Shown here: positions 1 through 64,000 of the stretch, one piece after another
Layout: every line of letters begins with the position of its first letter
Numbering within the stretch: position 1 is the first letter of the stretch
Origin: Alphaproteobacteria bacterium
GTDB taxonomy: Bacteria > Pseudomonadota > Alphaproteobacteria > UBA828
Direction of reading: 5' to 3'
DNA length: 64,000 nt
NCBI GenBank assembly: GCA_963422645.2
Contig: CAXXVO010000008.1
Span: 544,001 to 608,000, forward strand
Position numbers and translations under genes: made by a program
The notes under the pieces: model-generated
Told to the model about the DNA's origin: nothing
What the model saw: only the letters and a program-made list of their open reading frames with translations
The model's database searches: none

Positions 1-445
1 TGCAGAAGGTGCAGCGATGGTCGCAGCCGTTCTGCACCTGGACGAAGGCGCGCGAGCGCGCCTCGTAGCCCGCGATCAGATGGCCGGCGGTCTCGCGCAC
101 CGCCATGATGTCGCCGACCGCCACGCGCTCTTCCGCATCGGGCGCCAGCCCCTCCAGCGTGAGCTTCTCGCGGTTACCGACGACCCGGTCGACCTCGGGC
201 ATCGCGGCGTAGCCTGCGGGGTCGAGCTGGGCGGCGCAGCCGGTGGCGATGATGGTTGCGTCGGGGTTGTGCCGCCTGGCGCGGCGGATCGCCTGGCGTG
301 CCTGGCGCTCGGCCTCGCCCGTGACCGCACAGGTGTTGACGATGATGCCTTCGGTCAGGCCGGCAGCGCGCGCCCGGGCGCGCATGACCTCCGACTCGTA
401 GGCGTTGAGCCGGCAGCCCATGGTGATGACCTCGAGCCCGCTCAT
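1..445 (-). CDS. mtaB: tRNA methylthiotransferase MtaB (MiaB-like), N-terminal part; runs off the window edge
   Basis: Manual translation from ATG 445: MSGLEVITMGCRLNAYESEVMR...IIVNTCAVTGEAERQARQAIRRARRHNPDATIIATGCAAQ (MTTase N-terminal Cys motifs). The start overlaps the dapF stop; dapF-mtaB is a typical alphaproteobacterial arrangement. Confidence 0.88.
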   Translation of the reverse strand, partial: MSGLEVITMGCRLNAYESEVMRARARAAGLTEGIIVNTCAVTGEAERQARQAIRRARRHNPDATIIATGCAAQLDPAGYAAMPEVDRVVGNREKLTLEGLAPDAEERVAVGDIMAVRETAGHLIAGYEARSRAFVQVQNGCDHRCTFC

Positions 446-1263
446 GCCGGCAGCACGCTCGTGAAGCTCGCGGCGGTGGGGCCGGTCATCTCGACGTGGC
501 CGTCCTCGCGCCAGACGATCCCCAACTCGCCCCCGTCTAGGACGACTGTAACGCTGCGCCCGGTGAGCGCCCGCCGCGCAGCCGCGACCGCCGCGGCGCA
601 GGCGCCGGTGCCGCAAGCCTGGGTGAGGCCCACGCCCCGCTCCCACACGCGGAGCCTGAGACGGTCATCGGCAATGCGCTGGGCGACACCGATATTGGCG
701 CGCTCGGGGAAGAGCGGATCGGTCTCCAGCCGTGGGCCGATCTCGGCCAGCGGCACGGCCTCCGCATCGTCGACGAAGAACACCGCGTGCGGGTTGCCCA
801 TGTTGACCGCAACGGCGTCCGAGAGCGGCCCGGCGCCGATCGCGACGTGGAGCGTGTCCATCGCGCGGGCCAGGGGGATCTCACGCCAGTCGAGACGCGC
901 CGGCACCATATCGACGCGCACCTGGCCTGCGCCAGCCTCGTGCGCTGCGAGCGGCCCGGCATCGGTCTCCAGGATCACGCGGTCCTCGCCTGTCTCGTCC
1001 AGCAGCAGCCGGGCTGCGCAGCGGGTGCCGTTGCCGCAGGCCGCAACCTCGCCGCCGTCCTGGTTCCAGAAGCGCAGGTAGGCGTCGGTGCCGCCCTTGC
1101 GCGGCGCCTCCAGGACCACCAGCTGATCGCAACCGACGCCGGTGCGTCGGTCGGCGATGGTGCGCACTTGCGCAGCGTCGAGCGCCATCGGCGCACGGCG
1201 TGCGTCGAACACGACGAAGTCGTTGCCGAGCCCGTGCATCTTGGTGAAGGGAGGCCCCGTCAT
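442..1263 (-). CDS. dapF: Diaminopimelate epimerase
   Basis: FTKMHGLGNDFVV, ACGNGTRC, MGNPHAV and ERGVGLTQACGTGACA motifs; likely start at ATG 1263. Confidence 0.96.
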   Translation of the reverse strand: MTGPPFTKMHGLGNDFVVFDARRAPMALDAAQVRTIADRRTGVGCDQLVVLEAPRKGGTDAYLRFWNQDGGEVAACGNGTRCAARLLLDETGEDRVILETDAGPLAAHEAGAGQVRVDMVPARLDWREIPLARAMDTLHVAIGAGPLSDAVAVNMGNPHAVFFVDDAEAVPLAEIGPRLETDPLFPERANIGVAQRIADDRLRLRVWERGVGLTQACGTGACAAAVAAARRALTGRSVTVVLDGGELGIVWREDGHVEMTGPTAASFTSVLPA

Positions 1264-1344
1264 GGGTGGGGTTATAGCCCGGAATTCCTGCTCGGTCGCG
1301 GCTCGCGTGGCCTCCAGGCGGCGGAGGACGGACAAAGGGCCGCC

Positions 1345-2232
1345 TCAGCGGTCGGCGAGGAAGGCCAGGATCTCCCGCGCGCACTCCTCCGGCGCCTCCT
1401 CGGGCAGGAAGTGGCCGCAGTCGAGCGCGCGGCCCTGCACATCCTCGGCCCGCTCGCGCCAGCTCTCCAGCACGTCGAGCGAGCCGCCGGTCTGCCAGCC
1501 GGGGCGCCGGGCCATGTCGCCGGCCCAGAGCATCAGCATCGGACAGGCGATCTTGCGGCTCCGGTCCGCCTCGTCGTGAACGAGGTCGAGCGCGATGGCG
1601 CGGTAATCCAGGCACATGCAGCGCAGCGTCTCGGGATCGCTGAAGCAGCGGAGATACTCGGCATAGGCCTCGGGCACGATCGCGCCCTCGACGCCGGTCC
1701 AGTGCTCAAGCAGAAAATCCAGGAAGAGCTTCGGGCTGTTGCCGATCAGCGTTTCGGGGAAGGGCGCGGGCTGACGCATCAGGTGCCAGTGGAAGAAGGA
1801 GAACGCGAGGTCGCCGTCCATGTTCTCGAAGACCGCCTGGGAGGCCACCACGTCGAGCGAGGTGAAGGTGCGGACCTGCGCGGGGTGGTCGAGCGCCATG
1901 CGATGGCCAACGCGGGCGCCGCGGTCGTGGCCCACCACGTGGAAGCGATCGAAGCCCAGCGCCGCCATCACCTCGACCTGGTCTTGCGCCGAGGCACGCT
2001 TGCAGTGGTCGTCTAGATCGTCGGAGGCGGGCTTGCCGCTGTCGCCGTAGCCGCGCAGGTCGGGCGCCACCACCGTGTAGTGCTGGGCGAATTGCGGCGC
2101 CACCTTGTGCCACATAACGTGATTCTGCGGGTAGCCGTGGAGCAGCAGCAGCGGCGGGCCCTCGCCGCCTTTCACCAGATTGATGGCGACGGACGAGGTC
2201 TCGATCCGGGTCTTCGTGAAGCCCTCGAACAT
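1345..2232 (-). CDS. Haloacetate/fluoroacetate dehalogenase-like alpha/beta hydrolase
   Basis: LLHGYPQ, PDLRGYGDS, GHDRGARV (Asp nucleophile plus two Arg), FHW, DYRA, CGHFLPEE; start MFEGF at 2232. Confidence 0.85.
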   Translation of the reverse strand: MFEGFTKTRIETSSVAINLVKGGEGPPLLLLHGYPQNHVMWHKVAPQFAQHYTVVAPDLRGYGDSGKPASDDLDDHCKRASAQDQVEVMAALGFDRFHVVGHDRGARVGHRMALDHPAQVRTFTSLDVVASQAVFENMDGDLAFSFFHWHLMRQPAPFPETLIGNSPKLFLDFLLEHWTGVEGAIVPEAYAEYLRCFSDPETLRCMCLDYRAIALDLVHDEADRSRKIACPMLMLWAGDMARRPGWQTGGSLDVLESWRERAEDVQGRALDCGHFLPEEAPEECAREILAFLADR

Positions 2233-2255
2233 GTTCAGATCTTCCGTCTGCAACG

Positions 2256-3077
2256 TCACTGCCGCCCTTCGGCGTTCTCGCCGCGCGCGTTCAACAGGGT
2301 TGGATCGGCGCCGCCTCGCAGCAGCGCAGTAGCGGCCTTGCGATCTTCGCTCCCGACCAGATGCAAGGGGGTGTTGCCGCCGACGGGATCCCGCGCATTG
2401 GGGTCCGCCCCCGCCTTCAGCAGTCTCCGGATCACGTCTGTGTCCCCGGCCATGGCCGCATGGTGGAGCAGCGTGTACCCCTCCGCGTCCCGCGTGTTGG
2501 GATCCACACCGCCAGCGATCATCGCGATGGCAACGCGGGCTCGGCCGTCCTGCAACGCGATCTTCGCAGCATGGCCAACATTCGCACCCGCCTCGATCAG
2601 CGCGGCTGCGGCCCTCGGATCGCACGCAAAGCTCAGCGGTGGGCCCGAATGGAAGTCTTCGTAGTGATAGGGCCCGTCATCGCCCGCAAATATGCCGCGC
2701 TCATCATAGTGCGCATGACGCTCGCCCTCGCTTGCGAAGTTCCCGGAGAACACCTTTTCCCTGTTCGGGTCTGCGCCGCCCTTCAAGAGCGCGGCTATCG
2801 TCTTAAGTTTGGTCGATCGTATGTTGTACTTTTGCTTGCCCCGCGCCATGTCGCGTGGGCACATCAGATGATGCAATGGTGTATTGCCACCATCCAGGTG
2901 AACGTCTGGCGAGGCACCTCCCTTCAATAGCTCGGATACGACCCTTGCCGCGCGCGCATCTTCTCGGGGGCTGAAAAACTCTATTGCCGTGAAGAGCGGG
3001 GTTCTCGAACCGACTGCCGTCAGGTTCGGATTCGCACCGCCTTCGATTAACTTCGCGACCAGAATAGGCAATTCTTT
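2256..3077 (-). pseudogene. Ankyrin-repeat lipoprotein, C-terminal part (split by IS66 insertion)
   Basis: Repeated GANPN/GADPN...TPLH ankyrin motifs; joins in frame to 5870-6288 when the IS66 and one TSD copy (AATTCTTT) are removed. Confidence 0.88.
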
Positions 3078-3219
3078 GTAACTACCCAGGTACCCCAATC
3101 CTGAGTTGAGGACGGTGATTATGGCGGCGGCCGCGGCCTGGTTCTGCCACCGCGATTGGTTCTTGACCTCATAGAGTTGCGGGACTATGGACCGCTCTCT
3201 CGCGTGACGGGAGCGGTCC

Positions 3220-3885
3220 ATGGGGTATTTCGGCTCGAAGGCGACAGCAGGTCTGTGCCAAGCGCTGATTGCGCTGATGCCGCCGCACTCCGTCTACATC
3301 GAAAGCCACCTTGGGGGCGGGGCGCTGATGAAGCGCAAGCCGCCGGCCGTGCGTTCGATCGGCATCGACCGCGATGCGCAGGCGCTCGAGGCCTTCGTCT
3401 GCGACTACCCGGTCGATCTGGTTCACGGCTGTGCCCATGACTTCCTGGCCTCGTTCCCGTTCCTGGGCCCGGAGCTGGTTTACAGCGATCCGCCCTATCT
3501 GCACGCGACCCGCCGCTCGGCGCAGCGCTACCGCTTCGAGTACGAGGAGGCCGGCCACGTCGCGCTTCTCGCGCTGCTCAAGGCTCTGCCCTGCCAGGTC
3601 ATGATCTCGGGCCATCCGTCGGCGCTCTATGACGAGGTGCTGGCGGGATGGCGCCGGCTGGCGCTGCAGGTCACGACCCAGGGTCTGGTGCGAACCGAGG
3701 TCGTCTGGTTCAACTACGCCCCCGACCGGATGCATTGGGCCAGCCACGCAGGCCGGAACTTCACCGACCGCCAGCGCATCAAGCGCAAGGCAGCCAACTG
3801 GGGCCGGCGCTACCAGGCCTTGCCGCCGGGCGAACGCCTCGCCGTGCTCGCCGCCATGATGGCCGTCGAGGCCGAAGACACGTGA
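3220..3885 (+). CDS. DNA adenine methyltransferase (Dam/D12-like, phage type), IS cargo
   Basis: N-terminal GYFGSK, SAM-binding-like YIESHLGGGA, catalytic SDPPY, MISG and EVVWFNY motifs; RBS GGAG upstream; 221 aa. Confidence 0.85.
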   Translation: MGYFGSKATAGLCQALIALMPPHSVYIESHLGGGALMKRKPPAVRSIGIDRDAQALEAFVCDYPVDLVHGCAHDFLASFPFLGPELVYSDPPYLHATRRSAQRYRFEYEEAGHVALLALLKALPCQVMISGHPSALYDEVLAGWRRLALQVTTQGLVRTEVVWFNYAPDRMHWASHAGRNFTDRQRIKRKAANWGRRYQALPPGERLAVLAAMMAVEAEDT

Positions 3886-4977
3886 CGGTGTCGCACTGGC
3901 ACGAAGACCTCGCCGCCCGTAACGAGGCCTTCTGCTGCCTGAAGGAGCTTCTCGAGCCATCATCCCTCGCAACCACTGTCGTCGTTGCCGTCCGGGAATG
4001 GGGGCAGGGGCTGCTGCGATCAGCCACCGCGCTCGCCCGGGAAAATGCCGCACTCGAGCAGGAGAACGCGGCCCTGCGCGAGCGCATCGCCGAACTCGAG
4101 CGCAGCGCGGCCCTCAACAGCACCACAAGCAGCAAGCCCCCCGCCAGCGACGGGCTCAAGAAGAAAAGCGGAGCCCAGAGGCGCACCCAAAGCCAGCGCG
4201 GAAAGTCCGGCGGGCCCAGTGGCGGCCAGCCCGGCCACAAGGGAACCACCCTCGCGCGGAGCGACAGCCCGGACCGTGTCGTCGATCACCACCCCTCCAC
4301 CTGTTCCGGCTGTGGCGTCGAGCTCTCGGACGCCGACCGGCAAGGCGCGCCCGCCTGTCGGCAGGTCTTCGACGTACCCGAGCCGCAGCCTCTCGAGGTC
4401 ACCGAACACCGCGCCCATCGCTGCCTCTGCGGCGCATGCGGCACGCTGACACGAGCCGCCTTCCCGCCGGGCGTCACCGCCCCGGTCCAGTACGGCCCTC
4501 GCATCACCGCTTGGGTGAGTTACCTGCTGTACGCCCAGTTCGTGCCCGAGAAGCGTCTGGCCGAACTCATGAGCGACATCTTCGCGGTGTCCATCTCCAC
4601 TGCCACGATCGCCGCCATGGGCCGGCGCACAGCGCAGCGCTTCGAGGGCTTCCTCGACCATGTCGCCGATCTGATCCGCACGCAGGCGCCGGTCAAGCAC
4701 CTCGACGAGACCGGCCTGCGTATCGCCGCCCGTACCCGCTGGCTCCATGTGCTGTGCACCCCGTTGCTCACCGTCCTGCGCATCGGCGAGGGACGCGGCG
4801 ATGTCGAAAAGAACCTGAAAGGCATCCTCGTCCACGACGACTTCGCCCCCTACTTCACCATCAAGGGCGTCCGCCACGGCGCCTGCAACGCACATCACCT
4901 GCGCGAACTCCAGGCCCTGATCGACATCGAGAAGGAGGAATGGGCGGCGAGCATGCACCGCCTGCTTCAGCGCGCGC
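3882..4977 (+). pseudogene. IS66 transposase (single-ORF type), C-terminal part replaced by foreign DNA
   Basis: NSTTSSKPPASDG, GGQPGHKG, CxxC zinc motifs, RQVFDVP, HLDETG, HDDF, CNAHHLREL; GTG start overlaps the MTase stop (GTGA 3882-3885); sequence diverges from copy 2 after 4977. Confidence 0.9.
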
Positions 4978-5645
4978 TCAGCGGGTACGTCCAGGATCTC
5001 GGGCGCGGGCATCAGCCCTCGCCCTCGTCGAGGCCTGCGTCGCCGGAGAGGCGGGCGGAGAATGCGGTGCGGCGGAGGCGGCGGGCGATGCGGTCTGCGT
5101 TCATGTCCTCCCAGAGCTGGCGCTCGTCGAGCGCGGCACGGAAGAAGCAGCCGACGGCGGAACTCAGGAGGGAAGTCAGGGACCTCCAGGATGTCCGCGA
5201 CATCGTCAGGGCCAGCCGCAGGGAGACGCCCAAGCACTGCCGGGCCGGCGACCTCGACGAAGCCGAGCAGCTCGATGCCTTGCCCGCGCGCGAGCGCCTC
5301 CTCCTCGACGTCATCCGGATGATCGCCTACCGCGCCGAAACCCGCATGATGCTTCCCGTCATGCAGGCGCAGGGCCACAAGCCCCATCCCCGGAAACTGC
5401 TTCAAGCGCTGCTCACCGCCGATGCCGACATCCTGCCGGATCCTGGCAATGGCCTCCTGCGGGTCCACATTCTTGGCCTCGCAAACGACGCCTGCGACCG
5501 TTGGATCGATGCGGTTCTGAGCGACCTGAACGCCACCGAAACGGTCTTCCCCGGCACCCGTCTGCGCATAGTCTACGACATCGACGGGGCCTCGGAATCC
5601 GCGCGGCTCGTGTCACCTAAAATCAGCAGAGGTCAGGAAGTCTGA
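4978..5645 (+). mobile_element. Foreign mosaic segment inside IS66 copy 1: a phage-like gene junction (minus strand) plus the 3' end of an unrelated putative transposase
   Basis: Absent from copy 2, where it corresponds to 60794-61176. About 5140-5645 encodes ...LLDVIRMIAYRAET...DLNATETVFPGTRLRIVY...GQEV*, resembling the C-terminus of an unclassified transposase family. Confidence 0.6.
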
Positions 5646-5869
5646 TCCTGCAAATCCTGGCGCACCCGGAACCGATGCAGCTGATCCCTATACTGCGCTC
5701 CTGAACTTCTCCGGCTCATCCTGAGTATCGCTGTCCTCTCATCTTGTTCGCGACGCGGCGTTCATCATCCTCTCGCGCTCAAGAGAGTAGGCACCCCCGC
5801 GGCGTGGGGGCGTTGACGCAAAAGGAACTGGCTTGTTCCATAAGAGAGAGGGGGTACCTGGGCAGTTAC

Positions 5870-6288
5870 AATTCTTTGTCGCTGCTATTGCACTTGAGGA
5901 CTCTGTGCAAGGCGGAATCGCCTCCTTTCCATTCCTTTTCGCGTCGATTGGGGTTCGCGCCGGCCTTAAGTATAATGTCCACAACTTGTAGAGTATCCGG
6001 TGTTAACTCTCTGCAGACATGGACGTGAAGAGGGGTACGTCCCAGCTTGCCATGAACATTCGGATTCGCGCCGTCCTTCAGCGCAACATGCACCATCATG
6101 GGATTGCTGTCGGTACTCAACACGCGTTTCTCAGGTCCGCTCAGCTTGACCTTTGAATACAAGCCACCCACGGGCGCCGCACAGGCGGCGAGAGAAAGGG
6201 CGGCAAGAAGAGCTAATGGCGTTGCACGCGTTGCAAGAACCCTCATTGCCCCATCGTGTGTGCGCTGCATGTATTTCCTCCTGGACAC
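5870..6288 (-). pseudogene. Ankyrin-repeat lipoprotein, N-terminal part
   Basis: Signal peptide with lipobox (LALLAALSLAAC), then GANPN...GRTPLH ankyrin repeats; ends in KEL at the TSD, and KEL recurs at the start of the C-terminal part. Confidence 0.85.
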
Positions 6289-6499
6289 TCAGGTCACGTC
6301 ACCAATGCACAGGCCGCCCACACCCTTATGGCCGCGGGGACGGCCCCAACGGGTCTGCCGGTGCAGCATAGCAGCTATGCCGGTCGGTGGGGTTCGGTCG
6401 CGCCACGGCCGGACACATATCGGAAGCAGGAAGGGTGTGTGGCTGGCCCGGCATGGGCGCCGGAACACCGGTGACACTCCGGGAACAGGAGGTGAGGAC

Positions 6500-6685
6500 A
6501 TGGACCTTACACCCATCACCCGAACGGTCCGGAAATGGCGGGAGCGTAGCCGTCCGCGGCACGAGCTCCAGCGCCTGAGCGATCTCCAGCTTGCCGATAT
6601 CGGGCTAAGCCGAGGCGACATCGACGCGGTGGTGCGCGGCGACATGGTGCGCGCGCGGCCGACCGGCTTCTATGAGGCTCGGTAA
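6500..6685 (+). CDS. DUF1127 (YjiS-like) small protein
   Basis: WRERSRPRHELQRLSDLQLADIGLSRGDI motif; RBS GAGG before ATG 6500. Confidence 0.85.
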   Translation: MDLTPITRTVRKWRERSRPRHELQRLSDLQLADIGLSRGDIDAVVRGDMVRARPTGFYEAR

Positions 6686-6692
6686 TGAGGGA

Positions 6693-6722
6693 GCCGGGGC
6701 CGGCCTCCGGGTCGGCCCCGGC
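6693..6722 (+). terminator. GC-rich hairpin after the DUF1127 gene
   Basis: GCCGGGGCCG...CGGCCCCGGC inverted repeat; no clear U-tract. Confidence 0.4.
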
Positions 6723-6799
6723 ACCTCGCCTCACATTGAATTTGGCACCATTACGCGCTGAGCGATACTCGCCGGCGGGGTTGGTCCGGAACTGTCTTC

Positions 6800-7936
6800 A
6801 TGCCTACGGTTCTTCAAGTCCTGCCGCGTCTCGGAGGCGGTGGAGGTGTGGAACGCGGAACGCTCGACATCTCTCGCGCGCTAACCGGTGCCGGCTGGCG
6901 CTCCATCATCGTGAGTGAGGACGAGACCGACCGGGCCGCCGCTGCCGAAGTCGGTGCCCGTCACGCGGCGCTGCCGGTGGCGCGCTGTAACCCCCTGAAG
7001 GCGCCGGGTGCGATCCGGCGCTTCGTGCGTCTGATCGCCGAGGAGGAGGTCGATCTCGTCCACGCCCGCTCGCGCTGGCCGGCCTGGCTAGCCTGCTACG
7101 CAGCGCGGCAGACGGGCCGGCCATTCGTCACGACCTTCCACGGTTCTTACTCCGCGGACTGGCCGGGAAAACGGCGCTACAACGCGATCATGACGCGGGG
7201 CGACCGCGTCATCGCGGTCTCAGCGTTCATCGCCCGACACATCGCCGAAACCTATGCCGTCGAGCCCGGCAGGATCAGGACCATCCCGCGCGGCGTGGAT
7301 CTTTCCGCTTTCGACCCGTCGCGCGTGGACGACGGGCGCATCGCCGCTCTGCGTGCTGCGTGGCAGGTGCCGGCAGGCCGGCCAGTGGTGATGCTTCCGG
7401 GGCGGCTTACCGCTCTGAAGGGGCATTTCGATCTCCTGGACGCGTTGGCGCGAGTCGAGACCCGCGTTTGCTGTGTTCTGGTCGGCGCCTCAGACCCGGG
7501 GCACGCGGGCTATCGCGCCCGCATCGAGCAGCGGATCGAAGCGCTGGGCACCACGCACACCGTCCTGCTCGCCGGCCCGTGCCACGACATGCCGGCGGCC
7601 TACATGCTGGCCGATGCCGTGGTCTCGCCGTCGCTCCGGCCCGAAGCGTTCGGCCGCGTCCCCGCCGAGGCGCAGGCCATGGGGCGGCCCGTCATCGCGT
7701 TCGCCCATGGCGGCGCCCTGGAAACCGTGCGTAACGAAGAGACCGGGTGGCTGGTGCCGCCCGGCGATGCGGGTGCGCTGGCATACGCTATACGCGAGGC
7801 GCTGCGCGCAAGCCCCGCCGAGCGCGACCAGATGGCCGCGGCAGGCCAGGCCCATGTGCGCCAAAACTTCACGCTCGAGCGGATGTGCAGCGCGACCCTC
7901 GATGTCTACCGGGAGCTGCTGCCCGCCTCATCGTGA
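6800..7936 (+). CDS. Glycosyltransferase family 4
   Basis: GGVERG, VHARSR, PGRLTALKGH, PEAFGRVPAEAQAMGRPVIA (E-x7-E). Confidence 0.92.
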   Translation: MPTVLQVLPRLGGGGGVERGTLDISRALTGAGWRSIIVSEDETDRAAAAEVGARHAALPVARCNPLKAPGAIRRFVRLIAEEEVDLVHARSRWPAWLACYAARQTGRPFVTTFHGSYSADWPGKRRYNAIMTRGDRVIAVSAFIARHIAETYAVEPGRIRTIPRGVDLSAFDPSRVDDGRIAALRAAWQVPAGRPVVMLPGRLTALKGHFDLLDALARVETRVCCVLVGASDPGHAGYRARIEQRIEALGTTHTVLLAGPCHDMPAAYMLADAVVSPSLRPEAFGRVPAEAQAMGRPVIAFAHGGALETVRNEETGWLVPPGDAGALAYAIREALRASPAERDQMAAAGQAHVRQNFTLERMCSATLDVYRELLPASS

Positions 7937-8022
7937 TCTGGCCGGCGCTGGCTGGACAAGCGCGTGCAGGCGCCCGACACTCCGGTGCGCCAGGGGAGTC
8001 TGAATGCACGCGGGGCGGGGAC

Positions 8023-8784
8023 ATGGACCTCAAGCTGGACGGCAAGAAAGCCATCGTGACGGGAGGCACGCGGGGGATCGGCCACGCGATTGCGCGCAGG
8101 CTCGCGCTGGAGGGCTGCGGGGTCGGCATTTGCGCCCGTGACGGCGCCAAGCTTGACGCGGTGCTGGCGGCGTTTGCAGCCGAGGGCCTCGCCGTGATCG
8201 GCGCCGCCTGCGATGTCGCGGACGGCGACGCGGTGCGGCAATGGACCGCAGCGATGGCGGAGCAGCTCGGCGGCATCGATATAGTGGTCGCCAACGTGAG
8301 CGCGCTCGCGGGCGCACCGGGTGAAGACTCCTGGCGGGCCGCGCTCGAAGTCGACGTGCTCGGCACCGTGCGCACGATCGAGGCGGCCATGCCGCACCTC
8401 GAGGACTCAGAGGCCCCGGCAATCGTGACCGTATCGAGCACGGCGGGCGTCGAGAGCTTCGGCGGGGTCAGGCCCTACAACTCGATCAAGGCCGCCCTCA
8501 TTAACTACACCTCCAATCTGGCCACTGAGCTTGCCGAACGCGGCATTCGCGCGAACTGCGTCTCGCCGGGTACGATTTATTTCGAGGACGGCGTTTGGGG
8601 CACGCGCCGGCGGGAGGACCCGGAGCGCTTCGAGGCGGCGCTCGCGCTCAACCCCACCGGCCGGATGGGCACGCCCGAGGAGGTGGCCGATGCGGTGGCC
8701 TTCCTCGCGAGCCCGCTCTCGGGATTCACCATGGGCGCCAACCTGATCGTCGACGGCGGACTCACCCGGCGCGTGCAGTACTAG
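8023..8784 (+). CDS. SDR family oxidoreductase
   Basis: MDLKLDGKKAIVTGGTRGIG, YNSIK (YxxxK), NCVSPG. Confidence 0.92.
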   Translation: MDLKLDGKKAIVTGGTRGIGHAIARRLALEGCGVGICARDGAKLDAVLAAFAAEGLAVIGAACDVADGDAVRQWTAAMAEQLGGIDIVVANVSALAGAPGEDSWRAALEVDVLGTVRTIEAAMPHLEDSEAPAIVTVSSTAGVESFGGVRPYNSIKAALINYTSNLATELAERGIRANCVSPGTIYFEDGVWGTRRREDPERFEAALALNPTGRMGTPEEVADAVAFLASPLSGFTMGANLIVDGGLTRRVQY

Positions 8785-8921
8785 CCCGGCGCCTATCAGG
8801 TTCAGGGGATCGGTAGACTCCCGCCGCACATTCCGCCTAGAGTTGCTTTCGGACATCGCAATACCGTCGGGTGACGGTATTGCAGAACGCCCAAATAAGG
8901 CCGTCCAGGGAGGGAACCACA

Positions 8922-10124
8922 ATGCGAAAATTGACACTGCTAGCAGGCGCGGCCGCGCTTGCCCTATCGATCGGCGTCGCCACGCCGACCCACGCTGCCG
9001 ACGACGATGTCGTCATCGGCTTCGCCATCGCGCTCAGCGGCTGGATGAACCAGTACGACGGGCCGCCGTCCAGATCGGCGAAGATGGCGATCAACGACAT
9101 CAACGAGGCCGGCGGCGTGCTCGGCGGCCGCAAGTTCGCCTTCACGCAGTCCGACACCAAGTCGGAGGCGGCCGAGGGCGCGCGGGCCGGGCAGGAGGTG
9201 ATCGCCGACGGCGCCAACTTCATGATCGTCTCGTGCGACTACGACATGGGCGCGGCTGCTGCGACGGTCGCGAACAGCAACGCGATGGTGGTCATCTCGC
9301 TCTGCGCCTCCGACGCGAAGATGGGCGTGCAGGGCATCGGGCCCTACGCCTTCACCATGTCCAACTCGTCGCTTACCAGCGGCGCAGTGATTGCGGAGTG
9401 GGCGTGGAACAATAAGGGCTGGAAGACCGCCTACAACCTGCTCGATACATCGATCGAGTACGACAAGGCGATCTGTGCCGGCTTCAAGACCCGCTTCGAG
9501 AAGCTGGGCGGCGCGATGCTGGGCGAGGACACCTTCAAGCAGGACGATGCCTCCATCGCCTCGCAGATCACGCGCTTCAAGCAGGTTGCGGAGGAGAAGG
9601 GCGAGCCTGACCTCCTCCACGTGTGCTCCTACGGCGCGGGCGCGAACGCCGCGATCCGCCAGATCAGGGCGTCCGGCATCGACACGCCGATCTCGGGCGG
9701 CGATTCGATGGACGGCGACTACTGGACCGAGGCCATCGGCAACCTCAATGACCACTACACCGGCACTTACGGCTCGGTGTTCGGCGACGATCCCCGGCCC
9801 CGGGTCAACGAGTTCTTCGACCGCTACGAGGAAGTGCACGGGGAGCGGGTGTGCTGTTCGTTCGCGCTCTCGGGCTACAGCATCATCCAGGCGCTCGCCA
9901 TCGCCATGGATCGGGCGGGGACCACCGATAGCGACGCGGTGCTGGCCGAGCTCAACAAGTTCGACAATGAGCCGCTGCTGGTGGGTCCCACCACGTTCAC
10001 CCCGGACCTGCACATCAACCTCGAGCGGCCGCAGGCAATCATCGGGATCAAGGGCGGCAAGGGCTACTTCGTCGACCTGATTCAGCTGCCGGAGCCGCCT
10101 CCGCTGCAGCTCATATTCAAGTAG
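8922..10124 (+). CDS. Branched-chain amino acid-type ABC transporter substrate-binding protein
   Basis: Signal peptide MRKLTLLAGAAALALS; INEAGGVLGG motif of the Leu/Ile/Val-binding family; first gene of the Liv-type operon. Confidence 0.9.
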   Translation: MRKLTLLAGAAALALSIGVATPTHAADDDVVIGFAIALSGWMNQYDGPPSRSAKMAINDINEAGGVLGGRKFAFTQSDTKSEAAEGARAGQEVIADGANFMIVSCDYDMGAAAATVANSNAMVVISLCASDAKMGVQGIGPYAFTMSNSSLTSGAVIAEWAWNNKGWKTAYNLLDTSIEYDKAICAGFKTRFEKLGGAMLGEDTFKQDDASIASQITRFKQVAEEKGEPDLLHVCSYGAGANAAIRQIRASGIDTPISGGDSMDGDYWTEAIGNLNDHYTGTYGSVFGDDPRPRVNEFFDRYEEVHGERVCCSFALSGYSIIQALAIAMDRAGTTDSDAVLAELNKFDNEPLLVGPTTFTPDLHINLERPQAIIGIKGGKGYFVDLIQLPEPPPLQLIFK

Positions 10125-10137
10125 GCAAAGACCCGGT

Positions 10138-10179
10138 GGGCGGTCCGCGGAACCTAGTCTCGCGGGCCGCCCCCGTTTT
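10138..10179 (+). terminator. Hairpin after the substrate-binding protein gene (terminator or mRNA stabiliser)
   Basis: GGGCGGTCCGCG...CGCGGGCCGCCC followed by GTTTT. Confidence 0.5.
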
Positions 10180-10247
10180 CCCGGTCGCGCCGCCGCGGCC
10201 GACGGCCGCCGCATGACGCCGTAACACCGTTCGAGGGGGCCTCTCCG

Positions 10248-11162
10248 GTGCAAGCGGTCGTTCAGAACATCATCGACGCTCTGAGCCTGGGGAGCCTGTT
10301 CGCACTCACCTCCCTCGGCATCGGCCTGATCTTCGGCATCATGCGCCTGATCAATTTCGCCCATGGCGACTTGATCATGATCGGCGCCTACGCGCTCATC
10401 GTGCCGTCCGCCGCGGTGGCGCCGCAGCTCTTCATCGGCGCCTGGCACCCGGCGGCAGTGGTGGCGGCGATCATTCTCATCGTCATCATCTTCGCCGTCG
10501 CCTGCGAGCGGCTGGCCTTCCGCCCGCTCCGCGATGCCGACCCCTCGGTGCTGCTGATCGCCTCCTTCGCGCTCAGTTTCTTCTTCCAGAACATGGTTCT
10601 GCTGATCTACGAGGGCCGGCCCAAGGGCGTGGACCTCTGGCCGGTGCTGACCGATCCCTTCCTGCTCGGCGACATTCGCCTGCCGCGCCTGCAGATCGTG
10701 ATGATCGCCGCGACCGCGGTGCTGCTGCTGCTGCTCGTGCTCTTCCTCAAGCGCACAGCGATCGGGCGCCAGATGCGGGCGGCGTCCGAGGACTTCATGA
10801 TGGCGCGCTTCCTGGGCGTCCGCGCCAACCGGGTGATCGCCGCAGCCTTCGCGATCTCGGGCCTCCTCGCGGCCGTGATTTCCCTGCTCTTCGTCGTGCA
10901 GAACGGCGTACTGAAGTTCGACATGGGTGTGCCGCTGGTGCTCGCGGCGTTCGTGGGCACCGTCGTCGGCGGCATGGGCAGCCTGGTCGGCGCTGTGGTG
11001 GGCGGCTTCGTGGTGGGCGTCGCCAGCGTCTTCTTCCAGATCGTTCTTCCGCTGGAGATGCGGCTTAACCGCGATGCCTGGGTCTACGGCCTGATCCTCG
11101 TCATCCTCCTGCTCAGGCCCGGCGGCATCGTCAAGGTGAAGGCGGTCGAGGAACGGATCTGA
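10248..11162 (+). CDS. Liv-type ABC permease (LivH-like)
   Basis: GLIFGIMRLINFAHGD, VVGGMGS motifs; hydrophobic. Confidence 0.92.
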   Translation: MQAVVQNIIDALSLGSLFALTSLGIGLIFGIMRLINFAHGDLIMIGAYALIVPSAAVAPQLFIGAWHPAAVVAAIILIVIIFAVACERLAFRPLRDADPSVLLIASFALSFFFQNMVLLIYEGRPKGVDLWPVLTDPFLLGDIRLPRLQIVMIAATAVLLLLLVLFLKRTAIGRQMRAASEDFMMARFLGVRANRVIAAAFAISGLLAAVISLLFVVQNGVLKFDMGVPLVLAAFVGTVVGGMGSLVGAVVGGFVVGVASVFFQIVLPLEMRLNRDAWVYGLILVILLLRPGGIVKVKAVEERI

Positions 11163-11174
11163 CCGTGGTGAGAC

Positions 11175-12980
11175 ATGCGGGTTAGCCCTGCGACTGTCGG
11201 CCGTTACCTGTGGGAGCCCGGGACTCTCGGCTTGGGCCTCCTCGTGCTCTCCCTGATCATTTGGGGGACTGGCGACAAGGTCATCGAGCGCACGCTCACG
11301 GTGGCGCTCATCAACACCGTGATGGTGATCGGTCTCTATATCTTCATCGGCAACTCCGGCGTGCTCGCGTTCGGCCACATGGCCTTCGCGCTGATCGGCG
11401 CCTACGCGGTCGCCTGGTTCACCATGTCGCCCTTCAAGAAGAGCTTCGCGCTCGATCTGCCGACCTTCCTCGCCGAGAACACGCTGCCGCTGCTGCCGTC
11501 GGCGATCATCTCCTCGCTGCTGGCTGCGCTGGTCGCCCTCGTCGTTGGCATCCCACTGATGCGATTGAGCGGCATCGCCGCGAGCATCGGCACCTTCGCG
11601 GTGCTGATGATCTTCTACACGCTCTATTCCAACTGGGATTCCTGGACCTTCGGCGCGAGCACGCTGGTGGGCGTCCCCATCTACGTCGACTTCTGGGTCG
11701 CGCTGGCGTGGGCTCTGGTCGCGCTGATGGTCGCCACCATCTATCAGAAGTCCCGCTTCGGCCTGGCGCTCCGGGCTTCGCGCGAGAACGAGGCGGCGGC
11801 GCGCGCCGTCGGCATCAACGTGCCTACCCAGCGGCTCATCGCCTTCGTGCTGAGCGGTTTCTTCATGGGGCTGGGCGGAGTGCTCCAGGCCCACTACGTG
11901 GGCTCCATCGTGGTGCGCGGCTTCTGGCTCGGGCCCACCTTCGTCGCGCTCGCCATGCTGATGATCGGCGGCCAGCGGAGCCTGACGGGCGCCGTGGTTG
12001 GCGTGATGGTGGTCGCGGTGTTGCAGGAGGTGCTGCGCAAGATCGAGGTCATCATCCAGCTCTACGGGCTGAGCCAGCTCGTCATCGCGTTCCTGATGCT
12101 GACCATCCTGATCGTCCGGCCGCGCGGAATCGCGAAGGGGCGGGAGATCCCCTGGCCCTTCGCCAGTCCGGCGGCGATGGCGGCACCGACGCGCTTAGAC
12201 CGCGCGCCCTCCGCGCCCGCGATCGTGCCCGCCGGCGGCGACATGGAGGAGCGGCTGGAGGCGCATGACGTCTCGGTCAACTTCGAGGGGCTCGCCGCCG
12301 TCGACGAGGTCACGGTGTCCATGGGCCGGCACGAGATATTCGGGCTGATCGGGCCGAACGGCGCGGGCAAGACCACGCTCGTCAACGTGCTGACCGGCTT
12401 CCAGAAGCCGACGCATGGCAGGGTCGTGCTCGCCGGTGTCGACGTCACCGGCATGCCGCCGCACCGGATCGGCCGGAGAGGGCTCGCGCGGACCTTCCAG
12501 GCGGTCAGGCTCTATCCCGACATGCCGGTGATCGAGAACCTGGAGGCCGCTGCCGTCGGCACCGGCCTCGGCCGCCGCGAGGCCTCGCGGCGGGCTCGCG
12601 CAATCCTGGAATGGATGAACTTCGCCGACAAGGCGTACGACCACGCGGACACGCTGCCCTATGGCGACGAGCGCCGGGTCGGCATCGGGCGGGCGCTCGC
12701 GATGGCACCGCACTTCGTGCTGCTGGACGAGCCGGCTGCGGGTATGAGCGATTCCGAGTGCGACGATCTGATGGCGCTGATCTCCCGCATTCCGCAGGAC
12801 TTCGGCTGCGGGGTGCTGTTGATCGAGCACAACATGCGCGTGATCATGGGGGTCTGCGACCGTATCCACGTGATCGACAGTGGGCGCACCATCGGCGAGG
12901 GAACGCCGCAGGAGATCCAGGCGAACCCGGCGGTGATTCGCGCCTATCTCGGCTCGCGCTCGGAGCAGGACCATGCTTGA
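11175..12980 (+). CDS. Fused Liv-type permease / ATP-binding protein (LivM-LivG)
   Basis: N-terminal permease (GNSGVLAFGHMAF) fused to an ABC ATPase (GPNGAGKTT, LLDEPAAG, IEHNM). Confidence 0.9.
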   Translation: MRVSPATVGRYLWEPGTLGLGLLVLSLIIWGTGDKVIERTLTVALINTVMVIGLYIFIGNSGVLAFGHMAFALIGAYAVAWFTMSPFKKSFALDLPTFLAENTLPLLPSAIISSLLAALVALVVGIPLMRLSGIAASIGTFAVLMIFYTLYSNWDSWTFGASTLVGVPIYVDFWVALAWALVALMVATIYQKSRFGLALRASRENEAAARAVGINVPTQRLIAFVLSGFFMGLGGVLQAHYVGSIVVRGFWLGPTFVALAMLMIGGQRSLTGAVVGVMVVAVLQEVLRKIEVIIQLYGLSQLVIAFLMLTILIVRPRGIAKGREIPWPFASPAAMAAPTRLDRAPSAPAIVPAGGDMEERLEAHDVSVNFEGLAAVDEVTVSMGRHEIFGLIGPNGAGKTTLVNVLTGFQKPTHGRVVLAGVDVTGMPPHRIGRRGLARTFQAVRLYPDMPVIENLEAAAVGTGLGRREASRRARAILEWMNFADKAYDHADTLPYGDERRVGIGRALAMAPHFVLLDEPAAGMSDSECDDLMALISRIPQDFGCGVLLIEHNMRVIMGVCDRIHVIDSGRTIGEGTPQEIQANPAVIRAYLGSRSEQDHA

Positions 12981-13707
12981 GGTCGACGATATCAGCGTCA
13001 GCTACGGGCGCATCCCGGCAGTGCGGGGCGTCAGCCTCACCGTGGACGAGGGCGAGATCGTGACCCTGGTGGGCCCCAACGGCGCCGGCAAGTCGACCAC
13101 GCTCATGACCATCGCCGGCGCGCTGACGCCCACCCAGGGCATGGTGCGGCTCAACGGTGATGTGATCGTGGGCAAGGGGCCGGAGAATATCGCCCGCCTC
13201 GGCGTCTCCTTCGTGCCCGAAGGCCGCCATGTCTTTACCCGGCTTACGGTGGAGGAGAACATCCGCCTGGGCACCGACATGCGCTCCGACAAGAAGCAGA
13301 TCGAGCGGGACTTCGAGCGCGTGCTCGACTACTTCCCCTTCATGCGCGAGCGGCTGTCCACGCCGGGCGGCAAGCTCTCGGGCGGGGAGCAGCAGCAACT
13401 CGTGATCGCGCGCGCGCTGATGACGGCGCCCAAGATCATCCTGGTGGACGAGCCCTCGCTCGGCCTCGGCCCGCTCATCGTCGACAGGGTCTACGAGATT
13501 CTGAAGTCCCTGCGTGAGGCCGGGAACACGCTGCTGGTGGTGGAGCAGAGCACCCACCGCGCGCTGGAGAACGCCGACCGGGTCTATGTGCTCCGCAGCG
13601 GGCTGATCGAGCTCACGGGCCGGAGCGCCGAGCTCACCGACGAGGAGCTGGAGCGCGCCTATTTCGGCTTCGAAGAGGCCGCCGAGAGCGAAGACGTGCA
13701 TTTCTGA
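12973..13707 (+). CDS. Liv-type ABC ATP-binding protein (LivF-like)
   Basis: GPNGAGKST, VPEGRHVF, LSGGEQQ, DEPSLGL. Confidence 0.93.
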   Translation: MLEVDDISVSYGRIPAVRGVSLTVDEGEIVTLVGPNGAGKSTTLMTIAGALTPTQGMVRLNGDVIVGKGPENIARLGVSFVPEGRHVFTRLTVEENIRLGTDMRSDKKQIERDFERVLDYFPFMRERLSTPGGKLSGGEQQQLVIARALMTAPKIILVDEPSLGLGPLIVDRVYEILKSLREAGNTLLVVEQSTHRALENADRVYVLRSGLIELTGRSAELTDEELERAYFGFEEAAESEDVHF

Positions 13708-13768
13708 GGAGGGTGTCGGCGGCGGTCGCCCTCTCCTTGCTGGCTCGCGATCCGACGCAGCGTGCGGG

Positions 13769-13919
13769 TTACAACCTGATCCAGCTCGCCAGCTCTTCGT
13801 GCTGGAAGATCATGTTGTCCTGGATGGCCAGGTGCGTCCCGACACCGGCATTCTTGGCCCGCCGCTACATCGCATGGGCGATCGCCACGGCGACGTAGGC
13901 GAGACCCACCGCATCGACC
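13769..13919 (-). pseudogene. Remnant C-terminus of an ornithine cyclodeaminase / mu-crystallin family gene
   Basis: Manual translation VDAVGLAYVAVAIAHAM*RRAKNAGVGTHLAIQDNMIFQHEELASWIRL* resembles the OCD C-terminal G-L-A-x-x-D-x-A...Y-x-x-A-x-x-x-G-x-G helix; in-frame TAG at the usual Tyr position. Confidence 0.45.
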
Positions 13920-13933
13920 GCCGGTCTCCGCCC

Positions 13934-15352
13934 TCAGACGAGGCCCATCTGGCGATAGGAGCGCACGACCTTCTCCAAGGCGAGGGCGAAGGCTGCCGTG
14001 CGCAGGTCTTCGATCGCGTCCGATCCGCGCATGGTTTCGCGCATCGCGCCGTAGGCCTCGCGCATGGTGTCCTCGAGGCCTGACTGGACCAGGTCGAGCT
14101 CATCCACGCCGCGTAGCAGCGGCGCCTTGAGCGCCTCCGGCACCGGCCGGCCGGCAGTGGTCTCGATCATCTCGACAATGCGCCGGCCGCGTTGGATGTC
14201 GAGCTGGCGCGAGAGCCGGCCGAAGCGCATGTGCGAGACGTTGGAGACCCATTCGAAATAACTCACGGTGACGCCGCCAGCGTTGACGAGAAGATCGGGC
14301 AGAATGACCTTGCCGCGCGCGAGCAGCGCCCGCTCGGCCGCAAGCGTCACCGGGCCGTTGGCGGCCTCCACGACGATCGGCGCGCGGATACGTGCTGCGT
14401 TGGCCTCGGTGATTTGGCTCTCGATGGCGGCGGGGACGAGGATATCGCAGTCTGCCTCGAGGACCGATGCGCCGTCGGCGACGAAGCGCGCGCCGGGGAA
14501 CCCCTTGAGGCCGCCAGTGCGACTCAGGTGTTCGGCAATTTGCTTGGGCGCGAGGCCCGCATCGGAGAGCACTGCACCGTCGTGCTCGATGACGCCTGTG
14601 AGGCGCACGCCTTCTTCCTCGGTGAGGTACTTGGCCGCGTGATAGCCCACGTTGCCGAGCCCCTGGACGATCACCCGCTTGCCGTCGAGGCCGCCATCCA
14701 GGCCGGCGCGCGCCACGTCGTCCGGGTGGCGGAAGAGCTCGCGCAGCACGTATTGGACGCCGCGGCCGGTCGCCTCCACGCGGCCCGGAATGCCGCCCTG
14801 GGTCACGGGCTTGCCGGTGACGCAGGCCAGCGCGTCGATGTCCGACGGGTAGAGCTGACGGTACTCGTCCGCCATCCAGGCCATCTCGCGCGCGCCGGTG
14901 CCAATATCCGGCGCCGGCACGTCGCGGCTCGGACTGATGTAGCCGCGATCGGCGAGCTCCTGGGTGAAGCGGCGCGTGATCTGCTCGAGCTCCTCCTCCG
15001 TGTAGTCCTCGGGGCGGATCGCGAGCCCGCCCTTGGCGCCGCCGAAGGGCACGTCCACAAGCGCGCACTTGAAGGTCATCAGCGCCGCCAGCGCCTCGAC
15101 CTCCTGCTGATCGACGAACGCCGCGTAGCGGATACCACCCTTCACGGGCAGGCGGTGATCGCTGTGGACCGCGCGCCAGCCGCAGAAGTTCTCGTAGCGG
15201 CCCCTGAGCCGCACCGGGAAGCGCAGCTGGATGACGGACTTGCACTCGCGGATGGTCTCCACGAGGTCGTCCGGGACGCCGAGCGCACGTGCCGCCCGGT
15301 CGAACATCCCGCGCACGCTGGCCTGGAAACTGTTCTCGGTTGCGGTCGTCAC
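13934..15352 (-). CDS. gdhA: Glu/Leu/Phe/Val dehydrogenase (glutamate dehydrogenase)
   Basis: KGGIRY, VPFGGAKGG, DVPAPDIGT, ATGRG, QGLGNVG, EAANGP, NAGGVTVSYFEW. Confidence 0.93.
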   Translation of the reverse strand: MTTATENSFQASVRGMFDRAARALGVPDDLVETIRECKSVIQLRFPVRLRGRYENFCGWRAVHSDHRLPVKGGIRYAAFVDQQEVEALAALMTFKCALVDVPFGGAKGGLAIRPEDYTEEELEQITRRFTQELADRGYISPSRDVPAPDIGTGAREMAWMADEYRQLYPSDIDALACVTGKPVTQGGIPGRVEATGRGVQYVLRELFRHPDDVARAGLDGGLDGKRVIVQGLGNVGYHAAKYLTEEEGVRLTGVIEHDGAVLSDAGLAPKQIAEHLSRTGGLKGFPGARFVADGASVLEADCDILVPAAIESQITEANAARIRAPIVVEAANGPVTLAAERALLARGKVILPDLLVNAGGVTVSYFEWVSNVSHMRFGRLSRQLDIQRGRRIVEMIETTAGRPVPEALKAPLLRGVDELDLVQSGLEDTMREAYGAMRETMRGSDAIEDLRTAAFALALEKVVRSYRQMGLV

Positions 15353-15545
15353 TTGGCCCTCCGTTGGCGGATGAGACGGATCCGGTGTTCCGACTACATA
15401 TGTTCACATCGCGGCGCGTTGACCAGAGCGCTTTCGCCGGCAGACCGGCGCGATCGAGACGTCTACGCGTCGTCGCCCACTGTCTTCACGCGGTCAACGA
15501 TCGCCGGCTCAGCACCGCGCTTGGCGCCATGGACCGTCTCGACAC

Positions 15546-16793
15546 ATGATGCCGCCTGGGTTCGACACCCGGCAATCCTTGACGCGTATTGCCTGCGGTG
15601 CCAGTACTCGTGAGGCGGAGCGGCAAGCGTGCGGCGGTGCCTCGGCGACTGTGCAAGCAACTTGGGTATCGGCCGTGGTCGATCGTTCATCCGACATCGA
15701 TAGCGCTCCTTCGAACGACAGCGTTGACGACCAAGTCGGTGCGACGAAGACGCCGTTGCTGCGCCTTCGTAACCTGTCCAAGAACTATGGACAGGTTGAA
15801 GCGGTTCGCCCTCTCGATCTCGACATCCACCGGGGCGATTTCTTTGCCATTCTCGGACCCTCCGGCTGTGGAAAAACGACGCTGCTCCGGATGATCGGCG
15901 GGTTCATCACGCCGACCACGGGAAGCGTGGAGATCGCCGGCGCCGACGTCACCGCGCTCGGCCCGGAGAAGCGCCCCACGAACATGGTGTTTCAGGGACT
16001 GGGGCTGTTCCCGCACATGACGGTGCGCCAGAACGTCGCCTATGGCTTGCGAATTGCCAGGCGTCCGCGCGCCGAGATCAACGACACTGTGCAGGAAATT
16101 CTCACTCTCGTCCGGCTTCAGGATCTCGCCGAACGGCGGATCAACGAACTTTCCGGCGGCCAGCAACAGAGAATCGCCCTTGCCCGGGCGCTGGTGCTGC
16201 GCCCCCAGGTCCTGCTGCTGGATGAGCCTCTTGCAGCACTCGACCTGAAACTCCGCCAGGCGATGCAGGAGGAGTTGCGTCGAATTCACCGCTCGATCGG
16301 CGGGACCTTCGTCTTCGTGACCCACGATCAGGGCGAGGCGCTCGGTCTGGCAAACGTGGTTGCGGTCATGGCCGACGGCGTGATCGCGCAGGTCGGAAGT
16401 CCCGAGGATATCTACCTGCAACCCAAGACGCGATTCGTCTCCACCTTTATTGGCGAGGCCAATGTGCTCGCAGGTCGCCGTATGGGCGATGCCGTTACCT
16501 TGCAGGCGGGACTCCAGTTCTCCTCGGCGGGCGCGGACGGCCCGGTCCGCGTGGTCGTCCGGCCTGAAGCGGTGACCCTCGAAGCGCTGCGCGGCGATGC
16601 CGGTACCGGGCTGACCGGCACCCTGCAGGACGTCGTGTTCCTCGGACCCTACGTGAAATACAAGATCGCCCTCGGCAGCGGCGAAGACATCGTCTCCCAC
16701 GTCCCGAGCCTGGACGGAAGCAGCATGTTCACGGTCGGAAGCTCTCTCAAGGTGAGCTGGGATCCCGACACACACCGCGTCCTCGACGACTGA
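15546..16793 (+). CDS. Polyamine-type ABC ATP-binding protein (PotA-like); true start probably downstream, around 15650-15750
   Basis: [29 protein letters not shown]-terminal TOBE-like region. Confidence 0.9.
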   Translation: MMPPGFDTRQSLTRIACGASTREAERQACGGASATVQATWVSAVVDRSSDIDSAPSNDSVDDQVGATKTPLLRLRNLSKNYGQVEAVRPLDLDIHRGDFFAILGPSGCGKTTLLRMIGGFITPTTGSVEIAGADVTALGPEKRPTNMVFQGLGLFPHMTVRQNVAYGLRIARRPRAEINDTVQEILTLVRLQDLAERRINELSGGQQQRIALARALVLRPQVLLLDEPLAALDLKLRQAMQEELRRIHRSIGGTFVFVTHDQGEALGLANVVAVMADGVIAQVGSPEDIYLQPKTRFVSTFIGEANVLAGRRMGDAVTLQAGLQFSSAGADGPVRVVVRPEAVTLEALRGDAGTGLTGTLQDVVFLGPYVKYKIALGSGEDIVSHVPSLDGSSMFTVGSSLKVSWDPDTHRVLDD

Positions 16794-16926
16794 GACGCCC
16801 GACTCCGCGAGACCTGCCCCAGTTATCGCAGCGCCGCGACCGGGGTGAGAAATGCGGGCTCACTTGCGACGGCATCCCGGTAACGCATAATGCCGGCTTG
16901 GTGCGCGCTGCAGGGAGAGGGCGGCT

Positions 16927-17826
16927 ATGAGCGATGCGGAATGCGTCGTGGACTGCAAGTCTTTGCTCGGGGAGGGCCCCCTCTGGTCGCCTGCCGAAAG
17001 GGCTCTCTACTGGACCGACGTTCCCGCCTACACGGTCCACCGCTGGACACCGGACACCGGGGAGCAGCGTTCATGGCGCCTGCCGGAAATGGTCACGTCG
17101 ATGTCGATGCGCGCGCAAGGCGGATTGATCCTCGCGACCACCGGAAGGATCAACAGGTGGGATCCGGATAACGATCGTCTTGAAACTCTGGCGGTCCCGG
17201 AGGCAGACCTGCCGGACAACCGGTCGAACGACGGCAAGTGCGATCGGCGCGGCCGTTTCTGGTACGGCACGATGCAGAACAACCTTAATCCCGACGGGTC
17301 CGACAAGCCCATGACAGAGTCGTCGGGCAATCTCTGGCGCATCGATGGCGATGGCTCGTTCCACTGCATGGATTCAGGAATCGGAATCAGCAACACGTTC
17401 GCCTGGAGTCCGGATAACAGGGTGATGTACTTCGGCGACACGCTTGCCGGGATCCACGCCTACGACTTCGACATCGAGGCTGGCGCGATCGCCAATCGTC
17501 GTGTCTTTGCCAAGACCGAGGACCCGGCACTCGGTGTCCCCGACGGCTCAACCATCGACGCAGACGGGTTCCTCTGGAACGCGCGATGGGACGGCGGGTG
17601 CCTGTTGCGCTGGGCGCCCGACGGCACCATCGACCGCAAGGTCGCGTTTCCCTGCCAGCGCGTGACCAGTGCGATCTTCGGGGGCGCGGATCTCGACATC
17701 TTGTACGTAACGACAGCGCGGTACGACCTGAGCGAGGGCGATCTCGCCGAGCAACCGCTGGCCGGCGGGATCTTCGCGTTGTCGCCGGGGGTTCGAGGGA
17801 TACCGGAGGTGCCTTTTCCCGGATAG
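16927..17826 (+). CDS. SMP-30/gluconolactonase/LRE family protein
   Basis: LGEGPLW, RSNDGKCD, ISNTFAWSPD, PDGSTIDADG. Confidence 0.93.
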   Translation: MSDAECVVDCKSLLGEGPLWSPAERALYWTDVPAYTVHRWTPDTGEQRSWRLPEMVTSMSMRAQGGLILATTGRINRWDPDNDRLETLAVPEADLPDNRSNDGKCDRRGRFWYGTMQNNLNPDGSDKPMTESSGNLWRIDGDGSFHCMDSGIGISNTFAWSPDNRVMYFGDTLAGIHAYDFDIEAGAIANRRVFAKTEDPALGVPDGSTIDADGFLWNARWDGGCLLRWAPDGTIDRKVAFPCQRVTSAIFGGADLDILYVTTARYDLSEGDLAEQPLAGGIFALSPGVRGIPEVPFPG

Positions 17827-18127
17827 GGCCGGAGACCAAGGGTGCGAAATTCGAAGCCGATGACCTGTCACGAAGCCTATCGGCGAGAGGGCGAGTTCTT
17901 ACGCCATGATGTTGTTGAGTTGAACTGACGCTGCGTCGTGCGGGCGTGAACTTTCGTCTGCATTTGCCGTGAAACAGATTCTGGCGAGGGACGCGCGGTG
18001 ACGCTCCAACCCCGAGGTCACGGCGTTGGCTGAGACCGCCAGGGTCGGCGCGGCGGAGACGAGCGGTGGACTTCCCCGATGTGGTCCGAAGCGGTCCCGC
18101 GTAGCCGGCTGACGAGATGCGGGCCGC

Positions 18128-19378
18128 TCAGGCGGCCTTGAGTTCCGCGCCTACGGGCTCGATGTAGCCGTAGCGGCGGAGCATGCGGATCCACCGAGGA
18201 GCGTTGCGCTTGACCATCAGAGCGTCGTAGTCGGCCGTGCGGTCGTAGTAGGGCCTGCCGGTCTTGAGCACCACATAGATGATGCGCAGCATCTTGTGAG
18301 CGCCGGCGACGATGGCGCGCTTGTAGCCGCGCCGGGCGGCGAGGGCGCGGTGATGAGCCTCGAACTGGCACCCCTTGGTTCGGGCCGCGCCGTGGGCACA
18401 CTCGACGAGGCAGGCGCGCAGGGTCTTGGAGCCCATGCGGGTGCGTGCGTTGCGGCGCTTGCCCCCGCTCTCGTTGTTGCCGGGGCAGAGCCCGGCCCAG
18501 GCGGCGAAGTGCTCCTTGGAGGCGAACACGCCGATGTCGGGGCCGATCTCGATGAGGATGGTCGAGGCGGCGGTGCGGTCGATGCCGGGGATGGTGGTCA
18601 GCAGACGGAGCTGCTCCTCCCACGGTGTCATCTGCCCGTCGATCTTCCTGGTGTAGGACGCGATGCGCGCCTCAAGCGCGTCATGCTCCTCCAGCAGGTC
18701 GTTGAGCATGAAGCGGTCGTTGTCGCCCAGGCTCAGGGTGAGCGCCTCGCCGAGCCCCTCCAGCTTGTTCGCAACGTGGCTGGTGAGCGAGGCGAGGATG
18801 ACCTCGCGCGCCGTCCCCTGCGCCAGGCCGTCGAGGATCTTCCGGCCGTTGACGCCGAAGACGTCGGAGAGGATGCCGCCGATGCGCGCACCGGCGCGGT
18901 CGATGATCTTCTGCACGCGGTTGCGCACGGCGGAGCGCTGCCTGACCAGGACGCGGCGCTGGCGGCTCAGTGCGCGCAGCTCCCGGAACGGCTCAGGCGG
19001 AACGTGGGAAGGCGTGCAGAGCCCGAACTGGCACACGCAGGCCAGCCACACGCTGTCCGCCACGTCGGTCTTGCGCCCCTTCAACTGCTTCACCTGACGC
19101 GCATGCACCAGGATCGCCTCGAGCCCGGCCGCCTCCAGGGCCGCGAAGGGCGCCTGCCAGTAGACCCCGGTCCCTTCCATCACCGCAGCCTCGACGCCGT
19201 GACCGGTCAGCCACGCGACCATCTCCTCCAGACCGCTCGGCAGCGTGCCGAAGCAGCGCGTCTCCACCACCGGCTCACCCTCGCCCTCACAGAGGCGAAC
19301 CGTCGCGGTGATCTCCATCTTGTGCACGTCCAGACCCGCCGCGCGCGGCCGGACGACGTGCAAGCCTTCCGTCTTCAT
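18128..19378 (-). CDS. IS110 family transposase / bridge recombinase
   Basis: DEDD motifs GLDVHK, MEGTG, KTDVADS; TIPGID; catalytic-Ser region NNESGG; RBS GAGGAGG before ATG 19378. Confidence 0.95.
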   Translation of the reverse strand: MKTEGLHVVRPRAAGLDVHKMEITATVRLCEGEGEPVVETRCFGTLPSGLEEMVAWLTGHGVEAAVMEGTGVYWQAPFAALEAAGLEAILVHARQVKQLKGRKTDVADSVWLACVCQFGLCTPSHVPPEPFRELRALSRQRRVLVRQRSAVRNRVQKIIDRAGARIGGILSDVFGVNGRKILDGLAQGTAREVILASLTSHVANKLEGLGEALTLSLGDNDRFMLNDLLEEHDALEARIASYTRKIDGQMTPWEEQLRLLTTIPGIDRTAASTILIEIGPDIGVFASKEHFAAWAGLCPGNNESGGKRRNARTRMGSKTLRACLVECAHGAARTKGCQFEAHHRALAARRGYKRAIVAGAHKMLRIIYVVLKTGRPYYDRTADYDALMVKRNAPRWIRMLRRYGYIEPVGAELKAA

Positions 19379-19429
19379 CGCCTTCCTCCTCATTTGCGCT
19401 CTCGCCACGGCGGCGTACGATCACGCCGT

Positions 19430-19630
19430 GGCATCGCCACGGTGGAGGCGGGGACAGCGGTCGGAAGAACACGCATCCGACGAGCGGGTGCGGTGCAATT
19501 TGCCGCGCGTCCACGGCCACGGGCCGGGTACAATACGGGGTGCGGAGCCGGCCGCCGGAAGCAGTTTTGTCATCGGGAACTACGTCACCGATATAACGAC
19601 GCTCACACGTCCCCACCTCCGCCAATACCC
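19430..19630 (-). ncRNA. Putative IS110 bridge RNA
   Basis: Structured upstream non-coding region (closing stem GGCGGAGGTGGGGAC / GTCCCCGCCTCCACC) with segments matching the target (GTTAT, CTGC) and the donor (CGGCAAAT, GACC) in bridge-RNA order. Boundaries approximate. Confidence 0.6.
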
Positions 19631-19784
19631 ATCCTGACACGGCAAATGGGTGCAAGCGCAAGGAAAACGTCAGCCGAACCGCTCCTGTTTCATGCCACGG
19701 GGTGGCTCAGAACCGCGGGGACCATGACTGTTTTGTGCAATCAACGCGGACCATGTTCCGCCACGCGAAGAGGGGATTCCTGAG

Positions 19785-20927
19785 ATGAAAAAATCCGGTC
19801 TGATGAAGGTGCGCACCATGGCACCTGTAACGCGTCGTGGCTTCAATCTCGGCGCACTCGCGGCAGCGAGTTCCGCCGCGCTTGGAGCCGGATTCGGTGC
19901 CGGTTCGGCCCGCGCCGCCAGTGAAGTGGTGTTCCTCGGCTGGCAGGGATACGACGAGGCACTGTTCGTCGGCGGGTTCATGGAACGGGAAGGAATCGAG
20001 CTCGCCACGACCTACATCGGCAATAATGACGAGATCGTCACCAAACTCCGAGCCGGCGGCATCGGCACCATCGATATCGTCACGCCTTATATGGGCTACG
20101 TGCCGCTGCTGGCCAGAACCGGTCTGATCGCGCCGATCGACACGTCGATGGTCCCGAACCTCGCGGACGTCATGCCGATCTTCAAGGACGACATGAATCT
20201 CAACCTGGACGGGAAGCTCTACGGTGTACCCTTCACATGGGGTGCCTTTCCAATGATGTACAATCCCGCTGTGGTACCTGAGGCACCGGGCTCCTGGCAT
20301 GATCTCTTCAATGCCGAGTACGAAGGCAAGGTCGGCATGATGGACGATGCCCTCGGTAACATCATTCTGGCTGCCCAAATCGTCACCGATGCTGAATCGA
20401 AGACGATCCTCACCCATGATCAGTTGCGGGAATCCGTCGACTACATGATCAAGCTGAAGGAAAAGCAGATCCGCATGGTTGCCGTCAGCTGGGGCGAGCT
20501 TTCGGATGCCCTTTCCCGCGGCGATGTCGTCGTGACCTACGGGGGCTGGGAGGCCATCAAGAAGTTCTCCGCCGACGCCGGCGCAGTGATCGAGTACACG
20601 TACCCGAAGGAGGGAACCTTCGCCTGGCTCGACAGCTATTGCGTCGCGACCGATGCTCCGAACTGGGAAACCGACCACGCGCTGTGCAACCAGATCATCG
20701 GCATCGACGCTCAGGTCAAGATCGGGACGGAATACGTGCAGGGGATCGTCAACACCAAGGCGGTCGAGGCGCTGGATCCCGCCTCTCGGGCGCTCTATCC
20801 CTATGATGATCCCACAGGCTTCGATGAAAAGTTCACGTTCTACACCTTCCCACCGTTGGTGGATGACGGCGTCCACGCCACGTTTGAGGACTGGGTAAGG
20901 GAGTGGGATCGCTTCAAGGCAAGTTAA
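19785..20927 (+). CDS. PotD/PotF-like extracellular solute-binding protein with Tat signal
   Basis: TRRGFNLG twin-arginine signal; YGVPFTWG; PKEGTFAWLDSY. Confidence 0.88.
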   Translation: MKKSGLMKVRTMAPVTRRGFNLGALAAASSAALGAGFGAGSARAASEVVFLGWQGYDEALFVGGFMEREGIELATTYIGNNDEIVTKLRAGGIGTIDIVTPYMGYVPLLARTGLIAPIDTSMVPNLADVMPIFKDDMNLNLDGKLYGVPFTWGAFPMMYNPAVVPEAPGSWHDLFNAEYEGKVGMMDDALGNIILAAQIVTDAESKTILTHDQLRESVDYMIKLKEKQIRMVAVSWGELSDALSRGDVVVTYGGWEAIKKFSADAGAVIEYTYPKEGTFAWLDSYCVATDAPNWETDHALCNQIIGIDAQVKIGTEYVQGIVNTKAVEALDPASRALYPYDDPTGFDEKFTFYTFPPLVDDGVHATFEDWVREWDRFKAS

Positions 20928-21010
20928 TCCTGTCACGGACTGTGCGGTCGTTCCCATGCAGGGGGCGACCGCGCAGTAACATCAAGAAGCCCAGGCGCCG
21001 CCCCTGACTC

Positions 21011-21847
21011 ATGGAGAGTCGGCGAAGAAACTACCTGCTGGTCGCTCCCTCGGCCGGCCTCTACGGTGTTCTGTTCATCGCACCCTTTCTGTACTTCGTT
21101 GTAATCAGTTTCTGGGATGTAAAGAACTACCAGCTTACGCCGGACTTCACCGGGGCGAACTACGTCGAAACTTTCGATCGTTACGCCGGGATCTTCTTCT
21201 TCACCATCGAAATGGCATTCCTGATTGCGCTGCTCACGACAGCGTTCGGGTTCGTTTATGCCTATATCGCGCGCTTCAAGGCCGGACGGTGGGGAACGAC
21301 GCTGCTGCTGATCGCGCTCGTCACTCTGTTCGGCGGGTACCTGATGAAGATCTACGCGTGGAAGACGATCCTGGGCAACGAGGGCGTTCTGAATTCTGCG
21401 CTCTTGACGCTTGGCATCGTGGCTCAGCCGCTGACGGCCCTTCTCTACAGCCCGGGCGCTGTCGTCGTGACGCTGGTTCACTTTCTGCTGCCTTTCGCGA
21501 TCCTGCCGATCTACGCAAGCCTGCGCGGCCTCGACGATGTCTCGCTCGAGGCGGCCCGTGACCTCGGCGCGCCGCCCTGGCGGATACTGGTCGGCATCAT
21601 CATTCCGCAGTGCAAGGCCGGCCTGATTGCGGCCTTCACCTTCTGCTTCCTGCTTCCGGTTGGTGACTACGTGACGCCACTCCTGGTCGGCGGCAAGGTC
21701 GTCATGATCGGGAATATGGTGGCGACGCAGTTCGGCAAGTCCTTCAACTGGCCTCTCGGGGCTGCGATGGCTGTTTCGATCCTCGTCTGCGCGTTCGTCA
21801 TCGTGGTCGTCATGAACTGGGCGATGTCGCATTGGCGGCCCCGCTAG
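21011..21847 (+). CDS. ABC permease (PotB-like)
   Basis: EAARDLGA loop; NWPLGAAMA. Confidence 0.9.
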   Translation: MESRRRNYLLVAPSAGLYGVLFIAPFLYFVVISFWDVKNYQLTPDFTGANYVETFDRYAGIFFFTIEMAFLIALLTTAFGFVYAYIARFKAGRWGTTLLLIALVTLFGGYLMKIYAWKTILGNEGVLNSALLTLGIVAQPLTALLYSPGAVVVTLVHFLLPFAILPIYASLRGLDDVSLEAARDLGAPPWRILVGIIIPQCKAGLIAAFTFCFLLPVGDYVTPLLVGGKVVMIGNMVATQFGKSFNWPLGAAMAVSILVCAFVIVVVMNWAMSHWRPR

Positions 21848-22620
21848 ACAGGACCTCCACCCTCTTTTGGCGGGTGATCGCAGGCGCGTTCGTCCTCTTC
21901 CTGCTGTCGCCCCTGGTGCTCGTGGTGCTGTTCTCGTTCACCGATCGCGGGATCAGCGCCTTCCCGATCGAGGGTCTCTCCATCCAGTGGTGGGTGGCGA
22001 TGATCGAGCACCGGCAATTCGCGAGCGCCCTCTCGAACAGCCTGATCATCAGTGGCGCCGTCGCCCTGATCTCGGCTGCGGTCGGCACGATGGCGGCGGT
22101 CGGCCTCGCCCGCCTGCCTCCCAAGCACGCCAATATCGGGATCGCCGCTCTCTGCCTGCCGCTCATGCTCCCGCCGCTGGTGCTCGCGGTTGCGTTGCTC
22201 TCCGCGTATGTGGCGGCGGGGATGAAGCTCGGGCTCCTGACCGTGATCCTGGCTCACCTCCTGTTCACCCAGCCCTTCGTGATCCTGGTGGTCTACGCCC
22301 GTATGGTCACCTTCGATCACGCCGTGGTGGAGAGCGCGCGCGACCTCGGAGCATCGCCGCTCAAGGCGTTCTTTACGGTCACGCTGCCGATCATCCGGCC
22401 CACGGTCATCGGCGCCGCCCTGATTGCGGCGGCGCTCTCGCTCGACGATTTCATCATCACCTTCTTCAACATTGGCGGCGGCAACACGCTGCCCACCTTC
22501 GTTTGGGGATTCATTCGCACCGGGTTGCGACCCACGGTAAACGCGATCGGCACCACGATTCTCGTGATGACCGTGGGTGCGACGATCATCGCGCTCTGGC
22601 TCACACGGTATCGGGGGTAG
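21832..22620 (+). CDS. ABC permease (PotC-like)
   Basis: ESARDLGASP, SLDDFIITFF, TLP. Confidence 0.9.
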   Translation: MAAPLDRTSTLFWRVIAGAFVLFLLSPLVLVVLFSFTDRGISAFPIEGLSIQWWVAMIEHRQFASALSNSLIISGAVALISAAVGTMAAVGLARLPPKHANIGIAALCLPLMLPPLVLAVALLSAYVAAGMKLGLLTVILAHLLFTQPFVILVVYARMVTFDHAVVESARDLGASPLKAFFTVTLPIIRPTVIGAALIAAALSLDDFIITFFNIGGGNTLPTFVWGFIRTGLRPTVNAIGTTILVMTVGATIIALWLTRYRG

Positions 22621-22646
22621 CGCGTGCCTAGAACGGGAGAGGCCGG

Positions 22647-23447
22647 ATGACGGAACTGGAAGGCAAGATCGCGATCGTGACCGGCGCCGCATCGGGCATC
22701 GGGCGCGCCGGCGCAGAGCTCATGGCGGCCGCGGGAGCGCTCGTCGTGGCCGCCGACATCGACGAGGCTGGCGCTGCACAGGTGGCCACCGACATCGAAG
22801 CTCGCGGCGGGCGAGCCGTCCCGTGCCGGGTCGACGTCCGGGACGTGCAGTCGGTCCGCGATATGGTCGATTCAACCGTGAAGCAACACGGGCGGATCGA
22901 CGTGCTCTTCCACAACGCGGTGAGCGTGCCGCTGATCAACAAGCACGACAACCGGGCGACGGAGCTCGACGACGATATCTGGGATCAGATCATCGGCCTG
23001 ATTCTCACCGGCACCTATTACTGCGCCAAGTACACCTGCCGGCACATGCTGCGCCAGGGTGAGGGGTCGATCATTCTGACGGCGACGACCGATGCGCTGA
23101 TCGGCCAGGCCGGAATCGACGCCTATACCGCCGCCAAGGGTGGGGTCGTTTCGCTCACGCGCTCGCTCGCGGCCGGGGTCTCGCCAGAGGGCGTTCGCGT
23201 CAACGCGATCTGTCCCGGCTTCGTCGACACGCCTCACCAGGCGGGGTTCCTGAGCGTTCCGGAGGAACGGGCCAAGCTCGAGGAGCTTCACCTGATGCCG
23301 ATCCTGGAGCCGGAGGACATCGCCAACTTTGCCGTCTATCTGGCCTCGGACCGGGCACGCTACATGACCGGCGGCATTCACGTCGTCGATTCCGGCTACA
23401 CGGCGTTCAAGGGACGCCTCTCGCTCCAGGACACGATCCGGCTGTAG
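22647..23447 (+). CDS. SDR family oxidoreductase
   Basis: TGAASGIG, YTAAKGG, NAICPG. Confidence 0.92.
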   Translation: MTELEGKIAIVTGAASGIGRAGAELMAAAGALVVAADIDEAGAAQVATDIEARGGRAVPCRVDVRDVQSVRDMVDSTVKQHGRIDVLFHNAVSVPLINKHDNRATELDDDIWDQIIGLILTGTYYCAKYTCRHMLRQGEGSIILTATTDALIGQAGIDAYTAAKGGVVSLTRSLAAGVSPEGVRVNAICPGFVDTPHQAGFLSVPEERAKLEELHLMPILEPEDIANFAVYLASDRARYMTGGIHVVDSGYTAFKGRLSLQDTIRL

Positions 23448-23703
23448 CGTGAGGCGGTCTTTCCAAGTCTTTAGGCGCCATCGAATCCTGGAACGACCGG
23501 CGCCGGTAACGCGGAAACTCGCCTATCCCACCTGTCCCGCCCAATCCCGGCGAATCCCGCACTAAAATTCGCTGTTGGGTATTGTCCGGGGCGCACGACG
23601 GCATGCAGCACGCGACCTCGGCGAGATGTCCAGGCGAGAGCGTTTCCGTACGAAGCGGAAACGCTCTAGGATCGCGCCCGACGATTCCGCAAGGGAGGCA
23701 AGG

Positions 23704-25008
23704 GTGGATATCGCGGCGCTGCGCGCTGCCGGCGCGCGTCATCTGATCCAGGGCGAGCTGCTCTCGGACGTGGTACCGGCTGCGGACGGGCCCGTCTTCG
23801 TCCGCGCCGACGGAACGGAAATCTTCGATTCCGAGGGCCGGGCCTACCTGGACTTCAACTCGGGCCAGATGTGCTCGGCGCTCGGCCACAACAACCCGCG
23901 CGTGACCCAGGCTGTGCGGGAGGGCCTGGGCACGCTCACGCATGCGAGCTCGGTCTATTTCAACGAGCCGCAGCTGCGCCTTGCCGCGCGCTTGGCGGAG
24001 ACCATCGACGCGCCGCTCAGCCGCTCGCTCTTCATCCAGTCCGGCGCCGATTCCAACGAGGCGGCGGTACTCTTCGCCCGGCGCGCGACCGGGCGCAACG
24101 GCATCGGCGCGCTGCACCTGAGCTTCCACGGCTACACCGACGTGACCCGCGCCATCAGCTTCGCCGCGACCACGGCCGGCAACGGCCCCTCGATTCCTGA
24201 CGTGCACGCGATCCCCGCGCCCTACGGCTACCGCTCGCCGGTGGGCGCCGAGGGTGACGATTGGTGGGCGCCGCTGCTCGCCATCGCCTTCGACCTGCTC
24301 GACCGCGAGTGCCCGAACAATCTGGCGGCGGTCATCGCCGAGCCGCTAATCAGCGCGGGCGGGGTGATCGAGATGCCGCCCGGCTACCTCAAGGCGCTCA
24401 AGGCGGGGCTGGAGGCGCGGGGCGCGCTGCTCATCCTGGACGAGGCGCAGACCGGGCTCGGCAAGCTCGGCACCCTCTACGCCTACCAGCAGCATGGCAT
24501 CGTGCCGGACATCATGACACTGTCGAAGCACTTCGGCGGCGGCCTGCCGATCAGCGCCATGGTGACGACGGACGCGATCACCGCGCGCGCGCTCGACGGC
24601 GGGCTCACTTTCGGTCATTCGCATTCGTCGGATCCCATCGCCTGCACGGCCGGCCTCGCCAGCCTCGAAGAGATCCTGGTCGAGGACCTGCCCGCCAAGG
24701 CGCAGGCGATCGGAACGTATTGGCGCGCCCGCATGGATAGCCTGCAGCAGCGCTTCCCCATGATCGGCGACGTGCGCGGCAAGGGCTGCCTGCAGGGGGT
24801 CGAGCTGGTGCGCGACCGCGCCACCAAGGAGCCCGCGAGCCGGGAGGCGCAGGAGATCTACCGCGATTGCCTGGCGGACGGGCTGCTCTTCTCGGTGCGC
24901 GGCCAGCACCGCAACGTGCTCCGCTTCGTGCCGCCTTTCTGCACCAGCGAGGCGCAGATCGACCGCGCCGCGGCGATCCTAAGCCGCGCCCTTGAGCGCC
25001 AAGCCTGA
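23704..25008 (+). CDS. Class III PLP aminotransferase, 2,2-dialkylglycine decarboxylase-like
   Basis: YLDFNSGQMCSALGH, LILDEAQTGLG, PDIMTLSKHFGGG; GTG start after RBS GGGAGG. Confidence 0.85.
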   Translation: MDIAALRAAGARHLIQGELLSDVVPAADGPVFVRADGTEIFDSEGRAYLDFNSGQMCSALGHNNPRVTQAVREGLGTLTHASSVYFNEPQLRLAARLAETIDAPLSRSLFIQSGADSNEAAVLFARRATGRNGIGALHLSFHGYTDVTRAISFAATTAGNGPSIPDVHAIPAPYGYRSPVGAEGDDWWAPLLAIAFDLLDRECPNNLAAVIAEPLISAGGVIEMPPGYLKALKAGLEARGALLILDEAQTGLGKLGTLYAYQQHGIVPDIMTLSKHFGGGLPISAMVTTDAITARALDGGLTFGHSHSSDPIACTAGLASLEEILVEDLPAKAQAIGTYWRARMDSLQQRFPMIGDVRGKGCLQGVELVRDRATKEPASREAQEIYRDCLADGLLFSVRGQHRNVLRFVPPFCTSEAQIDRAAAILSRALERQA

Positions 25009-25062
25009 CGCTGCCATGACCTTCGGTCACTCTCTGGCGGCAGCCGCCGCGGAGCCGCACGC

Positions 25063-26265
25063 ATGAGCCGGCCCGCCACGGGCGTGCTCGCGGTCGTCCT
25101 TTGCGGGGCCCTGGTGCTCACGATCAGCAACGGGCTGCGCTCGAGCTTCGGCCTCTTCGCCACGCCGATGAGTCTCGATCTCGGCACCTCGCGCGAGACA
25201 TTCGCGCTCGCCATCGCGATCCAGGGCATCGTCTGGGGGATCACCCAACCCATCTTCGGCGCGTACGCCGACCGCCACGGGGCGATACGGGTGGCCCTGT
25301 TCGGGACCGTGGTCTACGTCGCGGGTCTGCTCTGGATGGCCTGGGCCGACAGCGCTCTCGGGCTGCATCTCGGTCAGGGCGTGCTGGTGGGGATTGGCAT
25401 CAGCGCCACCGGGTTCGCGGTGGTGTTGGGCCCGGTGGGGCGCGCTGTGCCGCCGGAGCGGCGCAGCATGGCGCTCGGCATCGCGGCGGCCGGCGGTTCC
25501 TTCGGGCAGTTTGCGTTGGCGCCTGTGGGCGGCGCGCTGATCGACGGCGTCGGCTGGTCCATGACGCTCATCGCATATTGCGGAATCGCGGCAATGATGG
25601 TGCCCTGCCTCATCGGGATGCGCGGCAGCCACGTGCCGCCCGAAGGCGACGCCCAGACGCTGAGCGAGGCGCTGATCGAGGCCCGTGCCCACAGTGGTTT
25701 CTGGCTGCTCTGCGGCGGCTTCTTCGTCTGCGGCTTCCACGTCTATTTCATTGCCACCCACCTGCCGTCTTTCCTGACGGACGCGGGGCTTGCCCCCATG
25801 CTGGGGGCGACGGCGATCGCTGTGATCGGGCTCGGCAACATCGTCGGCACCTTCGCCGCCGGCTGGCTCGGCGACCGGCACCGCAAGAAGTACGTGCTCT
25901 CGCTCTTCTACCTCGGCCGGGCGGCGGTCCTCGGCATGTTCCTCGTGGCGCCGGTGACCGAGGCGAGCGTGCTGGTGTTCTCCGCGCTGATGGGCCTGCT
26001 CTGGCTCGGCACCGTGCCGCTTACCAGCGGCCTCGTCGCCCAGATCTTCGGCCCCCGCTACCTCGGTGCGCTCTTCGGGATCGTGTTCTTCAGCCACCAG
26101 CTTGGATCTTTCCTCGGCGCCTGGCTCGGCGGCTACGTCTACGATACGACCGGCTCCTACGATGCGGTGTGGGCGGCCGCGGTGGCGCTGGGCGTGGTGG
26201 CGGCAGTGCTGCACTGGCCGATCCGCGACCGGCCGCTGGTGCGCCAGGAGGCCGGTGCCGCGTAG
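25063..26265 (+). CDS. MFS transporter
   Basis: Multiple hydrophobic helices; GAYADRHG and GWLGDRHRKK motif-A loops; FSHQLGSFLG. Confidence 0.9.
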   Translation: MSRPATGVLAVVLCGALVLTISNGLRSSFGLFATPMSLDLGTSRETFALAIAIQGIVWGITQPIFGAYADRHGAIRVALFGTVVYVAGLLWMAWADSALGLHLGQGVLVGIGISATGFAVVLGPVGRAVPPERRSMALGIAAAGGSFGQFALAPVGGALIDGVGWSMTLIAYCGIAAMMVPCLIGMRGSHVPPEGDAQTLSEALIEARAHSGFWLLCGGFFVCGFHVYFIATHLPSFLTDAGLAPMLGATAIAVIGLGNIVGTFAAGWLGDRHRKKYVLSLFYLGRAAVLGMFLVAPVTEASVLVFSALMGLLWLGTVPLTSGLVAQIFGPRYLGALFGIVFFSHQLGSFLGAWLGGYVYDTTGSYDAVWAAAVALGVVAAVLHWPIRDRPLVRQEAGAA

Positions 26266-26330
26266 TGCGGGATGGGCAGGCCGCAACGAAGATGCTTGGC
26301 GCGGCAGCCACCCCGGGTTTAGGCTGGCGT

Positions 26331-26771
26331 ATGGTGCCCTGGAGCCGCTGCCTGCGATGCCTGCCTGCAATGGCGCTCGTGCTGCTGCTCGCCCTTGGCA
26401 CGACGGGGACCGCCTTGGCCGATCAGAACGACCCGGCGCTGGACGGCCTCTTCCGCGACCTCAAAGCCGCGCAGAGCCCGCAGTTGGTCCGTCAGATCGA
26501 GGCGCAGATCTGGGCCCGCTGGTTCGAAACCGGCTCGGAAGAGACGGACCGGATGCTCCGCGCCGGCGATATCGCGCTCGCCAGGGGTCAGTACAATCAC
26601 TCTTACGCGCTCCTCAACGGGGTTATCGAACTCCGGCCCGACCTTTCCGAAGGCTGGAACCGGCGGGCAACGCTGCGCTATCTGATGGGCGATTACGAGG
26701 GCTCCATCGCCGACATCGACGAGACCCTGGCGCGCGAGCCGCGCCACTTCGGCGCGCTCTCGGGGCTCGGC
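26331..26771 (+). pseudogene. Exported TPR protein, N-terminal part (interrupted by the Mu-like element)
   Basis: Signal peptide (ALA-DQ), TPR motif EGWNRRAT...EPRHFGALSGLG; continues in frame after the TSD at 34605. Confidence 0.88.
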
Positions 26772-26779
26772 TGTAGGGG

Positions 26780-26898
26780 GACGAAAGTCATTGCGAATCC
26801 GGAAGATGCCGGGAAGAAGGCGGAAGAGGGCGGACGGTCAAGGGGTTGGCGGCGTTTCCGGGGTCTGGCGGGCCGGACGAAAGTCTTTGCGAATCCGG
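26780..26898 (+). repeat. Left-end transposase-binding repeats (L1 26780-26802, L2 26876-26898)
   Basis: GACGAAAGTC(A/T)TTGCGAATCCGG direct repeats 96 bp apart. Confidence 0.85.
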
Positions 26899-27076
26899 CC
26901 CGGAAAGGGCCGTGAATTGGCTGGAAACGGTGATTTTCGGGGCGTTTCAGGGGTGCTGAAAGGCCTGTATGTTGTTAAGCGTGGAAAAGTGACCCCCTAT
27001 TGGGGGTGATCGGCGTCCAAAATTGACCCCCTTGGATTTGTGTCCATGAACACACCTCGTCGTTTGGACGGACGGG

Positions 27077-28603
27077 GTGGTGGGGGAGATGCTGGTTGTG
27101 GAAACGATCGCGAAGATCCGTCGGGATCATCTGGTGAAGGGCGTTCCGATCAAGAAGCTCGCCCGGGATTTGAGGGTTTCCAAGAACACGATACGCAAGG
27201 TGGTGCGGGGCGATGCGACCTCGCACAGCTACGAGCGCAAGATCCAGCCGATGCCGAAGCTTGGGCTGTGGGTGGAGGAGCTTGAGCGCCAGCTGAAGGC
27301 CAACGAGAAGAAGGCACGCAAGGATCGGCTGTCTCTTCTGCGGATTCATGAAGACCTTGTGTCGCTGGGCTACAAGGGCGGCTATGACGCGGTTCGCCGC
27401 TATGCCAGGGCCTGGCGGCGCCGGTGGCGGCTGTTGTCGCCGGCGCAGGCCTATGTGCCGCTGATCTTCGATCCCGGCGAGGCCTACCAGTTCGACTGGA
27501 GCCACGAGTACGCGCGTCTGTCGGGCGCGACGACCAGGGTGAAGGCGGCGCACATGCGGCTGTGCCACAGCCGGATGTATCTGGTCCAGATCTTTCCCCG
27601 CGAGAGCCAGGAGATGGTCTTCGAGGCGCACGAGCGTGCCTTCCGCTTCTTCGGCGGGGTCTGCCGGCGGGGCATCTACGACAACATGAAGACGGCGGTG
27701 AGCACGATCTTCGTGGGCAAGAAGCGGGACTACAACCGCCGCTTCCAGGAGCTGTGCTCGCACCATCTGGTGGAGCCTGTGGCGTGCACGCCAGGGGCTG
27801 GCTGGGAGAAGGGGCAGGTCGAGAAGCAGGTGGGTGACCTTCGCGGCCGCCTGTTCGTGCCCATCCCGCGGGGCCGCTCCTACGCCGAGATCAACGAGTG
27901 GCTGATGGATCGGTGCATCGAGGACGCCAAGAAGCATCCGCATCCGACAATCCCGGGCAAGACGGTGTGGCAGGTGTTCGAGGAGGAGCAGCCCTTCCTG
28001 ATGGCGTATCGCGGCCCCTTCGACGGCTTCCATGCCAGCGAGGTGTCGGTCTCGAAGACCTGTCTGGTGCGCTTCGACAACAACCAGTACAGCGTCGCGG
28101 CCCGCGCCGTCGGCCGGCCGGTGGACGTGCGGGCCTATGCCGATCGGATCGTCATCCGCCAGGACGGCGAGACCGTTGCCGAGCACCCCCGCAGCTTCGG
28201 GCGCGGCCGGTTCGTCTACGATCCGTGGCATTACGTGCCGATCCTGACGCGGAAGCCCGGCGCGCTACGCAATGGCGCGCCCTTCAAGGACTGGCAGTTG
28301 CCCAACGCGCTCGGCCGCCTGCGAACCCGGCTCGCGGGCCACGACGACGGCGACCGGCAGTTCGTCAAGGTGCTCGCGGCGGTGCTGGAGGACGGACTGG
28401 AGGCGGTTGAGGCGGCCTGTGCCGAGACGCTCGACTGCGGTGCCTGCAGCGCCGACGTGGTGCTCAACATCCTCGCCCGGCAGCGCCAGCCGGCACCGCC
28501 GGCAATCATCCCGACGCCCGAGGGCCTGCAGCTTCGCCACAAGCCGGTAGCCGACTGTCAGCGCTACGACAGCCTGAGGGAGGCCGGTCATGGAGCGTCA
28601 TGA
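27077..28603 (+). CDS. istA: IS21 transposase IstA
   Basis: N-terminal [32 protein letters not shown]; start may be ATG 27089. Confidence 0.95.
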
Positions 28604-29318
28604 TGTGCTGGAGATGATGACCCAGCTGAAGCTCGCAGGTATGCGCGCCGCTTACGACGACATCCTTGCCGACGGGCTCAAGCGCCGCCATCCGGTGCAA
28701 CAGATCATCGGTACGCTGCTGCAGGTCGAGATCGCCGACAAGAGGGCCCGCTCGATCAAGTACCAGATGGCCTCCGCCAAGCTGCCGACGGTCAAGGAGC
28801 TGGCCGACTTCGACTTCGCCGCCTCGCCGGTCAACGAGCCCCTGATCCAGGAGCTCGCCGGCGGCGGCTTCCTCGAGGGCAAACGCAACATCGTGCTGGT
28901 CGGCGGCACCGGTACCGGCAAGACCCATCTCGCCGTCGCCATCGCGCGGTCCTGCATCCGCAAGGGCGCGCGCGGCCGGTGCTACAACGTCGTCGACCTG
29001 GTCAACCTCCTCGAGGCCGAGCTTCGCGCCGGACGCCAGGGCCGCACTGCAGACCAGCTCGTCCGCCGCGACTTCGTCATCCTCGACGAGCTCGGCTACC
29101 TGCCCTTCGCCCAGGCCGGTGGGCAGCTGCTCTTCCATCTGATGAGCCGGCTCTACGAGCGCACCTCGATCGTCATCACCACAAACCTCGCCTTCGGCGA
29201 ATGGCCATCCGTCTTCGGCGACCCCAAGATGACCACAGCGCTGCTCGATCGCCTCACCCATCATTGCGAGATCATCGAGACCGGCAACGAGAGCTGGCGC
29301 TTCAAGAACCGCTCCTGA
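28590..29318 (+). CDS. istB: IS21 helper ATPase IstB
   Basis: [37 protein letters not shown]. Confidence 0.96.
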
Positions 29319-29520
29319 CCCGCCGCCGGCCTCCCTTGCGGCCCGGTTGCCCCGGTGGGCCAACAGGGACCCCCCACGCGGCTTCGCTCCGCGTAGCGCA
29401 GGGCGCCACACGAAGCCGCGCGGGTCCCCCCTATTGGCTACCGGGACAACCTCCGCCGTGCCACTCAGGGGGGTCAATTTTGCACGCCGATCGGGGGTCA
29501 GTATTGAAAGCCGATTGACA

Positions 29521-32500
29521 GTCTGGGCCGGGCCAGCGGTCGGCGGCTTCATCTCGGACGCCCTCGGCCTCGGCCTGACGGCGGCCCAGTCCACCGCGCT
29601 CGGAAGCTCCCTGATCATGGTGGGCGGCACCCTGCTGGTGAATGCGCTCGTGCCGCCCGCGATCCCCGAGGTCACCCGGGCCTCCCTCGCCCGGCCCGAC
29701 CCGGTCTACTCGATCTCGGGCGGGCGGAACCCGCAGCGCCCCTACCAGCCCTTCCTGCTGGTCCTCGGCGAGCACCGCATCTTCCCCGACCTCGGCTCCC
29801 GGCCCTACACCGAGTACGTCTCCGGCGCCGACGAGCAGCCCGACCACATCCTGCGCCAGATCTTCCACTTCGGCCTCGGCGCGATCGAGGTCGCCGAGGC
29901 CGATCTCCGCATCGGCGACACCCCGATCACGGACTACGAGCACCTGACGCCCGCGCCGCCGGCCGACGCCCGCGGCCTGATCGACTGGCGCCCGGGCGGC
30001 GAGGTCCACGGCATCGCCGGCAACGTCGACACCGAGGCCGGCGGCGCGCTCGCCTGGCCCGGGGACGGCGGCGCGCCGGTGGCCGCCGACGACCTCGGGG
30101 CGGACGACGGGTGGGTGACGCGCACCACCGCCGACGACACCTACCGGGTCGGCGTGGACATCGCCGGCGCGCTCTACGGCTTCGACAGGCAGGGCAGGCC
30201 CGAGCGGCGCGAGGTCGATATCGTCGTCGAGGCCCGCCGCGCCGGCGGCGGCGCCTGGACGCGGCTCGGCGCGGAGACGCTGGGCCACGACGAGACCGCG
30301 CCATTCCGCTGGGGCGCGGCCTGGGATCTCGCGGGCGAGGGAACCTGGGAGGTCCGCGTGCGCCGCACCTCCGCGCCGGCGGACGACGACCGCTCGGGCG
30401 ACGATCTGACCTGGGCGGCCCTCAGGTCATACCAGAGGGACGCGACCGACTACACCGGCCAGCGGCGGCTGGGCCTGAGCATCCGCGCCTCGGGCCAGTT
30501 CTCCGGCCCCGTCGACCGGCTGAGCGCGCTGGTGCGCCAGAAGGCGCCCCGCTGGAACGGGCGCGCCTGGTCCGCCGCGCCCGCGGCGTACTCCTCCAGC
30601 CCCGCCGCCGTCATGCTGCTCTACCTGCGCGGCATCCGCGTGCACGGCCGCGTCGTGGCCGGGGTCGGCCTGCCCGACGCCCGCATCGACCTCGCCGGCC
30701 TCGGCGCCTGGCACGACTGGATCGCGGCCCACGACCCGCCGCTGCGCTGCGACCTGGTGCTGGACCGCGCAATCGGCCACGCCCGCGTGATCGAGACGAT
30801 CGCCCGCTGCGGCCGCGCCGCGCCCACCTGGCAGTCGGGCCGGCTCGGCGTCGTGTGGGACGCCGCCGACAGGCCGGCGACGGCCATGATAACCCCCGGC
30901 AACATCGTCGCAGGCTCCCTCGAGGTGGACTGGGCCGCAGGCCGCGGCGCGGACGAGATCGCCTGTCGCTATATCGACCCCGATCTCGACTGGCAGTGGA
31001 ACACCGTGCGCCGCACCGTGCCGGACGCGGAATACCCGCCCGCGTCCACCGCCACGCTCACGCTCGCCGGGGTCACGACGCGCGAACAGGCCGCCCTGGA
31101 GTGCAACCTCCAGGCCGCGCGCCAGCGCTACCACCGGCGGCGGATCGCCTGGGAGACGGGGCCGGAAGGCCTCTCCATCAGGCGCGGCGACGTGGTCCAC
31201 CTCAGCCACGGCCTGCTCGACGGGGGCCGCACGGGCCGGCTCGTCGCCCTGCACGACGACGGATGCACCCTCGACCGCGCCGTGCGGATCGCCGGCGCGG
31301 CGGGGACCGACTGGCTGATGCTGCGCCGGCCCGAAGGGGCGCTCGAGACCGTGCGCGCCCATGCCGGCCCGCCCGGCTCCGGCGCGCGCGCGAACGGCGC
31401 CGAAACCGCCCGCGTGTGGACGACACCCGCGCCGGAGGACGGAATCGGCGAGCCCGTCGACACGCTCTGGCGCCTCTATCCCGCAGGCGCCGGGCCGGCG
31501 AGGGTGAAGGTCGTGGGCGTCAGCCCCAGATCCGGGGACCGGGTGCGCCTCGAGGCCGTCGACGAGCTCGGCGCCTACTACGCTGCCGCCACCGCCGACC
31601 TCTCGGTCGATCTGCCGCAGATACGGCGCAATCTGCCGCGGGTCCTGCACGCCACCGTCACCGAGACCCTGATCCGCGTCGGCGCCGCCTTCCTCGTCGA
31701 GATCGCGCTCTCCCTCACCGTCGCCGGCGACTGGCGCGGCGCCGAGGTCCGCGCGTCGTGGGAGCGCCGGCCCATGCGCACCGTCGCCAGCCTCGACGGC
31801 GGCGACACGGAGGCGCGCTGGACCAGCCCGCCCGAGGGCTGGATCGAGATCGTCGTCCTGCCCCGCGGCGGCGGCCCGCGGCACCGCATCGCATATACGA
31901 TCCGCGGCCTGCGCACGCCCCCCGGCGCCGTCGGCGAGGCCCACGTCGAGCGCCTCGGCGACGGAACCCGGCGCTTCCGCTGGGCCGAGCCGGCCGACCC
32001 CGACCTGCTCGGCGTCCGCATCAGATACGGACCCGCGCCGGCGTATCCCGCAGACCCGGGCACGCCGTGGGAAGAGCTGCGCGCGATCCACCGCGGATGG
32101 CTCACCGCAAGCCCCTGGGAGGCCGTCGAGCCCGCCGCCGGCGACTGGCTCTTCTCCTTCCGCGCCCTCGACACCGGCGGGCGCTACGGCCCCGAGAGCC
32201 GCGTCACCGCGCGCCTCGGCGCCCAGCGCCGGGGCGAGAGCCTGTTCTGGGCCTGCCCCAGCGCCGAGGGATGGACCCGCGGCACGCTCGCCGGCGCGGC
32301 CCTCGACTTCTCCTGGGCCGATCCCGCCACCGGCGCCGCCGACTACGCCTGGCGCGGCCTCACCACCTGGGACGCCTGGACCGGATGGGCGCTCCCCGGC
32401 GCGGCCTGGGCGGCCGAGCCCACCGTCTACACCTCCATGCCGGCAGACCTCGGCCAGGACGGCGTCGTCTCGGTGCTCGCCTGGGACTCCGACGCCGCCG

Positions 32501-32706
32501 TCCAGCCGACGGTGCGCGTGCGCGCCGCCGACTTCCGAGACGACCTCGCCTCCGCCGCCTGGACCGGCTACGCCGCCGGGGACAGGATTGCAGGACGCAT
32601 CGTCCAGGTCGAGTGGACCTGGACCTGGGAGCGCGGGCAACTCCCCACCGTCAAGTACCTCTGCTTCGGCCTCGCCCGCGCCCATATCGCCGCGCCGGCG
32701 AGCTGA
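29521..32706 (+). CDS. Phage tail tip / host-specificity protein (J/TipJ-like), 5' end truncated by IS21
   Basis: YSISGGRN...RPYQPFLLVLGEHRIFPD, EVRVRR, SSSPA...YLRG, RGDVVHLSH and fibronectin-III-like DPDLLGVRIRYG segments typical of siphovirus tail-tip proteins; no native start. Confidence 0.8.
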   Translation, partial: VWAGPAVGGFISDALGLGLTAAQSTALGSSLIMVGGTLLVNALVPPAIPEVTRASLARPDPVYSISGGRNPQRPYQPFLLVLGEHRIFPDLGSRPYTEYVSGADEQPDHILRQIFHFGLGAIEVAEADLRIGDTPITDYEHLTPAPPADARGLIDWRPGGEVHGIAGNVDTEAGGALAWPGDGGAPVAADDLGADDGWVTRTTADDTYRVGVDIAGALYGFDRQGRPERREVDIVVEARRAGGGAWTRLGAETLGHDETAPFRWGAAWDLAGEGTWEVRVRRTSAPADDDRSGDDLTWAALRSYQRDATDYTGQRRLGLSIRASGQFSGPVDRLSALVRQKAPRWNGRAWSAAPAAYSSSPAAVMLLYLRGIRVHGRVVAGVGLPDARIDLAGLGAWHDWIAAHDPPLRCDLVLDRAIGHARVIETIARCGRAAPTWQSGRLGVVWDAADRPATAMITPGNIVAGSLEVDWAAGRGADEIACRYIDPDLDWQWNTVRRTVPDAEYPPASTATLTLAGVTTREQAALECNLQAARQRYHRRRIAWETGPEGLSIRRGDVVHLSHGLLDGGRTGRLVALHDDGCTLDRAVRIAGAAGTDWLMLRRPEGALETVRAHAGPPGSGARANGAETARVWTTPAPEDGIGEPVDTLWRLYPAGAGPARVKVVGVSPRSGDRVRLEAVDELGAYYAAATADLSVDLPQIRRNLPRVLHATVTETLIRVGAAFLVEIALSLTVAGDWRGAEVRASWERRPMRTVASLDGGDTEARWTSPPEGWIEIVVLPRGGGPRHRIAYTIRGLRTPPGAVGEAHVERLGDGTRRFRWAEPADPDLLGVRIRYGPAPAYPADPGTPWEELRAIHRGWLTASPWEAVEPAAGDWLFSFRALDTGGRYGPESRVTARLGAQRRGESLFWACPSAEGWTRGTLAGAALDFSWADPATGAADYAWRGLTTWDAWTGWALPGAAWAAEPTVYTSMPADLGQDGVVSVLAWDSDAAVQPTVRVRAADFRDDLASAAWTGYAAGDRIAGRIVQVEWTWTWERGQLPTVKYLCFGLARAHIAAPAS

Positions 32707-32727
32707 GTGGGCGCGAAAGGAAACCCC

Positions 32728-33540
32728 ATGACCGCATGGCCCACCCGGAAGATCGACACCACCCACCTCGACCAGGGCAGCGATTCGCCCGCCCACGCCC
32801 GCGCCGCCATCAAGGCCATGGCCGACACAATCAACGCCATGATCGACGCCTTCGGCGATCCGGGCGGCGTCGCCACCCTCGACGGCTCCGGCGAGCACCC
32901 CTTCCGCCAGATGCGGGGCGAGGTGTTCACCGCGGCCGAGCGCACGCGGCTGGCCAACCTCAGCGAGCGCACGGCGCCGCCGCGTCCCGCGCCCGAGCCG
33001 GCGCCCCGGCCCACGCCGCGCGGGCGCAAGACCTTCACCTCGCCCGACTCCGGGTACTGGGTCGCGCCCGCGGGCGTGACCCGCGTGCGCGTGCAGTTGC
33101 GGGGCGGCGCCGCCGGCGACGGCGGCAGCTATACCCGCATCACCTCCGGCGGCAGGGGCCCCGACAGGCGCACCACCTGGCGTGGCGGCGACGGCGGCGG
33201 CGCCGGCTTCATCTACTTCGAGATCGCGGTCTCGGCGGGCCGCTCCTACTTCTGGTCCGTGGGAAGCAACGGCGCGGACGGCGCGGACGGACCGCCCACC
33301 CGCCTCACCAGCACGGCGCGCCCCGGCGCCGACGGCGGCAACGGCAGCAACACCGCCGTCCTCGGCGGCACGGCGCGCGGCGGCAAGGGCGGCAAGAGAG
33401 CGTATGGCCGACGCAACGGCGCAGACGGCGCAGACGGAACCGCCTCCGCCCCCGCCGGCGCAAGCGGCGTCAGCCGACACACCCAGCTCACCGTGCCCTC
33501 CCCGGTCTCCGCCGGCTATATCGTCATCGAGTGGGGCTGA
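32728..33540 (+). CDS. Putative tail fibre / virion protein with glycine-rich C-terminal domain
   Basis: MTAWPT...TTHLDQGSDSPAHARAAIK N-terminus, Pro-rich hinge, FTSPDSGYWVAPAGVTRVRV...GGGAG, GADGADG repeats, ends GYIVIEW; RBS AAGGA. Confidence 0.7.
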   Translation: MTAWPTRKIDTTHLDQGSDSPAHARAAIKAMADTINAMIDAFGDPGGVATLDGSGEHPFRQMRGEVFTAAERTRLANLSERTAPPRPAPEPAPRPTPRGRKTFTSPDSGYWVAPAGVTRVRVQLRGGAAGDGGSYTRITSGGRGPDRRTTWRGGDGGGAGFIYFEIAVSAGRSYFWSVGSNGADGADGPPTRLTSTARPGADGGNGSNTAVLGGTARGGKGGKRAYGRRNGADGADGTASAPAGASGVSRHTQLTVPSPVSAGYIVIEWG

Positions 33541-33545
33541 TCGCG

Positions 33546-34427
33546 ATGCGCCGCACCCTCGTCCCCGCAGGCGGCGGCAGCGACAGCACCGCCCTCGCCC
33601 TCCTCGTCCTGCGCGGGACCGAAGACGAGGTCGTCCTCTCCTGCTACCGCGAGCCGGCCCGCGAACTCCCGGAGCGCATCGCCCGCGAGCAGGCCGCAAG
33701 CGAGGCCGTCGCAGACTGGCTCTCCCGCAACGTCCGGCCCGTGCGCCACGTCAGCCGCGACGCCCTGCGCGTGGAGACCGGCCCCCGCGCAAGATGGCCA
33801 ATTCGGGACGGGAGAGGATGGGAGGGCGTCTGCGACCCCACATTCGGCCCCTGGGGCATCGACCGATACGCAACCCACGCCGACGAGGCCGAGCGCCACC
33901 GCGCCGACCGGGTGATGCCCGGCATCACCTCGTGGGACACCGCCGACGACATGCACCGCATGTACTGGCATCCGGCCTACCGCGCGCGCACCGCCGTCCC
34001 CATGGAACTCCCCTTCTTCCCCGGCTGGGAGGACGGCGCGCAGTGGCCGCCGTCGCGGGACGACCCCTTCGGACCCGTCGCCGGGCGCTTCATGCTCCAG
34101 GCCCTGCTCCCGCCCGGGCTGGAGGCGCTCACCTGGCGATGCACCGTCGCGGCAGAGCCCTGCGGACGCTGCCCCCGATGCCGCCTCAACGCCTTCTTCG
34201 AGCGCTTCTGCCGGGGACGCCCGGCGGACCAGGTCGCCCGCATCGACGACGCCCTCGAACGACACCGCGGCGCAGGCCGGTGGTACGCCGACGCCGACCC
34301 CGGAAGATGGACCGGTCACGACGGATACGACGCCGCAGAACGCGCCGTCGAAGACCCCGAATGGTGGAAGGCCGAACTCGAACGCCCGTGCCGCCCCGGC
34401 GCCCGCCCCGGTCCCGACCGCGCCTGA
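33546..34427 (+). CDS. QueC-like PP-loop ATPase with Zn-binding Cys cluster
   Basis: N-terminal LVPAGGGSDSTALA (SGGxDS-like) and TWRC-x6-CGRCPRC; 293 aa; last gene before the right end of the element. Confidence 0.7.
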   Translation: MRRTLVPAGGGSDSTALALLVLRGTEDEVVLSCYREPARELPERIAREQAASEAVADWLSRNVRPVRHVSRDALRVETGPRARWPIRDGRGWEGVCDPTFGPWGIDRYATHADEAERHRADRVMPGITSWDTADDMHRMYWHPAYRARTAVPMELPFFPGWEDGAQWPPSRDDPFGPVAGRFMLQALLPPGLEALTWRCTVAAEPCGRCPRCRLNAFFERFCRGRPADQVARIDDALERHRGAGRWYADADPGRWTGHDGYDAAERAVEDPEWWKAELERPCRPGARPGPDRA

Positions 34428-34549
34428 AACCCTCACGCACCGCCCGTGCACGGGCCCTGAACCCCCCGCGCAGCGCTCCTTCACGGCCCATGCACAGGCC
34501 GGTTTTTCCAGCCCGGTTCAGCCCCGAAAACCAGCCGATTTTCCAGGCC

Positions 34550-34589
34550 ATTCGCAAAGACTTCCGGCCGCGATTCGCAAAGACTTTCG
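34550..34589 (-). repeat. Right-end transposase-binding repeats (R2 34550-34566, R1 34573-34589)
   Basis: Tandem ATTCGCAAAGACTT(C/T)CG with 23-bp period, inverted relative to the left-end sites. Confidence 0.85.
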
Positions 34590-34599
34590 GCCGGCTACA

Positions 34600-34742
34600 T
34601 CGGCCTCTGCCACGCGGCACTCGGCAATGCGGAGAAGGCGCTCGACGCGTTCGAGCGGGCGCTGATCCACAACCCCCACATGCAGGGCGTGAAGCGGAAC
34701 GTGAAGGAGCTTCGCGACCGGCTCGGCCGCCACGCGATCTGA
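34600..34742 (+). pseudogene. TPR protein, C-terminal part
   Basis: (G)LCHAALGNAEKALDAFERALIHNPHMQGVKRNVKELRDRLGRHAI* continues the TPR helix. Confidence 0.85.
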
Positions 34743-34756
34743 GCGTTGGGCGGCGC

Positions 34757-36199
34757 TCAGCGCCGCAGCGCGCGGCCCGGCCGCTTCCCGGTGACCTGGC
34801 CCCCCTCGCGGACGACGGCGCCGTTCACCATGACGATGTCGATGCCGGCGGCTGGCCGGGTCGGCGCCTCGAAGGTCGCTTCGTCCGCGATCGTCTCCGC
34901 ATCGAACACCACGAGATCGGCATAGGCGCCGGCGCGTACCTCGCCGCGATCGGTGAGGCCGAACTGGGCGGCGGTGAGCCCGGTCATGCGGCGCACCGCG
35001 TCCTCCAGGGTGAGCAGGCCGAGCTCGCGCGAATAGTGGCCGAGCACGCGCGGGAAGGTGCCCCAGAGCCTGGGATGGGGGTGTTGGTCGTGGGGCAGGC
35101 CGTCGGAGCCGATCATGCTGTGCTCGTAGGCTATGATGCGGCGCACGTCCGCCTCGTCCATCATGAAGTAGATGCCGCCCGCCGGCTGCAATCGCTCCGC
35201 CGCGGCGACCGGATCGAGGCCCATCTCGGCAGCAACGTCGGGCAGGTCGCGGCCGGCATATTCGGGGTGCGGCTCGGACCAGGTGACGATTACCCGCTCC
35301 GCCTTGCCGACCATCTCCGGCATCAGCACCGTGGAGCCTGCGGTGTAGGGATAGACGTCGAGGCCCACGGGCTGGCTCCGGCGCGTCTTCTCGATCAGCG
35401 CGAGCGTCTCGCCGCTCCGCCCGAAGTTCGCCCGGCCGGCGCACTTGTGGTGTGAGATGACGACGCCGGCGCCGGCGCGGCGGCCGATCTCGAAGGCCTC
35501 TTCCATCGCCGTCTCGATGTCGGCCCCCTCGTCGCGCATGTGGGTGACGTAGAGCCCGCCGGCTGCGCCCGCGACCTCCGCCACCGCCGCAACCTCGTCG
35601 GTGGTCGCCGCCTTGTTGGGGCCGTAGATGAGCCCGGTGCTGAAACCCAACGCCCCGGCCTCCATGCCCTCCGCCAGCCGCTCTCGCATGGCGTCGATCT
35701 CGCCGGCCGTGGCCGGGAGGTCGACATCGTCCATCGTGTCCAAGCGGAGCGCCGAATGGCCGACCAGGAGGCCGGCATTGGCGGCCGGCGGCGCCTCGTC
35801 GAGGGCCGCCACGTAGTCGGCGAAGCGGGGATAGCGGAAGTCGGCCGGTCCGCCCAGCAGGTCGAGCGGCGGCGGCGTGGGGCGCCCCGGCGTGAGCGGC
35901 GCAAGGCTCACCCCGCAATTGCCGGCGATCACCGTCGTGACGCCCTGGCTGGTCTTGGGCGTCACGTCGGGGTCGACCAGAAGCAGGTTGTCGTCGTGGG
36001 TGTGAGCATCGATGAAGCCCGGCGAGACGATGCGCCCCGTCGCATCGATGGTGCGTGCAGCCTGCATCCCCGCCAGATCGCCCACGGCGGCGATGCGGTC
36101 GCCGGCGACGGCGACATCGGCGCGCACGCGGGGCGCGCCCGTGCCGTCGATCACCGTGCCGCCCGTGAAGAGGACGTCGTACCGCTCCTCCTCCGCCAT
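34757..36199 (-). CDS. N-acyl-D-amino-acid deacylase (D-aminoacylase)
   Basis: PGFIDAHTHDD, GVTTVIAGNCG, THMRDE, ISHHKC, GSDGLPH...HPRLWGTFPR. Confidence 0.92.
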   Translation of the reverse strand: MAEEERYDVLFTGGTVIDGTGAPRVRADVAVAGDRIAAVGDLAGMQAARTIDATGRIVSPGFIDAHTHDDNLLLVDPDVTPKTSQGVTTVIAGNCGVSLAPLTPGRPTPPPLDLLGGPADFRYPRFADYVAALDEAPPAANAGLLVGHSALRLDTMDDVDLPATAGEIDAMRERLAEGMEAGALGFSTGLIYGPNKAATTDEVAAVAEVAGAAGGLYVTHMRDEGADIETAMEEAFEIGRRAGAGVVISHHKCAGRANFGRSGETLALIEKTRRSQPVGLDVYPYTAGSTVLMPEMVGKAERVIVTWSEPHPEYAGRDLPDVAAEMGLDPVAAAERLQPAGGIYFMMDEADVRRIIAYEHSMIGSDGLPHDQHPHPRLWGTFPRVLGHYSRELGLLTLEDAVRRMTGLTAAQFGLTDRGEVRAGAYADLVVFDAETIADEATFEAPTRPAAGIDIVMVNGAVVREGGQVTGKRPGRALRR

Positions 36200-36354
36200 C
36201 GTCGCCTCCCGTTCTCGCCTGTACGTGCCCGGTGGACCATGACGGCGGCGGCAGCCCGTGACAACAGGGTTTCGTTTCGTTTGAAGCGGCAGGTAAGCTG
36301 CCAGTGGATGCTCGGACGGACCGGGTTCGCGCGCGGCCCGAGCGGAGGCCTACG

Positions 36355-37047
36355 ATGAGGCAGGCAGAGACCGGTGCGGGGGCTGAACTTGCGGCGCTGC
36401 AGTTCGGCGACAGCTTCTTCCCGAGCGGTGCGGTGTCGTTCTCGCTCGGGCTGGAGACCCTGCACGCAGACGGCATCGTGGCTGACGTCGCTGGCCTCGA
36501 AGAGTTCCTCACCGACCAGGTGATGGACCGTTGGGCCACGGCGGAGCGCGCATTCCTCGCGGCTGCTCACGAGACCTGCCCGGACTGGCCGGCGGTCGCT
36601 GAGATCGACGCGCTTCAAGAGGCGATGACGCTGCCGCGCGAGCTGCGCGATGGCTCGCGCAAGGGCGGTGCCGCGCTGCTCGGCGTCCACGCTCGCATGG
36701 AGACGCCGGGCGCCCAGGCCTACCGCGAGCGTCTCCGCGCCAGTGAGGCGCACGGCCATCTCGCCGTGGTGCAAGGCGTGGTGCTCAAGGGCTCCGGACT
36801 TGACCTCGCCCGTGCCGAGGCGGTGAGCCTGCACGGGCACTGCGCGATGATCCTGGGTGCCGCGCTCAGGCTCGGCTTGATCGGCCACCTCGACGGACAG
36901 ATCATGCTGCGCGGGCTCAGGCCCAGAATGGCGGCGCTCTTGGCGCAGCCGGCGCCCGGCCTGGACGAGGCAAGGTCCTACGTGCCGCTTGCCGATGTCG
37001 CCGCCGCCCGCCACGAGGAAGCGGCGGTCCGACTCTTCAGCAACTGA
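36355..37047 (+). CDS. ureF: Urease accessory protein UreF
   Basis: LQFGDSFFPSGAVSFSLGLE; AALRL; C-terminal HE...RLFSN. Confidence 0.9.
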   Translation: MRQAETGAGAELAALQFGDSFFPSGAVSFSLGLETLHADGIVADVAGLEEFLTDQVMDRWATAERAFLAAAHETCPDWPAVAEIDALQEAMTLPRELRDGSRKGGAALLGVHARMETPGAQAYRERLRASEAHGHLAVVQGVVLKGSGLDLARAEAVSLHGHCAMILGAALRLGLIGHLDGQIMLRGLRPRMAALLAQPAPGLDEARSYVPLADVAAARHEEAAVRLFSN

Positions 37048-37062
37048 TCAGGGTGGCCCACG

Positions 37063-37758
37063 ATGCTGTTGACACCGACCGAATTGGAGCGGCTGACGAT
37101 TTACACCGCCGCCGAGCTCGCGCGAAAGCGCCGTGCGCGCGGGCTCGCCCTCAACCACCCCGAGGCCGTGGCGCTGATCAGCGACGAGATACTGGAAGGC
37201 GCGCGCGACGGGCGCTCGGTGGCGGAGCTGATCGAGCAGGGCGCGACCATCCTCACCACCGACGATGTCATGCCGGGCGTTGCCGAGATGATGCCGGTGC
37301 TGCAGGTGGAGGGCACCTTCCCCGACGGCACCAAGCTGGTGACGGTCCACGAGCCGATCCGCCCCGGCACTAAGGCGCAGGAGGAGAGCGTGCGGCCGGG
37401 CGAGATCATTCCGGCAGAGGGCGAGATCGAGATCAATGCAGGCCGGCCGACTGCCACGGTCGCCGTCACCAACACCGGCGACCGGCCGGTGCAGATCGGC
37501 AGCCACTACCACTTCTTCGAGGTGAACCGGCATCTCGACTTCGACCGCGCGGCGTCCTTCGGGATGCGCCTCGACATCCCCGCCGGCACGGCGGTGCGCT
37601 TTGCGCCGGGGGAGACGAAGGAGGTGACCCTGGTCGAATTCGGCGGCAGCGGCGAGATGGTGGGTCTCAACGACCTCACCCAGGGCTCGCGGCGCTCCGA
37701 GAGCGTCAAGCAGGAGGCGCTGGCCCGTGCCCGCGCCCGCGGCTTCAAGGGGGCTTGA
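37063..37758 (+). CDS. ureAB: Fused urease gamma/beta subunit
   Basis: MLLTPTE...LNHPEA...[15 protein letters not shown] (gamma) fused to PGEI...[17 protein letters not shown]...[12 protein letters not shown] (beta). Confidence 0.93.
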
Positions 37759-37761
37759 GCG

Positions 37762-39474
37762 ATGGCACGGATGAGCAGAGCGGAGTACGCGGCGCTCTAC
37801 GGCCCCACGACCGGCGACTGCGTGCGCCTCGGCGACAGCGAGCTGCTAGCCGAGATCGAGCACGACCACGGCGTGCCGGGGGAGGAGTGCCTGCACGGCG
37901 GCGGCAAGACGCTGCGGGACGGCATCGGCCTCGTCGCCGGGCTCGACAGCGCGGCGGGCTCGCTCGACATGCTGGTCTCCAACGCGGTCGTCATCGATCC
38001 CGTTCTGGGTATCGTCAAGGGCGACATCGGGATCAAGGAGGGCCTCATCGCTGGCGTCGGCAAGGCCGGCAACCCGGCGGTGATGGACGGGGTGGACCCC
38101 GCGCTGCTCTGCGGCGCAGCGACCACGGTGCGCGATGCGGAAGGGCTGATCGCCACGCCCGGCGGTATCGACGTCCACGTCCACTTCGACAGCGCGCAGC
38201 TCTGCGAGCACGCGATCTCAAGCGGGGTCACGACGATGCTGGGCGGCTCGCTCGGTCCGATCACCGTCGGTATCGACTGCGGCGGCGCCTGGAACGTCGG
38301 CAAGATGCTGCAGGCGGCCGAGGCCTGGCCGATCAATTTCGGCTTCCTCGGTCGCGGCAACTCGGCCAAGCCCCTGTCACTGGTCGATCAGATCGCCGGC
38401 GGCTGCATGGGGCTCAAGATCCATGAGGACTGGGGCGCCATGCCGGCGGCGATCGACTGCTGCCTCGACGTCGCCGACGAGATGGACTTTCAGGTCCAGC
38501 TCCACACCGACACGCTGAACGAGAGCGGCTTCCTGGAGGAGACGCTGGCCGCCATCAGGGGTCGTACGATCCACATGTACCACGCGGAAGGCGCGGGCGG
38601 CGGGCACGCGCCCGATATCATCCGCATCACCGGCGAGCCCAACTGCCTGCCGTCGTCCACCAACCCCACCAACCCTTACACGCGCAACACCTTCGACGAA
38701 CACCTCGACATGATCATGGTGTGCCACCACCTGAACCCGGCGGTGCCCGAGGACGTGGCCTTCGCCGAGAGCAGGATTCGGGCCCAGACCATCGCCGCCG
38801 AGGACGTGCTGCACGATATCGGCGCGATCTCGATGCTGGGCTCGGACAGCCAGGGGATGGGGCGGATCAACGAGGTCATCTGCCGCACCTGGCAGCTTGC
38901 GTCCAAGATGCGGGGCCAGCGCGGGCGGCTCGCGTCGGAGCAGACCGCCAAGGGCGACAACGAGCGGATCAAGCGCTACATCGCGAAGTACACCATCAAC
39001 GCGGCACGCACCTTCGGCATCGACCGCCATATAGGCTCGCTGGAAGCGGGCAAGCTCGCCGACGTGGTGCTCTGGCGCCCGGCCTTCTTCGGCATCAAGC
39101 CGGAGCTGATCATCAAGGGGGGCTTCATCGTATGGTCGGCGATGGGCGACAGCGCCGCATCGCTGATGACCTGCGAGCCGCTGCTCATGCGCCCGCAGTG
39201 GGGCGCCTTCGGCCGGGCCAAGGAGGCGCTGAGTCTGAGCTTCGTCTCGCAGGCGGCGGCCGATGCGGATGTTGCCGGCAGGCTCGGGCTGGAGAGCCGC
39301 ACCGTGCCTGTGCAGGGCACGCGCAAGCTCGCCAAGGGCCACATGCTGCACAACGACGCATGCCCCGTGGTGACGGTGGACCCCGAGACCTTCGAGGTGC
39401 ATGTCGACGGTGAGCTCGCGACCTGCGAGCCGGCCGACGAGCTACCGCTCGCCCAGCGCTACATGCTGCGCTAG
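37762..39474 (+). CDS. ureC: Urease alpha subunit (divergent)
   Basis: [63 protein letters not shown]. Confidence 0.93.
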
Positions 39475-39515
39475 GGCAAGCGCGAGGGAGCAAGAGCGCG
39501 CGCGGGAGTTGGGGC

Positions 39516-40742
39516 ATGGAGCAGATCCTGCGCGGCGCTCTGATCGCCGGCGGCGACGGCAGCCGGCTCGACATCGGCATCGCCGACGGGCGCATCGCCG
39601 AGATTGCGCCCACGGTCGAAGCCGACGCGCCGGTGCTCGACCTGGACGGCCGACTGGTGGCGCCCGGCTTCATCGAGACCCACATCCATCTCGACAAGGC
39701 CTGCATCCTCGACCGCTGCCGCGCGGAGCGGGGCGACCTCGCCGAGGCCATCGACGAGGTGGCGCGGGTCAAGCGTGAGTTCACGGCCGACGACGTGAAC
39801 GCCCGCGCCCGGCGCGTGCTCGATGCCTGCATCGCTCAGGGCACCACACACATGCGCACCCACCTGGAGGTAGACCCCGGCATCGGGATGCGCGGCTTCG
39901 ACGGCGTGCTGCCGCTGATCGAGGCCTATCGTTGGGCGATCGACCTGGAGATCTGCGTCTTCCCGCAGGAGGGGCTGCTCAACAATCCGGGCACCGACGA
40001 GCTTATGGTGGAGGCGCTCGCGCAGGGCGCCCGCGTGGTCGGCGCTGCGCCCTATACCGATAGCGACCCCGCCGGCCAGATCGACCGCGTGTTCGAGCTC
40101 GCGCGCGAGTTCGATGTCGATATCGACATGCACCTCGACTTCGGCGAGAGCGCGGACGCGCTCGACCTCGACCAGGTCTGCAGGCTGACCGAGCGCTTCG
40201 GCTACGGCGGCAGGGTCACGGTGGGCCACGTCACCAAGCTCTCGGCCGCGAGCCCTGAGCATCTGGCGCGGGTCGCGGACCGCATGGCCGAGGCGGGCGT
40301 CGCCTGCACCGTGCTGCCCGCGACCGATCTCTTCCTCATGGGGCGAGGCGACGAGGCCAACGTGCGGCGGGGGGTCACGCCTGCGCACCGGCTGCTCGGC
40401 CACGGCGTGAACTGCTCGCTCTCGTCAAACAACGTGCTCAACCCGTTCACGCCCTTCGGCGATTGCTCGCTGGTGCGCATGGCGAACCTCTACGCCAATG
40501 TCTGCCACGTGGGCGCGCGGTCGGAGATGCTGGACTGCTTCGACATGATCACGCGCCGCTCGGCCCGCATCCTCGGCCTCCACGATTACGGCATTGCGAT
40601 CGGCAATGCAGCCGACCTTGTGGTCCTCGACGCAACCGATCCGGCGGACGCGGTGGCCGCGATTGCGCCGCCGCTCTACGGTTTCAAGCGCGGGCGCATG
40701 ACCTTTCGCCGACCGTCGGCGGAGCTTCTCGGCCCGTCGTAG
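39516..40742 (+). CDS. Cytosine deaminase-like metal-dependent amidohydrolase
   Basis: PGFIETHIHLDK, FPQEG, DMHLD, GHVT, SSNNVLNPFTPFG. Confidence 0.88.
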   Translation: MEQILRGALIAGGDGSRLDIGIADGRIAEIAPTVEADAPVLDLDGRLVAPGFIETHIHLDKACILDRCRAERGDLAEAIDEVARVKREFTADDVNARARRVLDACIAQGTTHMRTHLEVDPGIGMRGFDGVLPLIEAYRWAIDLEICVFPQEGLLNNPGTDELMVEALAQGARVVGAAPYTDSDPAGQIDRVFELAREFDVDIDMHLDFGESADALDLDQVCRLTERFGYGGRVTVGHVTKLSAASPEHLARVADRMAEAGVACTVLPATDLFLMGRGDEANVRRGVTPAHRLLGHGVNCSLSSNNVLNPFTPFGDCSLVRMANLYANVCHVGARSEMLDCFDMITRRSARILGLHDYGIAIGNAADLVVLDATDPADAVAAIAPPLYGFKRGRMTFRRPSAELLGPS

Positions 40743-40844
40743 CGCCGCCGCAGGCCCAATGGGAGCGGAGGGCCCATTCGGGCACCACAAACCGCCTCGA
40801 TCAATAGAAGGGTCGATTCCTGAGTGTACCGGTATAATGACGAA

Positions 40845-40869
40845 GTGCCCCCCGGCCGTGCCGGGGGCC
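40845..40869 (+). terminator. GC hairpin between the amidohydrolase and the flippase-like gene
   Basis: GCCCCCCGGC-CGT-GCCGGGGGC inverted repeat. Confidence 0.4.
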
Positions 40870-40895
40870 TCTCGCGCTCATGATGGAAGAAGCCG

Positions 40896-41945
40896 GTGAG
40901 GCGCTGGAGCTACATCGCACTCATTGTCGGCATTGCGCTGGTCATCGGTCTCGTGTGCTTCCAGGGCGCCGGGGACGTGGCGGCCACTGTGGCCGCGGTG
41001 AGCTGGGGCATCGTCGTGGTCGTCCTGGTGCGCCTCGTGCCGATCATGCTGGACGGCTACGTCTGGCGGCTGCTCTTCCTGGAAGGCCATCGGCCGCCGG
41101 TGCTGACGGCGCTCTGGGCACGCTGGATCGGGGAAGCGGTCAACACGCTGGTGCCGGCGTTTCAGGTGGGCGGTGCGGTGGTGCGCTCGCGGCTCATGGT
41201 CATGCGGGGTGTGCCCGGCCGGATCGCAGGCGCGAGCGTCGTCGTCGACCTTACCCTCAGCACGATCACCCTGCTCTTCTTTACCCTGGTCGGCATCGGC
41301 CTGCTGATGGCCCACCACGGCGAAAGCGATATCGCCCGCGCCATCGGCTTCTGTGTGGCGGGCGGGTTCGTGGTCGTCGTCCTGCTCTGCGTCTTCCAGC
41401 AACGAGGGTTCTTCGGCTGGATCATCGGCTTGGTGGCGCGTTTCGCCAGGGGCAAGGCGTGGGATAACGCCATCGGCGGTGCCCAGGCGCTTGACGAGGC
41501 GATCCTCGACCTCTACCGACACCGCTGGCTTCTGGCGGGGAACGCGGCCGGCCAGCTCGCGGCCTGGACGCTCGGCGCCGCCGAGATCTATGCCGCGCTC
41601 TACTTCATGGGCTACGAGGTCTCCATTGCCGACGCCCTGCTGCTGGAAAGCCTGATCCTGGCGACGCGCACTGCCGCGTTCTTCGTGCCGGGCGCGCTCG
41701 GCGTGCAGGAGGGTGTGCTGGTGCTGCTCGGCGGTATGATCGGCCTCGGGCCAGAGGTGGCGCTGGCGCTTTCGCTGGTCAAGCGGGTCCGCGAGCTGGT
41801 GATCGGCGTCCCCGGTCTGCTCGCCTGGCAAATCGCGGAGGGCAAGAACTTGTTCAGCCGCAGCGCGCGGCGCGCGGCAGCGTCCGCACCGGAGCCGCCC
41901 GACCCTGCTGCCTCTTCCGCCAGCCGCTCGCGGGAGGCGCTCTGA
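40896..41945 (+). CDS. Lysylphosphatidylglycerol-synthase-domain (flippase-like, HpnL-type) membrane protein
   Basis: RWIGEAVNTLVP...VGG and FFVPGALGVQEG...LALSLVKRVRE motifs. Confidence 0.8.
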   Translation: MRRWSYIALIVGIALVIGLVCFQGAGDVAATVAAVSWGIVVVVLVRLVPIMLDGYVWRLLFLEGHRPPVLTALWARWIGEAVNTLVPAFQVGGAVVRSRLMVMRGVPGRIAGASVVVDLTLSTITLLFFTLVGIGLLMAHHGESDIARAIGFCVAGGFVVVVLLCVFQQRGFFGWIIGLVARFARGKAWDNAIGGAQALDEAILDLYRHRWLLAGNAAGQLAAWTLGAAEIYAALYFMGYEVSIADALLLESLILATRTAAFFVPGALGVQEGVLVLLGGMIGLGPEVALALSLVKRVRELVIGVPGLLAWQIAEGKNLFSRSARRAAASAPEPPDPAASSASRSREAL

Positions 41946-42021
41946 GCGCGCCCGGGCTGCGAGGGCCGGACGGATTTCACCCCTCCACCTCAAGAAAACA
42001 CATGTATTCGGAGACCGAACC

Positions 42022-43008
42022 ATGGGCACGATGATCGACGGCGAGTGGCACAAGGAGGACAACAGGACCCAGAGCGACGGGCGCTTCGTTCGCGCCACAA
42101 CCTCCTTCCGCGATACCGTCACTGCCGATGGCTCCTCCGGTTTCAAGGCCGAGCCGGGGCGCTACCACCTCTATGTCTCCCACGCCTGCCCCTGGGCGCA
42201 CCGGACGACGATTCTGCGCGCGTTGCGCAAGCTGGAGGACGTGATCTCGGTCTCGGTGGTGGAGCCCTTCATGGGCGACGACGGCTGGCACTTCAGCGAT
42301 GGTCCCGGCTGCATTCCCGACACGGTCAACGGCACCCGCTTTCTGCGAGAGGTCTACAAGCTCGCACGGGACGACTACACCGGGCGGGTCTCGGTGCCGG
42401 TGCTCTGGGACAAGAAGGAGAAGACCATCGTCAACAACGAGTCAGCCGAGATAATCCGCATGTTGAATAGGGCGTTCAACGCGTGGGGCGACGGCGAGCT
42501 GGACTTCTACCCGGCGGCGTTGAGAGACGAGATCGAGGCGGTCAACGAGCCGATCTACGAGCACGTCAACAATGGCGTCTACAAGACCGGCTTCGCCCGG
42601 TCGCAGGCGTCCTACGAGGATGCCTTCGATGCGTTGTTCGCGACCCTGGACGCGCTTGAGGCGAGACTGGACACACAGCGCTACCTGGCGGGCGCGTGCA
42701 TCACCGAGGCTGATTGGCGGCTCTTCCCAACCCTGGTGCGCTTCGATGCGGTCTATGTCGGGCACTTCAAGTGCAACGGACGGCGGATCGAGGACTATCC
42801 CAATCTGAGCAACTACCTGCGGGAGCTCTACCAGTACCCGGGAGTCGCGGACACGGTGAACATGGCCCACATCAAGGGGCACTATTACGGGAGCCACGTA
42901 AGCGTCAATCCCTCCCGCATCGTGCCCAAGGGGCCGGTGCTCGACTTCACGCGACTTCACGATCGAGATCGCTTTCCCTGCTCGCCGGCGCGCGCGACCA
43001 GCCACTAG
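42022..43008 (+). CDS. yqjG: Glutathionyl-hydroquinone reductase (GST omega/Xi class)
   Basis: RYHLYVSHACPWAHR, VPVLWD, NNESAEI, NNGVYKTGFA, HIKGHYY. Confidence 0.92.
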   Translation: MGTMIDGEWHKEDNRTQSDGRFVRATTSFRDTVTADGSSGFKAEPGRYHLYVSHACPWAHRTTILRALRKLEDVISVSVVEPFMGDDGWHFSDGPGCIPDTVNGTRFLREVYKLARDDYTGRVSVPVLWDKKEKTIVNNESAEIIRMLNRAFNAWGDGELDFYPAALRDEIEAVNEPIYEHVNNGVYKTGFARSQASYEDAFDALFATLDALEARLDTQRYLAGACITEADWRLFPTLVRFDAVYVGHFKCNGRRIEDYPNLSNYLRELYQYPGVADTVNMAHIKGHYYGSHVSVNPSRIVPKGPVLDFTRLHDRDRFPCSPARATSH

Positions 43009-44625
43009 CCCCAATTATTCACGGCGTGTCTGATTTTGGGGTGGCGGACGTAGCGTAAGCCGTTGCCATCGGGTAGGAATTCGTTGTCCGAGCGTCTTCC
43101 TCTCCGAACAACGAAAACGCCACGCCCGCCATGACCGACGATAGCCTTCTCCCCTTCGATCTGCCAAGCGTCCAACGCAAGAAGGTGAGTGCCGCCTTCG
43201 ATGGTGGCCTGATCTCGTCTGACGGCGGCCTCGTCCTGTTGCGCGGGGCGGAGCGCCGCTTGCGCCTCGCCGAGACCCTGGCAGGCTGCATCCGCGACCG
43301 GCGCAATCAGGCGCAGGTGGTCCACTCGCTCTCGGCCATGCTGCGCTTTCGCATGCTGGCGATCGCCTGCGGTTACGAGGATGCCGACGACTGCGACGCG
43401 CTCCGCACGGACCCCCTGTTCAAGCTCGCCGCGGGCCAGGCGCCGGAGAGCGGGGGCGCGCTCTGCTCGCAGCCGACCATGAGCCGCCTGGAGAACGCAC
43501 CGTCCCGCATCGAGGTGGCGCGCATGACGGCGGCGCTGGTCGATCTCTTCTGCCGCTCCTTTCCCGCCCCTCCCGCCGCCATCACCCTGGATATCGACGA
43601 CACCTGCGATGCCGTGCACGGCCACCAGCAGCTCTCGCTCTTCCACGCCCATTACGACACGCGCTGCTTTCTCCCCGTCCACGTCTACCATGTGGAGAGC
43701 GGCAAGCCGGTGGCGGTCCTCCTGCGCCCGGGAAAGACGCCGTCCGGGCCTGAGGTCCGCACCCTGCTGAAGCATCTGGTCCGCCGTATACGCCGCCACT
43801 GGCCCCGCACCCGGCTCACCTTCCGCGGAGATTCCCACTACGGCCGCCCGCAGGCCATGGCCTGGTGCGAGGAGAACGGCGTCGACTACATCTTCGGCCT
43901 CGCGGGCAATCGCGCGCTGCATGCCCTCGCCTACGAGGTGGCCGACGACCTCAAGGTGCGCCGCGCCGAGGCCGGCGCAGACAGGATGCGCAGCTTCGCC
44001 GCCTTCGCCTACGCCGCCCGCTCCTGGGGCCGCGAACGCCGGGTCGTCGCCAGGCTAGAGGCGAGCACGCGCGGCTTCGACGCCCGCTATATCGTCACCT
44101 CGCTCAGCGGCGAGCCCCGCCATCTCTACGAAGTCCTCTACTGCGCCCGCGGCCAGGCCGAGAACCTGATCAAGCTGCACAAGGGCCAGCTCGCCTCGGA
44201 CCGGACCTCTTGCCAAAGCCCGCTCGCCAACCAGCTCAGGCTGGTCCTGCACACCGGCGCCTACTGGCTCATGCTCGCCCTGCGCGACGCCATTCCCCGT
44301 GCTGCGCCGCTCGCCCGCGCCGAGTTCGCCACTCTCAGGCTGCGCCTGCTCAAGATCGGTGCCCGCGTCATCGAAAAGGCCGCCCGCATCCGTATCCACT
44401 TCTCCTCTGCCTGCCCGGACGCCGCCCTCTTCCGCCTGCTCGCAGGGCGCCTCGCAGCAGCAGGCCCCTGACCGCCGGGGCGCCGTGCCCCGTAAACCCG
44501 AACTCCCCCTCAACCCCCAACGCCTGTCACAACAAAGCTCGAAACCGGATGCCTATGGCGTCAGGGGGAAAGCTCACGCCGTGCCATCGTGACCTCCAAA
44601 GGCAACGCAGGATGAATAGGTCAGG
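43009..44625 (+). mobile_element. IS1380-family insertion sequence
   Basis: Imperfect IRs CCCCAATTATTCAC / ATGAATAGGTCAGG; TSD CTAG (43005-43008, 44626-44629). Confidence 0.88.
43131..44471 (+). CDS. IS1380 transposase
   Basis: FDGGLISSDGG, GYEDADD, TLDIDDT, RGDSHY, YCARGQAENLIK. Confidence 0.95.
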   Translation: MTDDSLLPFDLPSVQRKKVSAAFDGGLISSDGGLVLLRGAERRLRLAETLAGCIRDRRNQAQVVHSLSAMLRFRMLAIACGYEDADDCDALRTDPLFKLAAGQAPESGGALCSQPTMSRLENAPSRIEVARMTAALVDLFCRSFPAPPAAITLDIDDTCDAVHGHQQLSLFHAHYDTRCFLPVHVYHVESGKPVAVLLRPGKTPSGPEVRTLLKHLVRRIRRHWPRTRLTFRGDSHYGRPQAMAWCEENGVDYIFGLAGNRALHALAYEVADDLKVRRAEAGADRMRSFAAFAYAARSWGRERRVVARLEASTRGFDARYIVTSLSGEPRHLYEVLYCARGQAENLIKLHKGQLASDRTSCQSPLANQLRLVLHTGAYWLMLALRDAIPRAAPLARAEFATLRLRLLKIGARVIEKAARIRIHFSSACPDAALFRLLAGRLAAAGP

Positions 44626-44747
44626 CTAGCCGGGGGCGACACGGCGCGGGGTCGATTGTCCGCAGCGATAGGGGCGCAATATAGTGGTGCCTCGGCGGCA
44701 TCCGGCAGAGTCCTGCCGGCAGGTGCCGCAGGCGGGGGAAACCAGCC

Positions 44748-45065
44748 ATGACGGTCAGCGCCGCGAAATTCGAGGTCGGCCAGGTCGTCCACCACTTGAA
44801 GTTCGGCTATCGCGGCGTGGTGTTCGACGTCGATCCGTGCTTCCAGGGCGCCGAGGAGTGGTACGAGCAGGTGGCGCGCTCACGCCCGCCCAAGGACAAA
44901 CCCTGGTATCACGTCCTGGTTCACGATGCGGCGCACACCACCTACGTCGCCGAGCGCCATCTGGAGCCGGACCCGGAGGGCGGGCCTATCCAGCACCGGC
45001 TGCTGGATCAGCTCTTCGGTCACTTCGAGGACGGTCGCTACCGCACCGCACGCACCATCAATTGA
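44748..45065 (+). CDS. hspQ: Heat shock protein HspQ
   Basis: AKFEVGQVVHH..GYRGVVFDVDP, PWYHVL, TYVAERHL. Confidence 0.92.
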   Translation: MTVSAAKFEVGQVVHHLKFGYRGVVFDVDPCFQGAEEWYEQVARSRPPKDKPWYHVLVHDAAHTTYVAERHLEPDPEGGPIQHRLLDQLFGHFEDGRYRTARTIN

Positions 45066-45208
45066 GATCCAGGCAGGATTATGCTGCGTTGCAGCAACAG
45101 GTTCTCATTACCATTGAGTTTGTTACAATGAGCTGTTGTTGCGACGCAGCATAGCAGGCCGGGGGGCGGCTGCAGGCCGCCCGCAGGGCCTCGCCAGGAG
45201 GCAGCGTC

Positions 45209-46048
45209 ATGGCCAACCGAAGCCCAGTCCGAAGGCTCACCGTCCGCGATATCGCCCGCGCAAAGGGGGGCGAGCCGATCGTGAGCCTAACCGCATACAC
45301 GGCACCCGTCGCCCGCGTTGTCGACGAAGCTTGCGACTTCATTTTGGTGGGCGATTCGCTCGGCATGGTGCTCTACGGGATGGATTCGACGGTCGGAGTC
45401 ACCGTCGACATGATGATCGCCCACGGCCGCGCGGTGGTTCGCGCCACGCGGCGGGCCTGCATCGTCGTGGACCTGCCCTTCGGTTCCTACGAGCAATCGC
45501 CCGCACAGGCCTTCAGCACGGCCGCGCGCATCGTGGCGGAGACCGGCTGCGCGGCGGTCAAGCTGGAGGGCGGAGAGGAGATGGCGGAGACGATCGATTT
45601 CCTCACGGCGCGCGGCGTACCGGTGCTGGGCCATATCGGGCTGATGCCGCAATCGGTCAACGCATCTGGCTTTCAGGTTCAGGGCAGGACGGAGGAAAGC
45701 GCGCGGCGCATCCTTGCCGATGCACGGGCGGTCGAGGCTGCAGGCGCCTTCGGCATCGTGATCGAGAACACGGTCGAGCTGCTTTCGCGCATGCTGACGC
45801 AGGAACTCGCAGTGCCTACCATCGGCATCGGTGCATCGCCGGCCTGCGACGGTCAGATCCTGGTCACCGAAGACATCGTGGGACTCGCCGGCCCCTTCAC
45901 GCCCCGCTTCGTCAAGCGCTACGCAGAACTCGGCGACGGGCTTGCCAGTGCCGTGCAAGACTACGCCGACGACGTACGCGCCCGGCGCTTTCCCGGTCCT
46001 GAGCACACGGCGAACCTGTCAGTGCCCAAGGCGAAATCCGAGGCCTGA
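45209..46048 (+). CDS. panB: 3-methyl-2-oxobutanoate hydroxymethyltransferase
   Basis: [39 protein letters not shown]...DGQILV. Confidence 0.96.
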
Positions 46049-46158
46049 TGGCCGTGCGCCGATGCCCCTCTCCAAGGACAGGCGCGGCCCCTCAACACCC
46101 GCGCGCCCTCGCGGGGCGCGATGCAGGAGGCCAGCACGCCACATTGCGAACACAAAGA

Positions 46159-48047
46159 GTAACTGCCCAGGTCGTCTGATTTGTCATTTTGGGCCAGTGG
46201 ATTGAGGCGTTTCTCGTTCGGAGTTGGTGGAAAGGGCTTGACGGGAATTTCGGGAAATGACTCAACAACGACATGAGCAATCCCGAGTCGCCGCGCGGCC
46301 CTTCGACGGGAGCAGCGCCCGAAACGCCCGCGCAGAAGATCGCCCGCCTGGAGGAGGAGAACGCCCGGCTTCGGGAGGAAAATGCCTGGCTTCGGCAGCA
46401 GAACGCGCGGCTGGAAGAGCAAGTCGCGCGTCTCGTCGAGCGCATCGAGGAGTTGGAGCGCCGTCTCGGCCTCAACAGCGGCAACAGCGGCAAGCCGCCT
46501 TCGAGCGATGGGCTGAGGAAGCCGAATTCGAAGCGGCGAACCCGAAGCCTGCGCGGCAAATCGGGCCGCAAGCCCGGTGGCCAGCCCGGCCACAAGGGCA
46601 AGACGCTGCGCCGCGCCGATCACCCGGATCGGGTGAAGGATCACGTCCCGGCTTCCTGCAAGGGATGCGGTTCGCCGCTTTCGGACGCGGCCAGGGCGGG
46701 AACGCCCGTCGCCCGCCAGGTGTTCGATCTGCCCGAGCCGAGCCCCCTGGAGGTGACCGAGCACCGGGCGCATGCCAAGTGCTGCGGGCATTGCGGGACG
46801 GTGACCCGGGCGGCGTTCCCCGACGGGGTGTCGGCGCCGGTGCAGTACGGCCCGCGCATTGCCGGGGTGGCGGTCTACCTTCAGCACGCTCACTTCCTGC
46901 CGGAGGATCGGCTGTCGCAGGTGATGGCCGAGCTCTTCGGCGCGCCGGTGACGGCTGCGACGTTGGCGACGATGAGCGAGAGGGCGGCCGAGCGGCTTGC
47001 GGGACGCGGCCTTGCACATACAGGACCTGGCGGCGGGCACGGCGCGGGTGAAACACATGGACGAGACCGGCTTGCGGATCGGCGGTCAGACGCAGTGGCT
47101 TCATGTGATCTGCACGCCGCTGCTGGCGGCGTACCGGGTCAGCGGCAAGCGCGGCGCCCTGCTCTCGGGTGTCTCCGGCATCGTCGTGCACGATCACTGG
47201 AAGCCGTACTTCGCGATGGAAGGGGTGGAGCACGGCCTGTGCAACGCCCATCACCTGCGGGAGTTGCAGGCGCTGGTGGACATCGAAGGGGAGGCTTGGG
47301 CCCGGCGGATGCAGCAGCTCCTGCGCCGAGCCAATCGCGCCGCCCGCATCGCGCTGGACAAGGATATCGCCGTTCCGGCGAGGCTTGTGGCGCTGATCGA
47401 GCGCCGATACGACGAGATCATCGCCGATGCGCTGGCCTTTCACGAGAGCCAACCACCGTTCTCGCCTGGCAAGAGGAAGAAGCGCCGGAAGCGAAGGATC
47501 GGTCACAATCTGGCCTTGAGGCTGCGCGACCACAAATGCGCGGTGCTCCGGTTCCTGATCGACCTCGAGGTCGGGTTCACGAACAACGAGGCCGAGCGCG
47601 ACCTTCGGATGATGAAGCTGCGCCAGAAGATCTCCGGGGGCTTCCGGTCCGCGCAGGGGGCCGAGAACTTCGCCATCCTGCGCAGCGTCATCACCACCGC
47701 CAGAAAGCAGGGCTGGAATATCATCGAAGCCCTGACCAGCCCATCGGATCGGCTCATCGCCACCGTCAAGTGCGCGTAAGCTCACCTGGCACGGGTTCTC
47801 CAACAGCGGAGCCATTCTCATAAACGATCATGGTCGACGCCGTGCTGGACCACCCCATAGAATGAAAATCGGTGCCCGTCGCGCGGGCGGACTTCGGGCC
47901 ACATCGGGGTAGCTTACCGGTCGCAGTCCGCAAGAGGGGCATCGTGAGCTGTGAAACCCGGCGACCACAGAGGAGCACACGGGCGTCGCGTGGGTAGCGT
48001 TGTGCCGAATCCCAGAGAATTTTCACAGCAAGAACCTGGGCAGTTAC
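46159..48047 (+). mobile_element. IS66-family element without cargo
   Basis: Perfect 14-bp IRs GTAACTGCCCAGGT / ACCTGGGCAGTTAC; TSD CACAAAGA (46151-46158, 48048-48055). Confidence 0.95.
46273..47779 (+). pseudogene. IS66 transposase, frameshifted near 46997
   Basis: N-half (NSGNSGKPPSSDG, GGQPGHKG) and C-half (HMDETG, HDHW, CNAHHLREL, TNNEAERDLR) lie in different frames. Confidence 0.88.
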
Positions 48048-48176
48048 CACAAAGATTTGACAACACGGGCGCAAGCAGAGGATTCATGCTGCACGAGTTC
48101 TGGTGTCCGGCGATTCGCGACGACGCTCTGTCCGTGCGTGCGGATAGCTGATGACACGGATGTAAGGAGACGATCC

Positions 48177-48647
48177 ATGCACAAGTTGAAGTTTGCGGTG
48201 CTCGGCCTGGCAGCGCTGGCGCTTGCCGCCTGCACCGAAACCACAGGTCAAAAGCAGGGCCTCGGCACGCTGCTCGGCGCGGTGGCCGGCGGGGTTGCCG
48301 GCGCGCAGGTCGGCAAGGGCCGCGGCAAGGTGGTCGCCACCGGCGTCGGCGCGGTGCTCGGCGCGCTCATTGGAAGCGAAATCGGCAGATCGCTCGACCG
48401 CGCCGATCAGCTGGCATTGCAGCATACGACTCAGGAGACGTTGGAGACGGCCCCGATCGGCACGACAAGTACGTGGCATAACCCGGATAGCGGCAACAGG
48501 GGCACGGTGACGCCGACCCAGACATACCAGCAGAGCGACGGGCGCTATTGCCGCGAGTTCACCCAGACCGTGACGATCGGCAACCGCACGGAGGAAGCCT
48601 ACGGCACTGCCTGCCGCCAGCCCGACGGCAGCTGGCAGATCATCTAA
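48177..48647 (+). CDS. 17-kDa surface antigen family lipoprotein (RT0821/Lpp0805, glycine zipper)
   Basis: Lipobox LAAC, glycine zipper, WHNPDSG, YCREFTQ...[13 protein letters not shown]; RBS AAGGAG. Confidence 0.92.
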
Positions 48648-48696
48648 CGCCGGGCCACACGTCTCGGGAGACACCGACCCGAGACGTCGGCGGCAG

Positions 48697-49551
48697 ATGG
48701 CGCCTTGGGTGATCGAGAGCGTCGGCGGCCTGCGCGCAGCCGTCGCTGGGTGGCGTGCCGAAGGTCTGACGGTCGCTCTCGTCCCCACCATGGGGGCGCT
48801 GCACGAGGGCCACATGGCGCTGGTTCGGGCCGCACGCGCCCACGGCGGGCGCACTGTGGTCAGCCTCTTCGTCAACCCGACACAGTTTGCGCCGGACGAG
48901 GATTTTGCCCTCTATCCGCGCAACGCGGACGACGATCTGGCGAAACTCGCCGAGGCCGGGGTTGAAGCAGCGTTCATGCCGCCAACGGACGCGATCTACC
49001 CGCCAGGGTTCGCAACCACGGTGCGCGTGGAGGGCGTCACCGCCGGGCTAGAGAGCGCGTCCCGGCCCCACTTCTTCGACGGTGTCGCCACGGTCGTTAC
49101 CAAGCTCCTGTTGCAGTGCCTGGCCGAAGTCGCGCTCTTCGGGGAGAAGGACTACCAGCAGCTGGTTACGGTGCGTCGCCTGGTTGCCGATCTCGACATC
49201 CCCTGCCGGATCGAGGCGGTGCCCACCGTGCGCGCGGCCGACGGCCTCGCGCTCTCCTCACGAAACGATTATCTCTCTGACGAAGAGCGCCGGATCGCGC
49301 CCCAACTCTTCGAGGTGCTGAGCCGGATGGCGGCGGCATTGAGCGAGGGCACAACGTCGGCTGACTCCATCTCCCGCGGCACCGCCGCGCTCAAGACCGC
49401 AGGCTTTGCTCGGATCGACTATCTTGCGGTCTGCGACGCCGAGACGCTCGCGCCGGTGGAGCGGGTTTCGGCACCAGCCCGCGTGCTTGTTGCCGCGTGG
49501 CTCGGCGAGACACGGCTAATCGATAATGTGCCTGTAAGCCCCGCCGGCTGA
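48697..49551 (+). CDS. panC: Pantoate--beta-alanine ligase
   Basis: VPTMGALHEGH, FVNPTQF, RPHFFDGV, FGEKDYQQ, GLALSSRN, RLIDN. Confidence 0.96.
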   Translation: MAPWVIESVGGLRAAVAGWRAEGLTVALVPTMGALHEGHMALVRAARAHGGRTVVSLFVNPTQFAPDEDFALYPRNADDDLAKLAEAGVEAAFMPPTDAIYPPGFATTVRVEGVTAGLESASRPHFFDGVATVVTKLLLQCLAEVALFGEKDYQQLVTVRRLVADLDIPCRIEAVPTVRAADGLALSSRNDYLSDEERRIAPQLFEVLSRMAAALSEGTTSADSISRGTAALKTAGFARIDYLAVCDAETLAPVERVSAPARVLVAAWLGETRLIDNVPVSPAG

Positions 49552-49577
49552 CGGCGGGTATCAGGGGGGAAGAAGGA

Positions 49578-49602
49578 AGGCGACGAGCCTCGGCTCGTCG
49601 CC
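49578..49602. terminator. Hairpin between convergent panC and a small ORF
   Basis: GGCGACGAGCC-TC-GGCTCGTCGCC, followed by a pyrimidine run on the minus strand. Confidence 0.55.
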
Positions 49603-49625
49603 GCGCGAACAGTGAGCTCAGGGCC

Positions 49626-49790
49626 TCAGTGAGAGTCTCTCGCCCCGCCGTCGATCTCGCCGGGGCCATCATCCGTGCCCTCGTGCTGCCGCGCATCGAA
49701 GAGCAGCGTCTTCGCCGACCAGAAGATCCCGATCGACAGGATTAGAGTGGCGAGCGCGACCAGCAGCGGCAGTCCAAGGTCCCAAGGCAT
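49626..49790 (-). CDS. Small single-pass membrane protein (54 aa)
   Basis: MPWDLGLPLLVALATLILSIGIFWSAKTLLFDARQHEGTDDGPGEIDGGARDSH*; too short for the ORF track. Confidence 0.5.
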   Translation of the reverse strand: MPWDLGLPLLVALATLILSIGIFWSAKTLLFDARQHEGTDDGPGEIDGGARDSH

Positions 49791-49889
49791 GGGTTACGAA
49801 GCCCCCAATTGGCGATCCTGCAACGCTGAATAGCCAAGCGCCCCCGCTGCGTCAAGGAAGAGGCTCTATCAAATCCCTCAGGCGCCGCT

Positions 49890-50792
49890 CTACTCCGGTA
49901 CGATCATGGTGCCGGTGCCGTGCTCGGTGAAGAGCTCCAGCAGGATCACGTGCGGCACGCGGCCGTCCAGGATGTGGGCGGCCCCGGTCGAGCGCTCGAT
50001 CGCCGCGAGGCAGGTCTCGAGCTTCGGAATCATGCCGCCGCTGACCGCGCCGCCCGTCAGCATTCGGCGCGCCTCGTCTGTGCTCATCTGGCTGACGAGC
50101 GCGCCGTCGCCGTCGAGCACGCCGGGGACGTCGGTGAGCAACAGCAGCTTGATGGCGGAAAGCGCGGATGCAATGGCACCGGCCGCGGTATCGGCATTGA
50201 TGTTGAAGGTCTCGCCGCCGGCGCCCACACCGATCGGCGCGATGACGGGGATAATGTCAGAGTCGCCCAGATGGCCCAGCAGCCCGACATTGATGCGCTC
50301 CGGCTCGCCGACGAAGCCGAGATCAGCCACGCGCTCGGCGCCGGTCTCGGCATCGCGCACGCGCCGCTTGAGCGGTGTTGCCTCGATCAGTCGGCCGTCC
50401 TTGCCGCTGAGGCCGACCGCCGTGCCGCCCTCTGCGCTGATCGCGCTGACGATCTGCTTGTTAATGGCGCCGGAGAGCACCATCTCGACGACTTCGATCG
50501 CCGCATCATCGGTGACGCGAAGCCCGTCGACGAAGTCGCTCTCGATGCCGAGGCGGGCGAGCATCCTGGCGATCTGCGGGCCGCCGCCGTGGACCACCAC
50601 CGGGTTGATGCCGACCTGCTTCAGCAACACGACGTCGCGCGCGAAGCTCTGGGCGAGCGCCGCATCGCCCATGGCGTGGCCGCCATACTTGATGACCAGG
50701 CTCCGGCCCGCGAAGCGCCGCATATAGGGCAGCGCCTCGGAGATCGTGGCCGCGGTGCGCAGCCAATGCTTGGTGTCGCTGATGCGCTGCAT
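49890..50792 (-). CDS. argB: Acetylglutamate kinase
   Basis: VIKYGGHAM, VVVHGGGPQI, GLRVTD, NINADTAA, GGMIPK. Confidence 0.96.
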   Translation of the reverse strand: MQRISDTKHWLRTAATISEALPYMRRFAGRSLVIKYGGHAMGDAALAQSFARDVVLLKQVGINPVVVHGGGPQIARMLARLGIESDFVDGLRVTDDAAIEVVEMVLSGAINKQIVSAISAEGGTAVGLSGKDGRLIEATPLKRRVRDAETGAERVADLGFVGEPERINVGLLGHLGDSDIIPVIAPIGVGAGGETFNINADTAAGAIASALSAIKLLLLTDVPGVLDGDGALVSQMSTDEARRMLTGGAVSGGMIPKLETCLAAIERSTGAAHILDGRVPHVILLELFTEHGTGTMIVPE

Positions 50793-50853
50793 GGGGGTGC
50801 CCGGTCGGTGGCAGGCGCCGGCGTGCTTCAGGCCGCCGGCCGGCCGCGGATCA

Positions 50854-51540
50854 CTAGCCTATTCTCTCCGCCGTGGCCAGCGCCGCGAGGTGGCTCCTGA
50901 GCGCCGCGATGCCGTCGCCGGCGCGCGCGCTGGTGGCGATCAGCGAAGGATACGCGGCGACGTGGGTGGCGAGCGCCGCCTCAATGGTGGCAATCTGCGC
51001 CGTCAGCGCCTCAGGCGCTAGCTTGTCGCACTTGGTCAGCACCGCGAGGAAGGACACCGCGCTCTGATCGAAGGCGGCCATGACCGGTTCATCGGCCGCG
51101 GTGATGCCGCGCCGCGCGTCGAGCAGCAGGCAGACGCGCTGAAGCGTCGGCCGGCCTCGCAGATAGGCCTCCGCCAGACGGGTCCAGGCCTTGACCTTGG
51201 TCTTGGAGGCTGCGGCGTAGCCGTAGCCTGGCAGGTCGACGAGCGTGAGGCGGCCGTCGAGATCGAAGAAGTTCAGCTCCCGCGTACGCCCCGGCGTGTT
51301 GGAAGTGCGCGCCAGCGCGCGCCTGCCCGTGACCGCGTTGACGAGGCTCGACTTGCCCACGTTGGAACGGCCGGCAAAGGCGATCTCGGGCAGCGCAGGC
51401 GCGGGCATGCCGTCGAGACCGGCGACGCCCGCGACGAAGCGGCAGGGCCGCGCGAACAGCCGGCGGCCGGCCTCTAACGCCGCCTGGCGCGCTTTCGCGT
51501 TCTCTGCCGCCGGGGCCTCGGCCGGTCCTGGTTCGTCCAT
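50854..51540 (-). CDS. engB: Ribosome biogenesis GTPase YihA/EngB
   Basis: GRSNVGKSS, TPGRT, DLPGYG, TKCDK. Confidence 0.95.
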   Translation of the reverse strand: MDEPGPAEAPAAENAKARQAALEAGRRLFARPCRFVAGVAGLDGMPAPALPEIAFAGRSNVGKSSLVNAVTGRRALARTSNTPGRTRELNFFDLDGRLTLVDLPGYGYAAASKTKVKAWTRLAEAYLRGRPTLQRVCLLLDARRGITAADEPVMAAFDQSAVSFLAVLTKCDKLAPEALTAQIATIEAALATHVAAYPSLIATSARAGDGIAALRSHLAALATAERIG

Positions 51541-54179
51541 TCGCCGCCGTCGGCTGGTGTGCAGGGGGATGTCTCGGGCGCCGGCGCGCCGCCATCCTCG
51601 GCCGCATCCCCGCTCACCGCCTCAGCTGGAGCCTCATGGGCTGGGGCCTCATCGGCAGGGGCCGCGTCAGAAGGCGCCGCATCGTCGTCTGCGTCAGTGG
51701 GAGCGTCGCTCTCGACCGTGGCGCGGGTGGCCGCGCGCTCCGCCTTGCGCTGGCGGCGCGACTTCTTGGGCTTCTCCGCGGATCGGGGCCGGGGCGGAGG
51801 CGCTGCCTCCCCTTCGGCCGGGGGAATTCCGAGGCCTGCCTTCAGGCGCTCCATCAGGCCCGTGGGCTGGCCGGTCGCAGGCGCGGGATTGCGCCGGCTC
51901 GCAGCCTTCTGCTTTTGCTTGCGGGCCAGAGCTTTTCGTCGCGCCATCCGCGCTCGCTCGGCGGCGGCTCGCTTGGCCGACGACGTGGTGTTGCGGGTCT
52001 CGCCCTTTGCCTCGTTCTTCGTCTCGCTCTTGCGCTCGGCGCGCGGACGAGCGGTGCTCTTGGCACGAGACTTCTGCCCGCCGCCGCTGGATGCCGCAGA
52101 GCCGGACTTGCGGCGGGGCGAGTCGTCGCGGCGGGCGGCACCATCCCTACTCTTTTCGCTATCCCGGCGCGGTGCATCGTCGCGCCGCGCCTTGCTTGTC
52201 CGAGGCTGAGCCTTGCGGGCACGTGCCGCACTGTCCCGCTGTGTCCCACCTTCGCGCGGCGCCGTGCCGTCGGCATCGGCGCGCGCACCTTCTTTGGCCG
52301 GATCGGCGCGCTTGGTCTTCTTGCGGGAAGAGCGGCTTGGCTTCACGAGCGTGCCCTTCTCCGCCGCTTCCTTGATCTTTCTGATCTTCTCCGCGTCCTC
52401 GGCGAGGCTTTGGCGGGTGATTCCCATGCGCCGCATGATCAGCCATTGCTGGCCGATGGAGAGCACATTGTTCCAGGTCCAATAGACCACCAGTCCGGCC
52501 GGGAAGCGCGCGAACAGGAAGAGGAAGATGATGGGCAGCGCCATCATGATCTTCTGTTGGATCGGCTCCATCGGCTGCGGGTTGAGCTTCATCTGCAGCC
52601 ACATGGTCGCCCCGAAGATGAGCGGCCAGATGCCGACCAGCAGGAACTCGGGCACTGGCCAATCGAGGAGGCCAAAGCCGGTAATGAAGGTCATCGGGTC
52701 CGGGGCGGAGAGATCGTCGATCCAGCCGAAGAAGGGCGCGTGCCGCATCTCGATGGTGACGAAGAGCATGTAGTAGAGGGCGAAGAACACCGGAATCTGC
52801 GCGACCAGCGGCAGACAGCCGGCCACCGGGTTGGCCTTCTGCTCGCGGTAGAGCTTCATCAGCTCGCTGTTCATCCGCTGCTTGTCGTCCTTGAAGCGCT
52901 CGCGCAGGCGGATCATCTCCGGCTGGAGCTTGCGCATCCGGCTCATGGACGCGTAGGCCTTGTTGGCCAGCGGGAACAGCAGCACCCGCACGCAGATCGT
53001 CAGCAGCAGGATGGCGACGCCGAAGTTGCCGGTCGCCCGGTTGAAGAAGTCGATGACGTAGAACATCGGCTTCGACAGGAACCAGGCCGGTCCGAAATCG
53101 ACCGCAAGGTCCAGGCGGTCGACGCCCAGCGACTCCTCGTAGCGGTCGAGGAGGCTGATCTCCTTGGCGCCGGTGAAGAGGTGTGAGGTGAGCGATACCG
53201 CCTGGCCCGGATTCACCGTGAGCGGCTCGGCCTCGTAGATAGTCTGGAAGGAATCCGCCTGGCCGCCGTCGACCGGCACGTACTCGAAGCTGCCGCGGAA
53301 CGGCGTCTGCTGATCGGGAATCAGCGCCACCAGCCAGTACTTGTCGGTCAATCCCATCCAGCCGCCGGTCGCGTCGTAGTGATAATCCTGACCCGCGCGA
53401 GGGTTCGCGACCACGGAATCGTAAGCATCGCGCATGTCGTCGAAGTCGGCCTCGTGATAGTCGTCGCCGAAGATACCGAGGGCGCCATCCTGGAAGATGA
53501 AGAGCGGCTTGAACGGCAGAATGGATTCGGTGGCGTCGCTGAACCGCGCGATCCGCGAGTAAGGCGTGAGCGCCAGCGGCGCGCCGGTGGTGTTGAGGAC
53601 AGATTGGGTGACGGTGAAGACGAAGTTCTCGTCGATGTCGATCTTGCGCGTGAACTGAAGTCCGGCGCCGTTGTCCCAGCGGAGCGTGACCGGCCGGCCC
53701 GGCGCGACGGTGGACTTGTCGGCCGCCCAAAGGGTGTTGGGCTGCGGCAGCGCGATCCCCTGGGCTGCAGTGATCCAGCCGAAATCGGCGAAATAGGGCC
53801 GTGTCGCGTCGCGGGGCTGGAGCAGCACGATGTTGGGGCTCTCCGCGTCCGCCTCTTCGCGATAATCGAGGAGCGTGATCGAATCGATGCGCCCGCCGAG
53901 GCGCGCGATCGAACCGCTGAGCCTGGGTGACTCGATCTGGATGCGGGGACTCTCGATGCCCGCCTGGCGCAGCTCGGCCTGGGCCGGGGCGTCTGCGCTG
54001 GGCACCACCTGATCCAGCGACGGCGGCGCCGTTCCCGGAGCGGGCTGCTCGGCCACGCGCCGAGGGCGCTCGTCTGGCGGGAAGAGTGCCGGCATGAGGA
54101 ATTGCCAGCCGACGAGGACCACGAAGATCGCGCCGATCGCGATGATGAGATTGCGTTTGTCTGTGGCGCTGCCGAACAT
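51474..54179 (-). CDS. yidC: Membrane protein insertase YidC with long C-terminal extension
   Basis: DKYWL, LAVDFG, GNFGVAI, NPVAGCLP, LVVYWTWNN; canonical position after rnpA-yidD. Confidence 0.95.
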   Translation of the reverse strand: MFGSATDKRNLIIAIGAIFVVLVGWQFLMPALFPPDERPRRVAEQPAPGTAPPSLDQVVPSADAPAQAELRQAGIESPRIQIESPRLSGSIARLGGRIDSITLLDYREEADAESPNIVLLQPRDATRPYFADFGWITAAQGIALPQPNTLWAADKSTVAPGRPVTLRWDNGAGLQFTRKIDIDENFVFTVTQSVLNTTGAPLALTPYSRIARFSDATESILPFKPLFIFQDGALGIFGDDYHEADFDDMRDAYDSVVANPRAGQDYHYDATGGWMGLTDKYWLVALIPDQQTPFRGSFEYVPVDGGQADSFQTIYEAEPLTVNPGQAVSLTSHLFTGAKEISLLDRYEESLGVDRLDLAVDFGPAWFLSKPMFYVIDFFNRATGNFGVAILLLTICVRVLLFPLANKAYASMSRMRKLQPEMIRLRERFKDDKQRMNSELMKLYREQKANPVAGCLPLVAQIPVFFALYYMLFVTIEMRHAPFFGWIDDLSAPDPMTFITGFGLLDWPVPEFLLVGIWPLIFGATMWLQMKLNPQPMEPIQQKIMMALPIIFLFLFARFPAGLVVYWTWNNVLSIGQQWLIMRRMGITRQSLAEDAEKIRKIKEAAEKGTLVKPSRSSRKKTKRADPAKEGARADADGTAPREGGTQRDSAARARKAQPRTSKARRDDAPRRDSEKSRDGAARRDDSPRRKSGSAASSGGGQKSRAKSTARPRAERKSETKNEAKGETRNTTSSAKRAAAERARMARRKALARKQKQKAASRRNPAPATGQPTGLMERLKAGLGIPPAEGEAAPPPRPRSAEKPKKSRRQRKAERAATRATVESDAPTDADDDAAPSDAAPADEAPAHEAPAEAVSGDAAEDGGAPAPETSPCTPADGGEWTNQDRPRPRRQRTRKRARRR

Positions 54180-54199
54180 GAATCGCTCGCTCGCCCCGG

Positions 54200-54466
54200 T
54201 TAGCGCGGGGCGCGCCTCCAGGGCGTGCTCAAGATGCCGAGCGGACGCTCGGGCACCTCATCCACCCCGCCGGTGCAATAGGGATTGCAGCGGAGGATAC
54301 GCCAGGTCGCCAGCGCGAGGCCCAGGACCACGCCGTGCCGCTTGAGCGCCGTCATCGCGTAGTGCGAGCAGGTCGGCTCGAACCGGCAACTCGGCGGCAA
54401 GAGTGGCGAGATGAAATACTGGTATCCGCGGATCAGGCCCACGATCAGTAACGCGATCGGTCTCAT
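54200..54466 (-). CDS. yidD: Membrane protein insertion efficiency factor YidD
   Basis: YQYFISPLLPPSCRFEPTCSHYA...RILRCNP. Confidence 0.93.
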   Translation of the reverse strand: MRPIALLIVGLIRGYQYFISPLLPPSCRFEPTCSHYAMTALKRHGVVLGLALATWRILRCNPYCTGGVDEVPERPLGILSTPWRRAPR

Positions 54467-54891
54467 GCGTCTCCCGCTCTCGGGCCCGCTTCGCGCAACC
54501 GGTCGGCGGCGGACCGCCGGCTCCGGCCGGGTGTTCGATCGTCTGCCCGCGCGCCCACACGCGCCAACGCCGCGGCCAGATCGTCGGTCAATGCATCGAA
54601 CGGACGGGTCAACGTGGCAGTACGCGCGATGACGACGTAGTCGCAGCCGCATTGCGCCGAAGCCGGCATAACATGGGCCACCGCCGCACGCAATCGGCGC
54701 TTGGCACGGTTGCGCGCGACTGCATTGCCGATCCGGCGGCTTGCGGTGTAGCCCACCCGCACAAGCCCCTCCTCGGCATCCGCTTCCGGCGCCGGCGCTG
54801 CCTGTAGCACCAGACTAGGCACGGCCCAACGGCGCGCGGCCGCCCGTACCCGCAGAAAGTCCTGCCGCTTCTTGAGCGTGGCGATGCGCAT
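54463..54891 (-). CDS. rnpA: Ribonuclease P protein component
   Basis: LKKRQDF, RVGYTASRRIGNAVARNRAKRRLR. Confidence 0.93.
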   Translation of the reverse strand: MRIATLKKRQDFLRVRAAARRWAVPSLVLQAAPAPEADAEEGLVRVGYTASRRIGNAVARNRAKRRLRAAVAHVMPASAQCGCDYVVIARTATLTRPFDALTDDLAAALARVGARADDRTPGRSRRSAADRLREAGPRAGDA

Positions 54892-55040
54892 CGACCTCAC
54901 CCTACCACCACGCACCTTCGGCGCATCGTGCGCAAACGGGTCCAGCGATGACATGTGGTTGCACACGCCCCAACACACCATGTACGCCTGCAAGAAATGT
55001 CCGAGGAATAGCGATGAACGAGGCCGAGCCCCCGCCAATC

Positions 55041-55175
55041 CTAAACGGCCAGGCGCTTCCGCCCCTTGGTGCGCCTGCGCGCGAGAACGCGCCGACCGGT
55101 CACGGTCTTCATGCGCTGCCTGAAGCCGTGGCGGCGCTTGCGCACAATGTTGCTCGGTTGATAGGTCCGTTTCAC
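55041..55175 (-). CDS. rpmH: 50S ribosomal protein L34
   Basis: Manual translation (GTG start): [44 protein letters not shown]. Confidence 0.95.
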
Positions 55176-55297
55176 GCCCCGTCTCCGCCCCCAGCTCGGT
55201 CGCTCACGATCACCGCGGCCGCCGCTGTATAAGCGTGCCCCGGGCTGCTGTCAACGAGCGCCTTGTGAATGGGCGCCAGTGGTCGCGCGATGTTTAT

Positions 55298-55426
55298 TGG
55301 GTCACGCGCGCGAGACGGTTCCCGCTCGCACGACCAAAGGCCGTCTGGGTCGCGCGCGAGACGGTTCCCGCTCGCACGACCAAAGGCCGTCTGGGTCGCG
55401 CGCGAGACGGTTCCCGCTCGCACGAC
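55298..55426. repeat. Tandem array of about 2.8 palindromic 46-bp units (REP-like)
   Basis: Unit TGGGTCGCGCGCGAGACGGTTCCCGCTCGCACGACCAAAGGCCGTC starting at 55298 (+2 nt), 55346 and 55392. Confidence 0.88.
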
Positions 55427-56376
55427 TAGGGCGGCATACGGCCGGCGAGCCAGTCCTCGATCAGGCGGCGGGAGATCGAATAGCGGCCCGGCAGGCGGAA
55501 GTCGTCGCTGTCCCGGCAGCCGAGCAGCTCTCGCCGCGGATACCAGTGGGCGTACTCCAGCTCGGTCTCGTCGACCGCGATCTCGCGGGAGAGCGCTTGC
55601 GCCATGAAGCCCACCATGAGCGTACCGGGGAAGGGCCAGGGCTGCGAGGAGTGGTAGCGGACATCGCCCACGCGCACGCTGCTTTCCTCCTCGATCTCGC
55701 GGGCCACGCACTCCTCCAGGCTCTCGCCGGGCTCCAGGAAGCCGGCAAGGGTCGAGTGCATCCCCGGCGGCCAGCGCGACTGGCGGCAGAGAAGACAGTC
55801 GTCACCGTCATGGACCAGTGTTATCACCGCCGTGTCGGTGCGCGGAAAATGGACCGCGCCGCAGTCCTCGTTGGTGCAGCGCCGTTGGTGGCCGGCCTCG
55901 AGTGCCGCCGCCGCAGCACCGCAGGCGCCACAGAAGCGATGCCGGCGGTGCCAGTAGGTGAGCCCCCGGGCGTAAGCGATCAGCGCGGAATCGGGCCCCG
56001 GTACGATCTGCACCAACTCGCGCAGGTCCATCATCTCGCCGCCGGGCGAGCGTGCGACCAGGGCCTCGGCCTCCACATGGGAGAGATCGACCACGAAATG
56101 CGCCGCGCCGGCGGCGCCGTCCTCGACCTCCACACCTAGCAGCGAGGGCTCAGCACGGTCGTCAAGCAGCCCGTCGAGGGTTTCACGGTAGTGGATGACG
56201 GGGAGGGGCTCCGGGCCCAGGCGGACGACGGCATTCTGCCGCCAAATCGCGACGTAGCGTGTGGAGGGGTCGTCGAAACGGGCCCGAAGCCATGCCGCGT
56301 CGGTCCGCAAATGCGCGGCCCGGTCAAGCGGCATTCCCGAGAGCACGTTGCCGCCGATGCGGGTAAGGTCGGTCAT
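55426..56376 (-). CDS. nudC: NADH pyrophosphatase NudC
   Basis: FCGACG zinc ribbon, FPRTD, AGFLEPGESLEECVAREIEEE Nudix box, SQPWPFP. Confidence 0.95.
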   Translation of the reverse strand: MTDLTRIGGNVLSGMPLDRAAHLRTDAAWLRARFDDPSTRYVAIWRQNAVVRLGPEPLPVIHYRETLDGLLDDRAEPSLLGVEVEDGAAGAAHFVVDLSHVEAEALVARSPGGEMMDLRELVQIVPGPDSALIAYARGLTYWHRRHRFCGACGAAAAALEAGHQRRCTNEDCGAVHFPRTDTAVITLVHDGDDCLLCRQSRWPPGMHSTLAGFLEPGESLEECVAREIEEESSVRVGDVRYHSSQPWPFPGTLMVGFMAQALSREIAVDETELEYAHWYPRRELLGCRDSDDFRLPGRYSISRRLIEDWLAGRMPP

Positions 56377-56598
56377 GCCCCAACCTCGCACACCGTCGGC
56401 CCGAGCGTAAAGCCGCTCTCCCAACGAGGTGTCAGCGACAGCGCGTCCGCCGCAATCGCGTCACCCGCCGAGCAGGGACGGTCTGCGGCCTTGACTGCAC
56501 CATGCAGCCGCTGCAACTGATCCTGCTGGGCGGACAGACGCAGTCCCGCTCACGTCCGCCGGCGGACACGGCCCAGGCTGCAGCAGAGGTGACGGCGC

Positions 56599-57075
56599 AT
56601 GACTGACCAAGCACCCTGGAATGAGGCCGAAGGCCGCCTGTTGAACGGCCTTCTGGACGTGATCGTGCCGGCGAGCGCAGATGGGCGGGTCCCAGCAGCG
56701 GGCAGGCTGGGTGTTGTCGAGTTCCTGGCCCGAAAGGCATCGGACGATCCCGCACTCGCCGCCTTGATTCGCACGGTCCTGACAGGGGCCGCGGCCCTGG
56801 TGGAATGCCGCGGCGCAAGCTTCGATGCGCTGGATGCAGCAGGCCGCATCGCCATCGCGGAGGCGCTGGAACGGGCGGAGCCCGACGCGTTCACGGCGCT
56901 GCTCAGGCACACCTACATGGGCTACTACAGCCGCCCGGACATTCGCCCCCGCTTCGGCCTCTCCGACCGCCCGACGCAGCCAGAGGGCTACGAGCTGCCC
57001 GAAGACGACCCCGACGAGCTCGCAGCATTGCTGGCCCCGGTGCGCGCGCGGGGCGGATGCTACCGCCCGACCTGA
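56599..57075 (+). CDS. Gluconate 2-dehydrogenase subunit 3-like partner of the GMC oxidoreductase
   Basis: LLDVIVP...VPAAG..., F-x-x-L...TYMGYYSRP; lies upstream of the GMC gene. Confidence 0.7.
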   Translation: MTDQAPWNEAEGRLLNGLLDVIVPASADGRVPAAGRLGVVEFLARKASDDPALAALIRTVLTGAAALVECRGASFDALDAAGRIAIAEALERAEPDAFTALLRHTYMGYYSRPDIRPRFGLSDRPTQPEGYELPEDDPDELAALLAPVRARGGCYRPT

Positions 57076-57093
57076 GCGCACAAGGAGCCCCGC

Positions 57094-58707
57094 ATGAGCG
57101 ACGATCCCGTCGATGTATTGATCGTGGGCGCAGGTCCGTCGGGCGCGGCGCTCGCCTGGTCGCTGCTGGGCTCGCGCATGCGCATCCTCTGCCTGGAGCA
57201 GGGGCCGATATTGAGCGACGCGGCCTATCCCAGCCGCAAGCCGGACTACGAGCTCAGCCGCTATGCCGAGTTCAGCATCGACCCCAATGTGCGTCGGCTG
57301 CCCCAGGATTACCCGGTCAACGCGGCCAACTCCCCGATCACGCCGGCCAACTTCAACGCTGTCGGTGGCTCGACGATCAACTTCTCGGCGCATTGGCCGC
57401 GCATGCATCCCTCGGATTTCCGCACCCGTTCTCTAGACGGGGTGGGCGACGACTGGCCGGTGGATTATGCGACGCTGGAGCCCTACTACGCGAGGAACGA
57501 CCGCATCACGGGAACTTCGGGCCTGGCCGGGAACCCGGCCTACCCTCACTACGAACCGCCGCTTCCTCCGCTTCCGCTCGGCAAACTGGGCCAGACGCTG
57601 GCACGGGGCTTCAATCGCCAGGGCTGGCACTGGTGGCCATCGGATGCAGCGATTCTCAGCCGCGACTACGACGGGCGGGCAAAGTGCGTCAACGCCGGCA
57701 CCTGCGACCTCGGCTGCGCCACCGGCGCCAAGTCCAGCGCGAACCTGACGTACTGGCCCGTCCTGCTGCGCGCGGGCGTGGAACTGCGCACCGGCTGCCG
57801 GGTGCGCGAGATCACACTCGACGAGAACGGCATGGCGAGCGGCGTTCTCTATCACGACCCCGAGGGCCGGCTGCAGCGGCAGAGGGCAGAGCTCGTCGTG
57901 CTCGCATGCAACGGCATCGGCACGCCCCGGCTGATGCTCAACTCGACATCTCACCGGTTTCCCAACGGCATTGCCAATCGCAGCGGCCTCGTGGGGAAGA
58001 ACCTGATGTTCCATCCGCTCACCGGCATCTCCGGCGTATTCGACGAGCCGATGGAGGGCTTCAAGGGACCGATGGGGTGCAGCATTTTCAGCCACGAATT
58101 CTACGAGACCGATCCGTCTCGGAATTTCGTACGCGGCTACGGGCTGCAAGCCAGCCGCTGGATCACGCCGATGACCTGGGCCCTCGGCGGTGTCTGTTTC
58201 GACAACCCCATACCCTGGGGGGCGGAGCACCGGCACCTGATGGACGAGGTCTATCCCTACTCGGCCGGGCTCACCATCGTCACCGAAGATCTTCCGCGCG
58301 AGACCAACTCGGTTACCCTGGACCCCGAGTTCGCCGACAGCGACGGTATTCCGGCACCGAAGATCATCTACACGGTGGACGACAACACGCGAAGGATGAT
58401 CGCCCACGGCGAGGCCCGCGCCGAAGAAGCGCTGCAGGCCGCCGGCGCAAAGAAGGTGATGGGCGCAGGCGGAGACGTCTGGTGGCGCGCGGGATGGCAC
58501 CAGATGGGCACGGCGCGCATGGGGAACGATTCCGAGCGCTCGGTGGTCAATGGCTGGGGGCGCTGCCACGACGTGCGCAACCTCTTCATCGTGGACGCCA
58601 GCATTTTCGTCACCGCCGGCGCGGTGAACCCCACCTCGACCATCCAGGCGTTGGCGCTCTACATCGGCGACAGCATCCTGAAGAATATCGGCAGCCTCTT
58701 CGACTGA
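57094..58707 (+). CDS. GMC family oxidoreductase
   Basis: IVGAGPSG, VGGSTINF, C-x5-C-x3-C cluster, GKNLMFH, HQMGTARMG, NPTSTIQAL. Confidence 0.92.
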   Translation: MSDDPVDVLIVGAGPSGAALAWSLLGSRMRILCLEQGPILSDAAYPSRKPDYELSRYAEFSIDPNVRRLPQDYPVNAANSPITPANFNAVGGSTINFSAHWPRMHPSDFRTRSLDGVGDDWPVDYATLEPYYARNDRITGTSGLAGNPAYPHYEPPLPPLPLGKLGQTLARGFNRQGWHWWPSDAAILSRDYDGRAKCVNAGTCDLGCATGAKSSANLTYWPVLLRAGVELRTGCRVREITLDENGMASGVLYHDPEGRLQRQRAELVVLACNGIGTPRLMLNSTSHRFPNGIANRSGLVGKNLMFHPLTGISGVFDEPMEGFKGPMGCSIFSHEFYETDPSRNFVRGYGLQASRWITPMTWALGGVCFDNPIPWGAEHRHLMDEVYPYSAGLTIVTEDLPRETNSVTLDPEFADSDGIPAPKIIYTVDDNTRRMIAHGEARAEEALQAAGAKKVMGAGGDVWWRAGWHQMGTARMGNDSERSVVNGWGRCHDVRNLFIVDASIFVTAGAVNPTSTIQALALYIGDSILKNIGSLFD

Positions 58708-59033
58708 CGGAGCCGACATAACCCCGCAATATCAAGCGGCGACGGTCGAAGCCGGACCGCGATTCCCTACGGCACGACGCGGTACTGCGAAGACGTCCGC
58801 TCCGTTCGCGTCAGGACGAGATTGTCTTGTGGAGCAAAGGGTCGGCGATCGCGACCTTGGCAGCGCGGCCGACGCCGATTCTACAGAATCTGTAACTACC
58901 CAGGTACCCCAATCCTGAGTTGAGGACGGTGATTATGGCGGCGGCCGCGGCCTGGTTCTGCCACCGCGATTGGTTCTTGACCTCATAGAGTTGCGGGACT
59001 ATGGACTGCTCTCTCGCGTGACGGGAGCGGTCC

Positions 59034-59699
59034 ATGGGGTATTTCGGCTCGAAGGCGACAGCAGGTCTGTGCCAAGCGCTGATTGCGCTGATGCCGCCGC
59101 ACTCCGTCTACATCGAAAGCCACCTTGGGGGCGGGGCGCTGATGAAGCGCAAGCCGCCGGCCGTGCGTTCGATCGGCATCGACCGCGATGCGCAGGCGCT
59201 CGAGGCCTTCGTCTGCGACTACCCGGTCGATCTGGTTCACGGCTGTGCCCATGACTTCCTGGCCTCGTTCCCGTTCCTGGGCCCGGAGCTGGTTTACAGC
59301 GATCCGCCCTATCTGCACGCGACCCGCCGCTCGGCGCAGCGCTACCGCTTCGAGTACGAGGAGGCCGGCCACGTCGCGCTTCTCGCGCTGCTCAAGGCTC
59401 TGCCCTGCCAGGTCATGATCTCGGGCCATCCGTCGGCGCTCTATGACGAGGTGCTGGCGGGATGGCGCCGGCTGGCGCTGCAGGTCACGACCCAGGGTCT
59501 GGTGCGAACCGAGGTCGTCTGGTTCAACTACGCCCCCGACCGGATGCATTGGGCCAGCCACGCAGGCCGGAACTTCACCGACCGCCAGCGCATCAAGCGC
59601 AAGGCAGCCAACTGGGGCCGGCGCTACCAGGCCTTGCCGCCGGGCGAACGCCTCGCCGTGCTCGCCGCCATGATGGCCGTCGAGGCCGAAGACACGTGA
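59034..59699 (+). CDS. DNA adenine methyltransferase (protein identical to 3220-3885)
   Basis: GYFGSK, SHLGGGA, SDPPY. Confidence 0.85.
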   Translation: MGYFGSKATAGLCQALIALMPPHSVYIESHLGGGALMKRKPPAVRSIGIDRDAQALEAFVCDYPVDLVHGCAHDFLASFPFLGPELVYSDPPYLHATRRSAQRYRFEYEEAGHVALLALLKALPCQVMISGHPSALYDEVLAGWRRLALQVTTQGLVRTEVVWFNYAPDRMHWASHAGRNFTDRQRIKRKAANWGRRYQALPPGERLAVLAAMMAVEAEDT

Positions 59700-61236
59700 C
59701 GGTGTCGCACTGGCACGAAGACCTCGCCGCCCGTAACGAGGCCTTCTGCTGCCTGAAGGAGCTTCTCGAGCCATCATCCCTCGCAACCACTGTCGTCGTT
59801 GCCGTCCGGGAATGGGGGCAGGGGCTGCTGCGATCAGCCACCGCGCTCGCCCGGGAAAATGCCGCACTCGAGCAGGAGAACGCGGCCCTGCGCGAGCGCA
59901 TCGCCGAACTCGAGCGCAGCGCGGCCCTCAACAGCACCACAAGCAGCAAGCCCCCCGCCAGCGACGGGCTCAAGAAGAAAAGCGGAGCCCAGAGGCGCAC
60001 CCAAAGCCAGCGCGGAAAGTCCGGCGGGCCCAGTGGCGGCCAGCCCGGCCACAAGGGAACCACCCTCGCGCGGAGCGACAGCCCGGACCGTGTCGTCGAT
60101 CACCACCCCTCCACCTGTTCCGGCTGTGGCGTCGAGCTCTCGGACGCCGACCGGCAAGGCGCGCCCGCCTGTCGGCAGGTCTTCGACGTACCCGAGCCGC
60201 AGCCTCTCGAGGTCACCGAACACCGCGCCCATCGCTGCCTCTGCGGCGCATGCGGCACGCTGACACGAGCCGCCTTCCCGCCGGGCGTCACCGCCCCGGT
60301 CCAGTACGGCCCTCGCATCACCGCTTGGGTGAGTTACCTGCTGTACGCCCAGTTCGTGCCCGAGAAGCGTCTGGCCGAACTCATGAGCGACATCTTCGCG
60401 GTGTCCATCTCCACTGCCACGATCGCCGCCATGGGCCGGCGCACAGCGCAGCGCTTCGAGGGCTTCCTCGACCATGTCGCCGATCTGATCCGCACGCAGG
60501 CGCCGGTCAAGCACCTCGACGAGACCGGCCTGCGTATCGCCGCCCGTACCCGCTGGCTCCATGTGCTGTGCACCCCGTTGCTCACCGTCCTGCGCATCGG
60601 CGAGGGACGCGGCGATGTCGAAAAGAACCTGAAAGGCATCCTCGTCCACGACGACTTCGCCCCCTACTTCACCATCAAGGGCGTCACCGCCACGGCGCCT
60701 GCAACGCACATCACCTGCGCGAACTCCAGGCCCTGATCGACATCGAGAAGGAGGAATGGGCGGCGAGCATGCACCGCCTGCTTCAGCGCGCGCGCAGGGC
60801 CGCCCGCTTCGCCCGTGAGAAAGACCGTCAAGTCCCCGCCTCCCTGGTGGCCCGCATCTCAAGGGCATGGGACCGTATCCTCGAAGAAGCCATCGCCTTC
60901 CATGAGGCCCAACCGCCGCTCCAGATCGCAAAGCGAGGGCGAAAGAAACGCCGCATCGGCCACAACCTCGCGCGCCGCCTTCAAAAGCATAAGGAGGGCT
61001 GCCTGCGCTTCCTCACCGACCTGCGCACGCCGTTCACGAATAACGAGGCGGAGCGTGACATCCGTATGAACAAAGTGCATGAGAAGATCTCAGGCGGCTT
61101 CCGCTCCCTGCAAGGCGCCTGCAACTTCGCCGGAATGCGCAGCGTCATCGTCACCGCTCGAAAGCAAGGCTGGAACATCCTGCAAATCCTGGCGCACCCG
61201 GAACCGATGCAGCTGATCCCTATACTGCGCTCCTGA
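59696..61236 (+). pseudogene. IS66 transposase, full length but frameshifted (+2 nt near 60686)
   Basis: GGCGTC-AC-CGCCAC here versus GGCGTCCGCCAC in copy 1; the C-terminal TNNEAERDIR...ISGGFRS lies in the shifted frame. Confidence 0.88.
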
Positions 61237-61296
61237 ACTTCTCCGGCTCATCCTGAGTATCGCTGTCCTCTCATCTTGTTCGCGACGCGGCGTTCA

Positions 61297-62163
<867 letters not shown>

Positions 62164-62172
62164 GGTGCCTCC

Positions 62173-63285
62173 TTAGCGTCTCGTGGTGTCCAGGCGCTTC
62201 TCGAGATTGAGCGAATAGCGCGACATGCTGAAGCAAATCACAAAGAAGAACAGCGCGGCCAGCAGGAAGGTCTCGTAATCGACCTTGCCCAGCCAATCCG
62301 GATTGGTCTGGAGGAGGCGCGCCTGCCCGAGGATATCGAAGAGGCCGATGATGATGACCAGCGTGGTGTCCTTGAACAGGCCGATGAAGGTGTTGACGAT
62401 TCCCGGGATCGAGATCTTAAGCGCCTGCGGCAGGATGATCAGGCGCATCGATTGCCAGTAGCCGAGCCCCATCGCCTGGCCTGCCTCGTACTGGCCGTTC
62501 GGTATCGCCTGCAGTCCGCCGCGGATTACCTCGGCCATGTAGGCGGAGGCGAACACCGTGATGATGATCATCACACGAATCAGCTGATCCAGCGTGACCT
62601 GCGGCGGCAGGAAGAGCGGCAGGAGGATGATCGCGACGAAGAGCAGCGTGATCAACGGCACGCCGCGGATAAACTCGATAAACCCGACCGAGAACCAGCG
62701 GACAATCGGCATGCGCGAGCGCCGCCCCAGCGCCAGCAGGATCCCGATGGGCAGCGAGAGCACGATGCCGACGAGGCCGGCGATGATGTTGAGCATAAAG
62801 CCGCCGAACTGGTCGGTGCGGATGACATCGAGGCCGAGGCCGCCGACCAGCAGGATTGCCGCGATCACGGGATAAGCGAGCGAGAACCAGCGCCCGTAGC
62901 GGGAATAGGGCAGCCTGTCGAACAGCATATAGGCGATCGCCGGCACCAGCAGGGCGATGCATATGTTCACGCGCCAATAAGAATCGGCCGGATAGAAGCC
63001 GTAGAAGAACTGGGTGATGCGCTGGTCGAGCCAGGCCCAGCACGCGCCCTCGCTGGGGCAGTCCCTGCCGGTATCGCCGGTGAGGGTGGCGTCGATAAAG
63101 GCCCACTCGATCAGGCCCGGCACGATCAGCGCGAGCACGGCGATCGAGCCCAGCGTGAGCGCCGTGCTCAGCCAGTTGGAGAACAGGTTTGCCCGCAACC
63201 AGCCGATGACGCCCGTGCTGGTGAGCGGCGCCGGCTGCTCCGGCAGCATCTCCGCCCGGCTGCGATGGAAGGCGAGCTTGCTCAT
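62173..63285 (-). CDS. aapM: General L-amino acid ABC permease (AapM/BztC)
   Basis: WLRANLFSNW, GACW, FIRGVPLI, AYMAEVIRGG, FKDTTL. Confidence 0.9.
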   Translation of the reverse strand: MSKLAFHRSRAEMLPEQPAPLTSTGVIGWLRANLFSNWLSTALTLGSIAVLALIVPGLIEWAFIDATLTGDTGRDCPSEGACWAWLDQRITQFFYGFYPADSYWRVNICIALLVPAIAYMLFDRLPYSRYGRWFSLAYPVIAAILLVGGLGLDVIRTDQFGGFMLNIIAGLVGIVLSLPIGILLALGRRSRMPIVRWFSVGFIEFIRGVPLITLLFVAIILLPLFLPPQVTLDQLIRVMIIITVFASAYMAEVIRGGLQAIPNGQYEAGQAMGLGYWQSMRLIILPQALKISIPGIVNTFIGLFKDTTLVIIIGLFDILGQARLLQTNPDWLGKVDYETFLLAALFFFVICFSMSRYSLNLEKRLDTTRR

Positions 63286-64000
63286 CGTTCCACGAGCGCA
63301 ATGCGCTTGTTGTACCAGTTCATGAAGGCGGACGTGAGCAGACTCAGGACCAGATAGAACACCATGTAGAGGGAGATCACCTCAAGCGCTTGGCCGCTCT
63401 GGTTGAGGATGGTATCGCCGATCGAGACGATGTCCTGATAGCCGATGGCGACGGCCAGCGAGGAGTTCTTGGTCAGGTTCAGGTACTGACTGGTCATTGG
63501 CGGAATGATCACCCGCAGCGCCTGCGGCAGGATGATCTTGCGCATGGTCAGCCCGCGCCTCAGCCCGAGCGCGCCGGCCGCCTCGGTCTGTCCCTTGGAG
63601 ACCGAGAGAATCCCGCCACGCACGATTTCGGAGATGAAGGCGCCGGTGTAGGTGGAGAGCGCCAGCCAAAGCGCCACCAGCTCCGGTGTGATGATGAAGC
63701 CGCCCTTCAAGTTGAAGCGCTGCTTCTCCGGTATGTCGAAATCGAGCGGCTCGCCGCCGGCGAAATAGACGATCACCGGGAGGCCCACGATCAGTCCGAG
63801 CCCGACCCAGCCAACCGGGAAGGTTTGGCCGGTCGCATCCTGGCGCTTTCTCGCCCAGCGCCTGATCAGAACGGCTGCGACCACGCCCACCAGGATCATC
63901 GCCAGCACGATCGCCGAGCCGTCCTCGAAGATGGGCGCGGGCAAGAATATACCGCGGTTGTTGAGAAAGGCCGCATCGCCGAACGAAATGCTGTCGCGCA
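63282..64000 (-). CDS. aapQ: General L-amino acid ABC permease (AapQ/BztB), C-terminal part; start lies beyond the window
   Basis: FLNNRG.., TPELVALW, AFISEIVRGG, YLNLTKNSSLAVAIGY, MNWYN. Confidence 0.88.
   Translation of the reverse strand, partial: RDSISFGDAAFLNNRGIFLPAPIFEDGSAIVLAMILVGVVAAVLIRRWARKRQDATGQTFPVGWVGLGLIVGLPVIVYFAGGEPLDFDIPEKQRFNLKGGFIITPELVALWLALSTYTGAFISEIVRGGILSVSKGQTEAAGALGLRRGLTMRKIILPQALRVIIPPMTSQYLNLTKNSSLAVAIGYQDIVSIGDTILNQSGQALEVISLYMVFYLVLSLLTSAFMNWYNKRIALVER

Follow-up and report, generated by a model that had tools for sequence, protein, structure and literature searches.

The IS66-family element described here, of which the source genome holds 36 full-length copies, includes as a fixed and selected part a methyltransferase-fold protein (ORF1) that is preceded by its own putative promoter/operator. 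We propose, with a probability that we place at roughly 55%, that ORF1 regulates its own expression and in doing so keeps the transposase in check. In the usual description, an IS contains a transposase and, if anything else, small proteins that assist transposition, and a search confined to the published literature found no paper on an IS66 element with a methylase. Whether the IS carries a copy-number sensor in this form, and whether the protein represses, methylates specific sites or does both, can now be tested in E. coli.

Two copies of the element, both on the plus strand, are present in the 64,000-nucleotide stretch of DNA that was analysed (the window). Copy 1 spans positions 3078-5869 and is bordered by the 8-bp TSD AATTCTTT (left, 3070-3077; right, 5870-5877). 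Copy 2 (58892-61401; 2510 bp) is bordered by CAGAATCT (58884-58891 and 61402-61409), in agreement with the initial annotation, which had recognized one unit bounded by inverted repeats that occurs twice with different 8-bp TSDs. The inverted repeats are 19 bp long, with GTAACTACCCAGGTACCCC at the left (3078-3096 in copy 1) and one mismatch in the right arm (5851-5869). Downstream of the left repeat of copy 1 lies a promoter-like box (3163-3191), composed of TTGACC (3163-3168), CATAG (3170-3174), ten intervening nucleotides, CTATG (3185-3189) and TATGGA (3186-3191), followed by a predicted leader hairpin (3185-3224) in which CUAUGG... pairs with ...CCAUGG, over the RBS and the start codon of ORF1. 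ORF1 itself (3220-3885; 221 aa) encodes a Upf31-family protein with a Dam-like fold, and its stop codon is overlapped by the GTG start of the transposase gene (GTGA), the 5' two thirds of which (3882-4981) are retained in this copy. Foreign DNA (4982-5644) has taken the place of 379 bp of transposase sequence, and the 3' end of the unit (5645-5869) has the same sequence as copy 2. In the latter, ORF1 (59034-59699) translates into the same 221 aa, which bears out the original observation that the methylase-like protein is identical and intact in both window copies, and two inserted base pairs (CA, 60685-60686) shift the frame of the transposase gene (59696-61236). An IS66 relative without ORF1 is also found in the window (46159-48047, plus strand; TSD CACAAAGA at 46151-46158 and 48048-48055; ends GTAACTGCCCAGGT), and its transposase is frameshifted.

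The initial annotation had suggested a genome-wide count of copies. Among the 36 full-length copies that we identified, 22 have perfect, mutually different 8-bp TSDs, a recurrence well past coincidence, and approximately 70 further fragments of the element are present in the same genome. An assembly duplication, considered as the origin of the two window units, was rejected because the flanks and TSDs differ between the copies. ORF1 is open in all 36 full-length copies, and the transposase has a full-length frame in 34 of them, these other copies being 2507, 2508 or 2511 bp long. The earlier statement that both transposases are broken holds for the window but not for the element as a whole: the broken window transposases are the result of local decay or accident, not a property of the element, and with 34 intact copies available outside the window there is no need to repair a transposase from the two window copies. 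Between lineages, dN/dS is 0.12-0.28 for ORF1 versus 0.22-0.30 for the transposase (ranges that leave out one near-identical pair with a dS of 0.006), which indicates that purifying selection acts on ORF1. ORF1 remains approximately 70% identical where the IS66 transposase is down to approximately 30%. We consider the anatomy, mobility and copy number of the element, together with the selection on ORF1, to be established, and the element is a recently active IS66-family IS of the single-transposase type.

The assignment to IS66 is supported by the transposase of an intact genomic copy, which scores 289.7 bits against NF033517 (cutoff 180) and matches PF03050 with an E-value of 4.4e-41, in addition to DUF6444 and zf-IS66. 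Moreover, the 19-bp terminal repeats start with GTAA and the TSDs are 8 bp long, both of which are typical of the IS66 family. There is no tnpA or tnpB in the element, and because the sole other conserved frame is ORF1, with its methyltransferase fold, the element sits with the single-transposase IS66 group, not with the canonical three-gene group. The single-transposase group is presumably the one that is named ISBst12-type in ISfinder usage. The element shares with members of this group the DUF6444, zf-IS66 and DDE_Tnp_IS66 domains, the 8-bp TSDs and the lack of tnpA/tnpB, and its ends, beginning with GTAACT, are nearly identical over 14 bp to those of the cargo-free neighbour at 46159-48047. 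It differs from them in containing approximately 620 bp of additional DNA between the left end and the transposase, which accommodate the box, the hairpin and ORF1, and in having the transposase start fused to the ORF1 stop, with a conserved 45-residue N-terminal extension. The overlap between the TGA of ORF1 and a GTG in the transposase frame, already noticed in the window, was confirmed and is kept in nine of the ten related loci examined, as are the first 45 transposase residues; the exceptions are locus L082, which lacks the overlap, and locus L073, in which a deletion moves part of the N-terminus to another frame. Given that, apart from the GTGA overlap, the alpha-lineage transposase has neither a separate promoter nor a separate start, regulation of ORF1 necessarily regulates the transposase.

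With respect to the nature of ORF1, a BLASTP comparison with Upf31 of pBP136 yields 45% identity over 222 columns, covering the full length of the protein (E 8e-68). The AlphaFold model (pLDDT 90.6) places two helices (residues 181-199 and 203-220) after the catalytic core. ORF1 is a member of the Upf31 family that combines a compact Dam-like methyltransferase fold with a C-terminal helical hairpin. The best Foldseek matches are 4rtj, 2g1p (E. coli Dam) and 2dpm (DpnM), with E-values of 3e-7 to 7e-7 and TM scores of 0.50-0.56; other methyltransferases follow close behind, and several of these are RNA methyltransferases with similar scores. Across 32 diverse members of the family, D90, P91 and P92 of the DPPY motif (residues 90-93) are invariant, Y93 is conserved in at least 90%, and E28, G32 and G34 of the S-adenosylmethionine motif I are conserved as well; among full-length cluster representatives, 111 of 117 have DPPY, as do 119 of 120 close relatives. 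Profile matches of ORF1 itself fall below the curated thresholds for D12-class (Dam-like) N6-adenine DNA methyltransferases, with 12.1 bits for PF02086 (cutoff 22) and 22.1 bits for TIGR00571 (cutoff 114.85); a Pfam search with ORF1 alone returned no family at E<=0.01, and a sequence search of solved structures returned no match. Of 32 relatives, 31 touch PF02086 at E<=1, the best at 9e-15. The family comprises 5660 clusters at 50% identity, mostly annotated as 'DNA adenine methylase'. A complex prediction for the ORF1 homodimer scored 0.29 against a mark of 0.42, which weighs neither way.

The nearest studied relative, Upf31, is encoded by plasmids of the IncP-1beta group, among them pBP136 (Mol Biol Evol 2025, msaf062; PMC11997246). 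As described in the preprint of that study, Upf31 represses its own promoter, reducing activity from 4.76 to 0.09 XylE units, and the likely operator is an inverted repeat at this promoter (PMC11997246, preprint). In the part of the same source that deals with methylation, over-expression of Upf31 in methylase-free E. coli produced neither GATC methylation, as judged by restriction digest, nor a SMRT motif, and the Discussion leaves RNA methylation open (PMC11997246). Upf31 resembles ORF1 in possessing DPPY and motif I and a C-terminal basic helical region, in being carried by mobile DNA and, going by the published description, in having an inverted repeat in the preceding promoter, the promoter of ORF1 being a putative one. 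Unlike ORF1, it is a stand-alone gene of the plasmid backbone that adjoins transfer genes and has no coupled transposase; its operator, as proposed in that description, consists of CAGCATCG repeats, whereas the ORF1 element has ATAG/CTAT, and KorB, the partner proposed there for Upf31, has no counterpart in the ORF1 element. The link to Upf31 provides the first functional handle on the 5660 clusters of the family, and also warns that their annotation may be wrong or incomplete.

The box upstream of ORF1 provides a candidate for the corresponding operator. Its consensus, TTGAC-N3-ATAG-N11-CTATG, precedes ORF1 by 57 bp in 71 of the 80 related loci, with the palindrome CATAG-N10/11-CTATG located between the putative -35 and -10 elements, and in the source genome it occurs 59 times, always inside the element, versus approximately three occurrences expected. 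Seven of the 80 loci belong to a second carrier, an IS701-family element with quite different ends, in which the box again precedes ORF1. Furthermore, the box precedes the plasmid homologues of Xanthomonas and Shewanella (two of the six plasmids examined); in the other four the ATAG/CTAT palindrome is absent. Comparison of these loci shows the cassette in two unrelated IS families, with the palindrome linked to ORF1 in both and on some plasmids; the feature that accompanies ORF1 everywhere is the palindrome inside its own putative promoter, not the element ends. A scan of positions 3060-3960 for consensus sigma-70 sites called no promoter, which is explained by the weak -10 of the element (TATGGA). 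The leader hairpin, in its copy-2 version, has a predicted energy of -27.4 kcal/mol (z = -5.9; none of 200 shuffles as good), and modest covariation is seen in separate alignments of two lineages; the leaders of the two IS66 lineages cannot be aligned with each other, and a joint RNA alignment accordingly failed to give a consensus structure.

Under the autoregulator reading, the element would be organized as one operon, in which an internal promoter with its palindrome is followed by the leader hairpin, ORF1 and the transposase coupled via GTGA. We infer that the box acts as a promoter to which ORF1 binds, with repression as the outcome. By acting on the palindrome, ORF1 would lower the expression of both itself and the transposase, and as its action in trans would reach all copies, repression would be stronger the more copies there are. 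Transcripts that run into the element from outside would be kept from translation by the hairpin. The counts of mobile and intact copies, the selection on ORF1, the GTGA coupling, the fold of ORF1 and its identity to Upf31, the autorepression by Upf31, and the linkage of the box to ORF1, including the IS701-family and plasmid cases, are all consistent with this scheme. On the other side, the conservation of DPPY and motif I is what one would expect of an enzyme more than of a protein that simply binds DNA, the identity to Upf31 is only 45% and the operator sequence differs, most of the examined plasmid homologues lack the palindrome, the sigma-70 scan was empty, and the half-sites, approximately 15-16 bp apart from centre to centre, have a spacing that is unusual for a simple dimeric repressor.

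ORF1 and its promoter could constitute a portable, self-contained epigenetic switch, a tentative proposal to which we give a minor share of belief. In this case, ORF1 would act on its own promoter by N6-methylating the adenines of the ATAG/CTAT half-sites, and the transposase would be off on fully methylated DNA and fire briefly when the DNA is hemimethylated after replication or entry into a new cell. The cassette, which at least two transposase families unrelated to each other have captured, would follow the logic of IS10 and Dam without dependence on the host. Such a switch would have escaped the SMRT test of Upf31 if the cognate operator was absent from the DNA that was read, as suggested by the construct named in the source, an expression vector carrying upf31.

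The almost invariant DPPY and motif I, the Dam-like fold and the names given to the relatives in their sources would also suit an ordinary orphan N6-adenine DNA methyltransferase that is active, recognizes a short motif and modifies the genome as a whole as well as the element, either shielding incoming DNA from restriction or rewriting the host methylome in step with copy number. Most stand-alone relatives are found on conjugative plasmids, which make up 134 of 196 plasmid records, and anti-restriction methylases are common on such plasmids. We nevertheless consider a role of this kind unlikely: the distance of approximately 55 residues from motif I to DPPY leaves little space there for a target-recognition domain, the own-promoter palindrome that accompanies ORF1 into two IS families would go unexplained, and Upf31, the sole tested relative, gave neither signal in the methylation assays as reported (PMC11997246).

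Conceivably, ORF1 could be passive or selfish cargo with no role in transposition, for which the IS elements are mere vehicles, given that the same cassette is found in two unrelated transposase families and also alone on plasmids, and that it occurs patchily: at E<=1e-60, a sample of 400 other genomes of the class contained it in 3, and the same family in 0 of 3. We find this distinctly doubtful in view of the invariable position of the cassette upstream of the transposase, in the same orientation, and of the alpha-lineage transposase that has nothing but GTGA to start from. That ORF1 methylates molecules of a different kind, for example RNA or a protein (the transposase and its mRNA being candidates), rather than DNA, appears quite improbable: the RNA methyltransferases among the Foldseek matches and the RNA option left open in the Discussion on Upf31 (PMC11997246) allow for it, but the best fold matches and DPPY are traits of DNA adenine methyltransferases and there is no evidence for any specific non-DNA substrate.

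The sequence GGTACC, which is uncommon across the genome (0.115 per kb), is present in both ends of the element (3089-3094 and 5853-5858) and missing from the ends of the cargo-free IS66 in the window; this much of the initial annotation stands, and it had led to the idea that ORF1 methylates GGTACC, or some other site in the inverted repeats, and so controls recognition of the ends by the transposase. However, the two sites, being the two arms of a single inverted repeat, count as a single feature; close ORF1-carrying relatives have right ends (GTAACTGCCCAGGTCTGATT) that lack GGTACC, and it is absent from both ends of the distant ORF1-carrying IS66 lineage (GTAACTACTCACCC) and of the IS701-family carrier (AGCTCGACTTTGTACATTT), ends that share nothing with those of the present element; by comparison, the idea is largely refuted and retains hardly any credence. 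Of the broader claim that the IS encodes its own epigenetic writer, the part that survives is that the methylase-like gene is integral, co-mobilised and, judging from 36 open frames of 36, dN/dS and the GTGA overlap, selected, whereas GGTACC as its target does not; the label of writer itself is in doubt because Upf31 shows no methylation signal yet represses itself.

Among known systems, IS10/Tn10 and IS50/Tn5 are controlled by the host Dam at GATC, and in both a fold-back blocks the translation of read-through transcripts. The present element is similar in having a possible adenine-methylation site in the transposase promoter and a translation-blocking fold-back, both predicted here, and differs in that it would bring its own enzyme and site. 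InsA of IS1 and OrfA of IS911/IS3 are small helix-turn-helix proteins that share the N-terminus of the transposase through frameshifting. Like these, ORF1 is a small first gene, coupled in expression to the transposase and proposed to act at its own promoter; unlike these, it has a methyltransferase fold, is unrelated to the transposase and is able to move between IS families.

The foreign DNA in copy 1 consists of approximately 162 bp of one repeat followed by the 521-bp 3' end of a Transposase_29 (PF21804) element that is abundant. The TSDs of the ORF1-carrying element look A+T-rich by eye against a genome of 67% G+C.

The initial annotation described two copies of an IS66-family element carrying a methylase-like gene, and both are confirmed: copy 1 (3078-5869) has AATTCTTT on both flanks, copy 2 (58892-61401) is flanked by CAGAATCT, and the termini of the element are 19-bp inverted repeats starting with GTAACT. 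The identity of the encoded methylase-like protein is likewise borne out, as the two copies specify the same 221-aa product of ORF1 (3220-3885 and 59034-59699), the TGA stop codon of which overlaps a GTG that is in frame with an IS66-family transposase. Between 3077 and 4981 only two single bases (3193, which lies upstream of ORF1, and 4978) and a 2-bp indel set the copies apart; their last 225 bp are identical. Both transposases in the window are indeed broken, that of copy 2 by a frameshift (two extra bases, 60685-60686) and that of copy 1 by the replacement of 379 bp with 663 bp of foreign DNA (4982-5644). This segment codes for the C-terminal part of a Transposase_29 protein and is composed of 162 bp from one repeat plus the 521-bp end of a different element that is very abundant in this genome.

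This breakage, however, is local decay. A BLAST search with copy 2 against its own genome (5.9 Mb, 23 contigs) yielded 105 matching pieces, 36 of them full length. Apart from copy 2 itself and one other, all of these (34 of 36) retain a full-length transposase of 512 or 513 aa or a comparable open frame. ORF1 is open at a fixed offset in 34 copies, and in the remaining two after correction for the loss of 1 bp close to the left end. Perfect 8-bp duplications flank 22 full-length copies and are all mutually different. Given these distinct duplications and the intact genes in nearly all copies, the element is a recently active insertion sequence with which ORF1 moves every time. The other 14 copies have unmatched flanks, some of them reciprocal between copies, suggesting that recombination between copies has produced inversions or other rearrangements; some pairs carry the reciprocal flanks GGAGAGTC/GAATACAT, and the unmatched copies include C6:391794-394300 and C9:531722-534228. 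An intact transposase scores 289.7 bits against the NCBIfam IS66 model (cutoff 180) and comprises DUF6444, zf-IS66 and DDE_Tnp_IS66 domains; tnpA and tnpB are absent from the element.

Close relatives of ORF1 were collected at 80 loci from species-representative genomes, many of the relatives being present several times in a single genome. An IS66 transposase directly follows ORF1 in 69 of these loci (tblastn) and, by Pfam, in one further locus (L094); in one group of IS66 loci ORF1 is still ~70% identical, whereas the transposase is only ~30% identical. In seven loci from four genomes (L080, L081, L083-L086 and L100), the same ORF1 and promoter-like box instead precede an IS701-family transposase (NF049999, 309 bits) within a 2.78-kb element bounded by inverted repeats AGCTCGACTTTGTACATTT and CTNAG-type duplications. 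Close ORF1 matches (E<=1e-60) occur in only 3 of 400 other genomes sampled evenly across the class and in none of three from the same family, so that the element is patchily distributed and has spread horizontally. The relatives in a plasmid collection, all below 60% identity, include upf31.0 of IncP-1beta plasmids, and 134 of their 196 records lie on conjugative plasmids.

With respect to the protein itself, ORF1 alone matches no Pfam family at E<=0.01 and falls below the curated TIGR00571 cutoff (22 bits vs 114.85). It belongs to a very large family (>3700 matches in 90% clusters; 5660 representatives at 50% identity), of which 31 of 32 diverse members have a PF02086 match at E<=1; in the alignment of these 32, D90, P91 and P92 never vary, Y93 hardly does, and the glycines of motif I are conserved. 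Of the full-length representatives, 111 of 117 keep the DPPY motif, as do 119 of 120 close matches. The near-invariance of DPPY and motif I argues that the active site matters. The confident AlphaFold model (pLDDT 90.6) has a Rossmann-type core, after which come two long helices at the C-terminus; structurally it is matched best by E. coli Dam and DpnM (TM 0.50-0.56), with other methyltransferases close behind. Between element lineages, leaving out one near-identical pair, dN/dS is 0.12-0.28 for ORF1 and 0.22-0.30 for the transposase, so that ORF1 is at least as constrained as the transposase.

Upstream of ORF1, 57 bp from its start, lies a conserved box, TTGAC-N3-ATAG-N11-CTATG. The strict pattern matches 71 of the 80 loci, IS701-family carriers included, and one-base variants occur in at least seven of the other nine, these loci coming from far fewer than 80 genomes and hence not being independent. 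The layout resembles a sigma-70 promoter whose spacer and -10 are both covered by the palindrome; the -10 of the element itself, TATGGA, is a weak one, however, and a consensus promoter scan of 3060-3960 called none. CATAG-N10/11-CTATG occurs 59 times in the genome vs ~3 expected, each time in the left end of this element. Of the stand-alone homologues on plasmids, those of Xanthomonas (56% identity) and Shewanella (46%) are likewise preceded by the palindrome, in two copies, and those of Sphingobium, Vibrio, Acinetobacter and pBP136 lack it upstream. Between box and start codon, a hairpin is predicted (-27.4 kcal/mol, z = -5.9) in which CUAUGG pairs with CCAUGG, masking the ribosome-binding site and AUG; a hairpin is kept at the leader in each lineage, with frequent G-U pairs and a few compensatory changes.

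The nearest experimentally studied homologue, Upf31 of pBP136, is 45% identical to ORF1 over its full length and keeps DPPY and motif I. According to Elg et al. (Mol Biol Evol 2025 msaf062, PMC11997246), Upf31 did not restore GATC methylation and, when expressed in methylase-free E. coli, gave no SMRT base-modification signal; it did repress its own promoter, from 4.76 to 0.09 XylE units, with inverted repeats there as the likely operator. Its C-terminal domain is predicted to dimerise and bind KorB, and the authors leave room for methylation of some target, such as RNA.

The anatomy and mobility of the element, the selection on ORF1 and its linkage to the palindrome are established by the data above; the functional steps that follow are inferred. 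Taking everything together, ORF1 would be an autoregulator acting on the palindrome in its own promoter. Its regulation would set the transposase level, since the transposase would be translationally coupled to ORF1 through the GTGA overlap, which 9 of 10 related loci retain. Since ORF1 could reach all 59 left ends in trans, a growing number of copies would mean tighter repression. Read-through transcripts would be silenced by the leader hairpin, as they are in IS10 and IS50. Given the conserved active site, ORF1 may also methylate its operator in a site-specific manner, an activity that the Upf31 experiment may not have probed.

Below this autoregulator we rank three readings: a genome-wide orphan methylase, which the Dam-like fold would suit but the absent SMRT signal of Upf31 speaks against; a role of ORF1 as passive cargo; and methylation of the element's ends by ORF1. 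The GGTACC that the initial annotation noted in both ends does not accompany ORF1: close relatives keep it in the left end only, their right ends being GTAACTGCCCAGGTCTGATT; the distant IS66 lineage has ends GTAACTACTCACCC, and the ends of the IS701-family carriers are unrelated to those of the window element. Literature searches, with the ISfinder catalogue outside their scope, turned up no account of an IS66 element that carries a methylase-like gene; the element merits attention as widespread, modular and directly testable.

Several further observations concern the element and its surroundings. Copy 1 interrupts a gene for an ankyrin-repeat protein whose N-terminus is lipoprotein-like (2256-3221 and 5866-6288, minus strand), and copy 2 lies in the final codons of an amino-acid ABC-transporter ATPase gene (61297-62163, minus strand), the frame of which now continues into it. 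Elsewhere, at 55305-55442, a 46-bp unit is repeated three times in tandem, two units being identical and the third 74% identical. The Transposase_29 (PF21804) element is very abundant (140 BLAST pieces for the 663-bp segment) and has landed repeatedly at one spot inside the ORF1-carrying element; many copies of the latter are split into 1-2078 and 2073-2510, and this 6-bp overlap suggests a preferred target within it. The element (2508 bp) has no GANTC, the usual alphaproteobacterial CcrM site, vs 4.6 expected from genome-wide density, a mild depletion, and 13 GATC vs 19 expected. In the distant IS66 lineage (loci L090-L099), each leader hairpin arm (TGATCCAA / TTGGATCA) contains GATC, so that in gammaproteobacteria the Dam of the host could act on them. 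Finally, comparison of 46196-46266 with the flanks of the 36 full-length copies places at least five ORF1-carrying copies in the 5' leader of copies of the related cargo-free IS66 element (46159-48047), at two sites whose flanks, GGCGTTTC and GAAATGAC, correspond to 46205-46212 and 46253-46260; this could reflect nesting or a hotspot between two related elements.
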